Shown here: in pieces, positions 1-64,000 of the stretch
How positions within the stretch are numbered: the first letter of the stretch is position 1
Layout of the letters: every line of letters begins with the position of its first letter
IMG/VR virus record: IMGVR_UViG_3300042691_019786
DNA: 64,000 nucleotides
Strand: one strand, 5' to 3'
Source of the DNA: a virus
The notes under the pieces: generated by a model
Database searches by the model: none
What the model was told of the DNA's origin: nothing
What the model saw: the letters and a program-made list of their open reading frames with translations, nothing else
Made by a program: the position numbers and the translations under genes

Positions 1-37
1 AGAATACGTATTTATCTGTTATCATTATTGTTATTTT

Positions 38-1666
38 TTATCTTAAATATTCTAAAGATGGTTTTAGACTCATTATTCTTGCCCTACTACGAATATCTTC
101 AAATTTCGTTTCAACCAATAGTTTACCATCTTCAAAAATAGTTATTAATTCATCACGTGAACTTTCATACCCATCTTCCAATGAAGTTACTGTATGATAA
201 GTGTAATCATTGTAATCTTTAACCAATTTCAAACGACCTTGTTTAGATTTTTTGAATGATGGTTTTAAGTCACCATTTTCATCAACCTCTGTTGGTGATT
301 TAACTAAATCACGTTGTTCACCATTTACAACTGCAAAACATGCTTTTGTTGCAAAGTTTTGAGTATCACGGTTGATATCAGCTTGTAACAATTTACCACC
401 CATACCAAACACAATGTTCTCAGCAGAAATACCTAATCTGTATAACTCTTCGTAAATCTCACGAATTGAATTAATGTTTACACCATCACCTTGGATTACA
501 CGAACTTGTGGTGGTAATACTTTGAACCCTTTGTCGTTTACTGTGTAACCAAATTTATCAAACAATATTTCAAATACTGCTTTCAACGTGTTGACAACGT
601 GACCAGAATCTGGACGGATAACTAATTGGTTACCTGGAGTTGATGGACGAGATAGAATCAAATCACGTAACTCAGTTCCCCATTTCTCAGAACATGCACG
701 TAAGATGTGATAAGAGTCAGATACACACGCTACAATTCCAGTAGGGTATTTCTCCAACGTTCTTCTCATCATTTCAACCTCACCTTCTTCACCTTTCATA
801 GTCATGATAGAGTGTTCAGTTGCTGGTACAGATAATCCAAAGATTGTATCTGTATTGTAGTAATCACAAATACGTTTTGATGCAGCTGTTGTATCAGAAC
901 CCATAAAGTTAATCAAGTGTGCAGCGCCACCATAACCAGCTGATTGTACTGAAGATACACCTCTGAAACCGAAATCATTCAATACGAACTCAATAACTGT
1001 ATTCATTATATCAGTTGGTAACGCAACAGTTTTGTCAAAATATTCAATAACGATTTTTTTGACCTCACGTGATAACGTAGCAACTGTGATTGGATACCAT
1101 AATTGCATCATGATAGTTTCTAAGAAGTTAGTTAACCAATAACAATTAGGGTCAGTGTTCTCAATAGTCATAAGAACGTTTTTAACACCTACTACTGTAC
1201 CTTCTTTTACTGCTTTGATACGTACTGGTAATTTACCACCATGAACATCAATAATGTATTGGAATTTAGATTTGTCAAACACATCATCACGACCAAACAC
1301 ACCATGTTTAGTACCTAAGTACTCATACGCTTCTTCTAATTCTTCTTGTGTGATTGCAACACCTTCCAAATATTCTTTGATGAACATTTCTAAACCAAAC
1401 CATACGGTTTCGCTAAATTTACCACCACGTGATTCCATATATGAATAAACAGTTGTTGTATTGTCTTCGTAGAATTTGTGGTGTGAATACTTATAAGCAT
1501 CACCCATAAGTACTAGGTTGTTAGGTTTATCCAATACTTTTGAAATAAGACCTTCCAATGTTTCAATTTCAGACCAATCTTTGTTTTTGATTGCTTCTGC
1601 TAATCTAGATTTAATCACATTTTTTAACGCTAAATCTCTCTTCATTCTTCTAGTTTCTGATTGCAT
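38..1666 (-). CDS. nadV: Nicotinamide phosphoribosyltransferase (NAMPT)
   Basis: DAYKYSH, DFGFRG, SVPATEHS, VSDSY, VIRPDSG, IQGDG and FGMGG motifs typical of NAMPT. Confidence 0.95.
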   Translation of the reverse strand: MQSETRRMKRDLALKNVIKSRLAEAIKNKDWSEIETLEGLISKVLDKPNNLVLMGDAYKYSHHKFYEDNTTTVYSYMESRGGKFSETVWFGLEMFIKEYLEGVAITQEELEEAYEYLGTKHGVFGRDDVFDKSKFQYIIDVHGGKLPVRIKAVKEGTVVGVKNVLMTIENTDPNCYWLTNFLETIMMQLWYPITVATLSREVKKIVIEYFDKTVALPTDIMNTVIEFVLNDFGFRGVSSVQSAGYGGAAHLINFMGSDTTAASKRICDYYNTDTIFGLSVPATEHSIMTMKGEEGEVEMMRRTLEKYPTGIVACVSDSYHILRACSEKWGTELRDLILSRPSTPGNQLVIRPDSGHVVNTLKAVFEILFDKFGYTVNDKGFKVLPPQVRVIQGDGVNINSIREIYEELYRLGISAENIVFGMGGKLLQADINRDTQNFATKACFAVVNGEQRDLVKSPTEVDENGDLKPSFKKSKQGRLKLVKDYNDYTYHTVTSLEDGYESSRDELITIFEDGKLLVETKFEDIRSRARIMSLKPSLEYLR

Positions 1667-1667
1667 A

Positions 1668-2006
1668 CTATTTTATGTTTACTATTATTATATTCTTTTC
1701 TAATTTCTCTGCTTTGGTGATACTATCTTTAGTTCCTTTAGATTCACCGTCCCAAAATGCTATTATTGTATCAGCATTGTTAACAATATCGGTATTTCTC
1801 AATGGACCAGCAGCTGGTCCATGTTTCTTCCAATCTGGTTTAAAGATAAGTGTTTGAATGTTATTTTCATTTGCATATCTTTCACCCAACGAATCAGCAC
1901 CTTTTGCACCACCACTAACCAACAATGTTATAGTAAATGGTGATAATGTAGTTTTAACCAATTCATAATCGTTGAATCCTCTGCTACCAATTACTGCTAC
2001 TTTCAT
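1668..2006 (-). CDS. SLOG-superfamily (DUF2493/YspA-like) protein
   Basis: VIGSR, VSGGAKGAD, AGPLRN and AFWDGESKGT motifs. Confidence 0.8.
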   Translation of the reverse strand: MKVAVIGSRGFNDYELVKTTLSPFTITLLVSGGAKGADSLGERYANENNIQTLIFKPDWKKHGPAAGPLRNTDIVNNADTIIAFWDGESKGTKDSITKAEKLEKNIIIVNIK

Positions 2007-2992
2007 GCTATACTTTCGCCATATTTAATTTTTGCTTCTTTAATTTTACCCTCACCAGTGTTTTTCTCAATCAACTGTGTTTTAAGTAAAAATCTGATTA
2101 ATTTTTCAAACAATTCTTGGTGTTCTGTCATAATTTGAGATAATTCAATATCAAATGGGTTAACCCAATGCAAAGATGCAATATCATCAGATGGTTCAAT
2201 TCTACCCCATAAGAATTTACCAATAAACAATGTTGTCATGATACCAGATTCTGTTTTAGCATAACGCCAATCGTTTACAGCACCACTACAAACATACTTT
2301 ATATCTTCAATTTCAGCATTACCACCAGTTTCTTCTTTAAATTCACGTTTTGCTGCTCTTTCCCATGACTCATCAGTTCTATCAACAAACCCACCAATAA
2401 AACGATAATTGTCTTCGTTTGGTTTTTTAGCCATTAGGATTTGCCCTTTATCGTTATATACTGTAATATCAACAGTAGGATAAGTAACTGGTCTAGCAGC
2501 GTATGTTGCGTGGATTACACCAGCTCTAAAGTCTTCTGATGCTAATATTTTTCTTGATACTTCTTTACGTACTTCTGTACCAGAGTAAAACACATCGGTT
2601 GTATATTCTATAATCGGATATTTACCATTATAGTAAGGGATAAATGAGTCACGACTACCATACAATACCGCTGATAAATCACCAAAAGGCACTTTAATTT
2701 CAGCATCTAGCGTTTGCGACCATTGTGTGTCAGAGCGTTTATCTTTAAGTGGTAACACAACAGCTTCTGGGTATGCTGCTTGTATCATTGCTCTTCTTGT
2801 TGCAAAATCCAATGGATTGTTTTTTGTGTTAGGTATAACTGATACACCTAAAAAGATTATTACTTTTTTATGGTTTTTAAACACCATATCTAATAGTTTC
2901 TTTTGACCATCATGTAGTTGGTGTACTTGAAACCTTGCTACGACAACACCGATTTGATAATCGGTTGCGTTAATATTTGATTTTTGTTCCAT
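2003..2992 (-). CDS. Bifunctional NMN adenylyltransferase / Nudix ADP-ribose pyrophosphatase (NadM-Nudix)
   Basis: RFQ..HDGQ (HxGH-like), NPL and SGTEVR motifs; C-terminal Nudix box GGFVD...AAKREFKEETG; start moved to MEQKS, downstream of a promoter motif. Confidence 0.9.
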   Translation of the reverse strand: MEQKSNINATDYQIGVVVARFQVHQLHDGQKKLLDMVFKNHKKVIIFLGVSVIPNTKNNPLDFATRRAMIQAAYPEAVVLPLKDKRSDTQWSQTLDAEIKVPFGDLSAVLYGSRDSFIPYYNGKYPIIEYTTDVFYSGTEVRKEVSRKILASEDFRAGVIHATYAARPVTYPTVDITVYNDKGQILMAKKPNEDNYRFIGGFVDRTDESWERAAKREFKEETGGNAEIEDIKYVCSGAVNDWRYAKTESGIMTTLFIGKFLWGRIEPSDDIASLHWVNPFDIELSQIMTEHQELFEKLIRFLLKTQLIEKNTGEGKIKEAKIKYGESIA

Positions 2993-3058
2993 ATCTTTTT
3001 TATTTAATACAAATGTATGAAAAAAAATCCGAATAATCAAATTATTCGGACTCTTTTT

Positions 3059-4429
3059 TTATCTAATAAAACCCATTGTGGATTTTTCTTTTTCGACTTG
3101 ACTGGAATAGAATCCTTTGTATGATTCTGTAATCAATGATACAGTATCATTGATACCCCAGTTTTCGTCATCTTCTGACATTTCTCTGATGTTATCAGCT
3201 AAGTTAGCGATAAACGCACCAGTGATTTTTGCTTTTTTACCGTTTATTGTTCCAGTCAAAGCATCATAAACGTCTTTAACTCTCCATTGCTCTGGTAAAT
3301 GAATATCACATACTTTGATGATTTGTTCTTCATCTAAGAAACTATAATCCAACGTGAAATTAAAACGACCTGGTCTTTCAGCAGCTTTATCAACCAATCC
3401 TTTATCGTTAGTTGACGCTAACAAACTAATTTTTCGTTTCTTCACACCATCAAAGAAAGATAAGAACTGACCTAATAATCTAGTGTAACTTCCGTTATCA
3501 CGTGAACCTAAATATAAGTCGATGTCGTCCATAATGATTACAGCGTTCTCAAATATTTCACAAGACTCCATAATCATTGTTAAATCATCAGCGTGAGTAA
3601 AATCTGGGATAATAAACGTTACATTTGGTACTAGTTTTCTACACATTTCACGAATTGATTCCGTTTTACCAGTTCCTGGTTCTCCATTAAGTAAGTATCT
3701 AGCATTACCACCTCTAGAAACTCTAGTAACAAAGTGTTCAATGAATTTTCTTTGAGTTTCATTCAAAATTAATTCATTTGATGATTCTTGAATATCAATA
3801 ATCTCAATTCCTTTGAATCTATAATCTCTTAATTTAACTTTGATACACTTACCAACATATTCAGAATTGTTAAACGCAATCTTTTTAATGTCTTTAAAGA
3901 TTTCAAAAAGTTTTGTTTCATCCATCATATTTTTACAAGCAATGTGAAGTTGCATAATTAATTCACCTCTTCCATCAATATAGATTTTAGTTTGAAAAAT
4001 AAAATCGTTATCAACGTCTTTGATTTTACCTTTAAACCAGAACGATTCAGTGTTATCAAACGCACCATTAAAATCGATACGACCAACACCATCAGTTTTA
4101 CCATAACTGTCTAATGTGATATCAGTTTTAATTTTTTTACGATAAGTATCGTATAAAAAAGAGTTAATTACAGCTAATTCGATAATACTAATATCATCAG
4201 TATATCTATCAGTTTGATATTCTTCTAGTTCTAACTCATCATTAGTTTCAACTGCTGTAACACCCAAACTAGGGTATTCAGTTTCTATTGTTTCATTATT
4301 TTTCATATATTTATTTCGTAATGTACCTATATCATTTCTAGCATATGAAGCTTCTCTACTTAATTTTTCAATTAACCTTTCATGCTTTTTAATTATGTAA
4401 TCTTCAATTTTTTTCTTTTTTTCGCTCAT
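3059..4429 (-). CDS. AAA+ ATPase
   Basis: Walker A GEPGTGKT, Walker B IIMDDID, SRH STN..D.AAERPGRF. Confidence 0.85.
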   Translation of the reverse strand: MSEKKKKIEDYIIKKHERLIEKLSREASYARNDIGTLRNKYMKNNETIETEYPSLGVTAVETNDELELEEYQTDRYTDDISIIELAVINSFLYDTYRKKIKTDITLDSYGKTDGVGRIDFNGAFDNTESFWFKGKIKDVDNDFIFQTKIYIDGRGELIMQLHIACKNMMDETKLFEIFKDIKKIAFNNSEYVGKCIKVKLRDYRFKGIEIIDIQESSNELILNETQRKFIEHFVTRVSRGGNARYLLNGEPGTGKTESIREMCRKLVPNVTFIIPDFTHADDLTMIMESCEIFENAVIIMDDIDLYLGSRDNGSYTRLLGQFLSFFDGVKKRKISLLASTNDKGLVDKAAERPGRFNFTLDYSFLDEEQIIKVCDIHLPEQWRVKDVYDALTGTINGKKAKITGAFIANLADNIREMSEDDENWGINDTVSLITESYKGFYSSQVEKEKSTMGFIR

Positions 4430-4440
4430 ATTGTTTTAGT

Positions 4441-5037
4441 TTAGTGGTGTCCAACTTTCTCGATTTCTTTTGTTGACATCATCTGTTTCAAATCAGTATA
4501 ATGTAATGGTGTATAATCTGTCATACAACAACCAACATCAGTTACTTTTTTACTATAATACCATTCATAACTTGGGTCTTTCATCAATGAACCATGACAA
4601 TGACCATGCAAATGCCATGCGCCATGGTGTGCTTTATCCCAAGATAGTATTGGGTAGTGCATCATCATAATATCTTGCCATTTTCTAGGGTTGTCTGGGT
4701 CTAACACCGATAAGTTGACATAATCACTCACTGTTTCAAATCGATTAAGTTTACGTATGTCTTTTTCCTTGTCATGGTTACCCAATATGTAATGGATTTT
4801 ACCTTTTAATTGATTAACTAACTCTTGTGTTTGTTTTCCATTTTTATCAAATGATAAATCACCTAGATAAAAAACCACATCTTCGTCATCAACATAATGG
4901 TTCCAATTTTCAATAAGAGCGTTGTTCATTTCTTCTACATCAGCAAATGGTCGTTCATCGTATTTTATTACATTTGCATGACAAAAGTGATAATCAGATG
5001 TAAACCAAATTCGTTGATGGTCTAATTTTAATCTCAT
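4441..5037 (-). CDS. Calcineurin-like metallophosphoesterase
   Basis: SDYHF, LGDL, GNHD, HYP and HGHCH motifs. Confidence 0.9.
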   Translation of the reverse strand: MRLKLDHQRIWFTSDYHFCHANVIKYDERPFADVEEMNNALIENWNHYVDDEDVVFYLGDLSFDKNGKQTQELVNQLKGKIHYILGNHDKEKDIRKLNRFETVSDYVNLSVLDPDNPRKWQDIMMMHYPILSWDKAHHGAWHLHGHCHGSLMKDPSYEWYYSKKVTDVGCCMTDYTPLHYTDLKQMMSTKEIEKVGHH

Positions 5038-5411
5038 ATGTTAATTAAATAATTAAATGTTAATAATAACTGTGTATAATGTAACACTTGGTCAAAACCT
5101 ATGACAACAAAGAAATCATGGTAATTTTCTTCTTTGTATAATCTACTAGTCCATCTACTAGTAAAGTAATCTGTTACCCAATGCATTGCAAATATAGCGA
5201 TAAATGATAACCATACACCACTAAATGTTATATGTATTGATGAAAACGGTAATACTAACGCCCATAAAAAGATAGTTGCAAATGTATAAACAGTAACATG
5301 CAATGTAAGATAGTAGTTACTGCTACTTTTTCTAGTGCTCATATGATGGGTTTGCAGAACAAAATCTGCAAACCAATGCACTAGTAATATAAATAAAACA
5401 TACCAAATCAT
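5034..5411 (-). CDS. DUF3307-family membrane protein
   Basis: H..ADF..Q, H...D and DQ..H pattern with hydrophobic helices. Confidence 0.75.
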   Translation of the reverse strand: MIWYVLFILLVHWFADFVLQTHHMSTRKSSSNYYLTLHVTVYTFATIFLWALVLPFSSIHITFSGVWLSFIAIFAMHWVTDYFTSRWTSRLYKEENYHDFFVVIGFDQVLHYTQLLLTFNYLINI

Positions 5412-5803
5412 GCTAATACTTCTTTAACGATTTTTGACACTACTGCGTTATCTGCTTGACCTTTATACGCTTTATTGAACGCACCCATCATTTTACCAAC
5501 ATCATCAATACCATCTTTTTTAAATGTTCTGATGATTGAACGAATACTAATTTCATCCATTAAAGTTGGTAAGTATGGTTTAATGTATTCTAACTCAGCT
5601 AATGATTCAGCTGTGTTAGTTTGTTTCAAAGATTTTTCAATTTTCTTCAAAATACCCATAACTGTTTCATCATCGTCTTTACCAGAGCGACCAACTTCGT
5701 TTTGGATTTCACCTTTCACAACACCTAAAAAATTTTTTTTGTTCATGTCTTTAGCTTTAAAAGCCTCCATGAAATCTGCGTTAATTCTTTCTTTTAAACT
5801 CAT
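5408..5803 (-). CDS. GatB/YqeY-domain protein
   Basis: MSLKERI.ADF..AFKAKD, YLP and GK.MG pattern. Confidence 0.8.
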   Translation of the reverse strand: MSLKERINADFMEAFKAKDMNKKNFLGVVKGEIQNEVGRSGKDDDETVMGILKKIEKSLKQTNTAESLAELEYIKPYLPTLMDEISIRSIIRTFKKDGIDDVGKMMGAFNKAYKGQADNAVVSKIVKEVLA

Positions 5804-5819
5804 TTTGTTTTATTTTAAA

Positions 5820-6401
5820 TTAAAATTGATTCCCATCACCTTCATCAATCATTCTGATACAATACCCTTCGTATTCTTCATGAAATTCTTCTATCTCATA
5901 TATAAAGTTTTCTCGCTCATCTTCGTAAGCATCATCTTCCCAATCCATATCGTTTGTTGGGTCTTCTTTTGACTCCTCATAATTATACCACGCAAAGAAA
6001 CCTTCTGGGTCTTTCTTGTATACAACAACACCAGTTGGGTCATATGTTTCATCATTGTATTTGTTTACAATGTATGCATCTGGGTCAACTTCAACAACCA
6101 ATTCAAAAAGTCTCATTAAAAACTCATGTGGATAATAATTTGCTGATGCTATATTCCATCTATCCATATCGATATCGTTTTCGATATAAACCCATTTAGC
6201 ACCCATGTTGTCTAAAGACCAATTAATTAAAACGCCTTCTTTACCATCTTTATCGATAACTGTTTCTGGTTCATCGTAAAAAGCTTTTGCAAAGCTAACC
6301 ATATCACTATAACCACCAGCTACTTCGAATCTTTCGTTGATTTTATCAATCGCCTCATCGTTAGCGTAAATTTGTACAATATTTGTTACTGTATTTGCCA
6401 T
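5820..6401 (-). CDS. Hypothetical acidic protein
   Basis: Long ORF within the operon. Confidence 0.6.
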   Translation of the reverse strand: MANTVTNIVQIYANDEAIDKINERFEVAGGYSDMVSFAKAFYDEPETVIDKDGKEGVLINWSLDNMGAKWVYIENDIDMDRWNIASANYYPHEFLMRLFELVVEVDPDAYIVNKYNDETYDPTGVVVYKKDPEGFFAWYNYEESKEDPTNDMDWEDDAYEDERENFIYEIEEFHEEYEGYCIRMIDEGDGNQF

Positions 6402-6755
6402 TTATTTTTGTTTTTTAATTACTAAATAATGATGATAACCTTTATCACCGTCTGTCGCATAGAAAGCATATTTTAATTCGCCATTTTTAACCCTTTCAGC
6501 TATTTTAGCTTTTTCTTCAGCTTTAGCTTCAACAAATATTCTTTCATACTTGTTTTCAGCCTTTTTTACTTTAACAGTTTCTTCTGCTTCAGTTTTAACT
6601 TCTGGTTTAATTGGTTGTTTAGCAACAACTTTTGGTTTAGTTTCCTCAACGACAATAGGCTTTTCTTCCGCAACCACTCTTTTTTTGGGTTCAGATTTAA
6701 CTATTGGTTTTGGTTGTGCTTTTTTCCTTTCAATACTCATAGGACAAATGTACAA
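6402..6755 (-). CDS. Hypothetical Lys/Glu/Pro-rich protein
   Basis: ORF within the operon; true start probably MSIERK. Confidence 0.55.
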   Translation of the reverse strand: MYICPMSIERKKAQPKPIVKSEPKKRVVAEEKPIVVEETKPKVVAKQPIKPEVKTEAEETVKVKKAENKYERIFVEAKAEEKAKIAERVKNGELKYAFYATDGDKGYHHYLVIKKQK

Positions 6756-6781
6756 ACAAAAAATTAATAAAACAAATTAAA

Positions 6782-7288
6782 TTACGATTTTCTTACAAAA
6801 TATTTAAAACGATATTTGAAACCGTTTTCCTCATAGATAGCGCTTTCGTAGATATTAGTCCACTCTTCTTCATTAAAACCTTCAAGGTATGTATCACCTT
6901 CAACATCTGATAAAACCTCTGTTAAATACAATTTACGTGCAATTGGGAATAGTTCTTTGTAGATTTCACCACCACCAATAACAAAATGTTCTTCAATTCC
7001 TAAATTAAAAGAAGACATTTCATATGCTCGTTTAATCATATCTAAATTATTCATAACTATAGCGCCTTCAGCTTGGTAATTTTCATCTCTAGTTATGATG
7101 ATGTTTTCTCTGTTGGGTAATGGTCTAAATTTTTCTGGTAGTGATTCCCAACACTTACGACCCATGTATACACGTTTTCCAGATGTTAAGTTTTTAAAAT
7201 TCTTTAAATCATCTGGAATATGCCATGGCAATTCATTATTCTTACCAATGACCATGTTGGTAGACGCTGCTACTATAATACTTAACAT
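6782..7288 (-). CDS. folA: Dihydrofolate reductase
   Basis: IG....LPWH, MGRK.WESLP..RPLPNR, IGGGEIY and GDTY motifs. Confidence 0.95.
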   Translation of the reverse strand: MLSIIVAASTNMVIGKNNELPWHIPDDLKNFKNLTSGKRVYMGRKCWESLPEKFRPLPNRENIIITRDENYQAEGAIVMNNLDMIKRAYEMSSFNLGIEEHFVIGGGEIYKELFPIARKLYLTEVLSDVEGDTYLEGFNEEEWTNIYESAIYEENGFKYRFKYFVRKS

Positions 7289-7442
7289 CTCTTTTTACGA
7301 ATTATTTCACCATTTTCTTCAGTTATTGAAACTAGTGTGTGTTTATCATACGTTGCGACATCAAAAACAACTGAACGTTTTTGGTCTAACCAACGTTTAA
7401 ATATTAATTCACCTTTTGCGTTATATAGGTATAACTCATTAC

Positions 7443-7691
7443 CTATAATTTCCTTTTTAAATGTTCCTTCCATAATGAAACTAGGGGTTTGTAAATATAA
7501 ACTAAATTAACTAAAATAACCATGACGTTTAAAAACACCAATGGGTATCTTCCATGATAAGTTGAATACACGACAAATAGCATACAACCTAAAGTATTTA
7601 ATAATCTTAATAAAATAATATCTTTAACCATGAAAGATATAAGTACTATTACTGAGGCAAAATATGCCATAATCTCCATATAATAATCCAT
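7443..7691 (-). CDS. Small membrane protein (YgjV-like)
   Basis: Three hydrophobic helices; SF.....LR..N..GC pattern. Confidence 0.6.
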   Translation of the reverse strand: MDYYMEIMAYFASVIVLISFMVKDIILLRLLNTLGCMLFVVYSTYHGRYPLVFLNVMVILVNLVYIYKPLVSLWKEHLKRKL

Positions 7692-7962
7692 CCTTAATTT
7701 GGGTATCTGATTACATAACTGACGATATATTCAGCTAGTAATTTAATGTTATTTTCGTTGCAATTCATATTAATTTAGTTTAATATTAGTTAATAATTCA
7801 CAATCTAAACAATATAATGGTGGTTCTTGACCAATCGGTGTGTTTATATATGGTACACCATTATTTGTTCGTATTTCTGTAACTTTACAGTTATCATACT
7901 TACAGTGAACAAAACACATTGCTGCGTTACATCTATTACACATAGCAACTGGTTCACCAAAA

Positions 7963-8445
7963 CTAATTGAGATTCTTGGTTTCATTTTGAATAGCAATTT
8001 CTTTTTCTTCAGTGCTCAAAAGACCTTTACCATACTTCTCAATTCTTTCGTAATACCTTTTCTTAACTTCTTCTGTTATTGGAATTGGTTTACCTTCATC
8101 GTTTATTCTAACAAACTTTATATTTGTTTTAATTGCTATTTCTTGGTCGCCAGTGTAAACATCGTGTTTTCTTAATTCAACATACAAAGTTACTGATGTT
8201 TTACCAAAATTCAAAACTTTTGCGTATAGTTTAATTATGTTATTAACTTTAACTGGTTTGTCGAATATCAAATCATCAATTTTAACAGTTACAACTCTTG
8301 GGGTATCACATATTTGCGCCACATACGCTGCACTGCTTTCATCAATTATTGATATCAACCTACCACCAAAAACATTTGAATGTACACCGACATCACTGGT
8401 CTTACATAAATAGGTAGTTACTAATTCCATATTTTCTTTTTTCAC
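7963..8445 (-). CDS. Acyl-CoA thioesterase (hotdog fold)
   Basis: N.FGG.L...IDE, GKTS and FV.I...GKP motifs. Confidence 0.85.
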   Translation of the reverse strand: MKKENMELVTTYLCKTSDVGVHSNVFGGRLISIIDESSAAYVAQICDTPRVVTVKIDDLIFDKPVKVNNIIKLYAKVLNFGKTSVTLYVELRKHDVYTGDQEIAIKTNIKFVRINDEGKPIPITEEVKKRYYERIEKYGKGLLSTEEKEIAIQNETKNLN

Positions 8446-8452
8446 GAAATAA

Positions 8453-8962
8453 TTAATTAATATTTTTTGACCTTTCTTTCACCTTATTATCTAATTGGTC
8501 ATTATTTAAGCAGTAGCAGTCACCTTTAAAAACCCAACCTTCGTTTGTTCCAGCGTCATCTACTTCGCCCTTTTTCTTAAATATCGCTTCTTTGAAAAAC
8601 TTCTCTTTTTCTTTCCAACCAATTATCCAACCTTTTGATAAATCTGATAAAATAGCAACGAAACAATAGTAATCACATTTCTGTCTTATATTGTAAGCGA
8701 AGATGTTAGCTCTATGATATGGTTTAGGTTCAAAGTTTTGTAATTTTGTTTTAACGTCAACTTTTTTACCTCTTATTATCATATCGTAATCATATGACCC
8801 AACATATTTTGTTATTTTTTTAAATTGGTCCCAAACAATTATTTCACCTAACGCACCAACTTCATTACCTTTTCCTTCAGTTACCGAGCCTTTCAAGACA
8901 TTGAACTCATAAAGTTCTTTACCCCTTTTTCTTTGGTCGTCAGTAATATCAATCTCAATCAT
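8453..8962 (-). CDS. Hypothetical protein, possible PD-(D/E)XK fold
   Basis: GE...YD...VDVKT pattern. Confidence 0.45.
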   Translation of the reverse strand: MIEIDITDDQRKRGKELYEFNVLKGSVTEGKGNEVGALGEIIVWDQFKKITKYVGSYDYDMIIRGKKVDVKTKLQNFEPKPYHRANIFAYNIRQKCDYYCFVAILSDLSKGWIIGWKEKEKFFKEAIFKKKGEVDDAGTNEGWVFKGDCYCLNNDQLDNKVKERSKNIN

Positions 8963-9301
8963 CCCATATTATTTTATTTAAACGTTATTTTAAAGCATTT
9001 TTGTTAATTGTTTTATTGATTCAGTAATCAATTCAGCTTTTAATGCGTATTTGTTTTGGTCAGCGACATCAATTAACATACATAATGTTTCACAAACACA
9101 TTTGATATCGTTGATAATCATTTCACGTGCTTCCTCTTTATTTGTCGGTGATGGAATATCAGCACCTTTACCGATTAAAATTGCTTGTTCTCTGTCAGTA
9201 TCAACATCAATTGTTATTAAATTCTTCATATTAAAATTTTTACTAAATATACAAATAAAAAATGGCTTTATCAAGTATTTATATATGTAAAACTTAATAT
9301 T

Positions 9302-9442
9302 ATGGCAAAAGCAGTTAAAACAGTATCTTCTACTAAAATTAGTAAAGGTAAAAAGAAAAGACCAGGAGTTCATTCTAAATGTAAAACTTCAGTATCTAAA
9401 AATGCTAAGAACTATAAAAAGAAAAGCGTAGGTCAAGGGTAA
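9302..9442 (+). CDS. 46-aa very basic protein (below the ORF-track cutoff)
   Basis: MAKAVKTVSSTKISKGKKKRPGVHSKCKTSVSKNAKNYKKKSVGQG; preceded by TATTTATA and followed by a terminator. Confidence 0.7.
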   Translation: MAKAVKTVSSTKISKGKKKRPGVHSKCKTSVSKNAKNYKKKSVGQG

Positions 9443-9471
9443 AAAAAAGAGGGTTAAATACCCTCTTTTTT
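9443..9471. terminator. Bidirectional intrinsic terminator
   Basis: AAAAAAGAGGG-ttaaata-CCCTCTTTTTT between convergent genes. Confidence 0.8.
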
Positions 9472-9803
9472 TATTTTACATCTGATAATTTAATTTTTAA
9501 TTCTAATCGTCTATCAAACCATTCTAAAAACTCTTCTTTTGTCATTTCATCAACAATTTTATTGAATCTTTCAGTGATATGTTTTGTATCTATTTCTAAA
9601 TTTAAATGAGAGTTTTCTGGTTCAACATCATCTTTGTTATCAACCATAGTGTTTAACACACCAACAGATGTCGTTATAGTATCTCTCATTTTCTTAGCCC
9701 ATGATGACCATATTGATAAATCACCAGTAGTCCAATCAGTTCTTGTTGATTTACTTAATTCATTAGCTAACGTTTTAATTAATTGTTTTTCACTATTCTT
9801 CAT
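9471..9803 (-). CDS. Hypothetical protein
   Basis: ORF overlapping its neighbour by 4 nt. Confidence 0.6.
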   Translation of the reverse strand: MKNSEKQLIKTLANELSKSTRTDWTTGDLSIWSSWAKKMRDTITTSVGVLNTMVDNKDDVEPENSHLNLEIDTKHITERFNKIVDEMTKEEFLEWFDRRLELKIKLSDVK

Positions 9804-10168
9804 ATTTCAAATTTATTTATAATTTCAAATGGTATAAACCCATCAATTCTAGTTTCAGCCACATCTTCAAAATGATTTAATTCTTCCACATAAAAACCAC
9901 CCATTGTATAGTTGATAGTTAAAAACATTTTCTTTTCAGCGTCCCACATAGCAACATGTTTACCTCTCCATCTATGACCATTATAATATTCACCACCAAT
10001 CAAATCTTTTTTAGGTATCATAGCATTAACCATACGTTCTAAACGCTTATGTTCTTTGATTCCTTGTGCTTTTTTTTCTTCTTCGTATTTGGCATGACTT
10101 TCTCTGACTTCATCAGCTTTTTCTTTGCCAATCAACTCAACTAATCTTGCGTATTTTTCCTTTTTCAT
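9800..10168 (-). CDS. Hypothetical protein
   Basis: ORF within the operon. Confidence 0.6.
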   Translation of the reverse strand: MKKEKYARLVELIGKEKADEVRESHAKYEEEKKAQGIKEHKRLERMVNAMIPKKDLIGGEYYNGHRWRGKHVAMWDAEKKMFLTINYTMGGFYVEELNHFEDVAETRIDGFIPFEIINKFEI

Positions 10169-10482
10169 TTGTTTTCTTTTTTATAAGCGTGAACCCAATT
10201 GATAAACTTGCTATAATTCTTTCTTACATGCATGCATCTATCCGAAAAACTACCTTTATTATCAGTACAATATTCAGTGAATTTATATATCAATTTCTTT
10301 GCTTCACCAAACATATTTTTATCGTTGGCATAGCCTTTTTCTAATAGGTAATTACCAACATGACTATATGTTCCAGTCCATTCTTTAAATCTACTCATAG
10401 TGCAAATGTACAAAAAGAAATTGATATAAACAAAAAATGCACGATAAAAATCGTGCATAATTACATGTTGGTTTAATTCTTG

Positions 10483-10555
10483 TGCGCCCCACGGGCCTCG
10501 AACCCGTAACCTTTCCGTTAAAAGCGGAAAGCCCGTCCACTTGAGCTTCGAGCGC
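10483..10555 (-). tRNA. tRNA-Lys(TTT)
   Basis: Cloverleaf; ttccg-ctTTTaa-cggaa. Confidence 0.85.
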
Positions 10556-10579
10556 AAATGTCACCTTATGGTGAATTTG

Positions 10580-10653
10580 TACCCCCGATGGGACTCGAAC
10601 CCATGACCCCTCCATTAAAAGTGGAGTGCTCTAACCAGCTGAGCTACGAAGGC
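10580..10653 (-). tRNA. tRNA-Lys(TTT)
   Basis: Cloverleaf; ctcca-ctTTTaa-tggag. Confidence 0.92.
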
Positions 10654-10696
10654 GTAATCTTTCCATTAACACTCGTAACCAGCTTGGCCGAGTGCT

Positions 10697-10738
10697 TTAT
10701 CGTTTAATCTTTCGCTTAATGTTGATAAATGTTTTCAT
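10697..10738 (-). CDS. Putative Lys-rich leader peptide MKTFINIKRKIKR
   Basis: Short ORF directly upstream of two tRNA-Lys genes; same MKT start as the other leaders. Confidence 0.6.
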   Translation of the reverse strand: MKTFINIKRKIKR

Positions 10739-10776
10739 AGTTTCTATTTTTTAATGTTTTTATAATTTTATTTTAG

Positions 10777-10903
10777 TGGGGGCGGCTGGAATTGCACCAA
10801 CGTTTTATCAAATTTACAGTTTGCGTGAATAATTTTGATTTTGCTGCAAACATTCTTTAATCTAAAAGGCAGAATGTGATTTATCTAACATTTCAACACC
10901 CCC
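10777..10903 (-). ncRNA. tRNA-like RNA with CAGCAA stem and a GTA anticodon-like hairpin
   Basis: GGGGGTG/CGCCCCCA acceptor, T-arm-like hairpin, internal CATTCT/AGAATG-TTTGCAGCAA, caaa-ctGTAaa-tttg. Confidence 0.55.
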
Positions 10904-11000
10904 ATAATATGTGTCTCTCCACATCTGTCACACCACTTTGTATTCTGTTAACCTCACGATGGGCCCTAACGGTAAAACGGTGTCAAAAACCAGTATATTT

Positions 11001-11672
11001 TTATTTTCTTCCTTTAACCCAACCTTCGTTTAGGTATGTGTCTAACTCTTCTTTCTTAATCTTCTTATTAGAACCATCCTTAGTTATCCAACATGTACCA
11101 TATTGACTGTTTGATTCACCAATACCTTTACCTTTAGATGATTCAGACATTTTCTTTTTAGTTTGGTCAGAATGATTTTTACCTCTAAATGGTGAACCAA
11201 AATCAAAACCAGAATGTTTTTGACCATTACTAATATTCTTACCTCTAATCAACTTTTCTTCTTCAGTTAAATTTGAATGGTAATTTTTAATAATTACAAT
11301 TTTAAATTTTTCACCATACTTTTCTTTTAGTTTTTCATCACATTTAACCCTACCTAACTTTACACCGTCTTCGGATATAAACCCTCCTTCACCACCAACA
11401 ACTAAATTCATACACTCATCTTTTGCTATTTCATCTAAAGTAACGATTTCTTTTTCTCTTTTTTTCAAATCGGCTCTAGTTTCACAAAATTCTAAAATTT
11501 CTCGCTTGAAATTTGATTTGCCATGTTTTCTAATAGCTAACCTCAATCTATTCCCACTACCTAAATATCCATCATCTAGACTATCGGTACTATGCATTCC
11601 TATATAATATCTACCACTTAATATATTAGTAGTTTTATATATAAAATGATACTTTTTTTCTTTCCTCGCCAT
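11001..11672 (-). mobile_element. GIY-YIG (Seg-like) homing endonuclease with NUMOD3
   Basis: FIYKTT..YYIG.H..Y.GSG and GKNHS.TK.K.S motifs; lies in a tRNA cluster. Confidence 0.88.
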
Positions 11673-11733
11673 AATTATATTCTTTTAATATAAATATGTG
11701 CTAAAACGTAAAAAGTACAAAAAACGGTCTCGG

Positions 11734-11805
11734 AGCAGATGAGGTGAATCGAACACCCATCCGAGCCTTGGCAAGGCCCCGTAATAGCCATTATACGACA
11801 TCTGC
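11734..11805 (-). tRNA. tRNA-Gly(GCC)
   Basis: Cloverleaf; loop ttGCCaa; U73. Confidence 0.88.
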
Positions 11806-11864
11806 ATAGAGTGTGGTAGGGCAGCTGTCCCTTGAGGCACCCACACTTGTTGTTCCTCTTTTTG

Positions 11865-11938
11865 AGCGGATATTCAGAATCGAACTGAAATCCCAGGCTT
11901 GGAAGGCTAGTATAATAAAACCATTATACGATATCCGC
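11865..11938 (-). tRNA. tRNA-Gly(TCC)
   Basis: Cloverleaf; loop ctTCCaa; U73. Confidence 0.88.
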
Positions 11939-12029
11939 AAATTTTGAAGAATGACAGTCACGGCCATCTCTAGGTTCATTCTTCTAATGTTAACCGTGGC
12001 AAAATATGGCTCGACCCTAGTTAACCTTG

Positions 12030-12102
12030 AGCCTTTAGTCGGATTCGAACCAACGACCCCTTCATTACAAGTGAAGTGCACTACCAGCTGTGCTATAAAG
12101 GC
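12030..12102 (-). tRNA. tRNA-Thr(TGT)
   Basis: Cloverleaf; ttca-ctTGTaa-tgaa. Confidence 0.9.
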
Positions 12103-12170
12103 AAAAATGAATTTATTACGTTACTTAATAACTACTAAGTCGATAAAATTCTAAACGGTCTCATAGCGAG

Positions 12171-12252
12171 TGAGAGCAGTAGGATTCGAACCTACTCAGC
12201 GTTAACAACAGATTTACAGTCTGCCCCAGCTCTCCAACTCTGGCGTGCTCCC
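12171..12252 (-). tRNA. tRNA-Tyr(GTA)
   Basis: gcaga-ctGTAaa-tctgt; long variable arm. Confidence 0.9.
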
Positions 12253-12259
12253 AAATAAC

Positions 12260-12321
12260 AAGATAGTATGTTACGTGTCAAAATAAAAGTTTGATGTTTG
12301 GTAATTTGCTGAAACTATCTT
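12260..12321 (-). ncRNA. TCAGCAA-stem RNA displaying a Lys(TTT) anticodon-like hairpin
   Basis: AAGATAGT-TTCAGCAA...tcaaa-ctTTTat-tttga...ACTATCTT; lies just after a promoter motif. Confidence 0.55.
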
Positions 12322-12395
12322 TTATTATTATATTGCAAATGTACAAACTATTTTTTACATATGCAAGTTTTTTTTGTGAAAAAAATTCACTTTTG

Positions 12396-12469
12396 ATTTC
12401 CGAGAGGGCTTCGAACCCCCAAATTCTCCCTTCAAAGGGGAGTGACTTTGCCAGTTTGTCTATCGGAAA
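12396..12469 (-). tRNA. tRNA-Gln(TTG)
   Basis: ctccc-ctTTGaa-gggag. Confidence 0.85.
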
Positions 12470-12536
12470 ATAGTCTAATTCTATGCAGTGGGGCTTCACC
12501 ATATGGCACCCTATGAATTAGTAACAGTCTCTCGTG

Positions 12537-12610
12537 TCGAATAGGTTGGATTCGAACCAACGTGCTCGGCATTCCAAATGCCGCTAGATAAACCACTCCT
12601 ATACTACTCG
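12537..12610 (-). tRNA. tRNA-Pro(TGG)
   Basis: cggca-ttTGGaa-tgccg. Confidence 0.88.
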
Positions 12611-12617
12611 TTATGTG

Positions 12618-12690
12618 TCTAAATGGCAAGGTTCGAACTTGCGGTCTCTGCGTCCCAAACGCAGCGGAATACCAACTTTCCCACATCTAG
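12618..12690 (-). tRNA. tRNA-Pro(TGG)
   Basis: ctgcg-ttTGGga-cgcag. Confidence 0.88.
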
Positions 12691-12753
12691 ATATTTTTAA
12701 ACCAACATGTCAAATAACGTTCCTATTAATTGGGTGGCATAGGTGCCATAAAC

Positions 12754-12788
12754 AAAAAAACCCAGTCTAGATTTCTCTGAACTGGGCC
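12754..12788 (-). terminator. Attenuator terminator 1
   Basis: ggCCCAGT...ACTGGG-TTTTTTT; the 5' arm is also complementary to ACTGGGC inside the leader ORF. Confidence 0.8.
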
Positions 12789-12809
12789 TTATAAGTGTTT
12801 TTATATTTC

Positions 12810-12911
12810 TTATAATGTAGTCAAGTCAAACAACATGACACGCCCAGTCGATTGCGGTTGTCCGCCTTTCGTATACTGTTTCGGTTGATATGTCATATAA
12901 GTTGTTTTCAT
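12810..12911 (-). CDS. Leader peptide 1 MKTTYMTYQPKQYTKGGQPQSTGRVMLFDLTTL
   Basis: Residues 1-20 are only M,K,T,Y,Q,P,G; downstream tRNAs are Pro, Pro, Gln, Tyr, Thr, Gly, Gly, Lys, Lys. Confidence 0.85.
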   Translation of the reverse strand: MKTTYMTYQPKQYTKGGQPQSTGRVMLFDLTTL

Positions 12912-12920
12912 TTTCTTTTA

Positions 12921-12996
12921 TATTAAATATATGGTTTTTTTAAAAAGTTTAAATTTATACTACAAATGTACGAACTATTTTTACATTTGTCAAGTT
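12921..12996 (-). promoter_or_regulatory. Bacteroidetes-type sigmaA promoter (TTGACA...TACATTTG) plus TATATTTAAT element upstream of leader 1
   Basis: Matches the -33/-7 consensus; nearly identical to 55161-55235. Confidence 0.75.
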
Positions 12997-13011
12997 TTTT
13001 TCAAACTTTTT

Positions 13012-13473
13012 TTAATTTTTTTTATTTTTATTTATTTCATCCCTTAATTCAGCTGCTTTTTCGTATTCTTCAGCTTGAATCGCTTCTTCTAATAATTCTT
13101 CCAAAGACTTAGGGTCTTCAAGTTCAAATGGCATGTCTGAAACTTCTAACTTAACAATTTCACCGTCTTCAACTTCCCATATAGACTTTTTAAAGTATAA
13201 TTCATCTTCATGATAATACTCTACTCTAGTAGGTTCACCATATTCAGTGTCTATTTTGAATTTTTCATCATCATCAGTTATTTGTCTAGCGTTAGACAAC
13301 ACTTTGATTAATTTGGATAATTCATCACTAAACCCTTCATTTTTAGGTTTTTCCTCTTTTTTATTTTTCTTCTTAGATTCATCTGAATTCTTTTTATTAA
13401 AGAACTCTTCGAATAATTCGTCAAATGTTTTCATTTTACTTTTTTTTTTTAATAAATTTTTCATGTAACCCAA
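13012..13473 (-). CDS. UvrB/UvrC-motif protein
   Basis: C-terminal LEEAIQAEEYEKAAELRDEI; start probably MKTFDE. Confidence 0.75.
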   Translation of the reverse strand: MGYMKNLLKKKSKMKTFDELFEEFFNKKNSDESKKKNKKEEKPKNEGFSDELSKLIKVLSNARQITDDDEKFKIDTEYGEPTRVEYYHEDELYFKKSIWEVEDGEIVKLEVSDMPFELEDPKSLEELLEEAIQAEEYEKAAELRDEINKNKKN

Positions 13474-13903
13474 TAATCTTTTCTCTAATAAGTTTAATAG
13501 GATTTATTTTGTAAAGGTACATAAAAAATCCAAAAAAAACAAACGCTAACGTATACATAATTGCCATAGTCATCCAATAATTTTTTGTTAGTAGTGTAAT
13601 GCTATAAACGACAACATCATAACCCAGTGGGTTTAAAAATAAAGCAATCGTTATAAATGTATTACCTAAAACTCTTTTTTTTAATCTAAAAAATAAGTGC
13701 GACAATAAGAAGAACACAAATGCTAATCCATATAGAATGTACATTGTACTCCAATAATCGTTGGTTAACTGCATCAGTTTGAAAACCAGTATGTCGAACC
13801 CTAGGGGGTTCAGAAAAGTCGCTATCATTAGACAAATTGTCCCCAGTACTTTTCTGCTTACTATCACATTCACTATCCATTTTTTATTATTTAAAAACAA
13901 CAA
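13436..13903 (-). CDS. Membrane protein with internal duplication
   Basis: FLNPLGFD/FLNPLGYD repeated with hydrophobic helices. Confidence 0.65.
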   Translation of the reverse strand: MLFLNNKKWIVNVIVSRKVLGTICLMIATFLNPLGFDILVFKLMQLTNDYWSTMYILYGLAFVFFLLSHLFFRLKKRVLGNTFITIALFLNPLGYDVVVYSITLLTKNYWMTMAIMYTLAFVFFGFFMYLYKINPIKLIREKIIGLHEKFIKKKK

Positions 13904-13946
13904 CCTTAACTCTACTTAAAAGTTGTTCTTATGAACTAAGTCTTTA

Positions 13947-14267
13947 TTATAAATATCTAATAAAATTAAATATACGTCTATTTTTTAGATAATTCAAGTT
14001 ATTATCATTATCATATGCTTCTTTTTCAAAAGAAACGTTATAATAACCTTTAGTATAATATTCAATCAAGTACCATATATAAAAAGGGATTATTAACATT
14101 TCCAATTGTTGTCTTAGGTGAATTCTTTCATGATTTATCAACTCTGGCGTTGCTTTCACTTTGCTATTAAGAATAACAAAAGGAAAGAACGCCATTGCTG
14201 ATGGTAATTGACCTCCACCTAAAAAGAATGTCAAAAACCTTAAAAATCTATCACTTACTATTACCAT
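13947..14267 (-). CDS. Small HExxH zincin-like membrane protein
   Basis: INHERIH..QQ.E...SFE.EAY. Confidence 0.7.
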   Translation of the reverse strand: MVIVSDRFLRFLTFFLGGGQLPSAMAFFPFVILNSKVKATPELINHERIHLRQQLEMLIIPFYIWYLIEYYTKGYYNVSFEKEAYDNDNNLNYLKNRRIFNFIRYL

Positions 14268-14499
14268 TCCTCTTCAAAGTTATTTTGATAAACCCATATA
14301 TGATTATATAAGTTTAATATTGTTAATTCAAATTGAAACGCTGGTGTATGTTCAGATTTCCATCTATCAAAATTTATTTTTAAATCAAAAAATGTTATAC
14401 CATCTTTAAACGACCTTATTGGCGCTAATAATTGCAATTCCAAATTTAATCTTTTTGGTAATCGTCTGTAAAATATAAAACCAATAAATTTTTTCATTG

Positions 14500-15321
14500 T
14501 TAAGATTTTAATAAAATTTCTTTTATGTCTGCAACTAATTTTCTATGTCCATCACCATATTTTGTCCACGCTAAGCCCATTTTCTTTAAGTCATAGTGTT
14601 TCAATATGGTTGAATAATCAGTCACTCCTTCTGGGTTACCAATAATATAAATACTGTCAGCTAATTCAGCGGCCAATCTGATATCATGTGTTGAGAATAT
14701 GATTGTATTATATTCATCAGCATCCAAAATCTTTTGAAATGATGTTTTTACTTTTTCAATGTTCCCAACATCTAATCCAGAGAATGGTTCATCCAAAATC
14801 ATAAAGTGTTTAGATGATAACATTTGCTCAATGATTGCTGTTCTTTGTCTTTGACCACCAGATAATTCACATGAGTATTTATCTTTATGTTCTAACAAAC
14901 CCCATTCAGTCAAAAACTCAGTAATCAACTTATCTTTTTCTTCCTTTGTTGCTTTGCTTTTTCTCAAAGCATATTGACAAATTTGATACACTGTTTTATG
15001 TCTAAACAACGTGTATTTTTGGTCCACAAACCCTACATCACCCTCAGCTAACACTTTAGCATCGTCTGCAACTTCAGTACTCATGTCACTAATCAAAATC
15101 TGACCAGACATTGGTTTAACCAATCCAGTCAACGCTCTGAACAAAGTAGATTTACCTCTACCAGAACGACCTAACACAGCAATTGTTTGGCCAGTAGATG
15201 CGTGACCATCTCTTACTATGTTTTTCTCAATGATTGAAACATCTTTAAGAATTGTTTTCCCTTCATATCCAACACTAATGTTATCAACATATAATATTGT
15301 ATCTTGTTCTCTATAACTCAT
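14500..15321 (-). CDS. ABC transporter ATP-binding subunit (TauB/SsuB-like)
   Basis: GRSGRGKS, LSGGQ, LDEPF and STHD motifs. Confidence 0.92.
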   Translation of the reverse strand: MSYREQDTILYVDNISVGYEGKTILKDVSIIEKNIVRDGHASTGQTIAVLGRSGRGKSTLFRALTGLVKPMSGQILISDMSTEVADDAKVLAEGDVGFVDQKYTLFRHKTVYQICQYALRKSKATKEEKDKLITEFLTEWGLLEHKDKYSCELSGGQRQRTAIIEQMLSSKHFMILDEPFSGLDVGNIEKVKTSFQKILDADEYNTIIFSTHDIRLAAELADSIYIIGNPEGVTDYSTILKHYDLKKMGLAWTKYGDGHRKLVADIKEILLKS

Positions 15322-15597
15322 ATTATTTTCTTTTTTTAGATGCTAAAATTAAAAACTTATTTTTTGGTTTATCAGTTACTAATGATGTTGTGGGAACTGG
15401 TTTATCTGAATATTTATAATATCTTTCAATAATGTCATTAAGATAATCACTTTCAATATTATACCTACTTTTCATAACTTCACCAATTTCATTAAATATT
15501 AAATCAGCTTCATACGTTCTTTTATCATGAATTAAATCTTTATTATCCCATAACAATACTTTTAATTCATCTATTGTTATAATTTCATTTTTCATAT

Positions 15598-16407
15598 TTA
15601 ATAGTTTGAATATCTGAATATCAACTTACGTAATTTAGTGATGATAAAGTCTAACGATAACCCTACAACAACTATTATTATTTGTAGTGCAATTACTCTA
15701 CCATTGTCACCCAATTTATCACTATTTTTAATTAAGAATCCCATACCACCAGCAGCTGCTAATATAGATTCAACCGTTACAAGCATCATCCAAACAATTG
15801 CTAAGTTTTGTCTTACCAACTCTAACACATAATCTAATCTACCTTTGATAACTACTTCCCATAGAATCTCCCAACGATTGCATCCTAGCGTTTTTGCGTG
15901 GTCCAATTCTTCTTTGGGGATGTCTTGTATCATTTGGATAAGAGATGTCGTTAGAAACGTTGTCATGAACACTACAAGCACCCATACTTGAAGACTTCTA
16001 GCATCGTTGATGATAATTGCTAAATAGAAAGCAATACCAGTCAATGGAAGATATCTTAATTTGGATATAAACGTTCCTACTGGCTTCATAATTGGAATTG
16101 CTGTTGAATATGCAATAACCAATGAGATAATCACTGATAAGAACACAGCGTGTGCACATAAAGCGATTGAACTAACAATGTGAACTACTAACCCTTCAGC
16201 CCATAAATCTCCAAACCCATGAATAACTTGTGTTGGTGTTGGGAACATATGTGATGTTCCAAACATATTTAGTGTCCAAAACACCAATATAGCTACTAAC
16301 CAACCTAACATAATAGTACCTTTAGAAGTACCTTTTAAATCTTGAAATGGTTTTATTAAATTTTTCATATTTTTATTTTTTAAAAGTTTAAAAAAAGCCC
16401 CTAACAA
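15598..16407 (-). CDS. ABC transporter permease (TauC/SsuC-like)
   Basis: FPTP, RYLP, EAA-like AKTLG and W..LV..E motifs; start probably MKNLIK. Confidence 0.85.
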   Translation of the reverse strand: MLGAFFKLLKNKNMKNLIKPFQDLKGTSKGTIMLGWLVAILVFWTLNMFGTSHMFPTPTQVIHGFGDLWAEGLVVHIVSSIALCAHAVFLSVIISLVIAYSTAIPIMKPVGTFISKLRYLPLTGIAFYLAIIINDARSLQVWVLVVFMTTFLTTSLIQMIQDIPKEELDHAKTLGCNRWEILWEVVIKGRLDYVLELVRQNLAIVWMMLVTVESILAAAGGMGFLIKNSDKLGDNGRVIALQIIIVVVGLSLDFIITKLRKLIFRYSNY

Positions 16408-16438
16408 ACGCTAGGGACTTTAATTAAGTTGTGGTAGA

Positions 16439-18253
16439 TTATTGTAACAATGTTATTTCTACACGTCTGTTTTTCGCTTTACCATCAGCAGTAGCGTTGC
16501 TTGCAACTGGATTAGTATCACCTAAACCATCCACAAATTGGATACGAGTTCTAGGGATTCCACGATTAACCAAATAATCAACAACTGAGTTAGCACGACC
16601 TCTAGACAATACCATGTTAGATTGTGAGTTACCAACGTTATCAGTGTGACCAATAACTTTCAATTTGGTTTGCTCAGCTTGAATTAACAAGTTGTAGATA
16701 GTTTCTAGAGTTTTTTCAGACCCTTGGATAGTTGTACTTGCAGTTGCAAAGTTAATATTCCATTGTCCGTCAGCCATCACTTTAGTTTTATTTTCAGCAT
16801 AGTTAAACGTTTGTGTTTTACCAGCATCAACATCAGTAATTGATTTCAAAAAGTATAAGTTAACAGCATCTTCGTATTGTACAACACCATCTTTACAAGT
16901 TTCATTGAAACCACATGGATTCAAATCTGTCAAGTACATAGATACTTGGTTGTATACCGCTTTATATCTGTTGTTACCATCAGTGATTCCGTAGTATTGC
17001 ATAGCATCAGCGTAGTTAAACACTCTTGTACCACCAATATTATAATCTAAACCACCTTTTGTACCTTTTTGACCTTTAAACAATTTATACCAATAGTCAG
17101 CTGTTTCAAAGTTATATGTTTTTGCAACACATTCAGCAGCTTTACGAGCCCATCTATCGTATTGTTTAATTTGGTTACATGCTGTATAAGTTTGTTTCAA
17201 GATATTTGTTACTTCTTTTTCATGTTGTAACGCCCATTCTTTAACAACTATGATTGATGTAGCCATTTGGTTAACAAAGTCCTTTGTAGATACAACATCT
17301 GTAAACCCAGTCAATGCATCAAAAGCCATTTTATCACCTGGTGTCCACGTAGTAGCACCATCAATTTTATGGTTAATTGTTTTACCAGTTAATTTACCAT
17401 CTTTAACTTCTTTCAAAGGTACAGTAAATCCAGTGTTTTGAGATTTAATCAATTCTTTTACAGAGTTGATAAAGTCATCATCTTGTGATGGTACAAAGTT
17501 CAATGCATTAGGGTCATAAGTTGTTGGGTCTGGGTTAACTGGTACACCATTTGCAGATGCATAGTTTACTGCTACTACCCAATCTCCGTCACCGATAACA
17601 GATGACACAACAGCACCTCTAAGCGTTTGTGGGTTATCTTGCCATACTTTAGGACCTATTAACTTATCTTCACCATATGATAAACCGATTGCACCGATAT
17701 TAACTACATGATATTTACCTTTACCAAATTTCTCATCTAACGCTTTTTGTGTCGTTGTGATATAGAAAGGTACACCATCACCCATTATCGATACAGCAAA
17801 AGCTGATTTTTGTGATTTAGGGTATGCAACACCTTTGCTAAATTCTTCAACGAACTTGATTTGCATATCGCGTAAACCACCAACCATGTCTTGTCGCACG
17901 ATTTCTAAGTTTACGTTAGCTGCTTCCATTAGAGACCCTTCAGTTGTACGAGGTCCACCATTTGCTACAATCATACCAGAGTTACCATTCCATGCATATT
18001 CAGCAATTCTAATTAATTTGCTTTCGTCAAAGTTACCAGAAACTTCTGCACTTGGCAACGGTAATTCAGCACCTTTTGTTACGTTATTCAAATCATCAGT
18101 ATTGATTGTTAACGCTTTCATTTCTTTCGATACTGCAACTCTTAAACCTGGAGAAACAAAGTATACGATTGTTAATACGATAGCTAAACCTAATCCTACG
18201 ATTACACCCTCAGCTAAAGTTGTCAATTTTGGTTGTCTTAAAATTCTTCCCAT
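16439..18253 (-). CDS. Periplasmic-binding-fold protein fused to a C-terminal OmpA peptidoglycan-binding domain
   Basis: N-terminal TM anchor; S.G.D motif; GHTD..G....N..LS..RA..V and NRRVEI motifs. Confidence 0.85.
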   Translation of the reverse strand: MGRILRQPKLTTLAEGVIVGLGLAIVLTIVYFVSPGLRVAVSKEMKALTINTDDLNNVTKGAELPLPSAEVSGNFDESKLIRIAEYAWNGNSGMIVANGGPRTTEGSLMEAANVNLEIVRQDMVGGLRDMQIKFVEEFSKGVAYPKSQKSAFAVSIMGDGVPFYITTTQKALDEKFGKGKYHVVNIGAIGLSYGEDKLIGPKVWQDNPQTLRGAVVSSVIGDGDWVVAVNYASANGVPVNPDPTTYDPNALNFVPSQDDDFINSVKELIKSQNTGFTVPLKEVKDGKLTGKTINHKIDGATTWTPGDKMAFDALTGFTDVVSTKDFVNQMATSIIVVKEWALQHEKEVTNILKQTYTACNQIKQYDRWARKAAECVAKTYNFETADYWYKLFKGQKGTKGGLDYNIGGTRVFNYADAMQYYGITDGNNRYKAVYNQVSMYLTDLNPCGFNETCKDGVVQYEDAVNLYFLKSITDVDAGKTQTFNYAENKTKVMADGQWNINFATASTTIQGSEKTLETIYNLLIQAEQTKLKVIGHTDNVGNSQSNMVLSRGRANSVVDYLVNRGIPRTRIQFVDGLGDTNPVASNATADGKAKNRRVEITLLQ

Positions 18254-18501
18254 TTTCTTTTTTTTTTTTGTTTTTACTCTTTTTTTTTACTTTACTATTT
18301 TACTTTTTATTTTTCTTGTTTCTAAGATTAAAATCTGTATTTTTTAATAGATTTAATCCACTCTAACAAGCAAGAGATTTTTACATGATTCGATGTTTTT
18401 GACATTTTTCTTTTTTTTAATTAAACAATTTATATTTCTAATTTCATATCACAAATGTATGGAGAATATTTCAATTCTCCAAACATTTTGTAACATTTTT
18501 T

Positions 18502-19626
18502 TTAAAATAAATCTCCGAAACCTCCAGATTTAACTCTATCTGACTGAGTTAGAACATATTCTGGGTTAGAATATTGTTTTGCCTCTGGGATAATATCTTG
18601 ACCTACTTTGATTTTGTCAGCGATAACATTTAAGTTTGCATACAATTCATCAGAATCTAATGAATAGTTACTAGTTAACGTTTCGATATCTTTCAAGTTT
18701 CCAGCAGTGATTGCGATATCATTAGCGATTGTAGATGTAACAACATCCAACGCATAATCTAACTCCCAACCTTTTGTGAAACCCATCGCATTTTTAGCAG
18801 CTGTTGTAGCAGCGTTTGATTTTTGACCAAACTCATAGTCTTTCTTCAACATATCAACAGTGGCATCAAAGTCTTGGATTTTAATATCCATAACAGTTTC
18901 AACCATTGTTAATTTTTGACCCATTTTCTTCATAATAGCGGCACGAGAACCGTATTTTTGAACAAAGTCTTTTTGTTGGTTTAATCTGTTAGCTACACGT
19001 TGTCCTTCAGCCAATGTTTTTTGCAATTCAGATGCATAATTAACATATTCATCTTCAGCTTTAGCAGCCGTACCCATTTTTTGCACCATTTGGTCCATTG
19101 CTAATTTAATCTTTTCAGCTTTACCTTGAAGAGAGATAATTCTAGTTTGACCAGACTCAGCTTCTTTTTCAGCTTTATCAGCTTCAGCTTCCATTTCAGT
19201 TTTCAACGATGCAATGTTTTGTTTAGAAATTCTGAACATACGTTGGTTTTCAAGCAACTTAACCTTTTCAGCTTCTAATTGAGCAAAAGGGTCGTATTTA
19301 ATTAACGCTTTATGTACGTTACGTGTAAATAAACGAATCCCTTTCAAGATAACTGGTGCCATTATAATACCAGCAACGATTAATACTCCAGTCGCAGCCA
19401 CAGCCATAAATTGGCCAATTGCTTGGAAAACTGGTGGTAATACATATGTCCATGTCAAATAACCAACACCAATTAGTGCGGCCAATTTGAAGAACCAGAA
19501 CATTCCTTTCTCACCTTTACGGAAGTTGTCTACTTTGGTAGCAATTTCGTTTTGGTTAAAGTGTTTTAAAATTGGTAACTCAGCTAAGTTAGCATTTAGC
19601 GTTGTTGTTTTACTTTGTGTACTCAT
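18502..19626 (-). CDS. Membrane-anchored coiled-coil protein (PspA/IM30-like?)
   Basis: Two TM helices followed by a long heptad region. Confidence 0.55.
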   Translation of the reverse strand: MSTQSKTTTLNANLAELPILKHFNQNEIATKVDNFRKGEKGMFWFFKLAALIGVGYLTWTYVLPPVFQAIGQFMAVAATGVLIVAGIIMAPVILKGIRLFTRNVHKALIKYDPFAQLEAEKVKLLENQRMFRISKQNIASLKTEMEAEADKAEKEAESGQTRIISLQGKAEKIKLAMDQMVQKMGTAAKAEDEYVNYASELQKTLAEGQRVANRLNQQKDFVQKYGSRAAIMKKMGQKLTMVETVMDIKIQDFDATVDMLKKDYEFGQKSNAATTAAKNAMGFTKGWELDYALDVVTSTIANDIAITAGNLKDIETLTSNYSLDSDELYANLNVIADKIKVGQDIIPEAKQYSNPEYVLTQSDRVKSGGFGDLF

Positions 19627-19635
19627 TTTTACTTT

Positions 19636-20352
19636 TTATTTTATGTTATTAATAATTCCACTTTTAACTTGTTCAATAGATTGAACAATTTGGTTTTTTG
19701 CCATTTCATTGGCTCCTATTTTGCTATCTACCTCACTAATCATTGGTGCGTATTTAACGTCAATCACAGACAATTTATTTTCTTTGTCAGCAATCTGTGT
19801 TTTGATAGCTTCTAATTGTTGTCTTAACAAAGATAATTCATTTACCAATGACTCATTCTCATGTTGCTTTTGAGCCATTAAATCTTGTTTCTTAGCAAGA
19901 CCTTTGCTATTGTAATCATTGTAAACTTTGTTGATTTCAGCAATATAAAATTCTGATTGCTGAACTAGTTTATCTTTGCTAATACTTTTATCCATTGCAG
20001 ATGCCATTGTCAACGCCATTGGATATACTTGAGGGTTGTTAACACCAGCTTGCATGATTGCTTGATAAAACTCATAGAAATCATACCCAGGTTGGTTCAA
20101 TGAATCGAACCCTCTTTGGTATAACTCTAATGTCGCTTGTAAATGCTCATTAGATACAGATGTTGACATTGTTGGTTGTGGTGTTGGTTCATCACTTTTA
20201 CCAAACCCAAACACACTAAATATACCACCACTTTCTTCACTTGTAGGTGTTGATGTGGGGAATTTTGTTGTAGATGGCGTAGGTGTTACAGCCTCTTGTT
20301 TTGGTTCGTTAGCGTTTTCATCACTAACGATAAATAAATCTTTTAATCCCAT
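19636..20352 (-). CDS. Hypothetical coiled-coil protein
   Basis: Pro/Thr linker, PGYDFYEF and C-terminal coiled coil; heads the ABC/OmpA module. Confidence 0.6.
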   Translation of the reverse strand: MGLKDLFIVSDENANEPKQEAVTPTPSTTKFPTSTPTSEESGGIFSVFGFGKSDEPTPQPTMSTSVSNEHLQATLELYQRGFDSLNQPGYDFYEFYQAIMQAGVNNPQVYPMALTMASAMDKSISKDKLVQQSEFYIAEINKVYNDYNSKGLAKKQDLMAQKQHENESLVNELSLLRQQLEAIKTQIADKENKLSVIDVKYAPMISEVDSKIGANEMAKNQIVQSIEQVKSGIINNIK

Positions 20353-20398
20353 TTTCTAAATTTTTAACGTTGATACAAATGTATAGATAATATTTTAA

Positions 20399-20884
20399 TT
20401 ATGCAAACTTTTCTGGAACTTTTTCTATGTGTCTTGTTAAAATAATATAAGAACACCATGCAATGTCTTCTGTTTGCTCAAAAAAACCTTCTTGTATTTT
20501 ATAATGTGACATATCACAATTCCATAACGCTGATTCAATACCTTCACCAAATCGATTGATGTTGGTTGGTTCTACTCTAGGTACTGGAACTTTTAGGGTT
20601 TCTGGTAGATATTTTTCTTCCAATTTATGATACCATTTACGATTATCATAAAAAACTTTTAAATAACCTTCTTTATCTTCTTCCCTTTTTTTATCACTAA
20701 ACCAATATGGTTCTTCATTTTTCTGTAAGGTTTCCCATTCAGCAGTTTCTTCTTCTGATACTTGGATGATTTTTCTAGATTTTAGCATGTCTGTGCTAAG
20801 TGTTGGTAAATGTAGTGCTACAATGTATTCACCAACCATCATACCTAATTGATAATTCAACGGTATTGTACTTTTCTTACTCAT
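20399..20884 (-). CDS. Hypothetical protein
   Basis: ORF. Confidence 0.6.
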   Translation of the reverse strand: MSKKSTIPLNYQLGMMVGEYIVALHLPTLSTDMLKSRKIIQVSEEETAEWETLQKNEEPYWFSDKKREEDKEGYLKVFYDNRKWYHKLEEKYLPETLKVPVPRVEPTNINRFGEGIESALWNCDMSHYKIQEGFFEQTEDIAWCSYIILTRHIEKVPEKFA

Positions 20885-20911
20885 TTAAAACATTTTAATA
20901 ATAAAACATTG

Positions 20912-20990
20912 TTGAAACAGAGTGGATTCGAACCACTATCTCACTCTTTGTACGTACCGCAGAGCGTAATACCATTATACTACTGTCCAA
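20912..20990 (-). ncRNA. tRNA-like RNA with an expanded, non-canonical anticodon loop
   Basis: Acceptor, D and T arms present; ctct-gcggtacgtacaa-agag. Confidence 0.55.
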
Positions 20991-21057
20991 TCCTTTTGGG
21001 CCGAGAGTTTAACCTCCGAGCATCCACCACTTTGTTTTACTAAACAAAGAAAATAAG

Positions 21058-21155
21058 AAGAACAGAGACTAGTGGGAATTTACCCATTGTGGCCACAATC
21101 TCATTCAACCTACGGTTACAAACCGCAATAATTGAACTAACACTAGTTTGTTCTT
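21058..21155 (-). ncRNA. Structured RNA with a Thr(TGT) anticodon-like hairpin
   Basis: AAGAACA/TGTTCTT and ACTAGTG/CACTAGT stems; gcgg-ttTGTaa-ccgt. Confidence 0.45.
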
Positions 21156-21156
21156 G

Positions 21157-21228
21157 TACAGCGTGTTGGAATCGAACCAACGTCCCCCACTTCTATAGAG
21201 TGGACTCTACCACTGGAGCTAACGCTGT
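21157..21228 (-). tRNA. Atypical tRNA, anticodon ATA
   Basis: Cloverleaf; ccact-ctATAga-agtgg; no nucleotide 26. Confidence 0.55.
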
Positions 21229-21239
21229 AAATGAGTACC

Positions 21240-21368
21240 AAGATTGCCCTTTTTTTTGTGCTACCCTTACACCACACGCCCCTACCTCTGTTTTAGGACA
21301 TGCTGGGATTCGAACCCAGTCCCTTTGTTATCTATACAAATTTTTAGTTAACTTGCTGAAACAATCTT
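21240..21368 (-). ncRNA. Circularly permuted tRNA-mimic (YrlA-like topology) on a TCAGCAA stem
   Basis: AAGATTG-TTTCAGCAA, then T arm, loop-closed acceptor stem, D arm, CAATCTT. Confidence 0.65.
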
Positions 21369-21409
21369 TTAATTACTCTGTAAGACAGAGGACTTAATAC
21401 TGGGGGAAC

Positions 21410-21533
21410 AAGATTACTTTTTTGATACGTGCTCTATCCGCTGAGCTAACCGCCCAATTAAGGACAGTATGGGATTCGAACCCATGACCACGAGGTTAAC
21501 AGCCTATTCAGTTTTTGTTGCTGAAATAATCTT
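21410..21533 (-). ncRNA. Circularly permuted tRNA-Asn mimic on a TCAGCAA stem
   Basis: AAGATTAT-TTCAGCAA, agg-ctGTTaa-cct, T arm, loop-closed acceptor, D arm, GTAATCTT. Confidence 0.65.
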
Positions 21534-21585
21534 TCTTTCCCTTGTAACATTCTACGCAGTTCCCCACGTAGAATATTATTGCTAA

Positions 21586-22218
21586 TTACTTACCAGCTGG
21601 TGCAACGTTAATTGAACCTACTGACCCAGCTTTTGCTCTTTCGATACCAGCTGAACGCTCTGCATCTAATTGTGCATACAACTTAGTCACTTGTTCTTGT
21701 AAGAACTCGTTTTGAGTTGCTAATGTACCAATTTTAGCAGCGTTCTCAGCAGCGATTGCTTTGTTCTCAGAGTGAATCAATTTGATTTCATTCTCGTACT
21801 GAGATTTCAAAGTAGCAGCAACTGTTGCAACTTCTTTCTTCACTGTGTTTTCAGTGTTAGCTTTAGTTGAGTCTAACTCAGAACGTAAAGTTGTTAATTC
21901 ACTTGTTGCGATAGAAGTGTATCCGTTTGCACGTAACCACTCGTTAACAACTCTTTATTGGTTAGCTTTGAAAGACAATTCTAACTCAACGTCAGCTTGT
22001 CTACGTTTCTCAGCGTACTCTACTTCTAATGAAGCGATAGCTTCTTCTTTGTTAGCTACTAACAATGTTAATTGGTCAGCTTGCTCAGACAATGTTGTTA
22101 CAGTTGCTGTAGCAGCTTTCAATTCGTTAACAGCTTTAGTGATTTGCGCTGCCGCTTGTCCTAAAACTACTTCTGTGTTTGCAGAAGCTTTTCTTGCTGG
22201 TGTACTTTTTGTCGCCAT
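21586..22218 (-). pseudogene. Coiled-coil protein interrupted by a single in-frame TAA
   Basis: ORFs 21955-22218 and 21586-21843 share a frame: ...FKANQ*RVVNEWLRANG... Confidence 0.7.
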
Positions 22219-22339
22219 ACTCTTTTTACTTTTTTTTTTACTTTTTTATTATGATTATTATATCCAATTTTTATGTTACTAATGTACGAACATTTGATTC
22301 AAAATGCAAGTTTTTTTTGTAACTTTTTCAACTTTTTTT

Positions 22340-22699
22340 TTAATTTATGGAATCGTTGACTTCCATGTTTAGATATAAATCAACATCTATATCTCTAAAA
22401 ATTCTAAGATAACCATCTTCACATTCAATAGTGATATAATTATTCTTTAAATTTCTATCAGATTGTAAACAATTACCACAATCCATTTTTACAATTCTAC
22501 CAACTGGTAATTTTAACTCTTTGGTGTTCCAAAGTTTTTTTGGTTTTCTGTAAACCTCAACAGTTTGAGTTACAACTTGTGTTTGAACTGGAATATCCAA
22601 ATCAATTCTTTGCACTTCAACCGTTTCTTCTTGTTTTGGTTGTTCTTTACATGAAATCAATCCAATACCAATAACAAACATTAAAACAATTTTCTTCAT
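22340..22699 (-). CDS. Putative lipoprotein
   Basis: MKK, hydrophobic stretch, LISC lipobox. Confidence 0.7.
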   Translation of the reverse strand: MKKIVLMFVIGIGLISCKEQPKQEETVEVQRIDLDIPVQTQVVTQTVEVYRKPKKLWNTKELKLPVGRIVKMDCGNCLQSDRNLKNNYITIECEDGYLRIFRDIDVDLYLNMEVNDSIN

Positions 22700-22712
22700 G
22701 TTTTTTTTTTAT

Positions 22713-23315
22713 TTAACAATGTTCACCATCACCATCACCTCTTAACACTAGCTTATCACCAACACTTAAACTATCAATAAATTTTTGTGTTATAGTAAAT
22801 GAATCCGTATCAGAGTTATCATTGTGACAATATATCCAACCACTACAACTAGCTAAATTTTGTTCATCTTCGATAAATGAAGGAGTACTTGCATCCCAAC
22901 CATGGAAATTTTTAGATAGAACTTTAAGGTCTAAAAATTTAAGCTTGTTTTCTAAGTCTTTAATTTCAACATAAAAATCTAACCCTTCAATATCAATTAA
23001 TTCTAAAACATCTTCGAATTTATCTTCAAATTGTTCCCACATTTTGTTTTCTATAAATTCTTTAGCGTTAACATTTTCTAACCCTAATTCAGCCATAGTA
23101 ATCTCTTCATAAAGGTCTTCATCTTCATCATCAGCAACAACCATGATTAAAACATCGTTTTTCTTTAAATCTTCATAAGATTTACGTTGTTTAAAACTAT
23201 TTTTGTTTTTTTCAATGAACTTTTTTATATCTTCAGAAGAATTTTCTTCTTTTTTTGTGATACCAATTCTTTTAACCAAAGATAAACTAGCATCCCATGA
23301 ACCACAACTTCCCAT
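22713..23315 (-). CDS. Hypothetical acidic protein
   Basis: ORF. Confidence 0.6.
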   Translation of the reverse strand: MGSCGSWDASLSLVKRIGITKKEENSSEDIKKFIEKNKNSFKQRKSYEDLKKNDVLIMVVADDEDEDLYEEITMAELGLENVNAKEFIENKMWEQFEDKFEDVLELIDIEGLDFYVEIKDLENKLKFLDLKVLSKNFHGWDASTPSFIEDEQNLASCSGWIYCHNDNSDTDSFTITQKFIDSLSVGDKLVLRGDGDGEHC

Positions 23316-23344
23316 TTGTTTTTTTTTTATTTTACGTTATTTTG

Positions 23345-23479
23345 TGTTGCCAGTAGGATTCGAACCTACAGTGTTATGTCACAACCCCCGTTTACCCCAT
23401 CACCCACACTTGACAAGGTGTAGTCTAGTCTTTACAGACGGGTCAGTGGAGTGAGTCTACCAAATTTCTCCATAGCAAC
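23345..23479 (-). tRNA. Leu-type tRNA body with an ~50-nt structured insert in the anticodon loop
   Basis: Acceptor GTTGCTA/TGGCAAC, D arm, long variable arm, T arm; ct[insert]TAAac. Confidence 0.55.
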
Positions 23480-23668
23480 GATTGGTGTCCCTTCCACACG
23501 TGGATTGATTAAGGGGACTCTCGCCCCGTCACCAAAACCCAAACAGCTTAACTACGGGAATAGTTTCTGTTCCGTGTGGCACCAATATTAAAAATTAGTC
23601 ATGTCTGTAGCTTCTGACATAGTTACCTATGATTATCAACCGTTTTGTTGCACCTAATAGAACTAATT

Positions 23669-24322
23669 TTATTTTCTTCCTTTAACCCATCCTTTATTTA
23701 GGTAGATATCAAGGTCATCTTTTTTAATCTTTTTATTCGAACCATCTTTGGTTATCCAACAAGTACCATATTGACTGTTTGATTCACCAATACCTTTACC
23801 TTTAGATGCTTCACTTATTTTCTGTTTAGATTCCTCAGTATGTTGTTTACCAGCAAAAAACCCAACATTACCATTTTCATTATAAAATTTAATTAAAGAT
23901 TCGCTAATCTTATTTTTAATTTTATCTGTAGACATAGTTTTTTTCATATTTTCAATTCGTTTAGATTGATTAATTTTTAAATTTTGTAATCCAACCAATA
24001 AAAATTTTTTTCTATGTTCTTCATTAATAAAACCTCCAGTACCACCGCCTTTTAAATTCATACAGTTGTTATCTGTAATCATTTCTTCACTGATTGCTTT
24101 TATTTCAGCTTCAACCAATAACTCACGTGTATCAAAGAACTCTAATATCTCTTTTTTATGGTTTTCAACACCATATTTACGTATGCTATATCTTAATCTT
24201 TTTCCACTTCCCATATAACCATCATCTAGATTATTTGTACTGTGCATTCCTATATAATATCTATTTGTTATAATACAAGTAGTCTTATATAAGTAATGAA
24301 TCGTTTTCTGTTTCCTTGCCAT
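23669..24322 (-). mobile_element. GIY-YIG (Seg-like) homing endonuclease, paralog of 11001-11672
   Basis: Same motifs; near-identical C-terminus (GKGIGESNSQYGTCWITKDG). Confidence 0.88.
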
Positions 24323-24370
24323 ACATCTATTTTAATATAAATATACGACAAAGTACAAAAAAGTCAAGGG

Positions 24371-24496
24371 TCGGAAGGGTTAGACTCGAACTAACACTCT
24401 GCGGTTCCGATTAGCGTTTTATTTGCTGAACTTAATCTTTAAAACAGATTAAACTTTTTGCAATACCGCTGCCTCTACCAATTGGGCTACCTCCCG
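24371..24496 (-). ncRNA. tRNA body whose anticodon loop is replaced by the TCAGCAA stem
   Basis: Normal acceptor, D and T arms; TTAATCT/AGATTAA-GTTCAGCAA inside the gcggt/accgc stem. Confidence 0.65.
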
Positions 24497-24732
24497 TATT
24501 AAGAGTAAATTTAAGGTTTCATTTACTCTTCTGCATTTCTGCCATCATAAATTACCGCTAAACCGCTAAATAAAGTTTCATTTATAATAGTCGAGTTTTT
24601 ACTTTAAAACCATCACTACGAAAAAAGCAATTACTGTATGGTCGTAATTTACCTTCAGTTTTTAATTCCAGAATGTTTAAAGAGCCTATCTGCGGACATT
24701 TAACTGAAAACGTGACCTTTCGCTCTACCTTG

Positions 24733-24807
24733 TGACTTCGGAAGGATTCGAACCTTCGACCTACGCATTAGAAGTGCGTTGCTACTATCCAGCTGAGCTA
24801 CGAAGCC
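24733..24807 (-). tRNA. tRNA-Arg(TCT)
   Basis: acgca-ctTCTaa-tgcgt. Confidence 0.9.
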
Positions 24808-25123
24808 AATTTGTGGAATTTTTCGGCTTTCCACTACCTATCTGACCATTCGCATCAGAACCAGTGGTCTCTGTTTTTTTCATCGTATTATTACTAATTA
24901 GGTACCACCCTAACCATACGACTATATGAACGGTAGTTCAAACGTATTTTATCATAGACATTCTACATATATACGTGGGCCATGGACAGCCCAATATTTT
25001 TTAGTGAGTAGCATTGTGATTTATGTGAGGCTCTACTGAGAAATATTTTAACGCTTTGCGTGCCTTTTCATGTTCACTACTCTAAAGATTCTACTCTCTC
25101 CATTACTGAGAATCACCTAAATG

Positions 25124-25197
25124 TGGTCCTTGATGGGCTCGAACCATCGACCTACTGATTATGAGTCAGTTGCTCTAACCTACTGAGCTAAAGGACC
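25124..25197 (-). tRNA. tRNA-CAT (Ile2 or Met)
   Basis: actga-ctCATaa-tcagt. Confidence 0.88.
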
Positions 25198-25226
25198 AAG
25201 TGTAACCGAATTTCGGTTACGCTTTT

Positions 25227-26204
25227 TTATAAATCTAACATTTTTTGTGGGTTTGAACCATATATGTTAATTTCATAGTTTTCTGGTAATTTAAGTACTT
25301 TAACTATTTCATTTTTAACAAATTTCTCCCACGCATAACAAATCAATTTAAGTATTGCATCATTAGTCAATCTAAAACTTTCATTGTTTTTAGAATTAAG
25401 TAATCTGTTTCTTAACGCTAGTATTGGTGAATTTTGTTTTAAATCAATACCAGTTGATAATTTAGTTAAGAAATCTTCAGCTAAAACATCATCAACTTCA
25501 GAAAACAAATAGTGGAAACTAGACACAACTGTTGCTGTTAATAATCCACAGCTTTTTAATGACATGTTTTTACCAAATTTAATACTTTCATCGATATTTT
25601 TTAAACTATTGTAGTATTCTTCAATATCAGTGTTAGATAATGTTCTATTATCTGAAGCTTTGCTAGTATAACTAAATTTACCAGTTTTGAAAGCGTTAAT
25701 AAATTTACAAACAGCAGAAGCCGTTGTTGCGTTGCTTACACCAGCAATACCTAAAACATCAGAACCAGTTCTTTTTCTTCCACTATCAATAGTTGGAAAA
25801 GTTTCTGGGTCAATTCCAGACGTAACTAAAAATCTAAATGTCATTCCGCTAACAACAATGCCATGTAATCTGTGTTGTCCGTTTGATAAATTACCTTTTG
25901 CATTAAAAGATAAAGTCTCACCGTTAAACTTCCAGTTACCATTTTCCATTTCTTTAGCTAATTTAATCACATTAGTTTTAGAAAGAGGTCTATTCTCATT
26001 ATTGTATTTTTCCAAAATTTCAGATGCTAAATCTGGTGTTACAACAATGAATCTAACTTCGCACTCATTACCGTCAACTACATAACGACCAACGCTAGAA
26101 CCATTAATTGTGTATGCATCTAATAACTCAATTAACGCTGCGTTTCTTTCAATATCGACATGAGTTAGGGTATCCATATCGATTGTTTTACTCTCATTAT
26201 TCAT
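25227..26204 (-). CDS. ParB/DGQHR-like domain protein
   Basis: N.NR.L..., W..NG..I.F and NGQHRL motifs. Confidence 0.6.
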   Translation of the reverse strand: MNNESKTIDMDTLTHVDIERNAALIELLDAYTINGSSVGRYVVDGNECEVRFIVVTPDLASEILEKYNNENRPLSKTNVIKLAKEMENGNWKFNGETLSFNAKGNLSNGQHRLHGIVVSGMTFRFLVTSGIDPETFPTIDSGRKRTGSDVLGIAGVSNATTASAVCKFINAFKTGKFSYTSKASDNRTLSNTDIEEYYNSLKNIDESIKFGKNMSLKSCGLLTATVVSSFHYLFSEVDDVLAEDFLTKLSTGIDLKQNSPILALRNRLLNSKNNESFRLTNDAILKLICYAWEKFVKNEIVKVLKLPENYEINIYGSNPQKMLDL

Positions 26205-26229
26205 ATTACTCTTTTTTTTTACAAATTTA

Positions 26230-26856
26230 CTAACTTAATTTTAACTTTGCAAGTTTTTTTGCAACAAGAAATAAAAATTTTTTATTTCCTTCTTTTTCTT
26301 TCCATGTTTTGTATTCAACAATTGATTCATTCAACACATTAGTTACCCATGATTCATCTTTAATATCATTTGATTCTAAAACAAAATCATATAACTCCCA
26401 TGGTGCTATTTCAGCATTATTAGTATTAATCGTTAGATACGCATATTTAACATAGTCATTTTCATTTTCTACAGAAATTGAATGGAAATCATCATCGTTT
26501 CCTTCATAATATATACCACCAACGTTTTCACCAAAACTAGTAACAATAAAAACTTCTGTACTACCATTATAACCACTAAAATGTTCTATTTGTTCATACA
26601 AACCTTTACCAATAGGTACCGACCAAAAACCACCATATTCATCATCAAACGAATCATTTAAGTCTGGGATAACATACAACTCATCACATGTTTCTAATAA
26701 ATCATGTGTATAATAACCACCAGTGAACTCAACGATTTGAACATTAAACTTAGAAAGAGTTTGGCGAACTGCTGACACTAAGTTAGGGTTCGCCCTATTG
26801 GACTTTGCCAAATATACTCTTTTCATCTTTTTAGATTTATCTAGTTTAAAATACAT
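26230..26856 (-). CDS. Hypothetical protein (possible NDT/TIR-like flavodoxin fold)
   Basis: VYLA, L..CD.L.V and G.G.Y.QI pattern. Confidence 0.4.
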   Translation of the reverse strand: MYFKLDKSKKMKRVYLAKSNRANPNLVSAVRQTLSKFNVQIVEFTGGYYTHDLLETCDELYVIPDLNDSFDDEYGGFWSVPIGKGLYEQIEHFSGYNGSTEVFIVTSFGENVGGIYYEGNDDDFHSISVENENDYVKYAYLTINTNNAEIAPWELYDFVLESNDIKDESWVTNVLNESIVEYKTWKEKEGNKKFLFLVAKKLAKLKLS

Positions 26857-26859
26857 GGA

Positions 26860-27189
26860 TTACTTTTCATCAGAACCGAACCACTCGTTGTATATTGCTT
26901 GAGCTTCTTCCAACTCCATTTCTTTAAGAGCAATCTCCATTTTTGTTGAGTGTAACTCACGTACCCATAATTTAGCATCAAAGTCTTTTGAACCTGGACG
27001 TAAAGAATACGTATTGTCTGGCGCTAAGTCAGTTAGGTTAGCTAACTTGTTTTGTAACTCTAATTTTTCTTTCTTCAATGCTTGAACGAAAGATTCTACT
27101 TCTAATACAGTAGTGTCAGCTAACATTTTAGCTCTTGCTTCTTTGATTTCAGCGTTAGATGCTGATAACGTTTTTACAAACTTACTCAT
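26860..27189 (-). CDS. Hypothetical coiled-coil protein
   Basis: ORF after a promoter motif. Confidence 0.65.
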   Translation of the reverse strand: MSKFVKTLSASNAEIKEARAKMLADTTVLEVESFVQALKKEKLELQNKLANLTDLAPDNTYSLRPGSKDFDAKLWVRELHSTKMEIALKEMELEEAQAIYNEWFGSDEK

Positions 27190-27453
27190 TTTATTTACTT
27201 TTTAAATTTATACTACAAATGTATGGATAATATTTTAATAATCCAAATATTTTTCAACTTTTTTTTTAATCTAAATAAATGTCGTGGTATTCAATAGCAT
27301 ACGCATCTATCATCGCACCTATTTCAAAATAATAATAGAACATAGTTTCACTATGTGAATGTTCTAACATACTAATAACGTAATTAGCAAGTATCTGTAA
27401 TAGTTTTATTTTAAATTCTTTTTTCATATTACAAATATACATTAAATAATTGA

Positions 27454-27642
27454 TTAATCCAAATTTTCTTCTTCGTTTTCTTTTAAAACTTTGTTACCTT
27501 TCGTATAAGGTGGGTCAAATACACAGTGACGACATCCACTGCCGCAACAAGTTCCTCTTTTCTTTAAATAATGTTCTGTGTATATGATTTTACCTTTTTC
27601 TAAGTAATAATCCTTACCTTCTTCAAAACTAAATTTTTCCAT
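27454..27642 (-). CDS. Small Cys-rich protein (DUF5522-like)
   Basis: DYY.E.G...T..Y..KRG.CCGSGCRHC; start at MEKFS because the longer ORF overlaps a tRNA. Confidence 0.75.
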   Translation of the reverse strand: MEKFSFEEGKDYYLEKGKIIYTEHYLKKRGTCCGSGCRHCVFDPPYTKGNKVLKENEEENLD

Positions 27643-27643
27643 G

Positions 27644-27717
27644 TGGAACAGAAGAGAATCGAACTCTCCACTCTCTCCTTGCAAGGGAGAAACGCCAGCC
27701 TTGGTACATGCTGCCCC
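27644..27717 (-). tRNA. tRNA-Ala(TGC)
   Basis: tctcc-ctTGCaa-ggaga; G3:U70. Confidence 0.88.
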
Positions 27718-27790
27718 AGATAAATGAAGAAACCACGGTTTTACGGTGAATTACCAACTTCATTTTTATTTTAGACTTTTAAAAGTCAAG

Positions 27791-27862
27791 CGGTCTATGA
27801 GAGAATCGAACTCTCACCACAGCATAGACAGTGCCGTATCCTAGCCATTGGACCAATAGACC
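27791..27862 (-). tRNA. tRNA-Asp(GTC)
   Basis: Loop ctGTCta; G73. Confidence 0.88.
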
Positions 27863-28021
27863 AAATAAAACACCCAGTTACACGATTTGTTCTACACCAA
27901 ACTCAACACTTCGAACAAATCCCTTCAACTAACTACTCGTTTGGTTCTTTCGTTAGTCTCCCCCTCCTATCTCTAGGTTTAGGGTTAGAAGCCTACCAGT
28001 CTTACCTCACTAAGTGTTTTG

Positions 28022-28095
28022 TGGAGGATATCGGAATCGAACCGATGACCCCTTGCGTGCAAGGCAAGTGCTCTAGCCAGCTGAGCTAATCCCCC
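28022..28095 (-). tRNA. tRNA-Ala(TGC)
   Basis: cttgc-ctTGCac-gcaag; G3:U70. Confidence 0.92.
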
Positions 28096-28187
28096 TTTAT
28101 AGGTTTGGTAACTATTCTCAAGTTTCGAACCTCTTAATAGCTTTTACATCTCCACAATCGCCAAACCACGCAATTGTTTACCATGGG

Positions 28188-28259
28188 CGGAACTAGGGGG
28201 AATCGAACCCCCATCTTCTGATAGACAGTCAGACATCGTAGCCGTTGGACCATAGCTCC
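28188..28259 (-). tRNA. tRNA-Asp(GTC)
   Basis: tctga-ctGTCta-tcaga. Confidence 0.9.
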
Positions 28260-28331
28260 TTATATTCGGTGGGAACACTATATCATCCGCTCATAGAGTC
28301 TGTCAATAATATAGGTTCATCACCTCACTTG

Positions 28332-28402
28332 TATTGGGTACGGGATTCGAACCCGTGTCAACCGCTTCACTGCGGCCATCCTATCCACTAGACGAACCCA
28401 AC
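28332..28402 (-). pseudogene. tRNA-like gene (Glu/Asp-type body) with a 6-nt anticodon loop
   Basis: gccgc-agtgaa-gcggt; other arms intact. Confidence 0.55.
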
Positions 28403-28472
28403 AACCGACTCAATCAGTCTGCAAACCTTTATCATCGGCTCTCTTGCAAGTGTTGCAGCACTCGCTTGATAG

Positions 28473-28544
28473 TACTCCCAGAGAGAATCGAACTCTCATT
28501 ACCAGATTGAAAACCTGGGGTCCTAACCGTTAGACGATAGGAGC
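28473..28544 (-). tRNA. tRNA-Glu(TTC)
   Basis: ccagg-ttTTCaa-tctgg. Confidence 0.88.
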
Positions 28545-28615
28545 GTGTTATCTGTCTTTCCAGATTGTCATACTCATCCTCTCCACCGATACGTAACTAT
28601 AAGTGCGAGCGTTTG

Positions 28616-28687
28616 CATTCCGTGAGGGATTCGAACCCTCGCCTTCACTTAGAAAGAGTGACGTGTTAACCCCTTCACTAACGGAAC
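28616..28687 (-). tRNA. tRNA-Glu(TTC)
   Basis: tcact-ctTTCta-agtga. Confidence 0.88.
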
Positions 28688-28698
28688 ATTTAATTTTG

Positions 28699-28771
28699 TG
28701 AGAAGGGTGGGATTCGAACCCACATGGCTGGATTTTCAGTCCAGTGCATTGACCAACTTTGCTACCTTCCC
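28699..28771 (-). tRNA. tRNA-Phe(GAA)
   Basis: ctgga-ctGAAaa-tccag. Confidence 0.9.
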
Positions 28772-28776
28772 ATTAT

Positions 28777-28809
28777 AGTGCGATGCTCTACCAACTGAGC
28801 TATCTGTCC
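28777..28809 (-). pseudogene. 5' half of a tRNA, truncated at the anticodon loop
   Basis: GGACAGA-TA-GCTCAGTTGGTAGAGC-A-TCGCA-CT, then stops. Confidence 0.7.
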
Positions 28810-28996
28810 ATTGTTTTAATTTCACATTGCAAATGTATTAATAATATTTTTAATTTGCAAATATTTTTTTATTTTTTTTTCTAATCTTTCAAAGAACGTT
28901 TTCTTTAATTTTGTTTTACAAATGTATGAACTATTTTTTAAACTTCCAAATTTATTTGTAATATTTTTTTATTTTTTTTTTCAAACCTATATAAAC

Positions 28997-29027
28997 AAAA
29001 AAAGGTTGACTGTTTAGGTCAACCTTT
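28997..29027 (-). terminator. Attenuator terminator 2
   Basis: AAAGGTTGAC-ctaaaca-GTCAACCTTTTTTT; AGGTTGACCT also pairs with AGGTCAACCT in the leader. Confidence 0.85.
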
Positions 29028-29049
29028 CAAATATAGTATAGTTACTTAA

Positions 29050-29139
29050 TTAACTACATACATAGGTTGACCTCCCTAGGCTAAAATCGGCCTCGGCTGC
29101 GAAGAAGTCAAATTCAAATATGTTATTAATTGTTCTCAT
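29050..29139 (-). CDS. Leader peptide 2 MRTINNIFEFDFFAAEADFSLGRSTYVCS
   Basis: Run FEFDFFAAEADF; downstream tRNAs are Phe, Glu, Glu, Asp, Ala, Asp, Ala. Confidence 0.88.
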   Translation of the reverse strand: MRTINNIFEFDFFAAEADFSLGRSTYVCS

Positions 29140-29204
29140 TTTTTATCTTTATTAATTAAATATACACTAATATACTAAAAGTTCGTTTATTTGTCAAGTT
29201 TTTT

Positions 29205-29708
29205 TTATAAATTATCGTTTTTTTCTTCTTTAAATATTTTAACGCTTGTAGGTCCTACCTCAAATGCGTAACCTTTTTCATTAAGTCTAGATTTATTATT
29301 CTCTACAATGTTTTTATATATAAAATCTTTTTGACCTTTTGAACCTTCCTTATCTTGACCATTAATAATAATTAAGAAAGGTTCATATTCTGATAAAAAT
29401 TGTAATAAAGCTTCACCAACAGTAGATAAAATTTTAAAATACGCTTTAGTTGTTGTTTTAAATTTTTGAATCATATTATTACCAACAGAAAACGCTAAAA
29501 CATAAGTTTTTTTATTTGACACTAAATCAATAAAATCTATTTTAACGTCATAACCAGATTCTTCGTCAAATGAAATCTCATAATCATCACCATACTTTAT
29601 TATGTTAAAACCACCTTCTTTAATATAAGGTGGATAATAACTTAAATTACCAATTTCATTAATATTATCTAGATTTTCCCTTAATAATTGTTTTATACGT
29701 TTTTTCAT
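29205..29708 (-). CDS. Hypothetical late protein (IKQLLRE N-terminus), paralog of 31368-31856
   Basis: Shared YF.IL.TV.EAL.QFL and KGQKD.IY motifs; TATTTAT upstream. Confidence 0.7.
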   Translation of the reverse strand: MKKRIKQLLRENLDNINEIGNLSYYPPYIKEGGFNIIKYGDDYEISFDEESGYDVKIDFIDLVSNKKTYVLAFSVGNNMIQKFKTTTKAYFKILSTVGEALLQFLSEYEPFLIIINGQDKEGSKGQKDFIYKNIVENNKSRLNEKGYAFEVGPTSVKIFKEEKNDNL

Positions 29709-29746
29709 ACTTATAAATATAGTAACACTATTAAAAAACTTAGTTG

Positions 29747-29830
29747 TACGGATAGTCAGACTCGAACTGACACGCATATTTCAGCAAATGCTTCTAAGGC
29801 ATTCGGGTCTACCAATTCCCCCATATCCGC
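29747..29830 (-). tRNA. tRNA-Leu(TAG)
   Basis: aatgc-ctTAGaa-gcatt; long variable arm. Confidence 0.9.
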
Positions 29831-29835
29831 ATATG

Positions 29836-29915
29836 TAGCCCGAGAGGGAGTCGAACCCTCACCCCGAAGGACTGGAGCTTAAATCCAGCGTGTATACCAA
29901 TTTCACCATCGGACC
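29836..29915 (-). tRNA. tRNA-Leu(TAA)
   Basis: ctgga-ttTAAgc-tccag. Confidence 0.9.
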
Positions 29916-29923
29916 GTTTATTG

Positions 29924-29996
29924 TAGGGGTAGAGGGATTCGAACCCCCGACCTATTGCATGTAAGGCAATTGCTGCTACCGCTGAGCTATACCCCT
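29924..29996 (-). tRNA. tRNA-Val(TAC)
   Basis: attgc-ctTACat-gcaat. Confidence 0.9.
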
Positions 29997-30188
29997 ATTT
30001 TTTATCTTTAATCATATTTGTTGCACAACAATCATATAGTTCTGCTATGTTTTTCTTTCCAGGTACATTTAGATTATCCAGTAACCCACTATCAATCCAT
30101 TTCTGAATTATTTCTTCACGTATGTTTTTCATATGTTCAATATTGTCTGATATTGAATGACCTAAGTTTTCCATGTTCTTAATTTTTG

Positions 30189-30259
30189 TTGGACTGGGAA
30201 TTTCGAAATCCCGACTTCTGCCATGTTAAAGCAGCACTCTGCCTCTGAGTTACAGTCCA
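30189..30259 (-). tRNA. tRNA-Val(AAC), unusual A34
   Basis: ctgct-ttAACat-ggcag. Confidence 0.7.
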
Positions 30260-30271
30260 ATATGCTAGGTT

Positions 30272-30622
30272 TTACCCTAGCTTTATAAATGTTTCATTCT
30301 TGATGGCTTTGCTTATCCATCTAGCTAATTCAGAACCTCTGATTTCAGCTTCAAAACTAGTTGTACCTAAATCACTTGATAATTGAATATTCAACTGGCC
30401 ATCATTAGCTGATTCTATTGTTTTTATTGGAAATTGGTATAATTCACCCATAACTACGATGTTGTAATACAAATTACCAGCAATGTAGTGACTAAACGTT
30501 GCCATATTCTTAGACTTCATTAAGTCTTTTTTGATTTCTATTTCGTTAAGCATAACCATTTTCTTTTTTCCATTTATCATGCATTTGATTAATTGTATGG
30601 TAAGGACTTCCTTCACCTTCAA
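30272..30622 (-). CDS. Hypothetical protein
   Basis: ORF inside a tRNA operon; start probably MLNEIE. Confidence 0.55.
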   Translation of the reverse strand: MKVKEVLTIQLIKCMINGKKKMVMLNEIEIKKDLMKSKNMATFSHYIAGNLYYNIVVMGELYQFPIKTIESANDGQLNIQLSSDLGTTSFEAEIRGSELARWISKAIKNETFIKLG

Positions 30623-30866
30623 TTATTTCATCAAACCCATTTTCTTTTGTTATTACAGACTCTTCTGATTTAATCGCACCTCTGTACTTATCACCATAGC
30701 TACCAGTAACAGTTTTTGATGCTGGGTCGATGTCGCCCCAAGATGTTCTCCAACTTCTTGGTTCGATGTACTCAATGTAATATTTTTTTCCAGTTTCTGG
30801 GTAGAAAACTACCTCTCTTCCAGTTTCCTCTCTGTTAACTAGGAAGTCTTTTCTTACGTCTGTCAT
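30546..30866 (-). CDS. Hypothetical phage protein
   Basis: TGK.Y.IE.I...WGDIDPA.K...G.YG.KY.G pattern. Confidence 0.7.
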   Translation of the reverse strand: MTDVRKDFLVNREETGREVVFYPETGKKYYIEYIEPRSWRTSWGDIDPASKTVTGSYGDKYRGAIKSEESVITKENGFDEIIEGEGSPYHTINQMHDKWKKENGYA

Positions 30867-31072
30867 AACACTTGTTTTTACTTTCTTTTAGTCTTTAACA
30901 ACTTTTTTATTATTTTACCCCAATTGAAATTACTTTCCAATTTGTTTACGTTTGGTCTAAGGTATTTTCTAGACCCTTCCATTTTTCCGCTAATCACTGT
31001 TCTAGTGGTTATTTTGTCGTTGTTTGTTTCCATACTCTTTTTTTTACTTTTATATTATTATTTTATCTTTTG

Positions 31073-31143
31073 AGGCATCGACTGGATTCGAACCAGTGTG
31101 GGAGGTTTTGCAGACCTCTGCCTAGCCACTCGGCCACGATGCC
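31073..31143 (-). tRNA. tRNA-Cys(GCA)
   Basis: gaggt-ctGCAaa-acctc; U73. Confidence 0.92.
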
Positions 31144-31147
31144 AAAT

Positions 31148-31180
31148 AAAAAAGGCCTATCAGTTATTTGATAGGCCTTT
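31148..31180 (-). terminator. Attenuator terminator 3
   Basis: AAAGGCCTATCA-aataac-TGATAGGCCTTTTTT; alternative pairing with the leader end GGTGGGCT..GTATGTT. Confidence 0.85.
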
Positions 31181-31203
31181 CGTATGTTTATTTTATGACT
31201 TCT

Positions 31204-31278
31204 TTAACATACATAGCCCACCACGTTTACCACTAGTAAACATAAAAGTAACGCTGATTGTGTGTAAAAAGTTTTCAT
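31204..31278 (-). CDS. Leader peptide 3 MKTFYTQSALLLCLLVVNVVGYVC
   Basis: Run LLLCLLVVNVV; downstream tRNAs are Cys, Val, Val, Leu, Leu. Confidence 0.88.
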   Translation of the reverse strand: MKTFYTQSALLLCLLVVNVVGYVC

Positions 31279-31367
31279 AGTTTTATTCTTTTTTATTATT
31301 AAATATATCACATCTATTAAATGTTATACAAATGTACGACATTTTTTTAGATTTGTCAAGACTTTTT

Positions 31368-31856
31368 TTAATTATTTTCTATTTTTTTTAAAGCTGGTGA
31401 ATCTAAAGGGTCAGCTAGTTCATAACCTAACGCTCTTAGTTCAGCAGCATTTTTTTCTATTACTTGATGATAGATGTTATCTTTTTGACCTTTCTTGCCT
31501 CTAGCGTCAGCACCAGCTAAATCAACATAATCTGGTTGAACTTCTTCTAAAAATTGCATAAGCGCTTCTTTAACTGTTGCTAAAATTTGAAAATAATGTC
31601 TAACATCAGTTTTATCAACAGAAATAGTTCTACCATCAACACCAAAACTAAAACTATATGACGTGTCATCCATAGGGTTAACATACGCTGCAATATTTAT
31701 ATTTTTATCTAATACCTCATCGTAAAAGAATGTTTCGTAATTATTACCGCTAAATTTATGAAAATGAAACTGACCTTTTTTATATCTTGGATTGCTTAAC
31801 TCACCAACTTCAGATATTAAACTTTCTCTTAGTAATTCTTTTATTAATTTCTTCAT
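31368..31856 (-). CDS. Hypothetical late protein (LIKELLRE N-terminus)
   Basis: Paralog of 29205-29708. Confidence 0.7.
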   Translation of the reverse strand: MKKLIKELLRESLISEVGELSNPRYKKGQFHFHKFSGNNYETFFYDEVLDKNINIAAYVNPMDDTSYSFSFGVDGRTISVDKTDVRHYFQILATVKEALMQFLEEVQPDYVDLAGADARGKKGQKDNIYHQVIEKNAAELRALGYELADPLDSPALKKIENN

Positions 31857-31905
31857 ATTAATAAATATATTGACAAATTGAAAATTAATCGTTATAATTA
31901 TAATT

Positions 31906-32028
31906 ATGGGATATGTTTATTTGTTATTTTGCGTCAATAAAGACGGTAGTGAAGGTTATAAGATTGGTATTACCAAGAATGACCCAAATAAACGTGTAAA
32001 GCAATTGCAGACTTTTCACAAATTATAG
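31906..32028 (+). pseudogene. Truncated N-terminal copy of the T5orf172-like gene
   Basis: MGYVYLL...YKIGITK...KRVKQLQT, then stop. Confidence 0.7.
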
Positions 32029-32050
32029 ATATTTATTAATAAAAATAAAA

Positions 32051-32677
32051 ATGAATTATATTTACGTATTGAAAGACCCTATAACTGATGAAATTAAATA
32101 TGTTGGTAAAAGTATTAACCCATATGATAGATGTAGGAAACATATTAGCGAAGCTAAAATTACTGGTGCTAATAATCATAGAATTAATTGGATAAAATCA
32201 TTATTAAAACTTGGTTTAACCCCCAATATGGAAATAATGGATGAAATAGATGGTGAATGGGAATGGTTAGAACAATATTGGATAAGTCAATTTAAAACAT
32301 GGGGTTTTAATTTAACAAATGGAACTTTTGGTGGTGAAAATCCTCCTTCATGGAAGGGTAGAACACATACTGATGAATATAAAGAAATTAGAAGAAAATT
32401 AATGAAAGATAATAACCCAGCTAAAAATATGACAAATGAGTGGAAAGAAAATATTAGTAAAGCACATAAAAAAAACAAATACAATCCTATAGTAGCGTCT
32501 GAGGTTAATAAGAAAAAAGTGTGTCAATTAACTTTAAGTGGTGATGTAATTAAAGTTTGGTCTTCAATAACAGACGCAGCGAAAGGTATTGGTCTTAAAA
32601 GTAGTTATGGTATTGGTGCTGTATGTCGTGGTGAAAGAAATAAATCTGGTGGTTTTAAATGGAAATATTATGAATAA
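32051..32677 (+). mobile_element. GIY-YIG homing endonuclease with NUMOD/IENR1 C-terminus
   Basis: YIY.L.DP...YVGK...R...H and W.SI..AA...C.G.R..SGGFKWKY motifs. Confidence 0.85.
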
Positions 32678-32999
32678 AGGTTTTGTATATCTATTACTAG
32701 CGATAGATGAAAAAGGTGATGAAAAATATAAAATAGGTGTAACTAAACGTAGCATAGCTAAACGAATTTCTGAATTACAGACTGGGAACGCATATAAGAT
32801 TCAATTACTTAAATTTTATAAGTCTGAAAACTACTTAAAAGTAGAACGTTTTTTACATAGAAAATATATGATAAAAACTGAAGCTGAAAATGAGTGGAGA
32901 ACACTTACTGATGAACAAGTTATTTCATTTATTAAAGATTGCGAGGAAGCCGATAATAATATCAACTTCCTTTTAAAAAACAATCCTTTCTATAAATAA
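32670..32999 (+). CDS. T5orf172/GIY-YIG-like protein
   Basis: GFVYL...YKIG.T....RI.ELQTGN...E..LH...EW. Confidence 0.8.
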   Translation: MNKGFVYLLLAIDEKGDEKYKIGVTKRSIAKRISELQTGNAYKIQLLKFYKSENYLKVERFLHRKYMIKTEAENEWRTLTDEQVISFIKDCEEADNNINFLLKNNPFYK

Positions 33000-33240
33000 T
33001 TAAAGACTTCGAAATCTTTTAACAATCTCTTCATCTGACAACGGTGCATGTCTTTTGTACCATTTAAGTAATACTTTATCACCGTTAATTACCATATCAG
33101 AAATACCCCATTCTCGAATAATATCTTTATGATACCTAGTTTCTATAACGTTTATTACACTTCTTTTGTAATCTTCATCCCAGAAACCTAGTATTTCCAT
33201 ATTCTTCTGGTGTAATTCTAAAAATTCTTTTCCGTCCATA

Positions 33241-34434
33241 TTATAACTTGTAAAATTCTCTTCTTATTTTAACCAATAAAGTATTAACCAATTCTGGGTC
33301 AATCTTGTTTGGTAAGTCTGATTCGTCAAAGATTCTATCCATCTCTTTGATTTCAGCTTCTGCTGTATCAATAAGTGTATCTAAATCAACTTCACCACGT
33401 CTAATCGCTAACAATTCTTTAGCGTCTGGTCGTCTAACGATAATACCTTCACCTCTACCAATTTCTTTAGCCATTCTGATTAATCGCATACAATGCATCA
33501 TGTTTTTACCGTCAATCTTTTGACCATGTGCTTGTGTGTCAACATAACGCTGTTCATTTCTGTTAGCCAACCATTCTTCATACTCTTTGTAATCTTTACA
33601 ATGCATTGAGTAACCATCTTTGTTATAGATAATGTTACAGATAGGTTTTTCACCTTTTGGTATACTAGATAACCTTAATTGATTTGATTCAGCAGCGTTT
33701 GCACCTTCACCAGTCTTAACAAGACCTTTATATCCAAAACCCATAGGGTAACCTTCTTCTTTTCTCCAAGCTTTAGACTTTTCTCTAATATCTTCTGGAA
33801 TGTTTTCGTTAAAACAGTTATTAGCATCAACATCAAAGAAAACAGCATAAACATCTCTAGCGTTAGGTACGTTAGTTACACCGCAAAACTTTTCATCATA
33901 TGTACCGTTATTCCACACTTTCCATGGAATAGATTTTTCACCTTCAATAACATATACAAAGTCCAATACATCTTTACGAGTTACTTTATCTTTCTCCCAA
34001 TTCTGTTTTTTGTTAAGACCTCTAGCTTTTTGGATTTGCTGTACAGCATAACCAGCAAATGAGTTCTTACACCTTTTGGTAATAAAATCAGCCTTGTGGT
34101 CCAATACATATTGGAACAATGGATGTTTTGTGATGATACAATCTTCTGGTGTGTTAAGCAACTCTAAAACTGTAGGATTTGAGCTTCCCATTAGTTCTAA
34201 GAACCTTTTTAACTCCCAACCAGTATAGTCAGCATTAACATTCAACTGTTCAACATATCCAGTACCCAAGATATTATCAATAGGTAACATGTAAACGAAT
34301 TTTCGGTCTTCGTCAGACGTTGGTGTCTGAGTACCATAGGCTTGACTACCAATAATGCATTCAAAAAGAATCAATCCATTCTCTTTAAGGTAATCGTATG
34401 TAATTTTCTGTGTCATATTCTTAATTTTTAACAA
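33241..34434 (-). CDS. Pol-beta-superfamily nucleotidyltransferase (YcgL/RlaP-like)
   Basis: GSQAYG....SD.D, NP.VLE and K...H..RL...IR.G motifs. Confidence 0.85.
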   Translation of the reverse strand: MLKIKNMTQKITYDYLKENGLILFECIIGSQAYGTQTPTSDEDRKFVYMLPIDNILGTGYVEQLNVNADYTGWELKRFLELMGSSNPTVLELLNTPEDCIITKHPLFQYVLDHKADFITKRCKNSFAGYAVQQIQKARGLNKKQNWEKDKVTRKDVLDFVYVIEGEKSIPWKVWNNGTYDEKFCGVTNVPNARDVYAVFFDVDANNCFNENIPEDIREKSKAWRKEEGYPMGFGYKGLVKTGEGANAAESNQLRLSSIPKGEKPICNIIYNKDGYSMHCKDYKEYEEWLANRNEQRYVDTQAHGQKIDGKNMMHCMRLIRMAKEIGRGEGIIVRRPDAKELLAIRRGEVDLDTLIDTAEAEIKEMDRIFDESDLPNKIDPELVNTLLVKIRREFYKL

Positions 34435-34516
34435 AGGTATGTATAATTTATTAATCTACCAAACATTAACCTATTTATTTTTTAAAATATTCTACTTATA
34501 TTTAAAATAAAACATT

Positions 34517-34660
34517 ATGACTGATATTAAAAAAATTAGTGTGGCATTGTCACCAGAGATTCTTAAACAATTAGAAGAAGGTAATTATAATAAATCCAAA
34601 TTAATCGATTCACTTCTAACTGAACACTTTAAGAAAGAAAACGAAAAAAAGATTAAATAA
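34517..34660 (+). CDS. Small ribbon-helix-helix-like DNA-binding protein
   Basis: MTDIKKISVALSPEILKQLEEGNYNKSKLIDSLLTEHF... Confidence 0.6.
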   Translation: MTDIKKISVALSPEILKQLEEGNYNKSKLIDSLLTEHFKKENEKKIK

Positions 34661-34723
34661 AATTCGTACTAGTACGACTTTTTTAATATTTCTAGATATT
34701 TATAGATATAAACAATAAATATT

Positions 34724-34885
34724 ATGGGAAGAAAAGCAAAAACAACAGAAGAAAAGAAAGGTAAATTATCTATTACCATATCATCAGAAAACTATGACCA
34801 ACTTGTTAAAGATGGGATGAATAAGTCACAACTAATCAATTGGTTGTTAGAGCAGCATTTTAACAGTCTTAACAATGGAAAGTAA
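34724..34885 (+). CDS. Small ribbon-helix-helix-like DNA-binding protein
   Basis: ...KLSITISSENYDQLVKDGMNKSQLINWLLEQHF...; overlaps the HNH start. Confidence 0.6.
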   Translation: MGRKAKTTEEKKGKLSITISSENYDQLVKDGMNKSQLINWLLEQHFNSLNNGK

Positions 34886-35513
34886 GGTTTGCACCAACTG
34901 TGGTGAAGAAAAAGCATTGTGTGACTTCTATAAACGTTTAAATCAAACAACAGCACAGTGTAAAGAATGTATTAAATCAAACATGAGGGATAAATATAAA
35001 GAAAACCCATCTAAAGATATTGAATACAGTAGAAACTACCGAAAAGCTAACCCATTAAAAGGTCGTGAAGACGCTAAGAAATGGCGTGAGGCTAATCCAG
35101 ATAGAGATAAAGAAAATAAGGCTAAATGGTTAGCTAAGAATCCAGATTACGAGAAAGAAAGAAGTAAACGTAGACGTAAAGAAACACCACACATATTTGC
35201 ATGGCGTGATATGTTAAAAGACTCATTAAAAAGGCTAGGAAAGAAAAAAGAAGGTCATACAATAGACCTTCTTGGATATTCTGCTCTGGAATTAAAAGAA
35301 CACATAGAATCTTTATTCACCGAAGGTATGACTTGGGATAACCATGGTGAATGGCACATAGACCATATAAAACCAGTAATTACTTTCGACCCAGCAACAC
35401 CTTCTAGTGTCGTAAATGCTTTGAGTAATCTACAACCATTATGGTCTACTACAAGAGAGATAGATGGTGTTGTTTACTTAGGGAACTTAAACAAAGGAAA
35501 ATATCAATTTTAA
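34875..35513 (+). mobile_element. HNH homing endonuclease with N-terminal zinc finger
   Basis: C..C...C..C; GMTWDNHGEWHIDHIKP...NLQPLW...N..K. Confidence 0.85.
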
Positions 35514-36159
35514 TTTTTATTGGGTTTAACACCAATTGTCGGTCTTGAACGAAAACGAATAGCTAATAAATCATCTTTTGATTTTCTTAGGTGCTCATTA
35601 AAGAAATCTCGATACTCTTCTTGTTTTTCTTTTGATAATTTTTTAATCCCATATTCTTCTTCACATAATTCCATGCGTTTTAACCAAATAATATCATCAT
35701 ATGTTCTATATGGGTTAGAACTACGTCTATTTCTACGTATTTCTTCTCGTTCTTTTTCAAATGTTTTAACAATATTTAACGCATTTTGATAATCAGTCCA
35801 AGTAAAAGTCATAATATGTGAATTGGTTTAATAAAAATTACTATAAGCGTTCTACTTATTTTTTAAAAAGTATAAAAAATACTGTATGACCATCCTCAAA
35901 ATTTTCAATTATTTCAAAATCTGTATATTCATCTGAATATTCATCAATTACTTTTTCTATTTTTTTAAACAACTCACTACCTATATTGTAGTCAAGTAGT
36001 ACAATATCATCTAATTTTACTTTAACAACTTTATCTTTTTTAAGTTGTTCTAGTTTAAGTTTCAATACGTTTTTAAATATTTGTTTCATTTTATTTAAGT
36101 TTTAAATTTATAAGACAAAGATACTAATATTATTTCAATTTGTCAAGCTTTTATTATTT

Positions 36160-36366
36160 TTAATTCATTAAACCAACGTAATCTTTGTTAACGTTTAATT
36201 GTTCAATATAACCAGTCCCTAAGATGTAATCTTGTGGTAGGATATATACAAACTTTTTGTCAACGTCAGACGTTGGTGTTTGGGTTCCGTATGCTTGAGA
36301 GCCGATAATACATTCAAATAAAATCAACCCATTCTTTTCTAAAAATTCGTGTGTAATCTTTTCCAT
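36160..36366 (-). pseudogene. Truncated N-terminal duplicate of the nucleotidyltransferase 33241-34434
   Basis: NGLILFECIIGSQAYGTQTPTSD identical in both copies; ends after LNVNKDYVG. Confidence 0.8.
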
Positions 36367-36563
36367 TTTATTTTCTACCTAAAGTTAAATTTTTCTCAAC
36401 TCGTATTTCACTATTCTTCAATGTCCAAATCTCACCGTTATCCATAGCACATGTAAACATCAAATCATGTTCTTGTGAATAATCTATAACCAAAAAAGCA
36501 TAACCTTTCATGTTATCTGATACCCTTATAATCGGTATTGTTGGATTTAATTGTAACATCATA

Positions 36564-37205
36564 CTAGTCCCACCATTTTCTAATATTGTCAGCTAAAATC
36601 TTAAACAATAATCTATGACATCTTTCTTGATTCTCATGTGCAATCTCCATTGCATAGATTTGTTTATTTTTAGCTTCATCATCGTATCTAGTAAATCTAG
36701 ATAATTCACCACTGACAGCTTTTTTATATTGTCTTGGGTATTTCTTAAAGAACTCATCGAAATTCTCTGATAATTCATCGCTTTTCCATTCGTATGTTTT
36801 TTCACCAGCAAATTCTTTATCGCTTTCAACAAAATAATGTTTACTCTTATGGTAATCCATATATTCCATGTTGTAAGTTTCATCTTGTTCTAATTCAATT
36901 AGTCTAGCGACAAGATTCATAATTTCAGCATCACGTTTTGCACTAGTATGGAAATCTCTTTCAGCAATATATTTTGCTTGTCTTTTGATTTTAAATTTTA
37001 AAACCTCAAAGATATAATGGTCGTCCCAATCTCTGTCTTTCCATATAATTGGAAACCACGATATCAAATTTTTAACGCTAATCACAAAGTTACGTGGGTA
37101 ATATCTAAGGTCTTGTAACCACCATCTTATTTTATCAAACATTGTTGATTTGTAATCATCAAAATCAATAATTTCTTTTACTTTATCTTCCATATTAATT
37201 TTCAC
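36564..37205 (-). CDS. Hypothetical phage protein
   Basis: W..IIWKDRDWD...WWD pattern. Confidence 0.7.
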   Translation of the reverse strand: MKINMEDKVKEIIDFDDYKSTMFDKIRWWLQDLRYYPRNFVISVKNLISWFPIIWKDRDWDDHYIFEVLKFKIKRQAKYIAERDFHTSAKRDAEIMNLVARLIELEQDETYNMEYMDYHKSKHYFVESDKEFAGEKTYEWKSDELSENFDEFFKKYPRQYKKAVSGELSRFTRYDDEAKNKQIYAMEIAHENQERCHRLLFKILADNIRKWWD

Positions 37206-38091
37206 TTATTTCGATATATATTTCACTAATTTGTTTAAACTCTTTCATTATATCACGTTTCATTTCTTCAACAGTGTCTTCAACGTTATATACTTTCATA
37301 AAGTCATCACCATTTATTGATATCAATAACAAATAGTTATTTTTACCCATCGTCATTGTTTTTATTCTATTTACATGTGTTACCAACTCAAAATCGCTAA
37401 TTATTTCTTTGATACGCACTCTATCTTTTCTAGGCATACTTTCACCAATAATCAACTTACGTAATTCATTCACTAACGAGTATGAAACATAACACAACGT
37501 CATACCTACCATTATACTACCTATACCATCAAATATTGGTAACCAAATAGCTAAACACGTACAAATAAACGCTATTGCTAAACCAATCAATGCCGCTGCA
37601 TCTTCCAATAGTATCACTATTAAGTTAATATCAACTGATTTCTTTATTGCTTTAAAAAATGACGCTTTGGATGTTTTACGCAATTCTTTTAATGCAACAT
37701 AAAAAGATTTAGCTTCAATTATTAATGATATACCTAATACAGCTAACGCCCATGTAACATGTTGTACTGGTTCTGGATTACCAATTTTATGAATCCCTTC
37801 ATAAAATGAATATGCAGCACCACCAAAAAACAATAATATTGCAACCATAAACCCCCAAAAATACTCTTCACGACCATAACCAAACGGGTGTAACTCATCG
37901 TTTTCTTTTTTGGTTCTTTTATTACCAATCAATAAAAATATTTGGTTTAAACAATCTGCACTAGAGTGGATAGCTTCAGCCATCATTGACGCACTTTTAG
38001 TGAAAAACGCTGCAATAAATTTTAAGATAGTAATTAAACCGTTACCAGTTAAAGCAACCATCACCGCTTTTGTTGAATTTGAACTACTCAT
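37195..38091 (-). CDS. Cation diffusion facilitator transporter
   Basis: S.SM.AEAIHS.AD, HPFGYGRE and ED motifs; 6 TM helices. Confidence 0.92.
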   Translation of the reverse strand: MSSSNSTKAVMVALTGNGLITILKFIAAFFTKSASMMAEAIHSSADCLNQIFLLIGNKRTKKENDELHPFGYGREEYFWGFMVAILLFFGGAAYSFYEGIHKIGNPEPVQHVTWALAVLGISLIIEAKSFYVALKELRKTSKASFFKAIKKSVDINLIVILLEDAAALIGLAIAFICTCLAIWLPIFDGIGSIMVGMTLCYVSYSLVNELRKLIIGESMPRKDRVRIKEIISDFELVTHVNRIKTMTMGKNNYLLLISINGDDFMKVYNVEDTVEEMKRDIMKEFKQISEIYIEISEN

Positions 38092-38138
38092 TATTTAATT
38101 TTTAAATTTATAATACAAATGTATAAATCATTTTTGAC

Positions 38139-38681
38139 TTATGCAAATTTTATGAAACCTTTTTTAATTAAATCGTGAATATATGATGAATGGTGAATGT
38201 TTTTCTCATTTGCATACCCAATTGACATGTGCATTCCGAAATATGGTCTACCCAAACCTAATTCATCTCTAATTGATTGGAGTTGTTCTCTTTCTTCATG
38301 TGGAATGTTTAACCACCAATGTTCTGAGTTGGTTCTAGGGTCTAAGTCTAAGACTATATCAATTTTTTTACCATCCCATTTTTTCTTAACTTCTTCCCAT
38401 TTAGCTTCAACTTCTTCTGCTGACAACACACCGTTTTGTGATAAATCTTTCATACTATCGTTGATAAATGAAATGTGAGCACCACGTAGCGGTTTGTTTA
38501 ATATAAGATTGTATCTTTTCTTGATGAACCATGCATAATATTCAGCAACGTCACCATCAAAAAATACCATAGCAATCTTCTTCCAAGAAGATTGGTTAGA
38601 ATGTTTCTTAGTTCGGTCCTCTGGCTCGAACCCAATAGTTCCAGATAATGTTATTCTTCCTTGCATTTTCTCTTCGTTCAT
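38139..38681 (-). CDS. 2H-phosphoesterase-like protein
   Basis: Two HxS motifs (AHISF, MHMSIG). Confidence 0.6.
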   Translation of the reverse strand: MNEEKMQGRITLSGTIGFEPEDRTKKHSNQSSWKKIAMVFFDGDVAEYYAWFIKKRYNLILNKPLRGAHISFINDSMKDLSQNGVLSAEEVEAKWEEVKKKWDGKKIDIVLDLDPRTNSEHWWLNIPHEEREQLQSIRDELGLGRPYFGMHMSIGYANEKNIHHSSYIHDLIKKGFIKFA

Positions 38682-39180
38682 AACTTGTGGTTATAAATCC
38701 TTTTTGTGGTGAAAAATTCATTGGATTATAGATTGTTTGTGTTGGTTCCAAACCAACACATTCCAATAACTCAAAAAATTCATCTTTCTTTTTAATTTGA
38801 CCTCTTAAATCTTTAAGTATTTGTGCATCAATCTCTTTAGCTATCTCATCACTTAATAATTTGATAAGTTCAGCTTCGGCATCCATGATACCATATCGTT
38901 GTAAATCAGTTATTCTTTCTTCTGACCATACAGCATTTATCCTTTTAGTTCCAAGTGATAGCTTATATGCGTTTTCATCATAACCTTTTGAAAAATACCA
39001 TTTTTTGATTACTTCTTGAGTAAAGTCTACTTCATGGTTAAATATTTTAACTAGATATTGTAATAAATTAAAACCCCATTCTTGAGTGTCATCATATTTG
39101 ATTATAAAGACACCTTCTTTTACGTGATAATATTTATCTAAATACCTAGTAATTTCTTGTTCTTTCTCAAAATCTTCCAT
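38608..39180 (-). CDS. Protein containing major-capsid (gp23-like) segments
   Basis: WS.E..DL...GI.DAEAEL..LLSDEIAKEIDAQIL and YNP.NF.P.KG. Confidence 0.55.
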   Translation of the reverse strand: MEDFEKEQEITRYLDKYYHVKEGVFIIKYDDTQEWGFNLLQYLVKIFNHEVDFTQEVIKKWYFSKGYDENAYKLSLGTKRINAVWSEERITDLQRYGIMDAEAELIKLLSDEIAKEIDAQILKDLRGQIKKKDEFFELLECVGLEPTQTIYNPMNFSPQKGFITTSYERRENARKNNIIWNYWVRARGPN

Positions 39181-39220
39181 GTTTAATTATAAAGAAGATT
39201 TTGAGAAAAATCAATAGTTT

Positions 39221-39700
39221 TTAGTTAATAATCTCTGTTTCATGTTTTATACCATACTCATCATAATAGTATAAATCAACACCTTCAAAAACCAAGAACG
39301 AATATTCAGTAACAGACATTACACATTCAGAAAAATAACCACTATATTTTTTATACTCGTTTTCTTCTTCAGTGTTATCATTTTCTTCTTCATCGTCTTC
39401 ATCATAATAGTCATCAAACATAACCGTAGTTAAAAATTTATAATCATCTTCAGTGATTTGTCCTTCTTCAAAATGTTTATAAATTCTATCATCTTCTAAC
39501 ATAACACCCCAGTGACCTTTTGTTGGTGTAAGTTTGTTTATTAATGTTACAAAACGCTCAACAATATCTGCATCTTCTATTGATGCCGTCATTTCTTCTT
39601 CAGTGTGACCTCTACCATCACCAATCATGTAACTAAACTCCAATAAATAACATGGATTTTGTTTTTTCTTCTTTTTCTTTTTTTCTACTACTTTTATCAT
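39221..39700 (-). CDS. Hypothetical acidic protein
   Basis: ORF. Confidence 0.6.
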   Translation of the reverse strand: MIKVVEKKKKKKKQNPCYLLEFSYMIGDGRGHTEEEMTASIEDADIVERFVTLINKLTPTKGHWGVMLEDDRIYKHFEEGQITEDDYKFLTTVMFDDYYDEDDEEENDNTEEENEYKKYSGYFSECVMSVTEYSFLVFEGVDLYYYDEYGIKHETEIIN

Positions 39701-39712
39701 ATACTTTAAAAA

Positions 39713-40426
39713 TTAAGCTAATTTCAATGGTCTTAAATATTCTCTTAGGAACGCATTAACTGGTCCACCAATTTTTTCTTCCCATTGTTTATAATTCTTA
39801 GCATTTTTCTCTTCCAATTGAGATAAAGCTTTCTCTGATGGCTTGTGTCTACTCCATGGTAACGTTTCTGGTACAAAGTCTGGATATAACGTTCTGTTAA
39901 ACACCCTTTCATCAACTAAGAAAACAAACGCTGTTAATTGGTCACCCAAATCTGGTTCATGAAACTCTTGCAACAACACACCAGCTTCACGCATAGTTTG
40001 CATGTGTCTATTCAAAGTTCCCAATCTTTCTGGGTTGTTGTTTGTTGTACCACCGTTAAGAATAATAAATGTTTTATCTTTATCAGCCCATTTGTTATAT
40101 ATTTGTTGATGTGGTTTTAACCCTTCAACAGTTCTACCATAATCAACGACAGCGTGACCAAATTGGATTCCTTGTTGAATCGGGGACATGTTATACGGAA
40201 CCAACCCATACATTCTACGTTCTAAGTACATTTCACTCTTACGTGGTGTTGAATCAGCTTTAACTTTACATAACCCTAAACGTCTGTAAAACTCTTGCAC
40301 ATCAATTTTTTCTTCATAATACGATTCTTCGTAAAATGCCATAGATGTGTCCCATGATGAAATGTCTAATATTCTAACATTTGCATCTAAACACCATTCA
40401 TATCCAGTTTTTAATATCTTTTCCAT
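39713..40426 (-). CDS. Pth2-like peptidyl-tRNA hydrolase domain protein
   Basis: IQ.GHAV, IILNGG and F.EPDL...LTA motifs. Confidence 0.6.
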   Translation of the reverse strand: MEKILKTGYEWCLDANVRILDISSWDTSMAFYEESYYEEKIDVQEFYRRLGLCKVKADSTPRKSEMYLERRMYGLVPYNMSPIQQGIQFGHAVVDYGRTVEGLKPHQQIYNKWADKDKTFIILNGGTTNNNPERLGTLNRHMQTMREAGVLLQEFHEPDLGDQLTAFVFLVDERVFNRTLYPDFVPETLPWSRHKPSEKALSQLEEKNAKNYKQWEEKIGGPVNAFLREYLRPLKLA

Positions 40427-41733
40427 TAATTTCCTATTTCAATTAAATGTGATACAGTACATTGTGCTGAGTTATATACTATATATTCGTTATTTCTTAG
40501 GTCAGCGCCACCTTTTGCAAACACACTATCAAATCCTTCATTATCTAACACTTTCTTAGATAACTTATAACAGCTTGAGTCATGGTGCAATATTTCTTTT
40601 TGTTTACCCAAATGCACATCAAACAATGCCAAAAACGCTTTGTTATCACCACCATGAGCCCAATAAGAACCTCTTAACGATGTGTAACCAATAGATTTTT
40701 GTGCTTTGTCAGCAAAGTAGATACCATCACCAAACATTGACCCAGTATGTACCGCACCAGATGGTCTGATAAGTAACCCAGTTTGTAAAATGTTAAACCA
40801 GTTCTCATTTCTTGACCCATGCCAGTATAGTCTACGTTTCTTAACTTCAACTTTATCCATGTGTTTATCAAATATTTTTTGTGTTTTGTTGTTAACAACC
40901 TTGAACACACGTTTCATTTGATTCACATTTGGACCCATCAATTTTTTGATAAGTTCAAGCGTTTCAGTATCATTTTCAACCTCAATAGATAATCCCATTT
41001 GGTCTAAGATAGTAACTTCAGATACTTCTTCTTTTTTACCTTCAGCTTCAGCCTCAGCAGCTTTCTTAGCAGCTTCTCTTTGTTGTTTAATCAACTCAAC
41101 TTGACCAGCCATTGTATCCAACGCTGATTGTTCGTTATCAATCAATCTTTGTGCGTTAGTCAAACTAACATCATTACTAATCTCTCTAAACAAATGGTCT
41201 TTTACGTTATCCATTCTTCTAGGGATAATTGTATAAAGTTTCAATAACATATCATTGATATGTTTGATATCTACACCAATAGCAATCAATCCACTAATGT
41301 TAGTGATAATCTCTTGTGCAGCGGTAACTTGTTGTTCCGATACAGCTTCTTGCGTTACCTTATAGTTACGTTGGATTGATTTGTTGGCAAATGACATCAA
41401 TTCATCAACCAATTTACGCACAATCTCATCTTTGATATTTGCAACTTTATTATCAACTGGTTTTGATTCATCCACAACTGGTTCAGCCAACAAATCAGTT
41501 ACATCTGTATAACCTTTTGTTTTTGATAGTTTTTGTTTCAACACACTATCCCATTTTGAACTAGGTTTATATTCAGTTGTTAAAGACTTGCCAACACGAC
41601 CATATTCACATTTGATACGGCCATCTGATAATTCTTCCATAATATAAACTTTATTACTTTGGCTGGTCAAACCATTATCAACTGATACATGTATCAGTTT
41701 TGCGTATCTTAAACCGTTCTCTTTTACTATCAT
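40426..41733 (-). CDS. WGR-domain poly/mono(ADP-ribose) polymerase
   Basis: YGRVG (WGR-like), LYT.IP regulatory helix, WHGS, G.MFG.GIYFA..S..Y and NEYIVY (H-Y-E triad). Confidence 0.9.
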   Translation of the reverse strand: MIVKENGLRYAKLIHVSVDNGLTSQSNKVYIMEELSDGRIKCEYGRVGKSLTTEYKPSSKWDSVLKQKLSKTKGYTDVTDLLAEPVVDESKPVDNKVANIKDEIVRKLVDELMSFANKSIQRNYKVTQEAVSEQQVTAAQEIITNISGLIAIGVDIKHINDMLLKLYTIIPRRMDNVKDHLFREISNDVSLTNAQRLIDNEQSALDTMAGQVELIKQQREAAKKAAEAEAEGKKEEVSEVTILDQMGLSIEVENDTETLELIKKLMGPNVNQMKRVFKVVNNKTQKIFDKHMDKVEVKKRRLYWHGSRNENWFNILQTGLLIRPSGAVHTGSMFGDGIYFADKAQKSIGYTSLRGSYWAHGGDNKAFLALFDVHLGKQKEILHHDSSCYKLSKKVLDNEGFDSVFAKGGADLRNNEYIVYNSAQCTVSHLIEIGN

Positions 41734-41762
41734 ACTTCAATATTTTATACAAATTTACTAAT

Positions 41763-42254
41763 TTAAAAATTATCTTCCAAATGTTTTGGTATATAATCAG
41801 CAATATTTCTTTTCCACCAATTTTTAAACTTACGTTTTATTCTTTCTTTAAAAAAATAGAATCGCATATCTAAATTAGCAACTTTTTCACCCAACCATGT
41901 GTAATCTGTGAAACCATCTTCATCATATTCATACTCATTACATGGATATGGTCTACCACGTTCATCAATATACTGCCAATAACCATCTTCTTCTTTGGTT
42001 ATTTTATCAGTATATTCATCACCTTCGTATTCAACCCATCGCCAATCTTTACTTTCAATACCTTCTGGTTCATCTGTTGGTAATCCTTCTTGTGGTAAAC
42101 CATAATGCCAGTTGCATGAACAACCAATATCATCTGGTGTACCAATACAATCATCACAGATATATGGGTTATCATTATTGGCATAACCTGGCATGTATAA
42201 CCATACAGCTACATTACCACAATCACATTTCTTTTTACCACGTTCTAGTATCAT
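41763..42254 (-). CDS. Hypothetical Cys-rich protein
   Basis: C.CG..A.W.Y.P...C..C...GCSCN pattern. Confidence 0.65.
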   Translation of the reverse strand: MILERGKKKCDCGNVAVWLYMPGYANNDNPYICDDCIGTPDDIGCSCNWHYGLPQEGLPTDEPEGIESKDWRWVEYEGDEYTDKITKEEDGYWQYIDERGRPYPCNEYEYDEDGFTDYTWLGEKVANLDMRFYFFKERIKRKFKNWWKRNIADYIPKHLEDNF

Positions 42255-42436
42255 CTACAAACAAATTTTTGTTGTTATCAATGAATTTAACAAATAATTG
42301 TTGCATTTCGAAGGGTAATGGGAAACCACCCATGTAGACAACTCCCATTACCACTTCTAATTCTTGTCCAGCTTTAAGGTCCATACCTTTAGCGACAGTT
42401 ACATCTTGTTTTAATCTATAAACAGTTCCGTTCATA

Positions 42437-43273
42437 TTAAGCCATTTTAAAGAACATTTCTCTTACTTTAGATGAAATGTATTTATTTATTTCTTTTGGT
42501 TCCAATTGGTTCTCTACCATTGTATCCATTTCTTCTTTGATAACGTCATTAACAACCCATCTGATAACGTCACCCATTTTCTTAACATCAATAGGTTCGT
42601 TGTTTGGGAAAATGTTTTCTAACGCTTGGTTAAAACGACTTTCAGATACTGCATAATCAACAAATTCTTTAATAGAATTTAATTTCTCAACATCAACAGC
42701 TGCAAGTGTTTTTACTTTAGAACTAGAGTGGCGTTCGCCCTTTACCTTGAAACGATGAACAACACCTTTAAAATCAGCAGTCCATACAATACCTTCACCA
42801 ATTCCAGAGTAACCAAAAGCTTTTGCTACTGGACATTCTTCTTCAACTTTGATAGTCAACTCAGACAACTGATTTTGTACCAATTGTGGCATGTTAAAAT
42901 CAATATCGATTGAATATGTAGGGTAATCGTCAATATTGTAAATATTCTGCTCTGGTGCTCTTAAATAAGAGTAATCAACCCAATATGCTGGATTAGCTTT
43001 TAACTCTTCTTCAGTTTCAGTATGTGGTGTGATTTTAACACCAAAGATAAAGAAAGATTTAGGTAAATTGCAAACACCAACACCTTTTTGAATATTACCA
43101 CCAGCCCATTCACCGTAGATTGTTACAGTATTTTTATCACCGTCTAAACCATTGTTTAACAACACAGCATTAATCATAGCTTCAAAAATTTCTTTATGTG
43201 AATGCACAAAAAATGCAAATCCAGCGTTATCAGATGTTTTAATTTCTCTAATATTTTTTATTTTCTTTTCCAT
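42437..43273 (-). CDS. Rnl2-family RNA ligase, C-terminal fragment
   Basis: DNAGFA, YGEWAG..IQ, F.IFGV, GEGIV and FKVK motifs; lacks motif I. Confidence 0.85.
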   Translation of the reverse strand: MEKKIKNIREIKTSDNAGFAFFVHSHKEIFEAMINAVLLNNGLDGDKNTVTIYGEWAGGNIQKGVGVCNLPKSFFIFGVKITPHTETEEELKANPAYWVDYSYLRAPEQNIYNIDDYPTYSIDIDFNMPQLVQNQLSELTIKVEEECPVAKAFGYSGIGEGIVWTADFKGVVHRFKVKGERHSSSKVKTLAAVDVEKLNSIKEFVDYAVSESRFNQALENIFPNNEPIDVKKMGDVIRWVVNDVIKEEMDTMVENQLEPKEINKYISSKVREMFFKMA

Positions 43274-43281
43274 TTTTATGT

Positions 43282-43542
43282 TTATATTTTTTTATTTTTT
43301 TCAAACCATTCATCTAAAGTGAATACGTATTCATCTACATTTTTGACGTAATCTTCTTCAAATATAGTTTTTTCCACTATTTGCCATACATATACGGATG
43401 TTATACCTAGTTCATCTAAAATCATAGGATTCTCTAAAACATCAAGTATGAATTTCTCTTTAGATTCATATTCAAATGGTATATTCCACTCCCAACACTC
43501 TGGTTCGGAACAATATGTATAATCAAAAACTAACTTTTCCAT
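43282..43542 (-). CDS. Hypothetical protein inside the split ligase locus
   Basis: ORF with its own promoter motif at about 43555-43590. Confidence 0.6.
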   Translation of the reverse strand: MEKLVFDYTYCSEPECWEWNIPFEYESKEKFILDVLENPMILDELGITSVYVWQIVEKTIFEEDYVKNVDEYVFTLDEWFEKNKKI

Positions 43543-43625
43543 TTTTTATTTTTTACAAATGTACGACATTTTTTTAACTTTTCCAAATTTTATAGATATT
43601 TATTAAAAAACGATAAACCAGCATT

Positions 43626-44456
43626 ATGAAAAAACAAAATTACCATTATGTTTATAGAATTACTAATAAACTAAATAAAAAACATTACTATGGTTCTAGA
43701 ACATCAAAAATAGAACCTAAATATGATTTAGGTGTGAGTTATTTTAGTTCTAGCTCTGACAAAGAATTTATTAACGACCAAAAATTAAATACACACAATT
43801 ACAAATATGTTATAGTTAGAGTTTTTAATTCTAGAAATGAAGCTTTATTATTTGAGTCGCATTTACATGCTAAATTCAATGTTGCTAAAAATGATAAATT
43901 TTATAATAAATCAAACGTAACAACAACTGGTTTTATTTACGGTTTTCTTGGTAAAAAACACAACCCAGAATCACGCAAAAATGCAATAACAAAAAAAGTT
44001 AATACTATGAAAACAACTATTAACAATAATGGTCAAAATCTATATAATTTAGCCGCTAGAAAAGGTGATGAGACAAAAAGAAACACTATCACATCTGATG
44101 GGTTAAATATCCATCAATTAGCAGCTAAAAAATATAAAGAACGTTTGGACGTTATTAAAGATGGTGAAACAATGTCTACTAGAGACAAATTAAAACAACC
44201 TAAAAAAGATAAAACAAATTACCAAAAAGAGGCTGAAATTATCCACATATATAACAACAACAATGAATTAATTTATGTAGTAACAATAAATTTAAGAAAA
44301 TTTTGTAAGGAACATAAATTACCATATACTGAATTATATAATTCAAAAAGAAACAACATCAAACTTTATGAAAATATTACTGATAAACGAATTATTACTA
44401 TATTAACCAATAAAGATTTTTACAAATATAAAAATTGGTATGCTATAAAACAATAA
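43626..44456 (+). mobile_element. GIY-YIG (Seg-like) homing endonuclease
   Basis: YVYRITN...YYGSR...YFSSS...FYN; inverted within the ligase gene. Confidence 0.85.
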
Positions 44457-44814
44457 TCTCACCTATTTTATAATCATTAATTACTTTACCATTAATAATC
44501 GCATTTTCATCAAATAATTGTTTTGAACCATCTTCAAACTCAATTTCTATTAATTTTGAAGGTGCTGGTGTGATAATATTCTCACGAGATTGAGCCCACA
44601 TACCGCTTAGTGCGTTAAAAGACACACCAGCATTGGTACCATGTATTTTTACAGTACCTTTGAATGTGATAGTTGGTTTTGGTAATGTTGGGTCATAAAT
44701 CGCCTCACCATTTTCATCCAAACCAACAAAGTTGAAATGTCTGTTGACATTAGAAACAACTGTTCTAAATTGTTCAATAGACGGGAACTTGATTAATCGT
44801 TTATTTTTATTCAT
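44443..44814 (-). CDS. Rnl2-family RNA ligase, N-terminal fragment
   Basis: FPSIEQFR, motif I KIHGTN, QSR..IITP, then an unrelated tail. Confidence 0.85.
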   Translation of the reverse strand: MNKNKRLIKFPSIEQFRTVVSNVNRHFNFVGLDENGEAIYDPTLPKPTITFKGTVKIHGTNAGVSFNALSGMWAQSRENIITPAPSKLIEIEFEDGSKQLFDENAIINGKVINDYKIGEIIVL

Positions 44815-44829
44815 GTTATTCTTTTTTTT

Positions 44830-45288
44830 TTAAAAATTGTAACTAATACTTGGTGTTACGTAATCGACACCATCCCAGTTTGTGTAAGACACGCCATATC
44901 CTATCTTATTATGTGTATATGATACACCTAATCCGTATTCAATAAAATTATGTTTAGTATCAATGTAACTACCGACACCCAATATGATATTACCATATAC
45001 TTTACCAATAGGGAATGATGGTGCTACTTTAACTTCATAGAAATAGTTTCTAATATCATCATTCTTAAAAATACCATCTAAACTACCTCTACCTAACGCT
45101 AACCCAAAAGCTACATCGTTACACACAACACCAAATTCTAATGAACTATATGAACCAGTGTTAAAATCTGAATTGTTTGATAATGAAACACCCCATGATA
45201 CATACTTTCCAACATTACATTTTGTTGAATCTTGTGCGAAAGTGCTAACCGCCCACATACACATTACTAATAATACTAATTTTCTCAT
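44830..45288 (-). CDS. Putative outer-membrane beta-barrel protein
   Basis: Signal peptide, alternating beta pattern, C-terminal SYNF. Confidence 0.6.
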   Translation of the reverse strand: MRKLVLLVMCMWAVSTFAQDSTKCNVGKYVSWGVSLSNNSDFNTGSYSSLEFGVVCNDVAFGLALGRGSLDGIFKNDDIRNYFYEVKVAPSFPIGKVYGNIILGVGSYIDTKHNFIEYGLGVSYTHNKIGYGVSYTNWDGVDYVTPSISYNF

Positions 45289-45481
45289 TTTTTATCTACT
45301 TTATTTTTAACATACTTTACAGCTTCTGGACCATGTTCAACAATTACTTGTTTTACACTATCAATTACCGTGTCTTCTACTCTATTTTTTAATTTATTTA
45401 CTTTATAAACAACAAATAATATGGCAAATGCTATTACTACCAATAAAATACCCAATGCTACTACTAATACTGCTACCATAC

Positions 45482-46876
45482 TTATACTGTTAAACCTATT
45501 GCTGCATTTTGTATTTCTATACACTCGTCAAGTGAGTTAGCCTCTGATTTGTCATCTCTAAAGTGTTTAAACGCTGGATATAACAATGAGTATGCACCAG
45601 TGTGGTCAAAAGATAACCCAGAACACTTAACTTCGATGATAGTACCTAACAAATTGTCTTGATTCTCTGTAATTTCAGCCATCAAAGACTCTGTTAACCC
45701 TTGTGGTCTTGTTTTTAATTTACCACATGATGTCTCAGCATTGAATGAACTGATTACATTTTCGTTTTTGGTACCTTTTGTACCATAGTTAAACCCAGTG
45801 ATAACCAAATCCAACGTTAATTCCAACTTCATTTTGATTTGATGTGTTGGTTTACCATCTTTCCAACTACCATCATATGCTTTAAGAATAGTACCTTCTT
45901 CACCTCTACCTAATATTTCTTGGAAGTGTTTAATCGCATCTTCATATGTTTCAACAATTACTGATTCAACAACTGAAATCATTGTTGCATTAGCCACAGA
46001 TACATAACTAGCAGCAAATTCAAGTCTTTCATTATATGGTGTTTTAGAACCTTTCTCGAAATATTCATCAATTGATATAGTATCCCAAACTGTGTAACGA
46101 ATTTTATCTAACGCTTCTTGTAATTCACCGTGTTTTTCTTCAAAAGCAGCAATTTTCTTTTCATTTTCTTTTTCAGAACGACTTTCTTTCTTACCACAAA
46201 TATCAATCAATGATGCAATAATACCGTTAGATTCATAACGTGGAATCCCATCCATTGTTAATTCACCATTTAACACACAATCTTCAAAATTACTTAGTTC
46301 TGAAAGAAATTTAGCACCAGTAAGAATAGTTGCTTCACCTTGTCGGCTTTCTAGTTCAACTTCACCATTACGAATAACTGCGTTACAATAACGACCATCC
46401 ATTTTAACTTGTGAATAACCTCTTCCACCTTTCTCAAAAATTTTACGTGCTTTCTTTTCGTCAAATGATACAGCACCCATATATGGCGTATCTTCGATTA
46501 AGTCTTTGAAAACTTTATTGATAAAAGTTGTACCCATACCAATCTTACAATCTTTATCGATAATACGTTCAATAATGTAAGCATCGTCAGCTGATACGTT
46601 TTCTAACCAAATAGTTAGTTTATCAATAGCTAGTTGACCAGTGAAGTCACGGTTTGCGATTTGCATCAACATACCCAACGCTTGTTCTAACGTCCAATCA
46701 ACTTGGTTGTGAGTGTATTCTGGTACACGTTTAATATAAAACTTAACTCGTTTAGAGTTAGCCATATATAACACTCTTCTCAATAACTCATTGTCTGAGT
46801 ATTTTTTAAGGATTTCAATCTTAGCGTTGTTACCACTAGTTGATGCAATCTCGTCAAAAATCTGTTTAATAGTCAT
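45482..46876 (-). CDS. lig: ATP-dependent DNA ligase
   Basis: KMDG, NGEL, EGTILK and K.K motifs; OB-fold P.F..FR.DK. Confidence 0.92.
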   Translation of the reverse strand: MTIKQIFDEIASTSGNNAKIEILKKYSDNELLRRVLYMANSKRVKFYIKRVPEYTHNQVDWTLEQALGMLMQIANRDFTGQLAIDKLTIWLENVSADDAYIIERIIDKDCKIGMGTTFINKVFKDLIEDTPYMGAVSFDEKKARKIFEKGGRGYSQVKMDGRYCNAVIRNGEVELESRQGEATILTGAKFLSELSNFEDCVLNGELTMDGIPRYESNGIIASLIDICGKKESRSEKENEKKIAAFEEKHGELQEALDKIRYTVWDTISIDEYFEKGSKTPYNERLEFAASYVSVANATMISVVESVIVETYEDAIKHFQEILGRGEEGTILKAYDGSWKDGKPTHQIKMKLELTLDLVITGFNYGTKGTKNENVISSFNAETSCGKLKTRPQGLTESLMAEITENQDNLLGTIIEVKCSGLSFDHTGAYSLLYPAFKHFRDDKSEANSLDECIEIQNAAIGLTV

Positions 46877-46942
46877 ATTTTTTTCTTTTGTTTTACAAAT
46901 GTACGAATTTAAATTGAATCCACCAAATCTAATTTAAAATTT

Positions 46943-47308
46943 TTAATCAATTCCTTTTTCAGCAGCATGTTTATCACACAAACTTTTTATCCAATCCAAC
47001 TTTCTAGGATAGCCATGGTCACCACAAACTTCACATATTTCATATGATAACTTTTCATATGTTAATATTATGTCATGCATCTCTGGTGTTGGGTCTTTTA
47101 CGTAGAAATTAAGCCCACCAAACTTCTCTTTTGATTGAATCATAGTTCTATCCCAACCTAACGATAAAAGTTCGTCTATGAGGTTCTTTAACAACTGAAA
47201 CCAACCTTCACCAACACCAAACATAGATGGGTTGGTAAGGTTAGCACCTTTCCAATTATAAACACCACCAATGGAAATAAGATATTGTTCAAATTCTTCT
47301 CTACTCAT
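46943..47308 (-). CDS. Hypothetical phage protein
   Basis: GW..L, Q.KEKFGGL.FY and CEVCG motifs. Confidence 0.7.
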   Translation of the reverse strand: MSREEFEQYLISIGGVYNWKGANLTNPSMFGVGEGWFQLLKNLIDELLSLGWDRTMIQSKEKFGGLNFYVKDPTPEMHDIILTYEKLSYEICEVCGDHGYPRKLDWIKSLCDKHAAEKGID

Positions 47309-47485
47309 GTTTATTTTTTAATTCGATTAAACCATTCAATAACTTCAGAATCGCTAGTGTAGTCATATAACTCTGAACCACCAAATCTATCTTTACAAGC
47401 TATTAATAATTCGATAACATCCCTTTCTGTATAAACTTTAGGTTTGTTTTCCTCTTCAATACGAGAATCATTTTGTATACTATCT

Positions 47486-47770
47486 TTACTCATGTTTATT
47501 CATTTCTTTTTTAATACCCCAATAAGTACCTAACGTACCACCAATTAAAAATGCTAATATTGGTAAGAACTCACCATGCATTATTGAATTACCACCGATA
47601 GATATCGATACTAACCATGCTAACCCAATCCCATTACCACTTATGATTGCTGGAACCATTTTACGTTCAGCAGTATAAATAACATTTATTGTTCTCAAAT
47701 AAATGAAAATGATTTGACTAATCAACACAACAAATGCTGATAAATACGGATTTGCTAATATTTCTTTCAT
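47486..47770 (-). CDS. Small membrane protein (DUF5698-like)
   Basis: Three TM helices; GG.LGT..G. Confidence 0.55.
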   Translation of the reverse strand: MKEILANPYLSAFVVLISQIIFIYLRTINVIYTAERKMVPAIISGNGIGLAWLVSISIGGNSIMHGEFLPILAFLIGGTLGTYWGIKKEMNKHE

Positions 47771-47773
47771 ATT

Positions 47774-47998
47774 TTATTTTATTAATTCATCGATAGCCAA
47801 CTCCATAAGTGTTGCTGCCAATTCTAAATTTCTATATTGAGACCTATGAGCTTGCATTCTGATTTCAATATCAAATTCTTCACAATACAAACTGACACCT
47901 CTTGGCACACCACAATGTTGACCACCTTTTTCTAGTTCTGGGTAAGATTTTTTAACAACCTTACCCATCACTTCTTTCTTTAACGCTTCTCTATCCAC
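47774..47998 (-). CDS. Stand-alone release-factor GGQ domain protein
   Basis: GGQH...RSQ.RN..LA aligns by eye with RF1/ArfB domain 3. Confidence 0.6.
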   Translation of the reverse strand: MDREALKKEVMGKVVKKSYPELEKGGQHCGVPRGVSLYCEEFDIEIRMQAHRSQYRNLELAATLMELAIDELIK

Positions 47999-48529
47999 GA
48001 TATCTATTTTTTTCTAATTTAATAATAGTTGATGCTTCATGCAACATACTTTCACCACCTTGTAAATGATGACTCTTCGTCCCATCAGTAACAAAGAACA
48101 TTCGACCTTCAAATGATTTAGTAAATGATTCTAAACCTTGATGTGTGCCAGTAACTAATGTCATCTTATGTTTCTTAATTAGTTCAGCTAATTCTGTGTA
48201 AAACTCTCTAGTCATATTACCAAGATATTGTTGTATAACTACCATCACGTTGGTCGCTATATTTGTTTACTATAAAACCTCTGTTTTCTAACTCTTTTTT
48301 GGTTAAATCATCAACATATATAGCAATAGTAGTGCTTAATTTATTCTGTTCTACAGCTTTTTTAACCCCATTTAAGCAAACATCAACTTCTTTTCGCACT
48401 TTTTCACCTAAAATAGATTGGGCTGTTTTTCTAGCCCAATCCGCTGTTATTTCGTTATTTTCCATTTTTTCTTTTTTTGTTTCACTTCTAAACCATTGAA
48501 ACCCTTCTGGTCCTCCATCAATTAACATA

Positions 48530-49654
48530 TTACAACATTTTATATAACGTTTTATCGTCATAGTTAAACATATATTCTTCAACTGATGCTATTTTGTAAT
48601 CTTTCAACCCAAAATACAACCCAGTAAAGTTTTTTAAATCATATTTCTCACAAACTTCAAACACAGCAGCAGCAAACTTTTTTTGTTCTGGTTTTGTTAC
48701 GTTTTTTGGTTTACGCAACTTTAATTCATCCCATACAACATTCAATTTTGCAACCAACGCATCGTAAGACTCTTTAAGACGATTTAATTCTTCTGTTCTT
48801 TCTGGGAAAGTAGCAGCAAATTCTTCTATCTCGTTAGTTTTTACAATAGTTAATATGTTGTGTTCAGCAGTTTTACCTTTCAAGTGGTGTACCGCAACAT
48901 ATGCTGGATTTTTCACTTTAACACGATTGTCATTACCATCACGTACAACATAACCTTCTTCAGACCATGGCATACCTTCAAATGTTTTCAACAAGTGACC
49001 AACATTTTTTGCGTTTAAATCAAAAGATTTTACCAATGGTATATCCAATGATACCGCAGTCATTTCCAAGTCTCTCCCAGACAACTCAACAAGTGTTTTT
49101 CTGTTTCTAACAGCCAACAAAGTCGCTGATGATTCACCATGTGGTTTTACTACTATGTTATATGGTGTAGTTAACTCAAACACATAGATATAATCATAAT
49201 TTAACAAACATGCATTGAATGTGTATTTGTTGTTAACAGTATCCCAAAACAATTCGTTAAATTTAGTACCATTTTTGTTGTTAACTTCACCTTCACCGTT
49301 TGCAGTACCAGTAGTACCAGCATACCATGTCATGTCGTGCCAATCATAATACACTTGTATCATAGTACCATCCAATTTTTCAAGTACTTGTGCAGTATTC
49401 CAATCTATTTTAGCAGCGTTACCTTCTTCAGAGTTGAAGAATTTTCTAAACGCCAAAGACATTACGTTCCAAGTACCTTTTTCAAGGATGATTCCACGAC
49501 AATCTTGCATCTCTGGCAATGACATAAGTGTTGGTGACACTAATTGGTCATACTTCAAGAGTATTTTGTGTTCATACTCTCTAGTTTTTAAAGAAAAGTC
49601 TTTGATTGTTTTTTCTAAACCGTGTGTTCTTAAATATTTTTGTATAGCTAACAT
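48530..49654 (-). CDS. Rnl1-family (T4 RnlA-like) RNA ligase
   Basis: CRG, KFFN, EKLDG, FEL, EGYV and VKVK...Y motifs. Confidence 0.9.
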   Translation of the reverse strand: MLAIQKYLRTHGLEKTIKDFSLKTREYEHKILLKYDQLVSPTLMSLPEMQDCRGIILEKGTWNVMSLAFRKFFNSEEGNAAKIDWNTAQVLEKLDGTMIQVYYDWHDMTWYAGTTGTANGEGEVNNKNGTKFNELFWDTVNNKYTFNACLLNYDYIYVFELTTPYNIVVKPHGESSATLLAVRNRKTLVELSGRDLEMTAVSLDIPLVKSFDLNAKNVGHLLKTFEGMPWSEEGYVVRDGNDNRVKVKNPAYVAVHHLKGKTAEHNILTIVKTNEIEEFAATFPERTEELNRLKESYDALVAKLNVVWDELKLRKPKNVTKPEQKKFAAAVFEVCEKYDLKNFTGLYFGLKDYKIASVEEYMFNYDDKTLYKML

Positions 49655-50108
49655 GCGTTAATTTTTTAATGTTAGACAAATGTAGGTATAAATTTTTAAT
49701 AAAACAAATAAAACGATGATTAATTTATTTCATCATCGTTTTTACCATTGTTTTTATCTCTTAGGCTATTTATTTTTTTGATAAACTCATCATAAGTTTT
49801 ATCATCCAATTTATTGTTAAATAAATCAGCAATAGGGTTTTCATCTTGCATAGCGTCTAATATCTTCTTTGATGAAAACATTGAGCATAAGTCAGAAAAT
49901 TTAAATATATCATCATCACCACCTATGAGTAAACCACTCATAAAAACCATAATTGTACCAAATTGAGCTAAAGCTATATCACCTTCTTCTTTACCTTCAG
50001 TAATAAGAGATTGGCCCATTTTCATAAATTTGGTACTTAAATCCAATCTTCTGTCGATTTCTTTTCTGTTCATAAAACTATTTTTAACTAATATACTAAA
50101 TAAAACAA

Positions 50109-50756
50109 TTACTTGCAATAATAACTTGAATCAATTCTGATAGTAACACCATATTTCCTAGATAACGCATCAAATCTAGCGTCTAACTTCTTGTCAAAAC
50201 CAAAACTTTCTTCCAACTCGCCCTTTTCATCAACAAAATAAACAATGTATGAATTATCATTCCATGATTTTCTAATAAACTCAACTTTTAACTCACCTTT
50301 AAAGTATTCATCAATAACTCTAGAAACATCTTCTTTGATTGCTTTAGCGTCAACGTTATATTTGTATTGAATACCCATATCATTCATTGATTCCGATACT
50401 AGTTTGTTGTATTTACCAAATCTACCATTAACCAATACTTCCATTGGTTGCCATTTAACAACATGTGGTTCGTTATGTTCTATATTACCAGAATAATCAG
50501 CTAGATATGTGAAACCCATGAACCCATCTTTATGGATAGCAAAAATAAGTCTTAGATTAGTGACATCTAATCCAGTTTCTTCTTTTGTTTCACGTATCGC
50601 TGTGGTTTTAGGGTCACCATTGTCTTCTGGGTCCATTTTTCCTCCAGGTAATCCGAAATCATTATGGTCATCTTTTCTAGAAACACCTAAAATGTAACCT
50701 TCTGGATTAATTAGCACAACTTGTGCTGAAACTTTAATATCCTTATCAATCTTCAT
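50109..50756 (-). CDS. Nudix hydrolase
   Basis: LPGG.....AIRETKEETGL. Confidence 0.88.
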   Translation of the reverse strand: MKIDKDIKVSAQVVLINPEGYILGVSRKDDHNDFGLPGGKMDPEDNGDPKTTAIRETKEETGLDVTNLRLIFAIHKDGFMGFTYLADYSGNIEHNEPHVVKWQPMEVLVNGRFGKYNKLVSESMNDMGIQYKYNVDAKAIKEDVSRVIDEYFKGELKVEFIRKSWNDNSYIVYFVDEKGELEESFGFDKKLDARFDALSRKYGVTIRIDSSYYCK

Positions 50757-50951
50757 ATTTTGTTATCTTTAAATTTTTGTCAATAAAAATATCATTTATG
50801 TTTAATATTTCTTTGACGTGAAATACTTCAGTTCTCATATCTGCCAATAAATTATCTTCTGGCACAAATTTTATTTTGTAAAGGGGTCCTTCTATCCATA
50901 GAATTTCTGAATATACAAAACCCCACCCTTTTAAATTTAATTTAACTTCGC

Positions 50952-51848
50952 TCATTGTTTTTTTATTTCAGTGACAATACCACTTATCATAAATGATTTA
51001 ATGTCTTGCCATTTTGTTATTTGATTGCTCATAACTGGTTTACCACCATCTGGGTTAATCGCAATAGTTATATGTGGAATTTCATTTTTTGATGGATAAC
51101 CGCTAACTCTTACAGCCATAGCTTTATCTGAAAGACCTAACGCTTCAACTGTCAATGTAACTTCTTTACCTAAATCAGTTTTATCTTTAAGTTCACCCAA
51201 ATTTATTGTCATATGATGTGTTATCACAGTCCAATCTTTTGGTATCCATATACCAAGTTTATCCAATAACGTACCTTTGGATTGTCCATCCAACAAAACA
51301 CAAGAATATAACACATCTGATTGTTTATACATATCTTTAGATTCAACTATTTTTTTAACAGTCAATGGCCCAACAGATTTATGTGAATCCATCATCATTT
51401 TTATTTTATCTAATGGAACTCCATGTGTATTTGACTCAGCTAATTGCTCAGCAGTCAAGTTACGAGTGCCAACATCATGTATTTGTATGTTGTTATCATC
51501 AAATCCCATTTCCAACGCTGCAACAACATATGCTTTAGCCTCATTGGCTTTGATATTCGTGTTATCTATTACAACTGGACTAATACCATCTTTCATAGAT
51601 TTGATTGCGTTAGATAAGTTCTTAGAGTGCATTCTAGACAAATCTTTAAAGTCTCCAGACTCTATCATTTTAGCAAAGAAACCTCTGTAGTCACCAGTAG
51701 CTTCAATTAAATCATCTGTTGAATGAATTATCCCTTCACCCATTAGTGATTTCGCCATTGTTGATTTTCCAGCCCCAGGAATACCACGCATCACAAACAA
51801 TTTTTGTGATGGTCTAGTTATTTCGATATTTAAAACATTTTTTTTCAT
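50952..51848 (-). CDS. P-loop polynucleotide kinase fused to a 2H cyclic phosphodiesterase
   Basis: GIPGAGKST, DNTN and HGVP motifs; HMTI and HITI. Confidence 0.82.
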   Translation of the reverse strand: MKKNVLNIEITRPSQKLFVMRGIPGAGKSTMAKSLMGEGIIHSTDDLIEATGDYRGFFAKMIESGDFKDLSRMHSKNLSNAIKSMKDGISPVVIDNTNIKANEAKAYVVAALEMGFDDNNIQIHDVGTRNLTAEQLAESNTHGVPLDKIKMMMDSHKSVGPLTVKKIVESKDMYKQSDVLYSCVLLDGQSKGTLLDKLGIWIPKDWTVITHHMTINLGELKDKTDLGKEVTLTVEALGLSDKAMAVRVSGYPSKNEIPHITIAINPDGGKPVMSNQITKWQDIKSFMISGIVTEIKKQ

Positions 51849-51904
51849 ATTGGCAAATGTACAGAATTAATTTTTATTAACCAAATTTATTGATAAATAT
51901 CTTA

Positions 51905-52840
51905 TTAATGTTGGTTATTTACTTTCATAACGCTACCATCACTATAACGGTAAATTATTAATCCATTATAATCAGCGTTAACTGTTTGCCCTAATATGTT
52001 AATTATATTGACTAGTTTTGCTTTATCACCTTTATCATTTCTATTATCTATTGATATTATATCACTAACGTCTTTTTTACCATCGTAATCAGTTTGTTTT
52101 AAACGATAGTATGTTATAAATGGTTGTAAATTATAATCATGATACTCATAATACAATTGATGTGTTGAATAGCCAGCACCTTCAATATTGTCAATAACAT
52201 GAAAATTATAACCATCATAACTTTTTTCAATCGTGAAATAATCATTATTTATTTCAGTCGCTGTTGACCAAAATAAAAGATTATAGTCGTTAACATTTTT
52301 ACCTTTAAAATATATCAATTCTATTGGTAATGGCGTTGGGTCCATTTCAACAATTTTAACGTCCTCAATATATAAAGTAGTCGAAAAGTAAGTTGAATTA
52401 ACCAATATTTGAAAATATACAGTTCCATCATAGTTTGATGAATAAACATCAGTCCATTGATACCAATTTGTCCAATTTGACGAACAATCTGGATTTGTTG
52501 ATGAATAACTTTGAATTAATGTTGTTTGATTGGCTGTTTCGTTGACGTTAACTGTTAAACTACAAACCCTTTTTGTCCAAAATGTTATAATATAATTTTT
52601 ATTTGATTGTACTGTAACTGGAAAATAAACATATTTTGGTGAACTAGCTGACCAACTAGTTAATCTTAACGCCCATGTGCCAGATAATGCATTACCAGAA
52701 CCATAGTTGTTTAACATCCACCCAGATGGTGTTGATGACCAACCAGAAGTTGTTGGTGGAGAAAAATCTTCATCAACCAAAGTTGTTTGTGATAATAACA
52801 ATGTTGGTAAAAATAGGATTAAAAATAGTATTGTTTTCAT
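51905..52840 (-). CDS. Secreted Bacteroidetes-type protein (CBM-like plus PLPIEL/Ig-like domain)
   Basis: Signal peptide; PLPIEL..F...W.TATE.NND.F.IE.S.DG...YYRLKQ.D.DG. Confidence 0.7.
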   Translation of the reverse strand: MKTILFLILFLPTLLLSQTTLVDEDFSPPTTSGWSSTPSGWMLNNYGSGNALSGTWALRLTSWSASSPKYVYFPVTVQSNKNYIITFWTKRVCSLTVNVNETANQTTLIQSYSSTNPDCSSNWTNWYQWTDVYSSNYDGTVYFQILVNSTYFSTTLYIEDVKIVEMDPTPLPIELIYFKGKNVNDYNLLFWSTATEINNDYFTIEKSYDGYNFHVIDNIEGAGYSTHQLYYEYHDYNLQPFITYYRLKQTDYDGKKDVSDIISIDNRNDKGDKAKLVNIINILGQTVNADYNGLIIYRYSDGSVMKVNNQH

Positions 52841-52896
52841 AGTTAAGTTTTACATTAATAAATATATAAAACTATACTAATAAAGATAACATTTTG

Positions 52897-52981
52897 CGGA
52901 GAGCAGAGGAATCGAACCTCATACCAAAAAGGTACGTCACGATTAGCAGTCGGACCCTATCGCCATCAAGGATTACTCTCC
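52897..52981 (-). tRNA. tRNA-Ser(GCT)
   Basis: Loop ctGCTaa; long variable arm; G73. Confidence 0.85.
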
Positions 52982-52987
52982 ATTTTG

Positions 52988-53060
52988 TACCCCCACAGAG
53001 ATTCGAACTCCGATACTGGCCTTAGAAGGGCCATGTCCTATCCAGTTGAACGATAGGGGC
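52988..53060 (-). tRNA. tRNA-Arg(TCT)
   Basis: tggcc-ctTCTaa-ggcca. Confidence 0.88.
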
Positions 53061-53069
53061 AGATTGTTG

Positions 53070-53142
53070 TACACCTACAGAGATTCGAACTCCGATTTAT
53101 CGCTTCGTAGGCGATTGTCCTATCCAGTTGAACGATAAGTGC
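53070..53142 (-). tRNA. tRNA-Arg(ACG)
   Basis: atcgc-ctACGaa-gcgat. Confidence 0.88.
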
Positions 53143-53148
53143 ATGTTG

Positions 53149-53218
53149 TACCGACTGTGAGGTTCGAACTCACTTAACCATCCATATGAGGGACGGTCCT
53201 TTTCCACTAAGTGTCGGC
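53149..53218 (-). tRNA. tRNA-CAT (Met/Ile2) with a shortened D arm
   Basis: cgtcc-ctCATat-ggatg. Confidence 0.7.
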
Positions 53219-53224
53219 ATTTTG

Positions 53225-53326
53225 CTCACCCACTAGGATTCGAACCTAGGACCTAACGGTTAACACTCCTTGTATGAACTTACTTATCATACCTAGCCGT
53301 TTGCTCTACCACTGAGCTATGGGTGA
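53225..53326 (-). tRNA. tRNA-Asn(GTT) with a 30-nt insert (53265-53294) in the anticodon loop
   Basis: aacgg-ct[insert]GTTaa-ccgtt; the rest is canonical. Confidence 0.8.
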
Positions 53327-53336
53327 ATATTTGTTG

Positions 53337-53410
53337 CTCTCCCTCTAGGATTCGAACCTAGGACCCACGCATTAACAGTGCGTTGCTCTAACCTACTGAG
53401 CTAAAGGAGA
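53337..53410 (-). tRNA. tRNA-Asn(GTT)
   Basis: acgca-ctGTTaa-tgcgt. Confidence 0.92.
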
Positions 53411-53420
53411 ATATATTTTG

Positions 53421-53497
53421 TACAGAAGGTGAGATTCGAACTCACATGTGACCAACTACCCTTTCTACAAGATATAAGCTTGAGGGGATACATCTGC
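53421..53497 (-). tRNA. Non-canonical tRNA-Ile(TAT) lacking a normal D arm
   Basis: Acceptor and T arm present; caag-ctTATat-cttg; D-loop-like TAGTTGGT lies 3' of the anticodon arm. Confidence 0.6.
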
Positions 53498-53503
53498 ATC
53501 TTG

Positions 53504-53575
53504 TTGTCTAACCCAGACTCGAACTGGAAATACTGCCGTATCAGAGCAGCGTGATAACCATTTCACCATTAGACA
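53504..53575 (-). tRNA. tRNA-Ile(GAT)
   Basis: ctgct-ctGATac-ggcag. Confidence 0.88.
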
Positions 53576-53586
53576 AAATTGTGGAA

Positions 53587-53775
53587 TTACTTCCACTGTG
53601 TTTTTCGGTAGTGTTTCCAAGTTTTATACATTCTAACTTGATAACTCATTTTGTTTCCATAGAAACGAATACCTTCATCCCAATAAATTGGGTAGAAATC
53701 ATTGATTAACATGATTCGGTATTGTCTACCATTTTGTGCTTTGTTCAGTTTTGCTCTGTTTACGTTTTTACTCAT
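53587..53775 (-). CDS. Small basic protein ending WKHYRKTQWK
   Basis: Start MSKNVN; preceded by a uORF and hairpin. Confidence 0.65.
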   Translation of the reverse strand: MSKNVNRAKLNKAQNGRQYRIMLINDFYPIYWDEGIRFYGNKMSYQVRMYKTWKHYRKTQWK

Positions 53776-53845
53776 AATGTTGTGAGTCTGTGAATAGCAG
53801 ACCTTACAACATATCAAATTCTTTTTTCATAAAATTAAATTTTAG

Positions 53846-53932
53846 CGGAGAGGGTGGGACTCGAACCCACACACCTCTAGGGCCTACCGCTTTCAAGGCG
53901 GTTGCAGTTAGGCCAACTCTGCTTACCTCTCC
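53846..53932 (-). tRNA. tRNA-Ser(TGA)
   Basis: accgc-ctTGAaa-gcggt; long variable arm. Confidence 0.9.
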
Positions 53933-53964
53933 GTATTTATAATTAACTAATATTCAGTTAATTG

Positions 53965-54035
53965 CACAAGTAGAGAGACTCGAACTCCCGTCAACGGTTT
54001 TGGAGACCGCTATTCTACCACTGAACTATACTTGT
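53965..54035 (-). tRNA. tRNA-Trp(CCA)
   Basis: gcggt-ctCCAaa-accgt. Confidence 0.9.
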
Positions 54036-54075
54036 GTATTAATTTACCAACATGTCAAAGAACTTACAGTTCAAG

Positions 54076-54148
54076 GGTGATTAACCAGAATCGAACTGGT
54101 ATCAATAGAATCACAATCTATCATGTTAACCGTTACACCATAACCACC
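54076..54148 (-). tRNA. tRNA-His(GTG)
   Basis: G-1:C73; ataga-ttGTGat-tctat. Confidence 0.9.
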
Positions 54149-54150
54149 AT

Positions 54151-54729
54151 TTATTTATTCTTACCAGCGTATGTTTCAGTTTGTGAATGACAATTAGGAC
54201 ATAAAAAACGTAAATTTTCTATTCTATTATCATTATTTATACCGTTAATATGGTCTATTTGTAATATTAGTTTACCACCCATCCATTCACCAGTATTACC
54301 ACAACTTACACATTTATACTCTAATAAATTACTTCTTAACACTCTATTCTTTAAATGACCAGAATTATATTGTGAATTTTCACAAAATATTTCAGAATCA
54401 CTATATTTTACCTTAGTAACGTTTCTTCTAGGGTTACCTTTATATAAATCATTATCTATTCCATATAAATCAAAATACCTTTTTAACGTTCTATAATTAC
54501 CAGCTTTTAGTGTTAAACCCATTTTTTCTAACACTTCAGCTTTAGAATTTGAAGATTCTATTAAAGGTTTTAATTCTTCAAAACTCCATTTATGATAATA
54601 TTTTTTAGGTTTAAGACCATATTTATCTGCCCAATATCTTATAGTCGTTAATGATTTATTAGTTTTTTTACTTATTTGTCTTAAAGATAAACCTTCTTTA
54701 AGAAGTTTTTCTAATTCTATTTTTTCCAT
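54151..54729 (-). mobile_element. HTH-HNH homing endonuclease
   Basis: C..CG...DHING...DNR.ENLR.LCPNCH. Confidence 0.9.
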
Positions 54730-54786
54730 ATTTATGTTTTTATATAAATATAGAATAATAGTTCAAAAAGTAAATATCACTTTAAA

Positions 54787-54821
54787 AATCTAGCACTCTA
54801 ACCAACTGAGCTAACGCCACC
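54787..54821 (-). pseudogene. 5' half of a tRNA-His-like gene, truncated at the anticodon loop
   Basis: GGTGGCGT-TA-GCTCAGTTGGTTAGAGT-G-CTAGA-TT, then the HNH promoter. Confidence 0.7.
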
Positions 54822-55001
54822 GTCTATTGTAACAAATATTATTATGTTACCGTTTTCTTTTTTAAATCTTAGGTCACCGTTGTAACCCATTTGTTTTGCT
54901 TTTTCTTTATACTCGTCAACTATTTCATCAAAGTTTTCGTTAAACTTTTTTACTTTTACTTTTCCGAGTGGTCTTACTAATTCTTCCATAGTTATAAGCA
55001 T

Positions 55002-55034
55002 AAAAAAAGCCTTGATTTGTGGTCAAGGCTTTTT
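55002..55034 (-). terminator. Attenuator terminator 4
   Basis: AAAAAGCCTTGA-ccacaaa-TCAAGGCTTTTTTT; GCCTTGACC also pairs with GGTCAAGGT in the leader. Confidence 0.85.
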
Positions 55035-55059
55035 GTTGATTACTTCATAAAATGTTTTA

Positions 55060-55155
55060 CTATTCTATGATGTTATTTAACATACCTTGACCGTTATGGA
55101 AACTATTGCGTCTCCAATTATTAATCGAAATCATATGTATGTTAATTGTTCTCAT
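55060..55155 (-). CDS. Leader peptide 4 MRTINIHMISINNWRRNSFHNGQGMLNNIIE
   Basis: Rich in R,I,N,H,M,S,W; downstream tRNAs are His, Trp, Ser, Ile, Ile, Asn, Asn, CAT, Arg, Arg, Ser. Confidence 0.88.
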   Translation of the reverse strand: MRTINIHMISINNWRRNSFHNGQGMLNNIIE

Positions 55156-55265
55156 TTTTATATTAAATATATCGTTTTTTCTAAAAAGTTTAAATTTATA
55201 CTACAAATGTACAAACTTTTTTTCTATTTGTCAAGTGTTTTTGTAATTATTTTTTTAATTTTTTC

Positions 55266-55748
55266 TTAATAACCTTGATTAAAGTCGTTTGGGTCAAAAT
55301 CTTGATATGCATTTTTATTTTGTTGAGCTCTAGATTCTTTTTCCCAATCTTCAGCGTTATTAGCGTTAACACCATCTTCATTAGATAATTCAAAATCATC
55401 TGTAAAATAATTTCCATCCATTTGCCCTCCAACTAATTCTAAATTACGAGGGTCTTTTAACCACTCTATTCTTAACATGTCTCTTGACGCTTCAATAACT
55501 TTTGCTTTAGCACCATATCTTACTGAATAATCATTATTCCATCTTGATTTTTTTGGGCTCCAAATGACGATATCCCCAACTTTAAATTTACTGATTTCAT
55601 TCTCATCAATACCCATAATAGGAACTTCATTCTCATCAATACGTTTGATTTTGTTAAACGTTTTTGCAAACGATTCTAGGATTGCTTTTTCTTTATCAGC
55701 AATGATTGCTTTTCTTTTAGTTTCAGTTAAAAATTCTTTCTTTTTCAT
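55266..55748 (-). CDS. Hypothetical late protein with an SH3-like segment
   Basis: FKVGDIV motif; TATTTAT upstream. Confidence 0.6.
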   Translation of the reverse strand: MKKKEFLTETKRKAIIADKEKAILESFAKTFNKIKRIDENEVPIMGIDENEISKFKVGDIVIWSPKKSRWNNDYSVRYGAKAKVIEASRDMLRIEWLKDPRNLELVGGQMDGNYFTDDFELSNEDGVNANNAEDWEKESRAQQNKNAYQDFDPNDFNQGY

Positions 55749-55782
55749 ATAATAAAGTTTAACTATAAATATATAGAAAACA

Positions 55783-56226
55783 TTAAAAAATCTGTGCTGT
55801 TATATAGATGTTATCAGTTTCAGTTATTAACTCTCTTCGCTTCAACCAATCTTGCAAATTATTCAACCCTTTGAATTGTTGCCCCCATATATAATCATAT
55901 CCTAATTCTTTGGACATGTCTTTTAACTTATTACCCCAACCATCACCTCTATGTTTTTCTTCTATGAATAATAAGATACCTTCAACGCCATGTAATCCTT
56001 TGAACTTATCTGTGTTTTTGAAATAATCGGTTATTTGATTTTCAGAAAACAAATAAGCACCTACAACTTTGTCATCGTCATCCAATAACATTAATGAGTT
56101 TTCAAAGTTTACTGTCCATGATATGTAATATTTAAAATATTCTTTATCCATTACATGTTCAAAATGAATACCCCAATCTAATATTGGGTCGATGTATTCA
56201 TCTGTAACTCCTTTAATTATTTTCAT
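55783..56226 (-). CDS. GNAT-family acetyltransferase
   Basis: I.EKHRGDGWG motif A. Confidence 0.7.
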   Translation of the reverse strand: MKIIKGVTDEYIDPILDWGIHFEHVMDKEYFKYYISWTVNFENSLMLLDDDDKVVGAYLFSENQITDYFKNTDKFKGLHGVEGILLFIEEKHRGDGWGNKLKDMSKELGYDYIWGQQFKGLNNLQDWLKRRELITETDNIYITAQIF

Positions 56227-56695
56227 TCATTAAAATTTCAAAAAATTGATACTGTCTAACTTCCCATATATAATCTAAATCAGATTGATTATATTTAATT
56301 TCACCTAACCATGGGTCTTTAATGTGAAAAAAGTTATCATCATAACCATTAACTATTATCCAATGTGGAATACCTTGCGTTATCGTTCTAATTATTGGTA
56401 AGTTTCCGTTATCAATAATTGTTTTTAATAAATCAAAAGGGTGTGGTGATGATATGTATTCAACATATTTTAAATTTAACATGTTTAAACCGTTTGCTAA
56501 TCTTTCTGGCGGTGTGCCTACAACCCAATCAGTACCACATAACTTTGCAATGTCTTCAATACTATATTTCATATCAATATCGAATTGAATCATATTGTCT
56601 TTGTTTACTGAATGATACCAAGCCATGTAAATACATGCTGGACCACATGTGTTACCGCTTGTCTGTTTAAAATATTTAACGTCAATAGTTTTCAT
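56213..56695 (-). CDS. C39-like cysteine peptidase
   Basis: Q....CGPAC, HW..V.GYD and DP motifs. Confidence 0.82.
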   Translation of the reverse strand: MKTIDVKYFKQTSGNTCGPACIYMAWYHSVNKDNMIQFDIDMKYSIEDIAKLCGTDWVVGTPPERLANGLNMLNLKYVEYISSPHPFDLLKTIIDNGNLPIIRTITQGIPHWIIVNGYDDNFFHIKDPWLGEIKYNQSDLDYIWEVRQYQFFEILMNENN

Positions 56696-57077
56696 CGTAC
56701 TCATCGTCATCGTAAAAATTAGTACCATACCCATCATAACCATCGTCATCAAATTCATCATCAGAATCTAAATCATCTTCTTCGTCAACGATTGTTTCTA
56801 AATAATCTAAATCAATGAAAAATCCAAACTTATTGTTAAAGACTTTTTTTAAAGATTTGGAATCGTCAAACGTTAGTTCTTTAAATTCTATTTTAGATAA
56901 TAAATCTTCACCATCTGAAAACTCTAATTCGTAATCACCAATTTTGTAAGTGAATGGCCATGTAATGCTGTAAGCTAATTCTTCATATTCATCAACTTCT
57001 TTATCTGTCATTACAGAAAAACCATTCACTTCTACATCACTAATGGTATCATTAAAAATCGCTATAAATTTTGCCAT
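56682..57077 (-). CDS. Hypothetical protein with an acidic tail
   Basis: ORF. Confidence 0.6.
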   Translation of the reverse strand: MAKFIAIFNDTISDVEVNGFSVMTDKEVDEYEELAYSITWPFTYKIGDYELEFSDGEDLLSKIEFKELTFDDSKSLKKVFNNKFGFFIDLDYLETIVDEEDDLDSDDEFDDDGYDGYGTNFYDDDEYDENY

Positions 57078-57112
57078 ATTAATTAATAAAAAATAAATAT
57101 AATATTATAATA

Positions 57113-58243
57113 TCAAAAAATAAATATATCTAGATAAAGTTTTTTAAAATTATCAGTTTCTAGTCTTTGTATTTCTTTACCTAATTCTGGTCCTTGTTTT
57201 AACCCCATCTTTGTCATTAGGTCTGAACCATTAACCGTTAATTTAAATAATAAAAATGTATCTATAATCTTTACATCAATACCACTTAATTGAGCAAATC
57301 TAGTTATTTGTTCTGCTGTTACACCAGATGTCTTTTCAGCTTTTTTAAGCGTTACAGCTGTATCAATCGACAAATTCAATAGACTAATCAAAAATGTAAT
57401 AGCTCTTATTTCATCAATTGAGTATTTTAATTTGTTCAATTGTTTTGTTAATAAATCAACTTTATTATTCTTTAACAACATTGCTAAAACAATAATTATA
57501 TCATTATCTTCAATGAAATTTTTATTAACATTAACATCTTTAAAAACCCAATCAAATAAATTGTATTTGTCAATCATTTTTAAAAACGATTTTACAGATT
57601 TTGCTGATTTGATACCTTTCAAAAACTCATCTCTGATTCTTTCACCAGATATACCTTCCAAACTAGCATCTTTTTGCAATGCAGCGTCAACTGATGGGTC
57701 TAATTCACTACCAAATCTACCAGCAAATCTAATTGCTCTTAATATACGTAATCTATCTTCACCAAATCTATCTTCAGCTGCACCTACAGTCCTTACAACA
57801 CTGTTTTTAAGGTCTTCTATACCATCAACCAAATCAACAACTTCTGACGTGTCTATATCGTAAAATAATGCGTTGATTGTTAAGTCACGTCTTTTAACGT
57901 CACCTACTATATCTGTAAAACTAACACCATCTGGTCTTCTACCGCTAGATAAGTCTTCCCTAAAAGTTGCGATTTCGTATTCACCCATATCAGTAAAGAC
58001 GTTGATAACACCAAATGCTTTACCAGTTGGTAAAGTTCTAAAACCACCTTTAGCCATTATGTCTTCCACTTGGTCTGGGATAGCATCGGTTGCCAAATCG
58101 TAATCTTTAGGTGTTTTACCTAACAACGCATCACGCACTGCACCACCTACAACATATAGGTTAAAACCATTTTGCTTAAAAACATCTTTTATTTGTAAAA
58201 TGTCTTTTGGTATTGGCATATCAAATATAATTCTCTTTTCCAT
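57113..58243 (-). CDS. cca: CCA-adding tRNA nucleotidyltransferase (class II)
   Basis: VGGAVRD...DYD, RRDLTINAL, EDRLRILRAIRF and ERI..E motifs. Confidence 0.92.
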   Translation of the reverse strand: MEKRIIFDMPIPKDILQIKDVFKQNGFNLYVVGGAVRDALLGKTPKDYDLATDAIPDQVEDIMAKGGFRTLPTGKAFGVINVFTDMGEYEIATFREDLSSGRRPDGVSFTDIVGDVKRRDLTINALFYDIDTSEVVDLVDGIEDLKNSVVRTVGAAEDRFGEDRLRILRAIRFAGRFGSELDPSVDAALQKDASLEGISGERIRDEFLKGIKSAKSVKSFLKMIDKYNLFDWVFKDVNVNKNFIEDNDIIIVLAMLLKNNKVDLLTKQLNKLKYSIDEIRAITFLISLLNLSIDTAVTLKKAEKTSGVTAEQITRFAQLSGIDVKIIDTFLLFKLTVNGSDLMTKMGLKQGPELGKEIQRLETDNFKKLYLDIFIF

Positions 58244-58324
58244 AGTACAAATGTAATAATAAAATTTTAATAAAACAAAAAAACCCAGACGTAAATCTGG
58301 GTTTTATATTTTTATTTTTTTTAA

Positions 58325-58741
58325 TTAAGCTATTTCAACTACTTCTAAATCGAAGATTAAGTCTTTACCAGCTAAAGGGTGATTAGCATCTAACACAACA
58401 GTTTCTTCTTTAACTTCAGCAACTGTTACAACCATTTGCCCTTTTGGCCCTTCTGAAACCAATTGTTGACCAACTTGAACACCTTCTGGAACAAATGTTC
58501 TTTCGATTTCTTGCGTCATTTCTGGTCTAATTGGACCATAAGCTTGTTCAGCTGGAATTGTGATAGTTTTTTTATCACCTACTTTCATTCCGTGTAATCC
58601 TTGTTCAAATCCAGGGATTAACATACCTTTACCTAATTCAGCAGATAGAGGTTCTCTGTCAGCAGAAGAATCAAAAACTGTGTTATCATCTAATCTACCA
58701 GTGTAATGTACTTTTACAGTACTGTTTTCTGTAATTACCAT
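58325..58741 (-). CDS. FKBP-type peptidyl-prolyl isomerase (SlyD/FkpB-like)
   Basis: VHYTG....FDSS, IPGFE and D.NHPLAGK.L.F motifs. Confidence 0.92.
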   Translation of the reverse strand: MVITENSTVKVHYTGRLDDNTVFDSSADREPLSAELGKGMLIPGFEQGLHGMKVGDKKTITIPAEQAYGPIRPEMTQEIERTFVPEGVQVGQQLVSEGPKGQMVVTVAEVKEETVVLDANHPLAGKDLIFDLEVVEIA

Positions 58742-58781
58742 ATTTTATGTTTAAATTTAAATTATTTTTACTAATATACTA

Positions 58782-59201
58782 TTAATTATTCGTTTTGTCA
58801 ACAAAATTTAAAATTAATTTATAAGCGTCAATAATTTTATTCATATATTCAACATTTTTAACATCATCTATCGTCAAATTACCATGTAAAAGACCAAAAA
58901 ATTTATTTATAGTTTTAAAGTGTTTTATTGCAATAACATTTTCTTTTTCATAAATTGATGAAGGAAAGAATATGTATTTCCAAACACTTTTTAAATCATA
59001 ATATTCATTTCTAAATACTTTTCTTACTTTTGATTCAACAGTGTTATCACTTTTTATAGTTATTTTAGTAACATATAATTCACCATCAACTTCAAATGGT
59101 ATTATTTTGAATAATTCACTTTTTTTATTTTTGAATAAGTGTAATTCTGTTTTAGTTAAATAATTTTTAACTTCTAATTGTTTTTGCTCTACTGTTTTCA
59201 T
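58782..59201 (-). CDS. Hypothetical protein
   Basis: ORF. Confidence 0.55.
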   Translation of the reverse strand: MKTVEQKQLEVKNYLTKTELHLFKNKKSELFKIIPFEVDGELYVTKITIKSDNTVESKVRKVFRNEYYDLKSVWKYIFFPSSIYEKENVIAIKHFKTINKFFGLLHGNLTIDDVKNVEYMNKIIDAYKLILNFVDKTNN

Positions 59202-59279
59202 ATTAAATTTATTTTATTTTTAGTTATTATTTTTATACATAGACACTGTGTCTATGTTATTGTCTATGTTAAAATAAAT

Positions 59280-59309
59280 TTAAGGTGGAGCTCTGTATAT
59301 CTACATCAT
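59280..59309 (-). CDS. Putative amber-readthrough mini-ORF M-M-(TAG)-I-Y-R-A-P-P
   Basis: ATG ATG TAG ATA TAC AGA GCT CCA CCT TAA; RAPP matches an arrest-peptide motif. Confidence 0.55.
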
Positions 59310-59320
59310 AGTATTAAAAT

Positions 59321-59671
59321 TTAAACGTTGTTATTTATCTCCCTTCCCAATAATGGAAAAGAACTAGTTAGTCTTCTGCTAGAATCAGAAGGTTCAAATG
59401 CTATTGCTGTTATTTCATTGTTGATGTTTGGCTCTCTAAATATTGTGTACTTGATTCCTCTAGAATCAGCTTTCTCTGATAGTCTAACTAATTCTTCTTC
59501 GTTAGCGACTGTCAATAATGCCAGATAATTTGATTTTGATTGCCATTCTGTCGCTTCTATAGGATGAGCGTGTTGGAAATCTATGGCAGCATGTGCCGAT
59601 TGTACCGCTTGTGTCGGTAATGATAAGTCGCGTCTTGTGACAACTCTTAATTTTTCGTTAACCTATTTCAT
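59321..59671 (-). CDS. Pth2-like peptidyl-tRNA hydrolase with an in-frame TAG at codon 3
   Basis: ATG AAA TAG GTT...; VVTRRDL...Q.AHA...F.EP....TAIA. Confidence 0.78.
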
Positions 59672-59723
59672 AACTTTTTTTTAATAAATATATCAATAAT
59701 AATGCCAAAGTAAACATTATTTG

Positions 59724-59794
59724 TGGTCTTAGAGGGAATCGAACCCTCACTATCGGTTTTAGAGACCGTTACGCTGCCGTTACATCATAAGACC
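59724..59794 (-). tRNA. Amber suppressor tRNA (CTA)
   Basis: Cloverleaf; acggt-ctCTAaa-accga; own promoter motif at about 59806. Confidence 0.88.
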
Positions 59795-59830
59795 AAATCT
59801 TATAGTACAAATGTACAAAAGATTTTTTAA

Positions 59831-61450
59831 TTATGCAAATTTATTCTTTAATAATTTTTTTATTAATTTTTTATTCTCAGTAACATTATGTTTTGATTTT
59901 CTTCTAACAAATTCATCGTATTCGCTTTGTGTGATAAGACCATTTTTAAGGTTTTGTGCCAAATTTTCTAAATCTATGTTTTTATCCCTTTCTTCTCGTT
60001 CTCTTTCCTTTTCTTCGAACTCATCTAAATCAGTATCCAACACCCATACGTCACCGTAATCATTCGTATTTACTTTTGTTGCGTCATTTGGGTGTGCAAA
60101 CATTGCCTCACCATAATGTGCTCTGTATAATTCAACAGCGTCAGATTTTAATATTGTTTTTTCATCATATGTTTCTACAGTATCATCACTAAAAGCATAT
60201 GGTATTTCATAAATGTCGTCATCTAACGTTACATAGTCGTCATCAGTTGTTATATATTGATTTTCACCATAGTAATTTGGTTCTAATTCTATGGTATCAT
60301 CTAATTTAGCATATTCGCCTTCGTATCTACCATAGGTTAATTCTACGTGTACTGAATCATCATCATATTTATATATCCATTCATGGTCATATGTTTTAAT
60401 ACAGTCATCAATTAAGTATACACCACCATCTATTGATACTATATCATCTTGGTGTGCGTAACCTTCTACATACCCATTTGGTGTTCTATATGATAAATAA
60501 AACGCTTCATCTTCATCTACAGTCTCACCTTCATGGTCACCATATTCAATATAAACCCCAGCCTCTGAATGACCACCATGAGAGTCTTGTAATCGAATCC
60601 AACCTTGTTCTCCACTAGTCGCTAATGTGCTAGTTTCTGGATTATAATACTCAAATGTATCCATAAATGGGTATGTGTCATATTCACCACCATTCTCAAG
60701 CGTTACTGTCGAATTAGCTCTATTACTAAAACCATGTTCTTCAGCATAATTGTTGAAGAATGTGTTAAATTCTTTATTTGTTGTATAAATCCTATCCATA
60801 AAGTACTGGTCGTTATCCATATGCCAAATAAGCGCTCTACCTCTAACTTTTTTTGTTTCTGGATTTAATAATACAAGACATTTAACTTCATTAGGGTTAT
60901 CAGTATAAATTTTAAGATATTCTTGCGCTCTACTAAATCTCATACATGAACCCATAGTTTCACCATCTTCATAATTACCACAGTGATATGCTTTTAGAAT
61001 ATCATCACCTTCAACCATTTTTAATTGTGATGTATCAGCTGTTTTAAGATGACCAATAAGGTCTTCTATTTCATAGTCTTTAATATCTTTTATGTTACTA
61101 CCTAGATAATTGAGAAGTTTATTAATCTTAAACAATCTTTCTTTAGTATTACCATTAATATCAGTATATCCTAAAGTGATTAATTTTTCATTTTTTTTGT
61201 CATAATCAACATATTCGACATTAGCGTCATCTTTTATTTTATCACTATTTAAAAACGCTAATAATTTTTTAGATAAAGGTGTGTTAATGATATTTAATTT
61301 TTTAGTTAAATTATCACCAACTTTGATTTCTTTTTCCAATATTAAAAATAATTTATTTAAATTAACAATTTTTTGCCTTTCAATTATTAATTTATCATTT
61401 TTTATATTTTTTATAGATTCTTTAAATAATTTTTTAATTAACTGTTTCAT
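59831..61450 (-). CDS. Hypothetical late protein with acidic pseudo-repeats
   Basis: LIKKL N-terminus, GSCMR domain, repeated DDxx.L units. Confidence 0.65.
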   Translation of the reverse strand: MKQLIKKLFKESIKNIKNDKLIIERQKIVNLNKLFLILEKEIKVGDNLTKKLNIINTPLSKKLLAFLNSDKIKDDANVEYVDYDKKNEKLITLGYTDINGNTKERLFKINKLLNYLGSNIKDIKDYEIEDLIGHLKTADTSQLKMVEGDDILKAYHCGNYEDGETMGSCMRFSRAQEYLKIYTDNPNEVKCLVLLNPETKKVRGRALIWHMDNDQYFMDRIYTTNKEFNTFFNNYAEEHGFSNRANSTVTLENGGEYDTYPFMDTFEYYNPETSTLATSGEQGWIRLQDSHGGHSEAGVYIEYGDHEGETVDEDEAFYLSYRTPNGYVEGYAHQDDIVSIDGGVYLIDDCIKTYDHEWIYKYDDDSVHVELTYGRYEGEYAKLDDTIELEPNYYGENQYITTDDDYVTLDDDIYEIPYAFSDDTVETYDEKTILKSDAVELYRAHYGEAMFAHPNDATKVNTNDYGDVWVLDTDLDEFEEKEREREERDKNIDLENLAQNLKNGLITQSEYDEFVRRKSKHNVTENKKLIKKLLKNKFA

Positions 61451-61537
61451 ATAAATAAATATCTAATGAAAATAAAAAAAAGCATAGATAATGTCTATGC
61501 TTTTTTTTTTATAATATTTATTTTATCCCTATATTTT

Positions 61538-62104
61538 TTATTTGAATAAAATTTTTCCTAATCTTAACGCACTTGCTTTAAATTGCTCATAAGTACCATT
61601 GTTTTCAATAACAATGTCTGCACATGTTCTATCAATGTTGAATGAACTAGCGTCTTCGTTTGGTAGTCTTTCAGATGCATCCACCCAAATAACCAAATCA
61701 AAAATACCTTGTCTTAAACATTCTTCAATTTCATCTCTGTCACGCATTCCTACATAACAATCTGAACGTTGTAAGATACCTTTAGCTAATTTAGCTCTAT
61801 CATCTTTGTTATAATCACAAATAGCTTCATACCATTCTTGTCTGTGGTTAACTCTATCTTCAAAACATTCTTCTGGTGTTGAATAACCATATTTGTCTTT
61901 TAATAAGTCATACAAAAAGATATTTGCTGCTGATTGAGATGATGATTCAAACGTATAACCAAATTCTTCATTGAAGATTTCAGCTAATGTATCTTTCCCA
62001 TGTCTCATGTTACCTATGATTAGTAACTTAGGTTTTCTTGTTTTACCAGTTAGTCTTTCTAACATTTTTGTTTCTGCATCCATATAATTTATATTTAATC
62101 CCAT
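61538..62104 (-). CDS. dNMP-kinase-like P-loop protein
   Basis: G..RHGKDT and D.VI.NNG motifs. Confidence 0.65.
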   Translation of the reverse strand: MGLNINYMDAETKMLERLTGKTRKPKLLIIGNMRHGKDTLAEIFNEEFGYTFESSSQSAANIFLYDLLKDKYGYSTPEECFEDRVNHRQEWYEAICDYNKDDRAKLAKGILQRSDCYVGMRDRDEIEECLRQGIFDLVIWVDASERLPNEDASSFNIDRTCADIVIENNGTYEQFKASALRLGKILFK

Positions 62105-62355
62105 TCTAAAATATTTTGGTCACGGTCTTCAATAACACAACGTAACCCTTTTTCAACGTCACAATGATAAGTGATAAAATCACCACCAATATTCATACAT
62201 GTGTTAACACCTAACGCTTCATAAAACTTATCTTTATCGATTTTGTATTTTTCTAATATGGTCACGATTTCATAACCAGTAAAACCTTCTTTATGTTTGG
62301 TTTTATAAGTGTCGATAAATAACTCTAAATTTTCGCTAGTTAATTTTTTTACCAT
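62095..62355 (-). CDS. Hypothetical protein
   Basis: ORF. Confidence 0.6.
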   Translation of the reverse strand: MVKKLTSENLELFIDTYKTKHKEGFTGYEIVTILEKYKIDKDKFYEALGVNTCMNIGGDFITYHCDVEKGLRCVIEDRDQNILEWD

Positions 62356-62509
62356 TTTCTTCTATTTTTAATTTTACCTTTTGCGGAAAATAAAATAACT
62401 AATAAAAACACAATAATTGCTAATACCGTCATCTTTTACAAATTTACTAAATATTATTCATATATGCAAATAAAAAAAGCCATCATTTAGATGGCTTCTT
62501 AATAAGTTC

Positions 62510-62589
62510 AGAATAGTCTTTGTGGAATTGAACCACTAATCGAATTTTGCAAATTTAATTTTCATCCAGAAGATTGCTGAAACTATTCT
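62510..62589 (-). ncRNA. TCAGCAA-stem RNA with a T-arm and GCA loop
   Basis: AGAATAGT-TTCAGCAA...ttGCAaa...GTGGTTCAATTCCAC...ACTATTCT. Confidence 0.55.
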
Positions 62590-62595
62590 TTTTAG

Positions 62596-62665
62596 TAGCG
62601 AACTCGGAATCGAACCACCCTTCAAGGTTATGAGCCTCGTGTGCAACCTCTTACACCATAACGCA
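62596..62665 (-). tRNA. tRNA-Met(CAT)-like gene with a degraded T/acceptor stem
   Basis: cgagg-ctCATaa-ccttg; imperfect 3' half. Confidence 0.55.
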
Positions 62666-62670
62666 ATATA

Positions 62671-63177
62671 TTATTTGGTGGATTCTAGTGACTTTTTTAG
62701 TATAAATGAGATTGTCCCTTTAGAAGATATCCCATGTTTAGCCATTATTTCACTAAAACTTAAACCATTCTTTTTATCATTGATAATAGCTTCATGGTTA
62801 TATTTTAAGTTAGCTTTACTAGATAACTTAATTCTTTTTTCTTTAGGTACGTCTAAAGAATTTTCACTATATGTACCAATCCCTATATTATCATACGAAT
62901 TATCCGTTGATATTCCGTTTAAATGTCTGACAACAATACCAGTTTCAAAAATTTTATCACCAAATTTTTGATAAGCTTGTAATCTGTGAACAAAAGACCT
63001 AGTTGGGTTTGAACCCTTTTCTACTCTAATGTTAAAAGATAAATAACCTTTTTTAGATTTTCCAATTGAGATTTCTTGACCATCTTTATTAAAGACTTTA
63101 CCATCTTTATCAACTGAATAACCTTTATCAACACTTAATTTGGTTATTAACTCTTGTTTGCTTACTTCAATACTCAT
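62671..63177 (-). mobile_element. HNH homing endonuclease
   Basis: VHRL.A...VRHLNG..DN...N....T.SEN; lies between two Met tRNA genes. Confidence 0.85.
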
Positions 63178-63196
63178 ACAAATACTTTTAAAATTT

Positions 63197-63264
63197 ATTA
63201 ACTTCTTAGTCACCATTTAGGTGTGCAATAACCACTACGTGCAAGTGAGTTAATTTCGGTTATC
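63197..63264 (-). ncRNA. HDV-like (theta) self-cleaving ribozyme
   Basis: P1 GATAAC/GTTATT, P2 ATTAACT/AGTTAAT, P3 CAC/GTG, P1.1 GC/GC, P4 CACC/GGTG, J4/2 aCTAAGa; starts right after the tRNA discriminator. Confidence 0.8.
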
Positions 63265-63336
63265 TAGCGGAGGAAGGAATCGAACCCCCGACCTCAAGGT
63301 TATGAGCCTTGCGAGCTACCTCTGCTCTACTCCGCA
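63265..63336 (-). tRNA. tRNA-Met(CAT), initiator-like
   Basis: 1:72 mismatch; caagg-ctCATaa-ccttg. Confidence 0.88.
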
Positions 63337-63341
63337 ATGTG

Positions 63342-63419
63342 TGCCCTAGACTGGCTACGAACCAGTTATCCCATAGATATCTTTCGATACCCATCTGATA
63401 AAGTCTAAACTTCTAGAGC
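63342..63419 (-). ncRNA. tRNA-like RNA without an anticodon loop
   Basis: GCTCTAG/CTAGGGC acceptor, T arm, central GTATC-GAAA-GATAT hairpin. Confidence 0.5.
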
Positions 63420-63423
63420 ATAG

Positions 63424-63498
63424 TTGGCCAGAATCTGTTTTTTTTACTTTGCTTAGAATATAGTATAGTTAAATTGCTGAATAGATTCTTTCTGCCAA
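63424..63498 (-). ncRNA. TCAGCAA-stem RNA
   Basis: TTGGC..AGAATCT-ATTCAGCAA...AGATTCT.GCCAA. Confidence 0.55.
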
Positions 63499-63510
63499 TA
63501 AGTTTATCTC

Positions 63511-63790
63511 AAGATGGTTTTTTGTGTTTTTTCATCCCAGCGGATTAACCCTTTTTACGTCTTCGGCTACGCTTTGGCGAGAGTCTACTGTTATTCGACT
63601 ACATCCTACTTGCACCTATTGGGGTGGTTGTGACGTGGTTTTTGTTTTAATTGGAAACCTAACCAATTTTGTTTAATTCCGTTGCAGTAAAAACCATCCG
63701 AGTCCTTCTTTCAAAGGTCATATTGTCTTTCTGGCATACCAACTAAACTCTCATAGTAATTGTATCTGTTTTGGTTGCAGAACCCATCTT
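63511..63790 (-). ncRNA. ~280-nt RNA closed by a CTGCAA-variant stem
   Basis: AAGATGG-GTTCTGCAA...CCATCTT with a nested second motif; follows a promoter and boxA. Confidence 0.5.
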
Positions 63791-64000
63791 TTTAGATAAT
63801 ATTTTTAATATGTAAAGAACGTTGTTTTTAATTATATTACAAATGTACTAATAAATATGTGGTTTGTCAAGTAAAATCAAAAATATTTTTAATTTATTTT
63901 TTTGTACCACCCATTTCATTCTGTTTATCGTTTGTAAGTTCCTCTAAAACAACTAAAACGTTATGTTTAGTCGTTAAATCATGAATCACATTAACAACAT

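Follow-up and report, generated by a model that had tools for sequence, protein, structure and literature searches.

The multivalent branched-chain leaders of Enterobacteria, ilvL (of ilvGMEDA), ivbL (of ilvBN) and leuL, are among the described systems that come closest to the locus reported here. In these systems, Leu and Val codons form a block within a short ORF, and one leader senses several amino acids. Their antiterminator overlaps the end of the ORF, and the first regulated gene is immediately preceded by an intrinsic terminator. The pheST leader of E. coli is a leader-peptide attenuator of aminoacyl-tRNA synthetase genes. T-box riboswitches bind uncharged tRNA directly and need neither a ribosome nor an ORF. 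Leader-peptide attenuators are known for biosynthetic and synthetase genes, the His leader of hisS paralogs in bacilli being one of them; leader peptides are listed for hisS and none for tRNA genes (PMC2965389).

Here we describe such a locus, Att3, in a phage. It lies in a stretch of 64,000 nucleotides (virus record IMGVR_UViG_3300042691_019786), the whole of which is called the window below; all Att3 features are on its minus strand. We consider it likely that Att3 is a codon-specific, ribosome-mediated (leader-peptide) attenuator that gates an operon of Cys, Val and Leu tRNA genes. Of the parts by which leader-peptide attenuators are recognized, an ORF, control codons, a terminator and a mutually exclusive antiterminator are present. 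The features listed above for ilvL, ivbL and leuL are common to Att3 as well. Unlike these leaders, Att3 would regulate tRNA genes, resides in a phage, carries a Cys codon in its block and has no sequence homology to them. As with pheST and the His leaders, attenuation would act on a component of the translation apparatus and not on biosynthesis. The product of pheST or hisS is, however, the charging enzyme, whereas the product of Att3 is tRNA itself, so its feedback would act on the amount of tRNA. Like T-boxes, Att3 would be a transcription attenuator that reads the state of tRNA and controls translation-related genes; no T-box match was obtained up to E = 10 in 31100-31340.

The preliminary description of this DNA likened the locus to an ilv/leu leader. 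The resemblance holds for the mechanism and fails for homology, as no Rfam leader family is matched at threshold. The Leu leader family is not among the matches listed up to E = 10. Phe_leader (RF01859) scores 29.9 bits and Thr_leader (RF00506) 21.0 bits, both against a gathering score of 55, and Bacteroid-trp (RF01692) scores 22.1 bits against 49, so that Att3 is not a member. We rejected membership in any of these families, because the matches are below threshold and mostly carried by the terminator; the likeness is one of architecture only. Bacteroid-trp, the tryptophan leader-peptide RNA of Bacteroidetes, shows that attenuation is used in the phylum of the presumed host (see below), but it controls trp genes and not tRNA genes.

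What is new is thus the use on phage tRNA genes; the mechanism itself is already known. Our literature search, conducted mostly outside subscription journals, found no paper on leader-peptide attenuation of tRNA genes or in phages. A possible precedent, a leader ORF before the tRNA-Phe genes of E. coli, was discarded, since about 100 nt upstream of pheV in K-12 contain no such ORF or attenuator.

The phage, the leader and the tRNA genes behind it

The window has a G+C content of 31.7% and 34 tRNA genes, every one of them on the minus strand together with 56 of the 63 long ORFs. Near-identical DNA was found in lake and freshwater metagenomes and related contigs reach 247-268 kb, from which we conclude that the phage is a jumbo phage of fresh water. 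Comparison of 29000-33000 with GenBank phages by blastn gave tRNA-level matches only and no close cultured phage. A Shine-Dalgarno-like core was detected in just 2 of the 63 long phage ORFs, and A is enriched at positions -13 to -8. Promoters of the TAnnTTTG type and start sites devoid of Shine-Dalgarno sequences are typical of Bacteroidota (PMC6847099). Because of the promoter motif and the start-site features of the phage, we infer that its host belongs to this phylum.

The promoter of Att3 (31329-31359) consists of TTGACA, 17 nt and TACATT(TG), that is TTGACA-N17-TACATTTG. The second element can also be read as the Bacteroidota -7 box TAnnTTTG, the G of which is at -5 (PMC6847099), and transcription would start near 31324. 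Sites of the form TTGAC-N17-19-TAnnTTTG occur five times in the window, with 0.42 expected, and three of the five head leaders. Between promoter and ORF lies the TATATTTAAT box (31298-31307), which is common to all four leaders of the window discussed below. It could be an element of the 5'-UTR or a second -7-like box. Four of its five minus-strand copies sit 6-19 nt before a leader ATG. The combination of the box, ATGARAAC and TATGT is matched four times at three leaders (twice at Att3), with no match expected.

The leader ORF (31204-31278) starts with ATG at 31278 and ends with TAA at 31206-31204; its 24 codons are MKTFYTQSALLLCLLVVNVVGYVC. It has no Shine-Dalgarno sequence, and A is found at -3, -6, -12 and -13 before the ATG, all of which are positive start determinants in Flavobacterium (PMC6847099). 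Presumably, the ORF is translated in the host. The leader run LLLCLLVVNVV noticed in the preliminary description is indeed encoded by codons 10-20. Control codons 10-17 (31228-31251) read TTA CTT TTA TGT TTA CTA GTG GTA (LLLCLLVV), and codons 18-20 read AAC GTG GTG. Among 654 ATG ORFs of 15-45 codons in the window, only the Att3 ORF has at least 10 of 11 consecutive residues that are L, C or V; one other small ORF reaches 9/11 by chance. After MKT, 12 of 21 residues are L, C or V, compared to 15% in the long phage ORFs (binomial p = 1e-5). The two phage tRNA-Leu genes have TTA and CTA as their cognate codons, and the leader lacks GTT, the codon cognate to tRNA-Val(AAC). The Att3 peptide has no Pfam family.

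The first gated gene is tRNA-Cys(GCA) at 31072-31143 (Rfam tRNA, 60.8 bits); the window has no other Cys tRNA. In the presumed unit it is followed by tRNA-Val(AAC) at 30188-30260, tRNA-Val(UAC) at 29923-29996, tRNA-Leu(UAA) at 29835-29915 and tRNA-Leu(UAG) at 29746-29830. The succession of one Cys, two Val and two Leu genes, as originally proposed, is therefore right in genes and order, but the Val and Leu genes lie 0.9-1.4 kb downstream behind small ORFs. These ORFs encode 51, 106, 116 and 59 aa, the last one being located between the two Val genes, and none of the four matches a Pfam family. No terminator-like site was found on the minus strand between 31148 and 29746. The same interval contains no TTG/TAnnTTTG promoter on that strand, and its only other TAnnTTTG has no TTG at -33. 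Since the terminator lies 4 nt before tRNA-Cys, every transcript of tRNA-Cys must cross it. On these grounds, the whole stretch from Cys to Leu would be one transcript.

Contigs from RNA-labelled libraries (four runs) cover the tRNAs and the ORFs of a relative, and none covers the leader or terminator; contigs of this kind cannot reveal transcript ends or levels. One of 151 nt, from a freshwater metatranscriptome, equals 29845-29995 (Leu(UAA)-Val(UAC)) without differences. It gives a weak hint that a tRNA precursor is present as RNA, with DNA carry-over as another possible source. The anticodons of two tRNA genes of the window, Val(AAC) and Tyr(ATA) (21156-21228, minus strand), begin with A, an uncommon feature in bacteria. 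In relatives, Val(UAC) takes the place of Val(AAC).

Two mutually exclusive helices

The intrinsic terminator (31148-31181) has a stem of 12-13 bp at 31181-31150 with a 6-nt loop, followed by T6 and then by ATTT up to 31144. Folded alone, it has an energy of -17.9 to -19.4 kcal/mol, and it presumably functions as a terminator in the host. Its 5' arm, AAAGGCCUAUCA, is used by the terminator and by an antiterminator alike. The 5' strand of the antiterminator (seg2, 31206-31223) is the end of the leader ORF, and its 3' strand (31169-31188) comprises AACAUACG and the terminator 5' arm. In the outer helix, ORF nt 56-64 (UGGUGGGCU) pair with GGCCUAUCA of the terminator 5' arm. In the inner helix, ORF nt 66-73 (UGUAUGUU) pair with AACAUACG, as far as the first base of the stop codon. 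Both helices together amount to -18.1 kcal/mol. Two structural claims of the preliminary description are borne out by these coordinates: the extended antiterminator does run into the stop codon, here the first base of TAA, and the terminator, said to end about 5 nt before tRNA-Cys, leaves a gap of 4 nt between T-run and gene. The whole Att3 region folds better than 200 of 200 shuffled sequences (z = -4.8).

A third hairpin, P1 (31223-31243), is formed within the ORF by nt 36-44 and nt 48-56, over codons 12-19. It may be a pause, hold-back or anti-antiterminator hairpin, which is a guess. P1 can be extended onto seg2 by pairing of nt 24-32 with nt 57-64, and this extension is weak and rich in G-U pairs.

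To place the ribosome, we masked the RNA around the first base of the A-site codon, 18 nt on its 5' side and 8 nt on its 3' side, before folding. When the A site is at codon 16 or an earlier one, seg2 captures the 5' arm completely (-18 kcal/mol); at codon 17 it does so in part, and from codon 19 to the stop no longer. A stall at codons 10-17 thus leaves seg2 free, and the effective sensor is LLLCLLVV. It is a portion of the longer run LLLCLLVVNVV noted earlier; according to the masking folds, N18-V19-V20 belong to the hairpins, as does the final YVC, and the amino acids of both vary among relatives. As the productive stall window has one Cys and two Val codons, sensitivity to Cys and Val may be weak.

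In full-length Att3 RNA the terminator always wins, as it likewise does in classical attenuators, so the decision between the folds must be kinetic. When the transcript is truncated and carries no ribosome, the antiterminator is the minimum-energy fold (-24 kcal/mol, with 8 nt of the arm captured). Because of this, read-through may be the default of Att3 without translation, unlike in the trp leader. For the same reason Att3 could respond to translation generally and not to specific codons, which we weigh below.

We propose the following course of events. Polymerase would start at the promoter at 31359-31329 and transcribe the 24-codon leader with a ribosome close behind. If codons 10-17 are decoded quickly, the ribosome would cover seg2 up to the stop and keep it single-stranded. 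The terminator 5' arm would then pair with the 3' arm, and transcription would end at the T-run before tRNA-Cys. If usable Leu-, Cys- or Val-tRNA is short, decoding would be slow and the ribosome would wait upstream of seg2. Free seg2 would capture the 5' arm as it emerges and block the terminator. Polymerase would consequently read through into tRNA-Cys, the small ORFs, both tRNA-Val and both tRNA-Leu genes. The stall would in this way decide the fold, and read-through at Att3 would be regulated. As the products of the operon are the very tRNAs that relieve the stall, the circuit would exert direct negative feedback on decoding capacity.

Conservation and covariation among relatives

Relatives were searched for with a pattern of promoter, box and ATGARAAC, which gave 19 loci on viral contigs and 26 on metagenome contigs. 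Conservation of promoter, box and start is circular, since the pattern demanded them; the sequence downstream of ATGARAAC is free of this circularity. A promoter-free pattern specific for Att3 gave no new loci in viral contigs, the leader pattern had no match in GTDB genome contigs, and a search with the neighbouring 162-aa protein revealed no further distant relatives.

In total, 15 distinct Att3-type leader regions from lake viral and metagenome contigs were obtained, and they encode 13 distinct peptides. In all 15, tRNA-Cys(GCA) comes 134-146 nt behind the ATG, and Val(UAC), Leu(UAA) and, in most cases, Leu(UAG) come next. The spacing between Cys and Val ranges from 256 to 1255 nt, which marks the small ORFs in between as variable cargo. 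Frame, start and stop position are kept in 15/15, the stop codon itself being TAA in nine, TGA in four and TAG in two.

Codons 10, 12, 14 and 15 encode Leu in all 15 leaders. Two synonymous codons are used at each of positions 10, 14 and 15, including switches between the TTR and CTN families (TTA versus CTT/CTA). Codon 13 is TGT throughout, and Val (GTA or GTG) is invariant at codon 17. Within the core, three relatives have Ala at codon 16 and four have Asn at codon 11, neither of which matches the tRNAs. Either Ala or Val is found at codon 9, in six different codons. Three to five different amino acids occur at each of codons 4-8 and 18-23 (variants at 18-23 are V/K/G/E, V/M/S/C, G/S/F/I, Y/L/G and V/D/G/L). 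Val codons of the leaders are GTA (27), GTG (27), GTC (7) and GTT (2), compared to phage genes, where GTT makes up 54% of Val; by this measure the leaders prefer the codons of tRNA-Val(UAC).

The variable end of the ORF retains its pairing. When the 3' arm is left out, all 15 transcripts adopt the extended antiterminator, in which the last codons pair with 8-11 nt of the 5' arm. Energies of the antiterminator folds are -15.6 to -23.9 kcal/mol, against -13.6 to -18.5 kcal/mol for the terminators. The ORF is thus under two selection regimes: amino acids are kept at the control codons, and RNA pairing is kept at codons 18-23.

By sequence, the relatives fall into group A (11 sequences) and group B (four). 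MAFFT failed to register the two groups with each other, or the 3' strand of the inner helix, and such pairs were counted per sequence from folds. The relatives are linked by descent, and few independent changes stand behind the following counts of covariation: in the outer helix of group A, 93.9% of cells are paired and two pairs have double changes, and in the terminator alignment 95.5% are paired and four pairs have compensatory double changes. Sliding the partner of the outer helix by 1-3 columns lowers the paired share to 31-52%. Column 109 in the 5' arm covaries with column 61 in seg2 and column 128 in the 3' arm, the combinations 61/109/128 being G/C/G, G/U/G and A/U/A. Such three-way covariation is what two mutually exclusive helices predict. 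The inner helix exchanges U-A, G-C and A-U at position 68, and A-U and U-A at position 69.

Group B has a different terminator (AACCCGAAG...) and a seg2 re-coded to match it (GUUUCGGGCUGUG), with 12 pairs and one mismatch. Duplexes across the groups reach -9.7 and -13.0 kcal/mol, versus about -16.5 kcal/mol within a group. In P1, 93.9% of cells are paired in the 11 group A sequences, and all changes are one-sided. The apical 5 bp of P1 are retained in the same columns in group B, with U-A changed to C-G.

Four paralogous leaders in one phage

The window contains four leaders with a common type of promoter, the TATATTTAAT box and an M-K/R-T start. Besides Att3, these are Att1 (box at 12931), Att2 (box at 29164) and Att4 (box at 55171), all on the minus strand. 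Att1 has the core TTYMTYQPKQYTKGGQPQ and stands before Pro, Pro, Gln, Tyr, Thr, Gly, Gly, Lys and Lys tRNAs. Att2 has FEFDFFAAEADF and precedes Phe, Glu, Glu, an odd tRNA, Asp, Ala, Asp and Ala. Att4, with INIHMISINNWRRNSFHN, precedes His, Trp, Ser, Ile, Asn, Arg and Arg tRNAs. In a 4x4 table of leader residues against tRNA sets, the diagonal holds 20, 12, 12 and 20 (chi2 = 82, p = 5.6e-14). The true assignment of leaders to clusters scores 64, and the next best permutation 45. Across 22 leader-cluster pairs, the core match is 0.63 for the own cluster type and 0.10 for the others, with non-overlapping ranges. In 4/4 leaders, complementarity to the 5' arm of the downstream terminator is present in a G/C-rich stretch that lies a few codons ahead of the stop.

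These results bear on what else Att3 might be. The switch might sense translation generally (ribosome availability, initiation or coupling of transcription with translation, for example after host shut-off), in which case the operon would open whenever, for any reason, no ribosome arrives at seg2 in time. Two properties of the RNA fit this: the ribosome-free truncated transcript already folds the antiterminator at -24 kcal/mol, and the P1 extension, which could keep seg2 occupied, is weak, with many G-U pairs. A general sensor would nevertheless leave unexplained why synonymous changes preserve Leu, Cys and Val, and why the codons of each of the four leaders specify the amino acids of the respective cluster. 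We regard it as unlikely.

Taken alone, Att3 is the one of the four leaders that is easiest to mistake for a hydrophobic peptide. Runs of L, V and C are typical of membrane peptides, the unrelated small ORF mentioned above scores 9/11, and the core LLLCLL is conserved as peptide. One could therefore picture a small membrane or toxin-like product with an ordinary terminator behind its ORF, tRNAs made by leak-through and a coincidental match in composition. The C-terminal third, however, varies in amino acids and keeps its pairing with the terminator arm, and the three paralogous leaders are not hydrophobic, each fitting its own tRNAs in the same frame. Moreover, tRNA-Cys has no other route to transcription, and the peptide belongs to no Pfam family; we find this explanation very improbable. 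We give equally little credence to a hairpin that is constitutive, be it a stabiliser, a processing signal or the terminator of the upstream gene, beside which ORF and complementarity would have no regulatory role. For an upstream-gene terminator the promoter is misplaced, as it sits between that gene and the ORF, and neither three-way covariation nor the complete re-coding in group B is expected of a lone hairpin. Hairpins resembling intrinsic terminators are admittedly common beside phage tRNA genes. The RNA-library contigs, covering tRNAs and not the leader, would also suit a constitutive hairpin, but this proves nothing either way.

Returning to Att3 as a codon-specific attenuator, we put forward a wider proposal, which we hold possible and decidedly more speculative: the four leader-peptide attenuators may together form a tRNA homeostat of the phage, induced by stalls, in which 19 of the 20 amino acids (not Met) are divided among the leaders and each leader turns on its own block of tRNA genes only upon stalls at the codons concerned. 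If this is true, the phage tRNAs would be an inducible, self-limiting answer to depletion of host tRNAs and not simple constitutive codon supplementation. Such depletion might be caused by anticodon nucleases, by other tRNA-cleaving defences or by the host shut-off of the phage itself. Recent work shows that phage tRNAs can rescue phages from host defences that cleave tRNA (PMC10264068, PMC11555353, PMC12409363); in their titles and abstracts, these papers concern the tRNAs themselves. Such defences would give a reason to replace particular tRNAs during infection, and thus a plausible use for an inducible supply. The reasons why phages carry tRNA genes, and the control of these genes, have been under debate for decades (PMC10264068).

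A leader-peptide attenuator with the stall-relieving tRNA as its product would be a new regulatory circuit, in which decoding capacity is measured by codon group and directly corrected. Classical attenuation of amino-acid and synthetase genes would gain tRNA genes as a target and viruses as users, and the phage would show how an attenuator can be copied and its codons adapted to other amino acids. It would also become possible to test whether phage tRNAs are an inducible response to host immunity directed at tRNAs. Att3 itself is a self-contained element of about 180 nt and could serve as a codon-specific sensor of translation speed.

Several features around the leaders deserve mention. Directly upstream of Att3 (31368-31856) and Att2 (29205-29708), both on the minus strand, are paralogous genes for proteins of about 165 aa, which begin with MKK.IK.LLRE and have weak sub-threshold matches to DUF6934. 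This points to duplication of the whole module of gene, leader and tRNAs as one unit. Two boxes of the TAnnTTTG type, ATACATTTGTA and ATACATTTGCA, lie on the minus strand in 28860-28995, between the Att2 terminator (29028-29000) and tRNA-Phe (28771). Given this position, the Phe, Glu, Asp and Ala tRNAs may also be transcribed from promoters downstream of the attenuator. The corresponding gap between terminator and tRNA at Att3 is only 4 nt. Just upstream of tRNA-Phe, 28777-28809 on the minus strand resembles the 5' half of a tRNA (acceptor strand, D arm and start of the anticodon stem); it has no ARAGORN call and is probably a tRNA remnant.

Also in the Att2 cluster, ARAGORN calls a tRNA with a four-base anticodon (gtga) at 28331-28402 on the minus strand. 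In the relatives L002, L010 and L017, this place is taken by tRNA-His(GTG). The control block of the Att2 type (FEFDFFAAEADF) has no His codon, and one His is present near the 3' end in some relatives.

A promoter of the same type as those of the leaders (TTGACA...TACATTTG) is found at 63870-63840 on the minus strand. It is followed by about 500 nt with no evident ORF and then by tRNA-Met (63337); the stretch 63340-63870 may be a structured non-coding RNA. Three ORFs of the GIY-YIG homing-endonuclease type (31906-32028, 32051-32677 and 32589-32999) adjoin the tRNA region on the plus strand and are among the few plus-strand genes of the window. One is a full gene with a NUMOD domain, and the two others are shorter GIY-YIG-like ORFs. 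Finally, a tRNA at 59723-59794 on the minus strand has the anticodon CTA; it is of the amber suppressor type and is called Pyl by ARAGORN. TAG is used as a normal stop elsewhere in the window, for example in the Att4 leader.

Follow-up and report, generated by a model that had tools for sequence, protein, structure and literature searches.

The interrupted tRNA-Asn gene

A tRNA-Asn gene of a jumbo phage carries 30 extra nucleotides in its anticodon loop, which raises the questions of whether the insert is removed from the RNA and how it came to be where it is. The gene lies at 53225-53326 (-) of the window, the 64,000-nt stretch of viral DNA analysed here (IMG/VR record IMGVR_UViG_3300042691_019786), and matches the Rfam tRNA model at 58.4 bits, with 35 nt standing where loop positions 34-38 belong. 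An earlier note on this DNA had described an intron-like hairpin between positions 33 and 34 of an otherwise canonical tRNA-Asn, and we confirm its coordinates, its sequence and the intron-like position: all four tRNA stems are fully paired (0 mismatches) and the insert falls inside the anticodon loop, which is 37 nt long. The gene has a U1-A72 pair, G73 and no encoded CCA. Its parts are:

53295-53326 (-): 5' exon, with the acceptor 5' strand, the D arm, the 5' strand of the anticodon stem, C32 and U33
53265-53294 (-): insert, with a 2-nt linker, a 6-bp hairpin, a 9-nt loop, a purine-rich linker and an invariant GAGU
53287-53292 paired with 53272-53277 (-): stem strands of the insert hairpin
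53265-53268 (-): GAGU at the insert end
53225-53264 (-): 3' exon, with the anticodon GUU, A37, A38, the T arm, the acceptor 3' strand and G73

Excision of the 30 nt at 53265-53294, between U33 and G34 of tRNA-Asn(GUU), leaves a 7-nt loop (CU-GUU-AA), and ARAGORN calls the spliced window gene tRNA-Asn. The boundary can also be written between C32 and U33 with the same product; other registers (A34, Thr, Pro) were ruled out by the intronless allele. The GUAUGA/UCAUAC hairpin of the insert is predicted with pair probabilities of 0.94-1.0, and the anticodon is unpaired in the best fold of the interrupted RNA. The whole 102-nt RNA has a folding z of -3.2. Because the insert-bearing arm alone folds at only z -1.8, the hairpin is unremarkable on its own, and it is conservation that marks it as non-random. 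An assembly error does not explain the interrupted gene, since six other assemblies of the window phage contain an identical copy and none of them (0/6) has the intronless form.

The phage and its tRNA operon

The window is part of an AT-rich jumbo phage (31.6% GC, genetic code 11) that is contained in several freshwater metagenome assemblies and has related phages with sizes up to 245-325 kb. There are 34-35 tRNA genes in the window. The coding strand has 22 copies of the octamer TACATTTG and the opposite strand 3; given this strand bias and the agreement of the octamer with the Bacteroidota promoter box, TAnnTTTG, the host is probably a member of the Bacteroidota. The following features surround the interrupted gene:

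57113-58243 (-): CCA-adding nucleotidyltransferase (the tRNA genes have no encoded CCA)
55060-55211 (-): head of the tRNA operon, with a Bacteroidota-type promoter box TACATTTG (55204-55211) and a 31-codon leader ORF containing 7 Asn codons
54151-54821 (-): tRNA-His 5' half (54787-54821, ending at U33), a 192-aa HNH gene and a replacement tRNA-His
53337-53410 (-): uninterrupted tRNA-Asn(GUU) of the same operon, 10 nt upstream of the interrupted gene and the neighbour that the earlier note had claimed
50952-51848 (-): fusion of an AAA_33 polynucleotide-kinase-like domain and a 2H cyclic phosphodiesterase (tRNA_lig_CPD), a candidate end-healing enzyme and core gene of the clade
48530-49654 (-): T4 Rnl1-family RNA ligase (PF09511), a candidate sealing enzyme and core gene of the clade

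The tRNA-His 5' half is identical to the intact L312 gene as far as U33, and the second tRNA-His, after the HNH gene, is complete and different from the split one. From its sequence this block appears to be a comparable event at U33 in the same operon; the HNH that goes with the Asn insert is a different one.

Several other genes are unusual. A rearranged UAU tRNA-like gene at 53421-53497 (-) and a CAU tRNA-like gene with an odd D arm at 53149-53219 (-) are both kept in relatives, and a Thr-like tRNA gene at 23344-23479 (-) has about 40 extra nt. The tRNA at 59723-59794 (-) has a CUA anticodon, yet the window ORFs use TAG as a stop; in relatives a PTH2 gene lies near it. At L314:1555-3774 and L318:1-2176 an insertion with a GIY-YIG gene interrupts the gene of the CCA enzyme.

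Conservation and distribution of the insert

Pattern scans, together with walks from the operon-head gene and from a neighbouring HNH gene, identified the insert in at least eight related phages (the window phage, L314, L009, L363, L362, L317, L034 and L001), which is an undercount of the family because the metagenome scan pattern fixed the length of the 3' linker and missed window-type inserts. These inserts are 30-32 nt long and comprise six sequences in five tRNA bodies (acceptor-stem types), with identical boundaries throughout. All eight have the layout A, S, 6-bp stem, 9-nt loop, stem, 3-5-nt linker and GAGU, and are followed by an invariant GUUAA. The stem is 100% paired in every carrier, with one swapped position that is A-U in five and G-C in three, and the covariation depends on this single base pair. 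Paired changes in a DNA hairpin can also come from template switching without selection. Between L001 and L034, 5 of 15 unpaired sites differ and none of the 16 sites in the stem and GAGU (Fisher p 0.018); the stem and GAGU are apparently under selection. In all eight carriers C32 could pair with G, and U33 with A, at the end of the insert; since these pairs never vary and add little energy we do not treat them as evidence.

When spliced, the L363 gene (L363:799-900) is identical at 72/72 positions to the plain tRNA-Asn of L312 (L312:7087), and this fixes both the insert site and the Asn isotype. Seven of the eight spliced products are called tRNA-Asn by ARAGORN. The exception is L362, in which the insert is intact, the tRNA stems have extra mismatches and the product after splicing is not called a tRNA. 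The tRNA bodies are thus intact in 7/8 carriers, including all three (window, L317, L034) in which no HNH gene accompanies the insert.

At the syntenic cluster of seven related phages the insert is absent. The non-carriers have two or three plain Asn genes in the cluster and the carriers have one plain and one interrupted gene, so that the interrupted gene occupies a regular place in the cluster. Every carrier whose cluster can be seen also retains a plain tRNA-Asn, and the phage may therefore be able to do without the interrupted copy. Carriers are scattered on a tree of five flanking proteins (moderate support, recombination likely): L317 has the insert and its sister L316 (87% aa identity) does not, and the same is true of L314 and L318, respectively. 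The window, L314 and L009 share one insert sequence, letter for letter, and the flanking proteins of the latter two are 71-75% identical to those of the window. Judged by these comparisons, the insert is optional in the clade, conserved and mobile.

No version of the insert with an ORF, or of greater length and with the same 3' junction, was found in IMG/VR or GTDB, no bacterial chromosomal copy was present among the 120 GTDB matches listed, and no cultured phage with the insert was found. L305, a candidate longer relative, is an unrelated 3' half with no intron model match. An alternative fold in which GAGU pairs with the D stem is 6-10 kcal/mol worse in 7/8 carriers and slightly better in L362 only. 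Readings of the insert as a kink-turn, hairpin ribozyme, T-loop mimic or micro-ORF were inspected by eye and revealed no conservation.

Linkage to an HNH nuclease

The earlier note had missed a link that is new here: in five of the eight carriers an HNH gene or its remnant lies directly before the interrupted tRNA. In L009, L314, L362 and L363 a 113-aa HNH-type gene stops a few bases before it, in L001 there is a 3' remnant of the HNH gene, and the window, L317 and L034 have no HNH beside the interrupted tRNA. The HNHs at least 83% identical to that of L009 are all (4/4) directly followed by an interrupted tRNA. Two caveats are that L362 and L363 were discovered via the HNH and that the Pfam scores of the HNHs are below the cut-off. 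More widely, tRNA-Asn is the nearest neighbour of 19 of the 31 distinct HNH relatives near tRNAs, versus about 30% expected; the P of 2e-4 for this adjacency is optimistic because the 31 rows are related.

Members of the same HNH family are associated with tRNA-Asn in other ways. In L331 one lies beside a tRNA-Asn with a true group I intron at 35/36, and in L323 and L335 the tRNA-Asn is broken at the anticodon with an HNH of this family in the gap. A tRNA-Asn with a long variable arm stands directly behind an Asn-linked HNH at L322:1845, L325:1839, L327:2061 and L364:1843, and this long arm probably offers a different way to become immune. The insert is not a recognizable remnant of the HNH gene, as their longest shared word is 8 nt and the similarity is not significant (shuffle p 0.29).

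These associations suggest that the HNH is very probably a homing endonuclease that cuts plain tRNA-Asn, with the insert as the immune allele. T4 SegB, in a tRNA cluster, is one case for comparison. The other is collaborative homing, in which a free-standing homing endonuclease acts together with an ORF-less group I intron (PMC2988022, PMC10448857). Shared with it are a nuclease gene beside, not inside, the sequence that splits its presumed target, and a patchy spread; L331, where a member of this HNH family adjoins a tRNA-Asn split by a group I intron, is a direct example. The Asn insert differs in having no ribozyme and no known removal route, and here we infer both the HNH target site and the immunity of the interrupted allele. 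In such a process, a free-standing HNH of the tRNA-Asn-dwelling family would attack the uninterrupted tRNA-Asn genes of related phages in a co-infection, cutting at the anticodon or close to it. The insert would split the cutting site and make the interrupted allele immune, and repair would copy insert and nuclease into whichever tRNA-Asn body was cut; in the window the nuclease may have been lost or left behind. The HNH linkage would account for the spread of the insert without any defence role.

Possible removal of the insert from the RNA

If the insert is removed, proteins must do it, because it is far too small to excise itself. The earlier note was right that the insert is too small to self-splice. 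Its 30 nt are too few for a group I or II ribozyme, the group I catalytic core (P3-P9) alone taking about 200 nt or more; there is no RF00028 match in the window (L331 does have one) and no Rfam intron or ribozyme match to the insert, and there is no conserved P1-like pairing with a U-G wobble among the eight carriers. The insert ends in U in the U33 register and in G in the C32 register, and its interior is not tRNA-like (no T arm). The insert also differs from archaeal and eukaryotic tRNA introns, whose splicing endonuclease the note had said bacteria lack: it does not lie at position 37/38, and no bulge-helix-bulge (BHB) is found at the junctions in any register of the eight carriers. No register reaches 4 of 4 pairs, and in the correct registers the central helix has 0-2 of 4 pairs in 7/8 carriers and 3/4 in one. 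There is no tRNA_int_endo/EndA among the 25 best Pfam families of the 83 window ORFs and no splicing endonuclease in records of five further phages, most of them incomplete and one of them from a carrier. The 67-aa operon-head protein (54798-55001), considered as a possible cutter, gives a small beta-alpha-beta-beta model (best Z 4.9) with no nuclease match. We know of no case in bacteria or their viruses in which protein removal of a tRNA intron has been shown.

The ligation enzymes that the earlier note had pointed out do lie near the interrupted gene: the Rnl1 and the AAA_33 kinase/tRNA_lig_CPD fusion are 1.4-3.6 kb downstream and are present whether or not a phage has the insert. Ligase, kinase and cyclic phosphodiesterase together constitute the domain set of fungal Trl1, and T4 PNK and Rnl1 can stand in for Trl1 in yeast tRNA splicing (PMC10946435). 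As core genes of the clade they permit splicing and do not prove it, and ordinary tRNA repair explains their presence.

On the sequence evidence we lean slightly towards the view that the insert is spliced out. The exact restoration of the tRNA, the intact bodies in 7/8 carriers, the apparent selection on stem and junction and the normal gene slot argue for it; the retained plain copy, the decay of L362 around an intact insert and the covariation from one pair count against it. We give about an even chance to the joint reading, a protein-spliced mini-intron spread by collaborative homing. More tentatively, and at a little under even, we propose that Bacteroidota jumbo phages may perform protein-catalysed tRNA splicing in a bacterial cell, on an HNH-mobile hairpin intron of 30 nt whose junctions bear a non-BHB signal of their own, by means of an endoribonuclease, Rnl1 and the kinase-phosphodiesterase. 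The precursor would retain its cloverleaf, and the 6-bp hairpin, possibly with the C32-G and U33-A pairs to the GAGU end, would bring the junctions together. An endoribonuclease, of the host or of the phage core, would cut on the 3' side of U33 and on the 5' side of G34. The kinase-phosphodiesterase and Rnl1 of the phage would then rejoin the halves into its second working tRNA-Asn.

It is also conceivable, if unlikely, that the RNA is never spliced and is nonetheless functional, as a tRNA-shaped non-decoding RNA that is also the HNH-immune allele and serves as a decoy for a tRNA-Asn-directed nuclease or synthetase, or as a protein-binding RNA. The selection apparent on stem and GAGU, the constant retention of the plain tRNA-Asn, the lack of a splicing signal of known type and the other tRNA look-alikes in the window with extended or permuted arms (24371-24496, 21240-21530) would fit such a role. 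However, the boundaries restore an exact natural tRNA (72/72), GUUAA is invariant (8/8), the UUCAGCAA motif that marks the look-alikes is missing from the insert, and a decoy has no obvious gain from moving among five bodies. Decidedly less probable is that the insert is a selfish scar that kills the tRNA, is tolerated thanks to the second tRNA-Asn and spreads by HNH homing only, the bodies looking intact since each homing event hits a fresh gene. Such a scar would be consistent with the HNH linkage, with the decay of L362, with the broken tRNA-Asn halves that the same HNH family leaves in L323 and L335, and with identical inserts in distant phages as a sign of recent copying. It agrees poorly with the drift of loop and linkers while stem and GAGU do not change, with the intact bodies of the HNH-less carriers (window, L317, L034) and with the absence of significant likeness between the insert and the HNH gene.

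The earlier note proposed a masked reserve tRNA, activated by cleavage and phage ligation; with a host anticodon nuclease as the cutter, this seems to us very improbable. Heal-and-seal genes are nearby, T4 repairs PrrC-cut tRNA-Lys (PMC10264068), both junctions are U/purine and an Asn-rich leader ORF heads the operon. Excision nevertheless requires two exact cuts 30 nt apart, whereas anticodon nucleases normally make a single cut, and make it in a 7-nt loop, which is missing from the precursor; moreover, the insert is optional (absent from seven relatives) and its distribution tracks the HNH gene. Removal catalysed by RNA, through a tiny self-splicing unit or a group I ribozyme acting in trans via the C32/U33 register, is barely credible. 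That register does place C at -1 and G at omega, like the Leu.3Cg class (10.1101/2020.01.27.920355), but the insert has 30 nt, no Rfam intron or ribozyme match and no conserved P1-like pairing, and the U33-G wobble of the window is broken in L363.

Comparison with known tRNA introns

Protein-dependent splicing, our preferred reading, would bear on a puzzle that has stood without a mechanism since 'enigmatic' tRNA introns were described in the Lak megaphages (Devoto et al. 2019, PMC6784885, Table S6). The Lak introns share with the Asn insert a large Bacteroidota-type phage, a position in the anticodon loop, optional presence between relatives, no Rfam intron match, sequence identity across distant samples and splicing that is putative. 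They differ in that the Lak inserts examined are about 80-115 nt long, follow the anticodon in Tyr, Phe, Thr and Gly and have a T-loop or tRNA-like fold, whereas the Asn insert is a plain hairpin of 30-32 nt, precedes the anticodon and goes together with a free-standing HNH. Being an optional, conserved, non-Rfam anticodon-loop insert of a jumbo-phage tRNA, the Asn insert can be classed by sequence as a variant of the Lak-type phage tRNA introns. In a literature search that covered sources other than subscription journals, we found no papers on the 33/34 Asn insert family or its HNH link, and nothing on such inserts or on phage tRNA splicing beyond PMC6784885.

Group I introns in bacterial tRNA anticodon loops include fMet.2Ug at 33/34 and Leu.3Cg (Williams 2020, 10.1101/2020.01.27.920355). 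The former shares with the Asn insert its loop position and a 5' exon ending in U; unlike these introns, the Asn insert is without a catalytic core and without a P1 U-G wobble, and ends in U (U33 register). With archaeal BHB introns, fungal Trl1 splicing and T4 Pnkp-Rnl1 repair it has in common a short anticodon-loop intron (protein-spliced there) and the phage ligase, kinase and cyclic phosphodiesterase domains. Bathyarchaeia tRNA-Asn genes have inserts of similar size at the same site, unrelated in sequence. Archaeal and eukaryal tRNA introns differ in their BHB motif, which the Asn insert lacks, and no EndA/TSEN was found in the records searched.

The family offers a compact test case. Its RNA has 102 nt, the L363 and L312 alleles are a natural pair that differ by the insert only, and the insert itself comes in six natural variants; a nuclease of 113 aa is the candidate for its mobilisation, and the candidate joining enzymes are encoded in the same part of the genome. 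If the insert is spliced, bacteria would have protein-dependent splicing of a tRNA, with a splicing signal that is new; if it is not, the family would still show how homing nucleases reshape phage tRNA arrays.

Other unusual tRNA-like genes

The gene at 24371-24496 (-) of the window has a tRNA body with C1-G72 and A73 and a 52-nt anticodon-arm extension with an AAAAAG..AAUCU / AGAUU..UUCAGCAA helix. It looks like a non-decoding tRNA mimic, and similar genes are present in L189, L217, L238 and L270. At about 21240-21530 (-) there are two circularly permuted tRNA-like RNAs with the layout of YrlA/Y RNAs, in the order UUCAGCAA motif, T arm, loop-closed acceptor stem, D arm and AAAAAAG.AAUCUUG. 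This region is 84% conserved in G001, and the UUCAGCAA motif recurs near 63480, 62580, 12312 and 10846. No TROVE/Ro gene was found in the records of five further phages, most of them incomplete.

The scans also matched interrupted tRNA genes elsewhere. Unrelated hairpin inserts of 21-41 nt lie inside or next to the anticodon of viral-contig tRNA-Asn and tRNA-Lys/Met-like genes at L191:77-166, L208:9306, L211:1193, L007:1866, L011:7993, L014:1399, L015:11921 and L170:1723, and the remaining matches were mostly giant-virus-type 37/38 introns. The tRNA genes at L003:7422, L259:7631 and L269:163 have two tandem anticodon arms, with CUA in the first.

What the first reader, a model, noticed from the sequence alone, without database searches (positions are those of the whole stretch)
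53421..53497. Topologically rearranged tRNA-Ile(UAU)
After the acceptor stem there is no D hairpin. An extended anticodon arm (CCCT..AGGG enclosing caag-ctTATat-cttg) is followed by a D-loop-like TAGTTGGT in the variable position. UAU would read AUA without TilS. Leader 4 contains ATA codons, which is consistent with the tRNA being functional.
Basis: partly seen in the sequence, partly recalled or inferred. Interest (0 to 1): 0.7.

Follow-up and report, generated by a model that had tools for sequence, protein, structure and literature searches.

The report
Phage isoleucine tRNA with swapped core
This 77-base gene in a giant freshwater phage is a conserved transfer RNA, most likely for the isoleucine codon AUA, in which the D-stem strand and D-loop lie after the anticodon arm instead of before it; I found this non-cloverleaf wiring in no paper, and standard tRNA finders miss it.

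Summary
The element has a 7-bp acceptor stem, U8-A9, no D hairpin, a UAU anticodon arm enclosed by a 3-bp outer helix, a D-loop-like UAGUUGGU, a perfect T arm and A73. ARAGORN and the Rfam tRNA model do not call it.

It is not a decayed gene. The identical 77 nt occurs in four other viral contigs with unrelated flanks. I collected 88 distinct elements with this layout from 72 loci (71 viral-contig loci plus the window). All four helices covary: 98% of cells are paired and 16-19 of 20-21 pairs show compensatory changes. RNAalifold finds the same fold unaided, and the tertiary 15-48 pair covaries as G-C or A-U.

The layout equals a canonical tRNA with segments 10-21 and 22-44 exchanged. Anticodons are only Ile (UAU, GAU), CAU or Arg. 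Arg members always carry A20, the ArgRS determinant, and Ile/CAU members always carry A73.

The most likely function is a working tRNA-Ile(UAU) that reads AUA without TilS. AUA makes up 29% of Ile codons in the window. Expression and charging are untested.

This scan has already reported the same family on other genomes. I found no published description.

The parts
53421..53497 (-). Whole 77-nt swapped-core tRNA gene (anticodon UAU)
   Evidence: Sequence. CM R1 scores it at 59 bits. It is 100% identical in L001, L003, L004 and L005, and identity ends within 2-4 nt of both ends.
53491..53497 (-). Acceptor stem 5' strand, GCAGAUG (positions 1-7)
   Evidence: It pairs with 53422-53428. All 7 pairs covary in the family. 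U6.U67 is also kept in L147 and L160.
53489..53490 (-). U8 A9
   Evidence: Invariant in all alignments.
53485..53487 (-). CCC, the equivalent of the D-stem 3' strand (canonical 23-25), here placed before the anticodon arm
   Evidence: It pairs with GGG at 53459-53461. The helix appears as CCC/GGG, ACC/GGU, CUC/GAG, CAC/GUG, CAG/CUG, CGA/UCG, CGU/ACG and CGG/CCG in relatives.
53467..53483 (-). Anticodon arm: U.U plus CAAG/CUUG stem and loop CUUAUAU; anticodon UAU at 53474-53476
   Evidence: The loop has U33 and A37. All 4 Watson-Crick pairs covary in the subfamily, and the U.U at 27-43 is invariant there.
53462..53466 (-). AGAAA bulge joining the anticodon stem to the relocated D-stem strand
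   Evidence: It is NGAAA in all 16 subfamily members and is replaced by AUAC or UAA-type bulges in other subfamilies.
53459..53461 (-). GGG, the equivalent of the D-stem 5' strand (canonical 10-12), here placed after the anticodon arm
   Evidence: Covariation with 53485-53487.
53451..53458 (-). UAGUUGGU, the relocated D-loop (U13, A14, G15, G18, G19 and U20 equivalents)
   Evidence: UA-R...GG is conserved in all 88 elements. The R covaries with the base before the T stem.
53446..53450 (-). CACAU linker in the place of variable-loop positions 45-48; the last U is the 48 equivalent
   Evidence: The 15-48 pair is G-C or A-U in 86 of 88 elements. This copy is the only G-U.
53429..53445 (-). T arm: GUGAG UUCGAAU CUCAC
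   Evidence: A perfect 5-bp stem with a canonical T loop; 2-3 of its pairs covary.
53421..53428 (-). Acceptor 3' strand CUUCUGU plus discriminator A73 (53421); no encoded CCA
   Evidence: The discriminator is A in 52 of 52 Ile/CAU-type members. A CCA-adding enzyme gene lies at 57113-58243.
55060..55155 (-). Leader-4 ORF upstream of this tRNA array (context only)
   Evidence: It translates to MRTINIHMISINNWRRNSFHNGQGMLNNIIE with 2 ATA codons. A terminator-like hairpin lies at 55004-55034.

Best explanation
The element is a functional elongator tRNA gene of a giant phage, most likely tRNA-Ile(UAU) decoding AUA. Its core is wired differently from the cloverleaf. The strand runs acceptor 1-7, U8 A9, then the equivalent of 22-44 (D-stem 3' strand, position 26, the whole anticodon arm), then the equivalent of 10-21 (D-stem 5' strand and D-loop with G18 G19), then a short linker in place of 45-48, then the T arm and the acceptor 3' strand. 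The same nucleotides still pair as in a canonical tRNA: a D-stem of 3 bp stacked on the anticodon stem, U8-A14, R15-Y48, and G18G19 available for the T loop. The molecule should therefore still fold into an L shape with the normal anticodon-to-CCA distance. It would be cut from the array transcript by RNase P and 3' nucleases, receive CCA from the phage or host enzyme, be charged by host IleRS and read AUA. Shown here: the sequence, its conservation, the covariation of all four helices and of the 15-48 pair, and isotype-specific identity nucleotides. Inferred: the L-shaped 3D fold, co-transcription with the array, processing, charging with Ile and decoding. A plausible origin, also inferred, is tandem duplication of region 10-44 followed by loss of the first 10-21 copy and the last 22-44 copy.
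For: (1) The identical 77 nt occurs in L001, L003, L004 and L005 with unrelated flanks, and identity begins and ends at the predicted tRNA termini. (2) Alignment A1 (27 distinct sequences, not structure-fitted): 98.7% of cells paired, 16 of 20 pairs with compensatory changes, slid controls 26-51%. Only the acceptor and T stems were used to select these sequences. (3) The window's own subfamily, A4 (16 distinct, ungapped, selected without any pairing criterion): 98.1% paired, 17 of 20 compensatory, slid controls 33-42%. (4) RNAalifold predicts the same four helices unaided on A1 and A4. (5) The 15-48 tertiary pair, which was not part of the model, is GC 30, AU 7, GU 1 with none unpaired in A2, and AU or GC in 86 of 88 elements. 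(6) The 88 distinct elements in 72 loci carry only Ile (UAU 32, GAU 18), CAU (2) or Arg (36) anticodons. The base after G18G19 is A in 36 of 36 Arg members against 3 of 52 Ile/CAU members (Fisher p about 1e-21). A20 is the main ArgRS determinant (PMC9976931). The discriminator is A in 52 of 52 Ile/CAU members against 13 of 36 Arg members. (7) All loops keep U33 and R37. (8) Context: the gene sits between tRNA-Ile(GAU) and tRNA-Asn with 6- and 10-nt spacers. It is the only UAU anticodon among the window's tRNAs, and ATA is 28.7% of Ile codons, 22 per 1000. A CCA-adding enzyme gene lies nearby. (9) In L002 an Endonuclease VII gene plus a core-type swapped tRNA(UAU) has replaced the 5' 31 nt of a window-type copy at the same place in the array, so the two types behave as interchangeable alleles. 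(10) The E. coli translation machinery accepts a D-arm-less tRNA without adaptation (PMC11551756).
Against: There is no expression, processing, aminoacylation or decoding data. The single-sequence fold is no more stable than shuffles (z = 0). This copy has U6.U67, U27.U43 and the family's only G15.U48 and scores 59 bits against 83-106 for core members. Covariation cannot distinguish a mature swapped RNA from a hypothetical re-ordered one, because the same bases pair either way. An unmodified U34 could also read AUG. E. coli-type Ile determinants C4-G69 and C29-G41 are absent (sequence, compared with my recollection of the E. coli identity set, not checked in a paper here). Three CAU tRNAs in the window leave open that another AUA reader exists. 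Sequences in the counts are related, so the shuffle and Fisher figures overstate independence.
Confidence: 0.75

Rival explanations
1. It is a non-decoding tRNA mimic. Examples would be a decoy that absorbs host anticodon nucleases or other tRNA-targeting defences, or a sensor or regulator of the tRNA operon. It would keep tRNA-like features for recognition but would not be used on the ribosome.
For: The scaffold is non-canonical and is restricted to viral contigs by two genome-wide pattern scans. The window encodes a T4 Rnl1-type RNA ligase and a kinase/CPDase protein, the hallmarks of tRNA-repair conflict with anticodon nucleases. Canonical tRNA-Ile(GAU) and tRNA-Arg(UCU) often coexist with swapped versions in the same arrays.
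Against: Synthetase identity elements outside the anticodon loop are kept in an isotype-specific way: A20 in 36 of 36 Arg members and A73 in 52 of 52 Ile/CAU members. A pure nuclease decoy would not need these. The full acceptor/T minihelix, U33, R37 and the 15-48 pair are conserved. In the window the swapped gene is the only UAU anticodon, while AUA is common.
Confidence: 0.12
2. The gene is permuted only at the DNA or precursor level. The transcript would be cut and re-ligated, for example by the phage RNA ligase and kinase/CPDase, into a canonical-order tRNA, by analogy with the permuted tRNA genes of Cyanidioschyzon merolae (recalled from memory, not read here).
For: After the two segments are exchanged in silico, 27 of 27 sequences are called tRNA-Ile by ARAGORN. 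Covariation fits either order. RNA ligase and end-healing genes are present, and a neighbouring tRNA-Asn carries a 30-nt insert that needs some removal mechanism.
Against: The termini are already canonical, so this is not a circular permutation. Re-ordering would need three breaks and two ligations in a fixed order, and I know of no such mechanism. The bulge and linker lengths are conserved as if they were functional connectors. The un-swap test is only weakly specific, since 72% are still called when the moved segment is shuffled.
Confidence: 0.03
3. It is a working tRNA but does not deliver Ile strictly to AUA. It might be charged by another synthetase, or with unmodified U34 it might read both AUA and AUG.
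For: The same subfamily also carries CAU anticodons (3 of 16), whose identity (Met or lysidine-Ile) is unknown. UAU anticodons are rare in bacteria and need an adapted IleRS and ribosome in M. mobile (PMC3575796).
Against: UAU and GAU share the scaffold and the invariant A73. The anticodon is the main IleRS determinant (PMC9976931). A B. subtilis tilS deletion strain survives by AUA decoding without the canonical lysidine tRNA-Ile2 (PMC3919564).
Confidence: 0.07
4. It is a decayed tRNA pseudogene or a chance tRNA-like string.
For: It is not called by ARAGORN or by Rfam even at E <= 10. Fold energy z = 0. It has two stem mismatches.
Against: Conservation is 100% in other contigs with unrelated flanks. 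There are 88 distinct relatives with compensatory changes in every helix. Only one truncated remnant was seen (L002), and it is clearly distinguishable.
Confidence: 0.02

Closest known systems
Canonical bacterial and phage elongator tRNA (Rfam RF00005), specifically tRNA-Ile
   Same: A 7-bp acceptor stem, U8 and A9, a 5-bp anticodon stem with a 7-nt loop (U33, R37), a 5-bp T stem with a UUCGAAU loop, the A14-R15...G18G19 motif, R15-Y48 covariation, A73, no encoded CCA, and a position inside a tRNA array.
   Different: The linear order of the core differs: the 10-21 segment follows the anticodon arm instead of preceding it. There is therefore no D hairpin, and the D-stem is a long-range 3-bp helix enclosing the anticodon arm. 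RF00005 gives no hit for this copy at E <= 10 and only 33-39 bits for 3 of 11 relatives.
tRNA-Ile(UAU) of Mycoplasma mobile and of a B. subtilis tilS deletion strain (PMC3575796, PMC3919564)
   Same: A UAU anticodon that would read AUA without lysidine or TilS.
   Different: Those tRNAs are canonical cloverleaves in cellular genomes. This one is phage-encoded with a swapped core. Nothing is known about its U34 modification or the IleRS that charges it.
Mitochondrial D-arm-lacking tRNAs and the engineered mini HisT (PMC7609411, PMC11551756)
   Same: [quoted passage not shown]
   Different: Those have lost the D-arm and its G18G19/T-loop contact and are shorter (about 62 nt for mini HisT). Here the D-stem strand and D-loop are retained, relocated and under selection, and the length is a normal 77-83 nt.
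Permuted and split tRNA genes of Cyanidioschyzon merolae and archaea (from memory, not read here)
   Same: The parts of a tRNA are encoded in a non-standard order.
   Different: Those are circular permutations or separate genes that processing resolves into a canonical tRNA. Here the termini are canonical, and two internal segments are transposed within one continuous RNA.
Allo-tRNAs with 8/4 or 9/3 acceptor/T branches (PMC5389517, PMC7609411)
   Same: Non-canonical tRNAs found by metagenome mining, with UAU among the commonest anticodons of the 8/4 class.
   Different: Allo-tRNAs keep the cloverleaf order and have altered stem lengths and a long variable arm. This family has the 7/5 branch and a changed order of parts.

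Membership tests
Canonical tRNA (Rfam RF00005) | Score at or above the gathering threshold of 29 bits | tested here: not met
   No RF00005 hit on 53421-53497 at gathering or at E <= 10 on a 471-nt stretch. Only 3 of 11 relatives reach 33-39 bits.
Canonical tRNA (Rfam RF00005) | D-arm hairpin between position 9 and the anticodon arm | tested here: not met
   Only 5 nt (U CCC C) separate A9 from the anticodon stem. ARAGORN makes no call.
Canonical tRNA (Rfam RF00005) | Acceptor stem, T arm and anticodon arm with U33 and R37 | tested here: met
   Sequence and covariation of all three helices.
Canonical tRNA (Rfam RF00005) | Tertiary R15-Y48 (Levitt) pair and G18G19 | tested here: met
   At family level the pair is AU or GC in 86 of 88 elements, and GG is invariant. 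This copy has G.U.
   R1 scores 59 bits against 32 or less for ordinary tRNAs. The copy passes the strict grammar search. It belongs to a 16-member subfamily with 98.1% pairing.
TilS-independent tRNA-Ile(UAU) AUA decoder | Anticodon UAU with A37 and discriminator A73 | tested here: met
   Loop CUUAUAU, with A73 at 53421. A73 is found in 52 of 52 Ile/CAU-type members.
TilS-independent tRNA-Ile(UAU) AUA decoder | Aminoacylation by IleRS and decoding of AUA but not AUG | not testable with these tools
   This needs charging and translation assays.
Mitochondrial-type D-armless tRNA | Loss of the D-stem and D-loop, with a short connector only | tested here: not met
   A D-stem equivalent (covarying 3 bp) and a D-loop motif are present downstream of the anticodon arm.
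Permuted tRNA gene (C. merolae type) | 3' half encoded upstream of 5' half, with termini inside the tRNA body | tested here: not met
   The acceptor 5' and 3' strands are at the gene ends, and conservation stops there.
Allo-tRNA (8/4 or 9/3) | 12-bp acceptor branch split 8/4 or 9/3, with a long variable arm | tested here: not met
   The branch is 7 bp acceptor plus 5 bp T stem, and there is no variable-arm hairpin.

The most novel reading that the evidence does not exclude
The L-shaped adaptor can be encoded by a secondary structure other than the cloverleaf and still work in bacterial cytosolic translation. Large phages have evolved and spread (partly with homing endonucleases) a segment-swapped scaffold for Ile and Arg tRNAs. 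The changed D-region connectivity makes these tRNAs invisible or resistant to host tRNA-targeting defences or tRNA surveillance, while IleRS, ArgRS, EF-Tu and the ribosome still accept them.
Probability: 0.25. Interest if true: 0.92.

Novelty: new variant of a known kind. Interest (0 to 1): 0.8.

Why it matters
Textbooks and a recent paper (PMC11551756) hold that all bacterial-type cytosolic tRNAs are cloverleaves and that natural deviations are confined to mitochondria. A widespread, selected tRNA family with two core segments transposed would have several consequences. First, it would show that the strand connectivity of the tRNA core is not fixed. Second, it would explain apparent gaps (AUA, AGA and others) in phage tRNA sets, because the usual finders miss most members: ARAGORN finds 6 of 88, and RF00005 finds none for this copy. 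Third, it would offer natural scaffolds for orthogonal tRNA engineering. Fourth, it would make the question of what synthetases, RNase P, EF-Tu and the ribosome really require of the D region directly testable. If the rewiring serves to escape tRNA-directed host immunity, it would be a new counter-defence principle.

Tried and rejected
- The whole genome is not held, so no genome-wide tRNA set or tilS search was possible.
- Single-sequence RNAfold is uninformative (z = 0).
- GenBank phages contain no annotated relative. The only hit is an unannotated 642-kb uncultured phage, LR756502.1.
- Un-swap test: 27 of 27 sequences are called tRNA-Ile by ARAGORN after the segments are exchanged. However, 195 of 270 are still called when the moved segment is shuffled, and 0 of 27 when it is deleted. 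The test therefore shows mainly that spacing and order are restored, and I do not count it as strong evidence.
- Two genome-contig scans with subfamily patterns gave 0 hits. This does not exclude cellular copies of other subtypes.
- Five literature searches and two targeted readings found no description of this topology. Subscription-only papers are not covered.
- A reading as a mitochondrial-like D-armless tRNA is rejected, because the D segment is present.
- Pseudogene and chance readings are rejected.
- Not done: scoring un-swapped constructs with RF00005 (the tool reads stored loci only), 3D modelling of the RNA (no tool available), and assigning the CAU tRNAs to Met or Ile2.

Full report
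**What is there.** The window is AT-rich (31.7% GC) and carries about 37 tRNA genes, all on the minus strand. Earlier notes of this scan describe the genome as a giant uncultured freshwater phage. The candidate fills an otherwise empty 77-nt slot, 6 nt after tRNA-Ile(GAU) (53503-53575) and 10 nt before tRNA-Asn (53336-53410).

ARAGORN does not call it. Rfam's tRNA model gives no hit even at E <= 10 on a 471-nt stretch. Its fold energy equals that of shuffles (z = 0).

**It is conserved, and the conserved unit is exactly the tRNA.** A pattern scan of viral contigs found the identical 77 nt in L001, L003, L004 and L005. Aligned with the window, identity is 100% over the element, plus 2 nt upstream and 4 nt downstream, and the flanks beyond are unrelated.

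L002 holds only the 3' 46 nt of this sequence. Directly upstream lies a different, complete element of the same layout, preceded by an Endonuclease VII gene (Pfam E = 1.5e-24). This looks like a homing-type cassette that replaced the 5' part of the resident gene with its own allele.

**A large family with the same wiring.** Four further scans and a strict grammar search gave 88 distinct elements in 72 loci (71 viral-contig loci plus the window), from contigs up to 479 kb.

- On a MAFFT alignment of 27 sequences (A1), the four proposed helices are paired in 98.7% of cells. Sixteen of 20 pairs show compensatory changes, and every slid control drops to 26-51%. Only the acceptor and T stems had been used to pick these sequences.
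- The window's own 77-nt subfamily (A4) has 16 distinct members and aligns without gaps. Members were selected by a pattern with no pairing requirement. It gives 98.1% pairing, 17 of 20 compensatory pairs and slid controls of 33-42%.
- RNAalifold predicts exactly these helices on both alignments without input from me.
- The outer helix occurs as CCC/GGG, ACC/GGU, CUC/GAG, CAC/GUG, CAG/CUG, CGA/UCG, CGU/ACG and CGG/CCG.
- A covariance model built from A1 scores core members at 83-106 bits, this copy at 59 bits and ordinary tRNAs at 32 bits or less.

**How the wiring relates to a cloverleaf.** The order of parts is: acceptor 5' strand; U8 A9; one or two nucleotides; a 3-nt strand; one nucleotide; the anticodon arm; a 3-5-nt bulge; the complementary 3-nt strand; U-A-R-(N)-G-G; a linker; the T arm; the acceptor 3' strand.

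This is a canonical tRNA in which segment 10-21 (D-stem 5' strand plus D-loop) and segment 22-44 (D-stem 3' strand, position 26, anticodon arm, position 44) have changed places. In the canonical L shape, 43/44 is followed in the helical stack by position 10, residue 9 lies beside pairs 12-23 and 13-22, and 21 lies near 46-48. These are facts of established tRNA structure, recalled from memory. The three new junctions therefore join neighbours in space, but that geometric argument is my inference.

A direct test of tRNA-like tertiary structure is available. The R after UA (position 15) and the base just before the T stem (position 48) were not pairs in my model, yet they covary. The counts are G-C 30, A-U 7, G-U 1 and none unpaired in A2, and AU or GC in 86 of 88 elements. 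The window copy is the single G-U. Its nearest relative, L147, differs at 3 positions and has A-U.

Exchanging the two segments in silico makes ARAGORN of 27 as tRNA-Ile. The control weakens this result: 72% are still called when the moved segment is shuffled, and none when it is deleted.

**Evidence that these are working tRNAs of defined identity.** Across the 88 elements the anticodons are UAU 32, GAU 18, CAU 2, UCU 23, UCG 6, ACG 5 and CCU 2. That is Ile, the AUG/AUA box and Arg only, including in the three scans that left the anticodon free.

| Feature | Arg members | Ile/CAU members |
|---|---|---|
| Base after G18G19 (position 20) is A | 36 of 36 | 3 of 52 |
| Discriminator is A | 13 of 36 | 52 of 52 |

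A20 in the D loop is the main determinant for ArgRS (PMC9976931). A relocated D-loop that still carries the isotype-specific synthetase determinant is hard to explain unless these RNAs are aminoacylated. All loops keep U33 and a purine at 37.

In the window the swapped gene is the only UAU anticodon. ATA supplies 28.7% of Ile codons (22 per 1000), and AGA supplies 63% of Arg codons. The leader ORF ahead of this array contains 2 ATA codons. A CCA-adding enzyme gene (57113-58243) is nearby, which fits genes that lack an encoded CCA.

UAU-anticodon tRNA-Ile reading AUA without TilS is documented in Mycoplasma mobile and in a B. subtilis tilS deletion strain (PMC3575796, PMC3919564). The E. coli translation apparatus accepts a D-arm-less tRNA without adaptation (PMC11551756).

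**What remains open.** Nothing here shows transcription, processing, charging or decoding.

- This copy is among the more deviant members, with U6.U67 (shared with L147 and L160), the subfamily-wide U27.U43, and G15.U48.
- Covariation cannot exclude that the RNA is re-ordered after transcription, though three breaks and two ligations would be needed and the termini are already canonical.
- A decoy role against tRNA-targeting defences is conceivable. The window encodes a T4 Rnl1-type ligase and a kinase/CPDase repair protein, and canonical isoacceptors often coexist with swapped ones. The conserved A20 and A73 argue against a pure decoy.
- Why the wiring changed is unknown. Evasion of host nucleases or surveillance is speculation.

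**Comparison with known systems and novelty.** The element works like a tRNA-Ile but fails two defining features of the canonical family: the D hairpin and the RF00005 score. It is not a mitochondrial-type armless tRNA, because the D segment is retained. It is not a circularly permuted gene, because the termini are canonical. It is not an allo-tRNA, because the acceptor/T branch is 7/5.

Detection by standard tools is poor. ARAGORN finds 6 of 88 natively. RF00005 finds 3 of 11 relatives, at 33-39 bits. Two pattern scans of about 185,000 species genomes found none.

The 2020 review of non-canonical tRNAs has no hit for permuted, swap, rearrange, topolog or phage. A 2024 paper states that all known bacterial tRNAs are cloverleaves. 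My searches found no description.

Within this scan the family has been reported several times on other genomes. I reached the same reading independently. Those notes agree with it, including the restriction to Ile and Arg.

**Verdict.** This is a real, selected member of an apparently undescribed class of segment-swapped phage tRNAs, most likely a TilS-independent AUA decoder.

Noticed in passing
L002:6681-7210: An Endonuclease VII gene (6681-7082) plus a core-type swapped tRNA(UAU) (7084-7163) sits directly on a 46-nt 3' remnant of the window-type swapped tRNA (7165-7210). It looks like a homing cassette that replaces the resident allele. The window array also holds an HNH endonuclease gene (54151-54729).
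   Followed up: partly
window 53149-53218 (-): A further tRNA missed by ARAGORN: anticodon CAU, canonical order but only a 3-bp D stem and an A7.A66 mismatch. RF00005 scores it at 26.8 bits, below threshold. Its acceptor stem, GCCGAC, is shared with the swapped CAU element L129:5432-5507. Whether it is Met or lysidine-Ile is unknown.
   Followed up: partly
L025, L067, L097, L114 (88 nt); L019, L020, L022, L057, L109, L117 (88 nt); L082:827-918; L002:6526-6610: Canonical-order tRNAs with UAU or GAU anticodons but a long variable-arm hairpin, which is type-II-like and unusual for Ile. They may be related to allo-tRNAs, whose 8/4 class often carries UAU (PMC7609411).
   Followed up: no
window 48530-49654, 50952-51848, 57113-58243, 50109-50756 (all -): A tRNA maintenance gene set next to the arrays: T4 Rnl1-family RNA ligase, AAA_33 kinase plus tRNA-ligase CPDase domain, CCA-adding enzyme, and NUDIX hydrolase (Pfam).
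   Followed up: partly
window 24371-24496 (-) and 53225-53326 (-): Two RF00005 hits of 126 nt and 102 nt with large insertions in the anticodon-loop region. ARAGORN calls neither. The second is the tRNA-Asn mini-intron covered by another finding.
   Followed up: no
window 21156-21228, 28331-28402, 59723-59794 (all -): Odd anticodons called by ARAGORN: AUA (called 'Tyr'), a four-base GUGA anticodon, and CUA (an amber suppressor, labelled Pyl).
   Followed up: no
window 53581-53778 (-): A 63-codon ORF (MSKNVNRAKLNK...) lies between tRNA-Ser and tRNA-Ile(GAU). Its end overlaps a small hairpin followed by a T tract (53581-53596), just before tRNA-Ile(GAU). This may be an internal punctuation of the array.
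   Followed up: no
LR756502.1:390985-391051: The only GenBank phage record with a core-type swapped tRNA (83.8% identical to L038's) is an unannotated 642-kb uncultured phage.
   Followed up: no

Follow-up and report, generated by a model that had tools for sequence, protein, structure and literature searches.

The window, which is the whole 64,000-nucleotide stretch of viral DNA analysed (IMG/VR record IMGVR_UViG_3300042691_019786), has a G+C content of 30%, carries nearly all of its genes on the minus strand and contains 34 tRNA genes called by ARAGORN. It also encodes a DNA ligase, for which the top annotated match is that of Cellulophaga phage phi4:1 (50.6%), a CCA-adding enzyme, an Rnl1-type RNA ligase and a kinase/phosphodiesterase. 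The leader described below and its neighbours are found in genomes of 360-369 kb, which are rated complete or near-complete and encode a T4-like Gp23 capsid protein. When one large relative genome was searched, LR756508 and Flavobacterium phage immuto were the closest. Many genes of the window are preceded by the motif TAnnTTTG, which we take to be the -7 element of the Bacteroidetes-type promoter consensus. Because of the genome size and Gp23 of the relatives, the identity of the closest phages and these promoter motifs, the source is probably a giant (jumbo) freshwater phage with a presumed host among the Bacteroidota. The stretch analysed here for attenuation is identical across four independent assemblies.

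The features of the locus are listed in Table 1. A leader ORF is preceded by a predicted host-type promoter and followed by an intrinsic terminator, which lies ahead of a small ORF and a block of tRNA genes for His, Trp, Ser, Ile, Asn, Met and Arg. The preliminary description had named ten kinds of leader codon in this region, all of which are found in the ORF: AGA (positions 2 and 15), ATT (4, 9 and 11), AAC or AAT (5, 12, 13 and 17), ATA (6), CAT (7), ATG (8), TCG (10), TGG (14), CGC (16) and AGT (18). Two leader codons do not match the block, Thr3 and Phe19, neither of which falls within the predicted stalling window. The seven amino acids of the block account for 28.9% of the phage codons, so that the probability of finding them at 14 of 14 positions of the window of codons 5-18 by chance is ~3e-8. 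TAnnTTTG is found within 100 nt upstream of the leader in 75 of 79 homologs. Seven of the eight minus-strand copies of the second A/T motif, which abuts the start codon, fall outside long ORFs, and this motif is a possible phage-specific promoter. A near-match of it precedes the HNH gene and could allow the switch to be bypassed here. No host-type promoter was found between 55211 and the end of the tRNA block by motif scan.

Table 1. Features of the leader, the tRNA block and related units (coordinates refer to the window unless another genome is named)
Feature	Coordinates	Strand	Basis or remark
Host-type promoter, TTGACA + TAnnTTTG (-7)	55234-55229 + 55211-55204	minus	motif-based; predicted start
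Second A/T motif directly upstream of start codon	55156..55171	minus	55/79 homologs
Leader ORF, 31 codons + stop	55060..55155	minus	ORF call; frame kept in homologs
Predicted sensor window, codons 5-18, solely His/Trp/Ser/Ile/Asn/Met/Arg	55102..55143	minus	79-homolog codon count
1:2 hairpin within leader ORF (putative protector/pause)	55075..55146	minus	minimum-energy fold; pairing conserved in homologs
Segment 2, antiterminator 5' strand (codons 22-24)	55084..55092	minus	pairs with 55029-55021 after removal of segment 1
Intrinsic terminator (3:4 + U run)	55002..55034	minus	5' arm 55029-55021 common to antiterminator
63-residue ORF, first gene past terminator	54798..54989	minus	same place in ~70/79 homologs
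tRNA-His 5' half, broken at anticodon loop	54787..54821	minus	intact tRNA-His continuation in L067, L217, L234
HNH homing endonuclease within first tRNA-His	54151..54729	minus	PF01844; same insertion in L065
tRNA-His(GTG)	54075..54147	minus	ARAGORN + Rfam
tRNA-Trp(CCA)	53964..54035	minus	ARAGORN + Rfam
tRNA-Ser(TGA)	53845..53932	minus	ARAGORN + Rfam
tRNA-Ile(GAT)	53503..53575	minus	ARAGORN + Rfam
Atypical tRNA-like element, TAT anticodon arm	53419..53497	minus	uncalled by ARAGORN and Rfam; slot comparison
tRNA-Asn(GTT)	53336..53410	minus	ARAGORN + Rfam
Second tRNA-Asn(GTT), ~29 nt anticodon-loop insertion	53225..53326	minus	Rfam 58.4 bits; fold
Atypical CAT tRNA, weak D arm, uncalled	53147..53218	minus	cloverleaf fold z -2.96; slot comparison
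tRNA-Arg(ACG)	53069..53142	minus	ARAGORN + Rfam
tRNA-Arg(TCT)	52987..53060	minus	ARAGORN + Rfam
Divergent tRNA-Ser(GCT)	52895..52981	minus	sub-threshold Rfam; fold; called at same place in relatives
Sister attenuator, Cys/Val/Leu block	31153..31278	minus	sensor window 55% in own set
Sister attenuator, Phe/Glu/Asp/Ala block	29003..29139	minus	sensor window 80% in own set
Sister attenuator, Pro/Gln/Tyr/Thr/Gly/Lys block	12760..12911	minus	sensor window 92% in own set
phi4:1 units (L372, KC821632)	1066-1134, ~2030-2109, 3772-3870		one overlaps hypothetical gp075, two unannotated
phiCbK leader ORFs (L377)	8082-8144, 9541-9678, 11342-11440		9541-9678 = hypothetical gp335

The 63-residue protein has a small predicted beta-alpha-alpha-beta-beta fold (pLDDT 86), in which G9, A31 and G35 are invariant; Pfam, PHROG, PDB and Atlas gave no assignment for it, with a best structural Z of 5.3. 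All ten anticodons that had been placed downstream of the leader are present, and seven of them (GTG, CCA, TGA, GAT, GTT, ACG and TCT) belong to called tRNAs, but GCT, CAT and TAT are carried by atypical or uncalled elements. The Ser(GCT) gene gives a sub-threshold tRNA-clan match of 36.8 bits and folds into a long-arm cloverleaf. The CAT element occupies the slot of the elongator tRNA-Met in the relatives. The TAT element lacks a normal D arm, although its anticodon and T arms are present, and is not a canonical tRNA; it is near-identical in L211, L067 and L085, and the same slot in relatives holds a canonical Ile2-type CAT tRNA. The slots of these two elements support the anticodons previously assigned to them, and decoding by either is putative. 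TAT-like elements with an acceptor stem, an anticodon arm and a T arm and with no normal D arm are also seen in L061, L126, L129, L191, L231 and L234. The elements that lack the D arm have TAT or CAT anticodons and lie beside canonical tRNAs for the same amino acid, and this family could represent decoys for anticodon nucleases or unusual tRNAs. The insertion in the second tRNA-Asn is a hairpin located after U33, is similar in L065 and is a possible small intron.

The block is flanked by genes for an Rnl1 ligase, a kinase/cyclic phosphodiesterase and a CCA-adding enzyme (48530-51848 and 57113-58243), as it is in most relatives, and these genes probably constitute a tRNA repair and maturation kit. 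The RNA end-healing kinase/phosphodiesterase follows the block in 35 loci and the Rnl1 ligase in 25, and the CCA enzyme lies upstream of the block in 45. The kinase gene has no strong terminator before it in 32 of its 35 loci, with another host-type promoter between in 25 of the 35, and the attenuator may also gate the RNA-repair genes. Directly behind the block lies a 311-residue ORF (51905-52840), which has a signal-peptide-like N-terminus, homologs in 11 loci and no Pfam match. Several tRNA genes are located outside the attenuated blocks: an Ile2-like CAT tRNA (25123-25197), a second Arg(TCT) (24732-24807), an initiator-like CAT tRNA (63264-63337) and a CTA-anticodon, amber suppressor-like tRNA (59723-59794). 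Long hairpin-like elements with a TTCAGCAA core are repeated at 21300-21600, 24371-24496, 12260-12330 and 63420-63500, and some of them are nested in tRNA halves.

Distinct copies of the leader, 79 in all and related by descent, were gathered by pattern and neighbour searches; owing to this relatedness, Fisher values from comparisons among them are nominal. From Trp-9 to Trp+4, 1105 of 1106 codons of these homologs encode amino acids of the block, as compared with only 444 of 1125 beyond Trp+4. The codons of the sensor window are partly fixed by the search pattern, and controls were run. The 26 leaders found without pattern-fixed codons all carry TCG, AGA and CGN, and a search in which the pattern codons were left open gave no new leader (54 of its 55 matches were already known and the remaining one is a chance match). 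At the free positions of the sensor window, 32 of 33 distinct amino-acid changes remain in the set of seven. Frame 0 is open in 79/79 homologs and each other frame reaches a stop codon in less than 60 nt in 79/79, and all alignment gaps within the ORF have lengths divisible by three. Conservation is strong over the first 18 residues, and in the second half of the ORF the protein varies freely and complementarity to the leader's own terminator arm is kept. Among the tRNAs called downstream, 571 of 599 are for the seven amino acids. L067 carries two tandem units of different lineages on one contig (9015-9160 and 10575-10721).

A search of annotated phages with the leader by tblastn gave no match. 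A scan of bacterial genomes gave 102 pattern matches, among which L344 is the sole true unit. L344 was rejected as a chromosomal unit; it lies on a 20 kb MAG contig, its leader and next ORF are near-identical to viral ones, and the contig is probably misbinned. A chromosomal version was thus not found with this pattern, which would miss divergent leaders.

The antiterminator strands named in the preliminary description, GGTCAAGGT (55092-55084) and GCCTTGACC (55029-55021), are present and form nine pairs including one G.U, and GCCTTGACC is the 5' arm of the terminator. The minimum-energy fold of the complete leader consists of the in-ORF hairpin and the terminator (z -6.25), and only ~1% of synonymous recodings give an equally stable 1:2 hairpin. 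When the 5' half (segment 1) is removed, the minimum-energy fold switches to the long antiterminator, even with the 3' arm of the terminator still present. The antiterminator covaries with the terminator arm across the 79 homologs: the mean energy of the leaders' own duplexes is -13.5 kcal/mol, that of swapped partners is -9.5 and that of shuffles is -7.0, and the best of 10,000 swapped-partner permutations (-10.7 kcal/mol) is weaker than the own-partner value. The leader stop codon is separated from the U run by 51 +/- 3 nt in the homologs.

The effect of a ribosome was modelled on a transcript that ends before the 3' arm of the terminator, with an assumed 3' footprint of 9-15 nt. In this model, a ribosome stalled at the control codons would leave segment 2 free: the antiterminator pairing is 0.77-0.89 with the ribosome at positions up to Trp+4, 0.50 at +5 and at most 0.22 from +6 onward. 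The codons of the amino-acid set stop at the same edge, being in the set in 79/79 homologs at Trp+4, in 68 at +5 and in 24 at +6. When the full transcript is folded at equilibrium, the terminator is favoured in most homologs wherever the ribosome is placed. Equilibrium models that include the ribosome footprint gave no clean switching and were rejected as the sole basis of the switch. The terminator wins at equilibrium, and therefore the switch would have to be kinetic. A kinetic race between ribosome and polymerase is the textbook model of attenuation (PMC1183508). The truncated transcript modelled with no ribosome likewise prefers the antiterminator (0.78), which counts against the attenuator reading as regards an off state of the untranslated leader.

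The preliminary description had claimed that every isoacceptor of the block has a sensor codon in the leader. This holds for the window if the three atypical elements are counted as tRNAs, and it holds as a tendency in the family, but it is not a rule. All ten decoder classes are represented by a codon in 74 of the 79 leaders, and in 77 when the sensor window is widened by one codon per side; the coverage expected among 14 random codons of these amino acids is 0.4%. For the leader of the window taken singly, ten-class coverage is not significant (p 0.05-0.06 with the peptide given, and 0.10 among the recodings that keep the hairpin). A strict barcode in all members is contradicted by the clusters that carry other tRNAs: Arg(CCU) is present in six of 38 complete clusters and its cognate AGG codon in none of their leaders, and Ser(GGA) is present in nine of the 38, five of which have no UCY codon. 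Six of the ten codon-anticodon pairs named in that description are wobble pairs rather than Watson-Crick pairs.

Several single codons tend to be moved rather than lost. In 55 leaders the sole internal Met codon stands at position -6; of the 24 remaining leaders, 20 have it at one of four alternative positions instead, hence at least four relocation events would have occurred. A tree built from 200 nt of downstream sequence was too poorly resolved for counting independent codon moves. When the usual position has been lost, ATA is kept elsewhere in 6/6 leaders and AGY in 10/11. Codons of both Arg boxes occur in all leaders, including those from the search that left them open. A UCY codon occurs only alongside Ser(GGA), in that all four leaders with UCY precede such a cluster, as compared with 5 of the 34 leaders that lack UCY. 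The leader therefore probably covers a core set of decoders by design, and does not carry an exact barcode for each cluster. The loss of a single isoacceptor is somewhat more likely to register than to pass unnoticed, and the output is not specific to that isoacceptor, because the block is one transcript.

A blind scan of the window for short ORFs followed by terminators gave three further units, at 12911, 29139 and 31278, each ahead of a tRNA block. Together with the His/Trp/Ser/Ile/Asn/Met/Arg block, their blocks cover all 20 amino acids with none repeated; every leader fits its own block best, and the true assignment of leaders to blocks ranks 1 of 24. The four genomes of 360-369 kb share this arrangement of tRNAs in four blocks, and a leader was detected ahead of most of them. 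Host-type promoter motifs are seen inside the sister blocks, past their terminators (28926, 28837 and 12343); these internal promoters could bypass attenuation.

The strongest test is provided by reassortment in unrelated phages, in which the tRNAs are grouped otherwise and the leaders follow. LR756502 (642 kb) has seven units, for example Phe/His/Trp/Lys, Arg/Ser, Ile/Gly/Ala and Gln alone, and the true assignment ranks 1 of 5040, with two of the seven units fitting weakly. The true assignments in Cellulophaga phage phi4:1 and Caulobacter phage phiCbK rank 1 of 6 each. The three leader-terminator units of phi4:1 have sensor windows that are 89-100% in their own sets, and one of these leaders must begin with GTG or another non-ATG codon. 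In phiCbK the leaders precede annotated terminators at tRNA blocks, and two of the three fit well. Isoacceptors are also separated in these phages: phi4:1 has CGT in its Arg(ACG) unit and AGA, near the window edge, in its Arg(TCT) unit, and the unit of LR756502 that contains Ile(TAT) alone has ATA three times.

The locus accordingly has an ORF under coding constraint past a predicted promoter, control codons cognate to the tRNAs behind it, a terminator before the first gene and a covarying antiterminator. The reading of 55002-55155 as an attenuator is strongly supported by the covariation, the geometry and the reassortment in other phages, and this stretch is very probably a ribosome-mediated transcription attenuator controlling the tRNA operon of the phage. 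We infer that it would operate as follows. Host RNA polymerase would initiate at the upstream promoter, and a ribosome would translate the leader. When all His, Trp, Ser, Ile, Asn, Met and Arg codons are read fast, the ribosome would move past codon 19 and cover or split segment 2, the terminator would form, and transcription would end at ~55002. When any codon of the sensor window is read slowly, the ribosome would remain on codons 5-18, where it would break the 1:2 hairpin and leave segment 2 free. The free segment 2 would then pair with the 5' arm of the terminator while the 3' arm has yet to be made, so that the 63-residue ORF and the tRNA block would be transcribed. The tRNAs produced would restore the decoding of the same codons, which would constitute negative feedback on the supply of usable tRNA. 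The trigger would most plausibly be a loss of tRNA, such as that caused by host nucleases or by a drain late in infection, because extra tRNA cannot cure amino-acid starvation and only tRNA loss would therefore be a useful signal. With less confidence, and at slightly below even chance, we suggest that large phages survey the whole tRNA pool decoder by decoder in this manner, that loss of a single isoacceptor, for instance to an anticodon nuclease of the host, is answered with a block of replacement tRNAs, tRNA-like decoys and a small protein, and that the design arose or spread across phages of Bacteroidota and Caulobacter with the amino acids grouped differently.

It is possible, but clearly less probable than the reading of individual tRNAs, that the attenuator senses amino-acid supply or general translation speed, that codon identity is fixed by the 1:2 hairpin and that the presence of one codon per isoacceptor is a by-product. 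In the folds of the 79 leaders, the third base of ATA is paired in 71, that of TCG in 54 and that of AGA in 69, and the invariance of these codons is also explicable by RNA pairing in this hairpin. TCG and CGC are rare in the phage (2.1 and 0.4 per 1000 codons), TCG is not the Watson-Crick partner of TGA, and the marginal coverage statistics of the window and the absence of AGG from clusters with Arg(CCU) point in the same direction. Against this explanation stand the reappearance of ATA and AGY elsewhere after their loss, the two Arg codon boxes in every leader, the restriction of UCY to Ser(GGA) clusters and the codons that match the separated Arg and Ile isoacceptors of phi4:1 and LR756502.

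That the leader acts as a timer, which opens on collapse of host translation, late uncoupling or binding of a phage protein and not on specific codons, is improbable. The truncated transcript favours the antiterminator 2:3 pairing without a ribosome as well (0.78), and the promoter-like second motif immediately before the start codon would suit such a timer, but a timer does not need leaders that mirror their own blocks or that are rewritten upon regrouping. It is still less credible, and very unlikely, that the locus encodes a functional small peptide ahead of a constitutive terminator, with the tRNAs transcribed from elsewhere. The strong conservation of the first 18 residues and the two homologs (L068 and L109) that retain the leader with the tRNA block deleted favour this explanation. 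The conserved part, however, tolerates any change inside the set of seven amino acids, the C-terminal half varies freely with its terminator complementarity kept, and a host-type promoter is absent from 55211 to the end of the block. In L068 and L109 the terminator is intact, the 3' end of the small ORF is damaged, and the kinase gene, with its own promoter motif, lies less than 0.5 kb further on.

The proposed tRNA attenuator resembles trpL, hisL, leuL and the multivalent thrL and ilvGMEDA leaders in having an ORF with control codons, a 1:2 hairpin, mutually exclusive 2:3 and 3:4 pairings and a presumed race between ribosome and polymerase. Synonymous codon choice matters in the leu leader (PMC1183508). 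The amino-acid leaders control biosynthetic enzymes and carry their control codons as a run, whereas the phage leader is viral, precedes tRNA genes, contains mostly single codons for its seven amino acids and ten decoder classes and, unlike the leaders of amino-acid operons, is part of a four-unit set that spans the whole code. It scores below cut-off in the Rfam amino-acid leader families (Trp, His, Thr, Leu and Phe), the best scores being 21 bits for Phe_leader and 20.2 for Thr_leader as compared with a cut-off of 55. The E. coli pheST operon, with its pheM leader, is an example of a part of the translation machinery that is attenuated in response to the supply of charged tRNA, as proposed for the phage unit, but its target is an aminoacyl-tRNA synthetase, it responds to one amino acid and it is chromosomal. 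In T-boxes, the state of one particular tRNA is read by a leader codon and decides between terminator and antiterminator (PMC4695836). The phage leader is similar in this codon-based readout, but T-boxes are untranslated and bind uncharged tRNA directly, whereas the phage leader is an ORF under coding constraint; a T-box was not matched in the Rfam search of the leader either at the gathering threshold or at E-values up to 10.

The inducible tRNA L-array of Anabaena PCC 7120 is mobile, silent until translation is impaired and associated with a homing endonuclease (PMC8421152). It resembles the phage locus in these respects, but the whole array is induced by general stress, whereas the phage units would be induced block by block through their cognate codons, and attenuation has 0 occurrences in the text of that paper (PMC8421152). 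Neither attenuation nor a leader is found in the text of PMC10264068, attenuated tRNA genes are not mentioned in the huge-phage survey (PMC7162821), and attenuation is not mentioned in the genome paper of phiCbK (PMC3556154). Literature searches, mostly outside subscription journals, yielded nothing on tRNA genes controlled by leader-peptide attenuation. The switch itself is classical attenuation, and the tRNA-gene target, the seven-way sensing and the partition of the whole code appear to be unpublished; attenuation would thereby be extended to the feedback control of tRNA genes. The cultured phages phi4:1 and phiCbK, in which units of the same anatomy have leaders that are unannotated or annotated as hypothetical proteins, make the system testable, and the leaders could serve as compact codon-specific reporters for tRNA-cutting defence systems.

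For 50 years it has been an open question why phages encode tRNAs (PMC10264068). Phage tRNAs take the place of tRNAs that host nucleases have cut, with T4 pnk and rnl1 acting against PrrC and T5 tRNAs against PARIS (PMC10264068, PMC12409363), and the passages of the latter article on this subject treat rescue by tRNAs and not tRNA regulation. The window resembles these counter-defence systems in that repair enzymes are encoded beside the tRNA block. It differs from them in that a proposed sensor precedes the tRNAs, and this sensor would show when the phage needs them, namely when the codons that these tRNAs read are decoded slowly. Such a switch separates the hypotheses for phage tRNAs, since constitutive codon compensation needs none, whereas replacement after depletion does.
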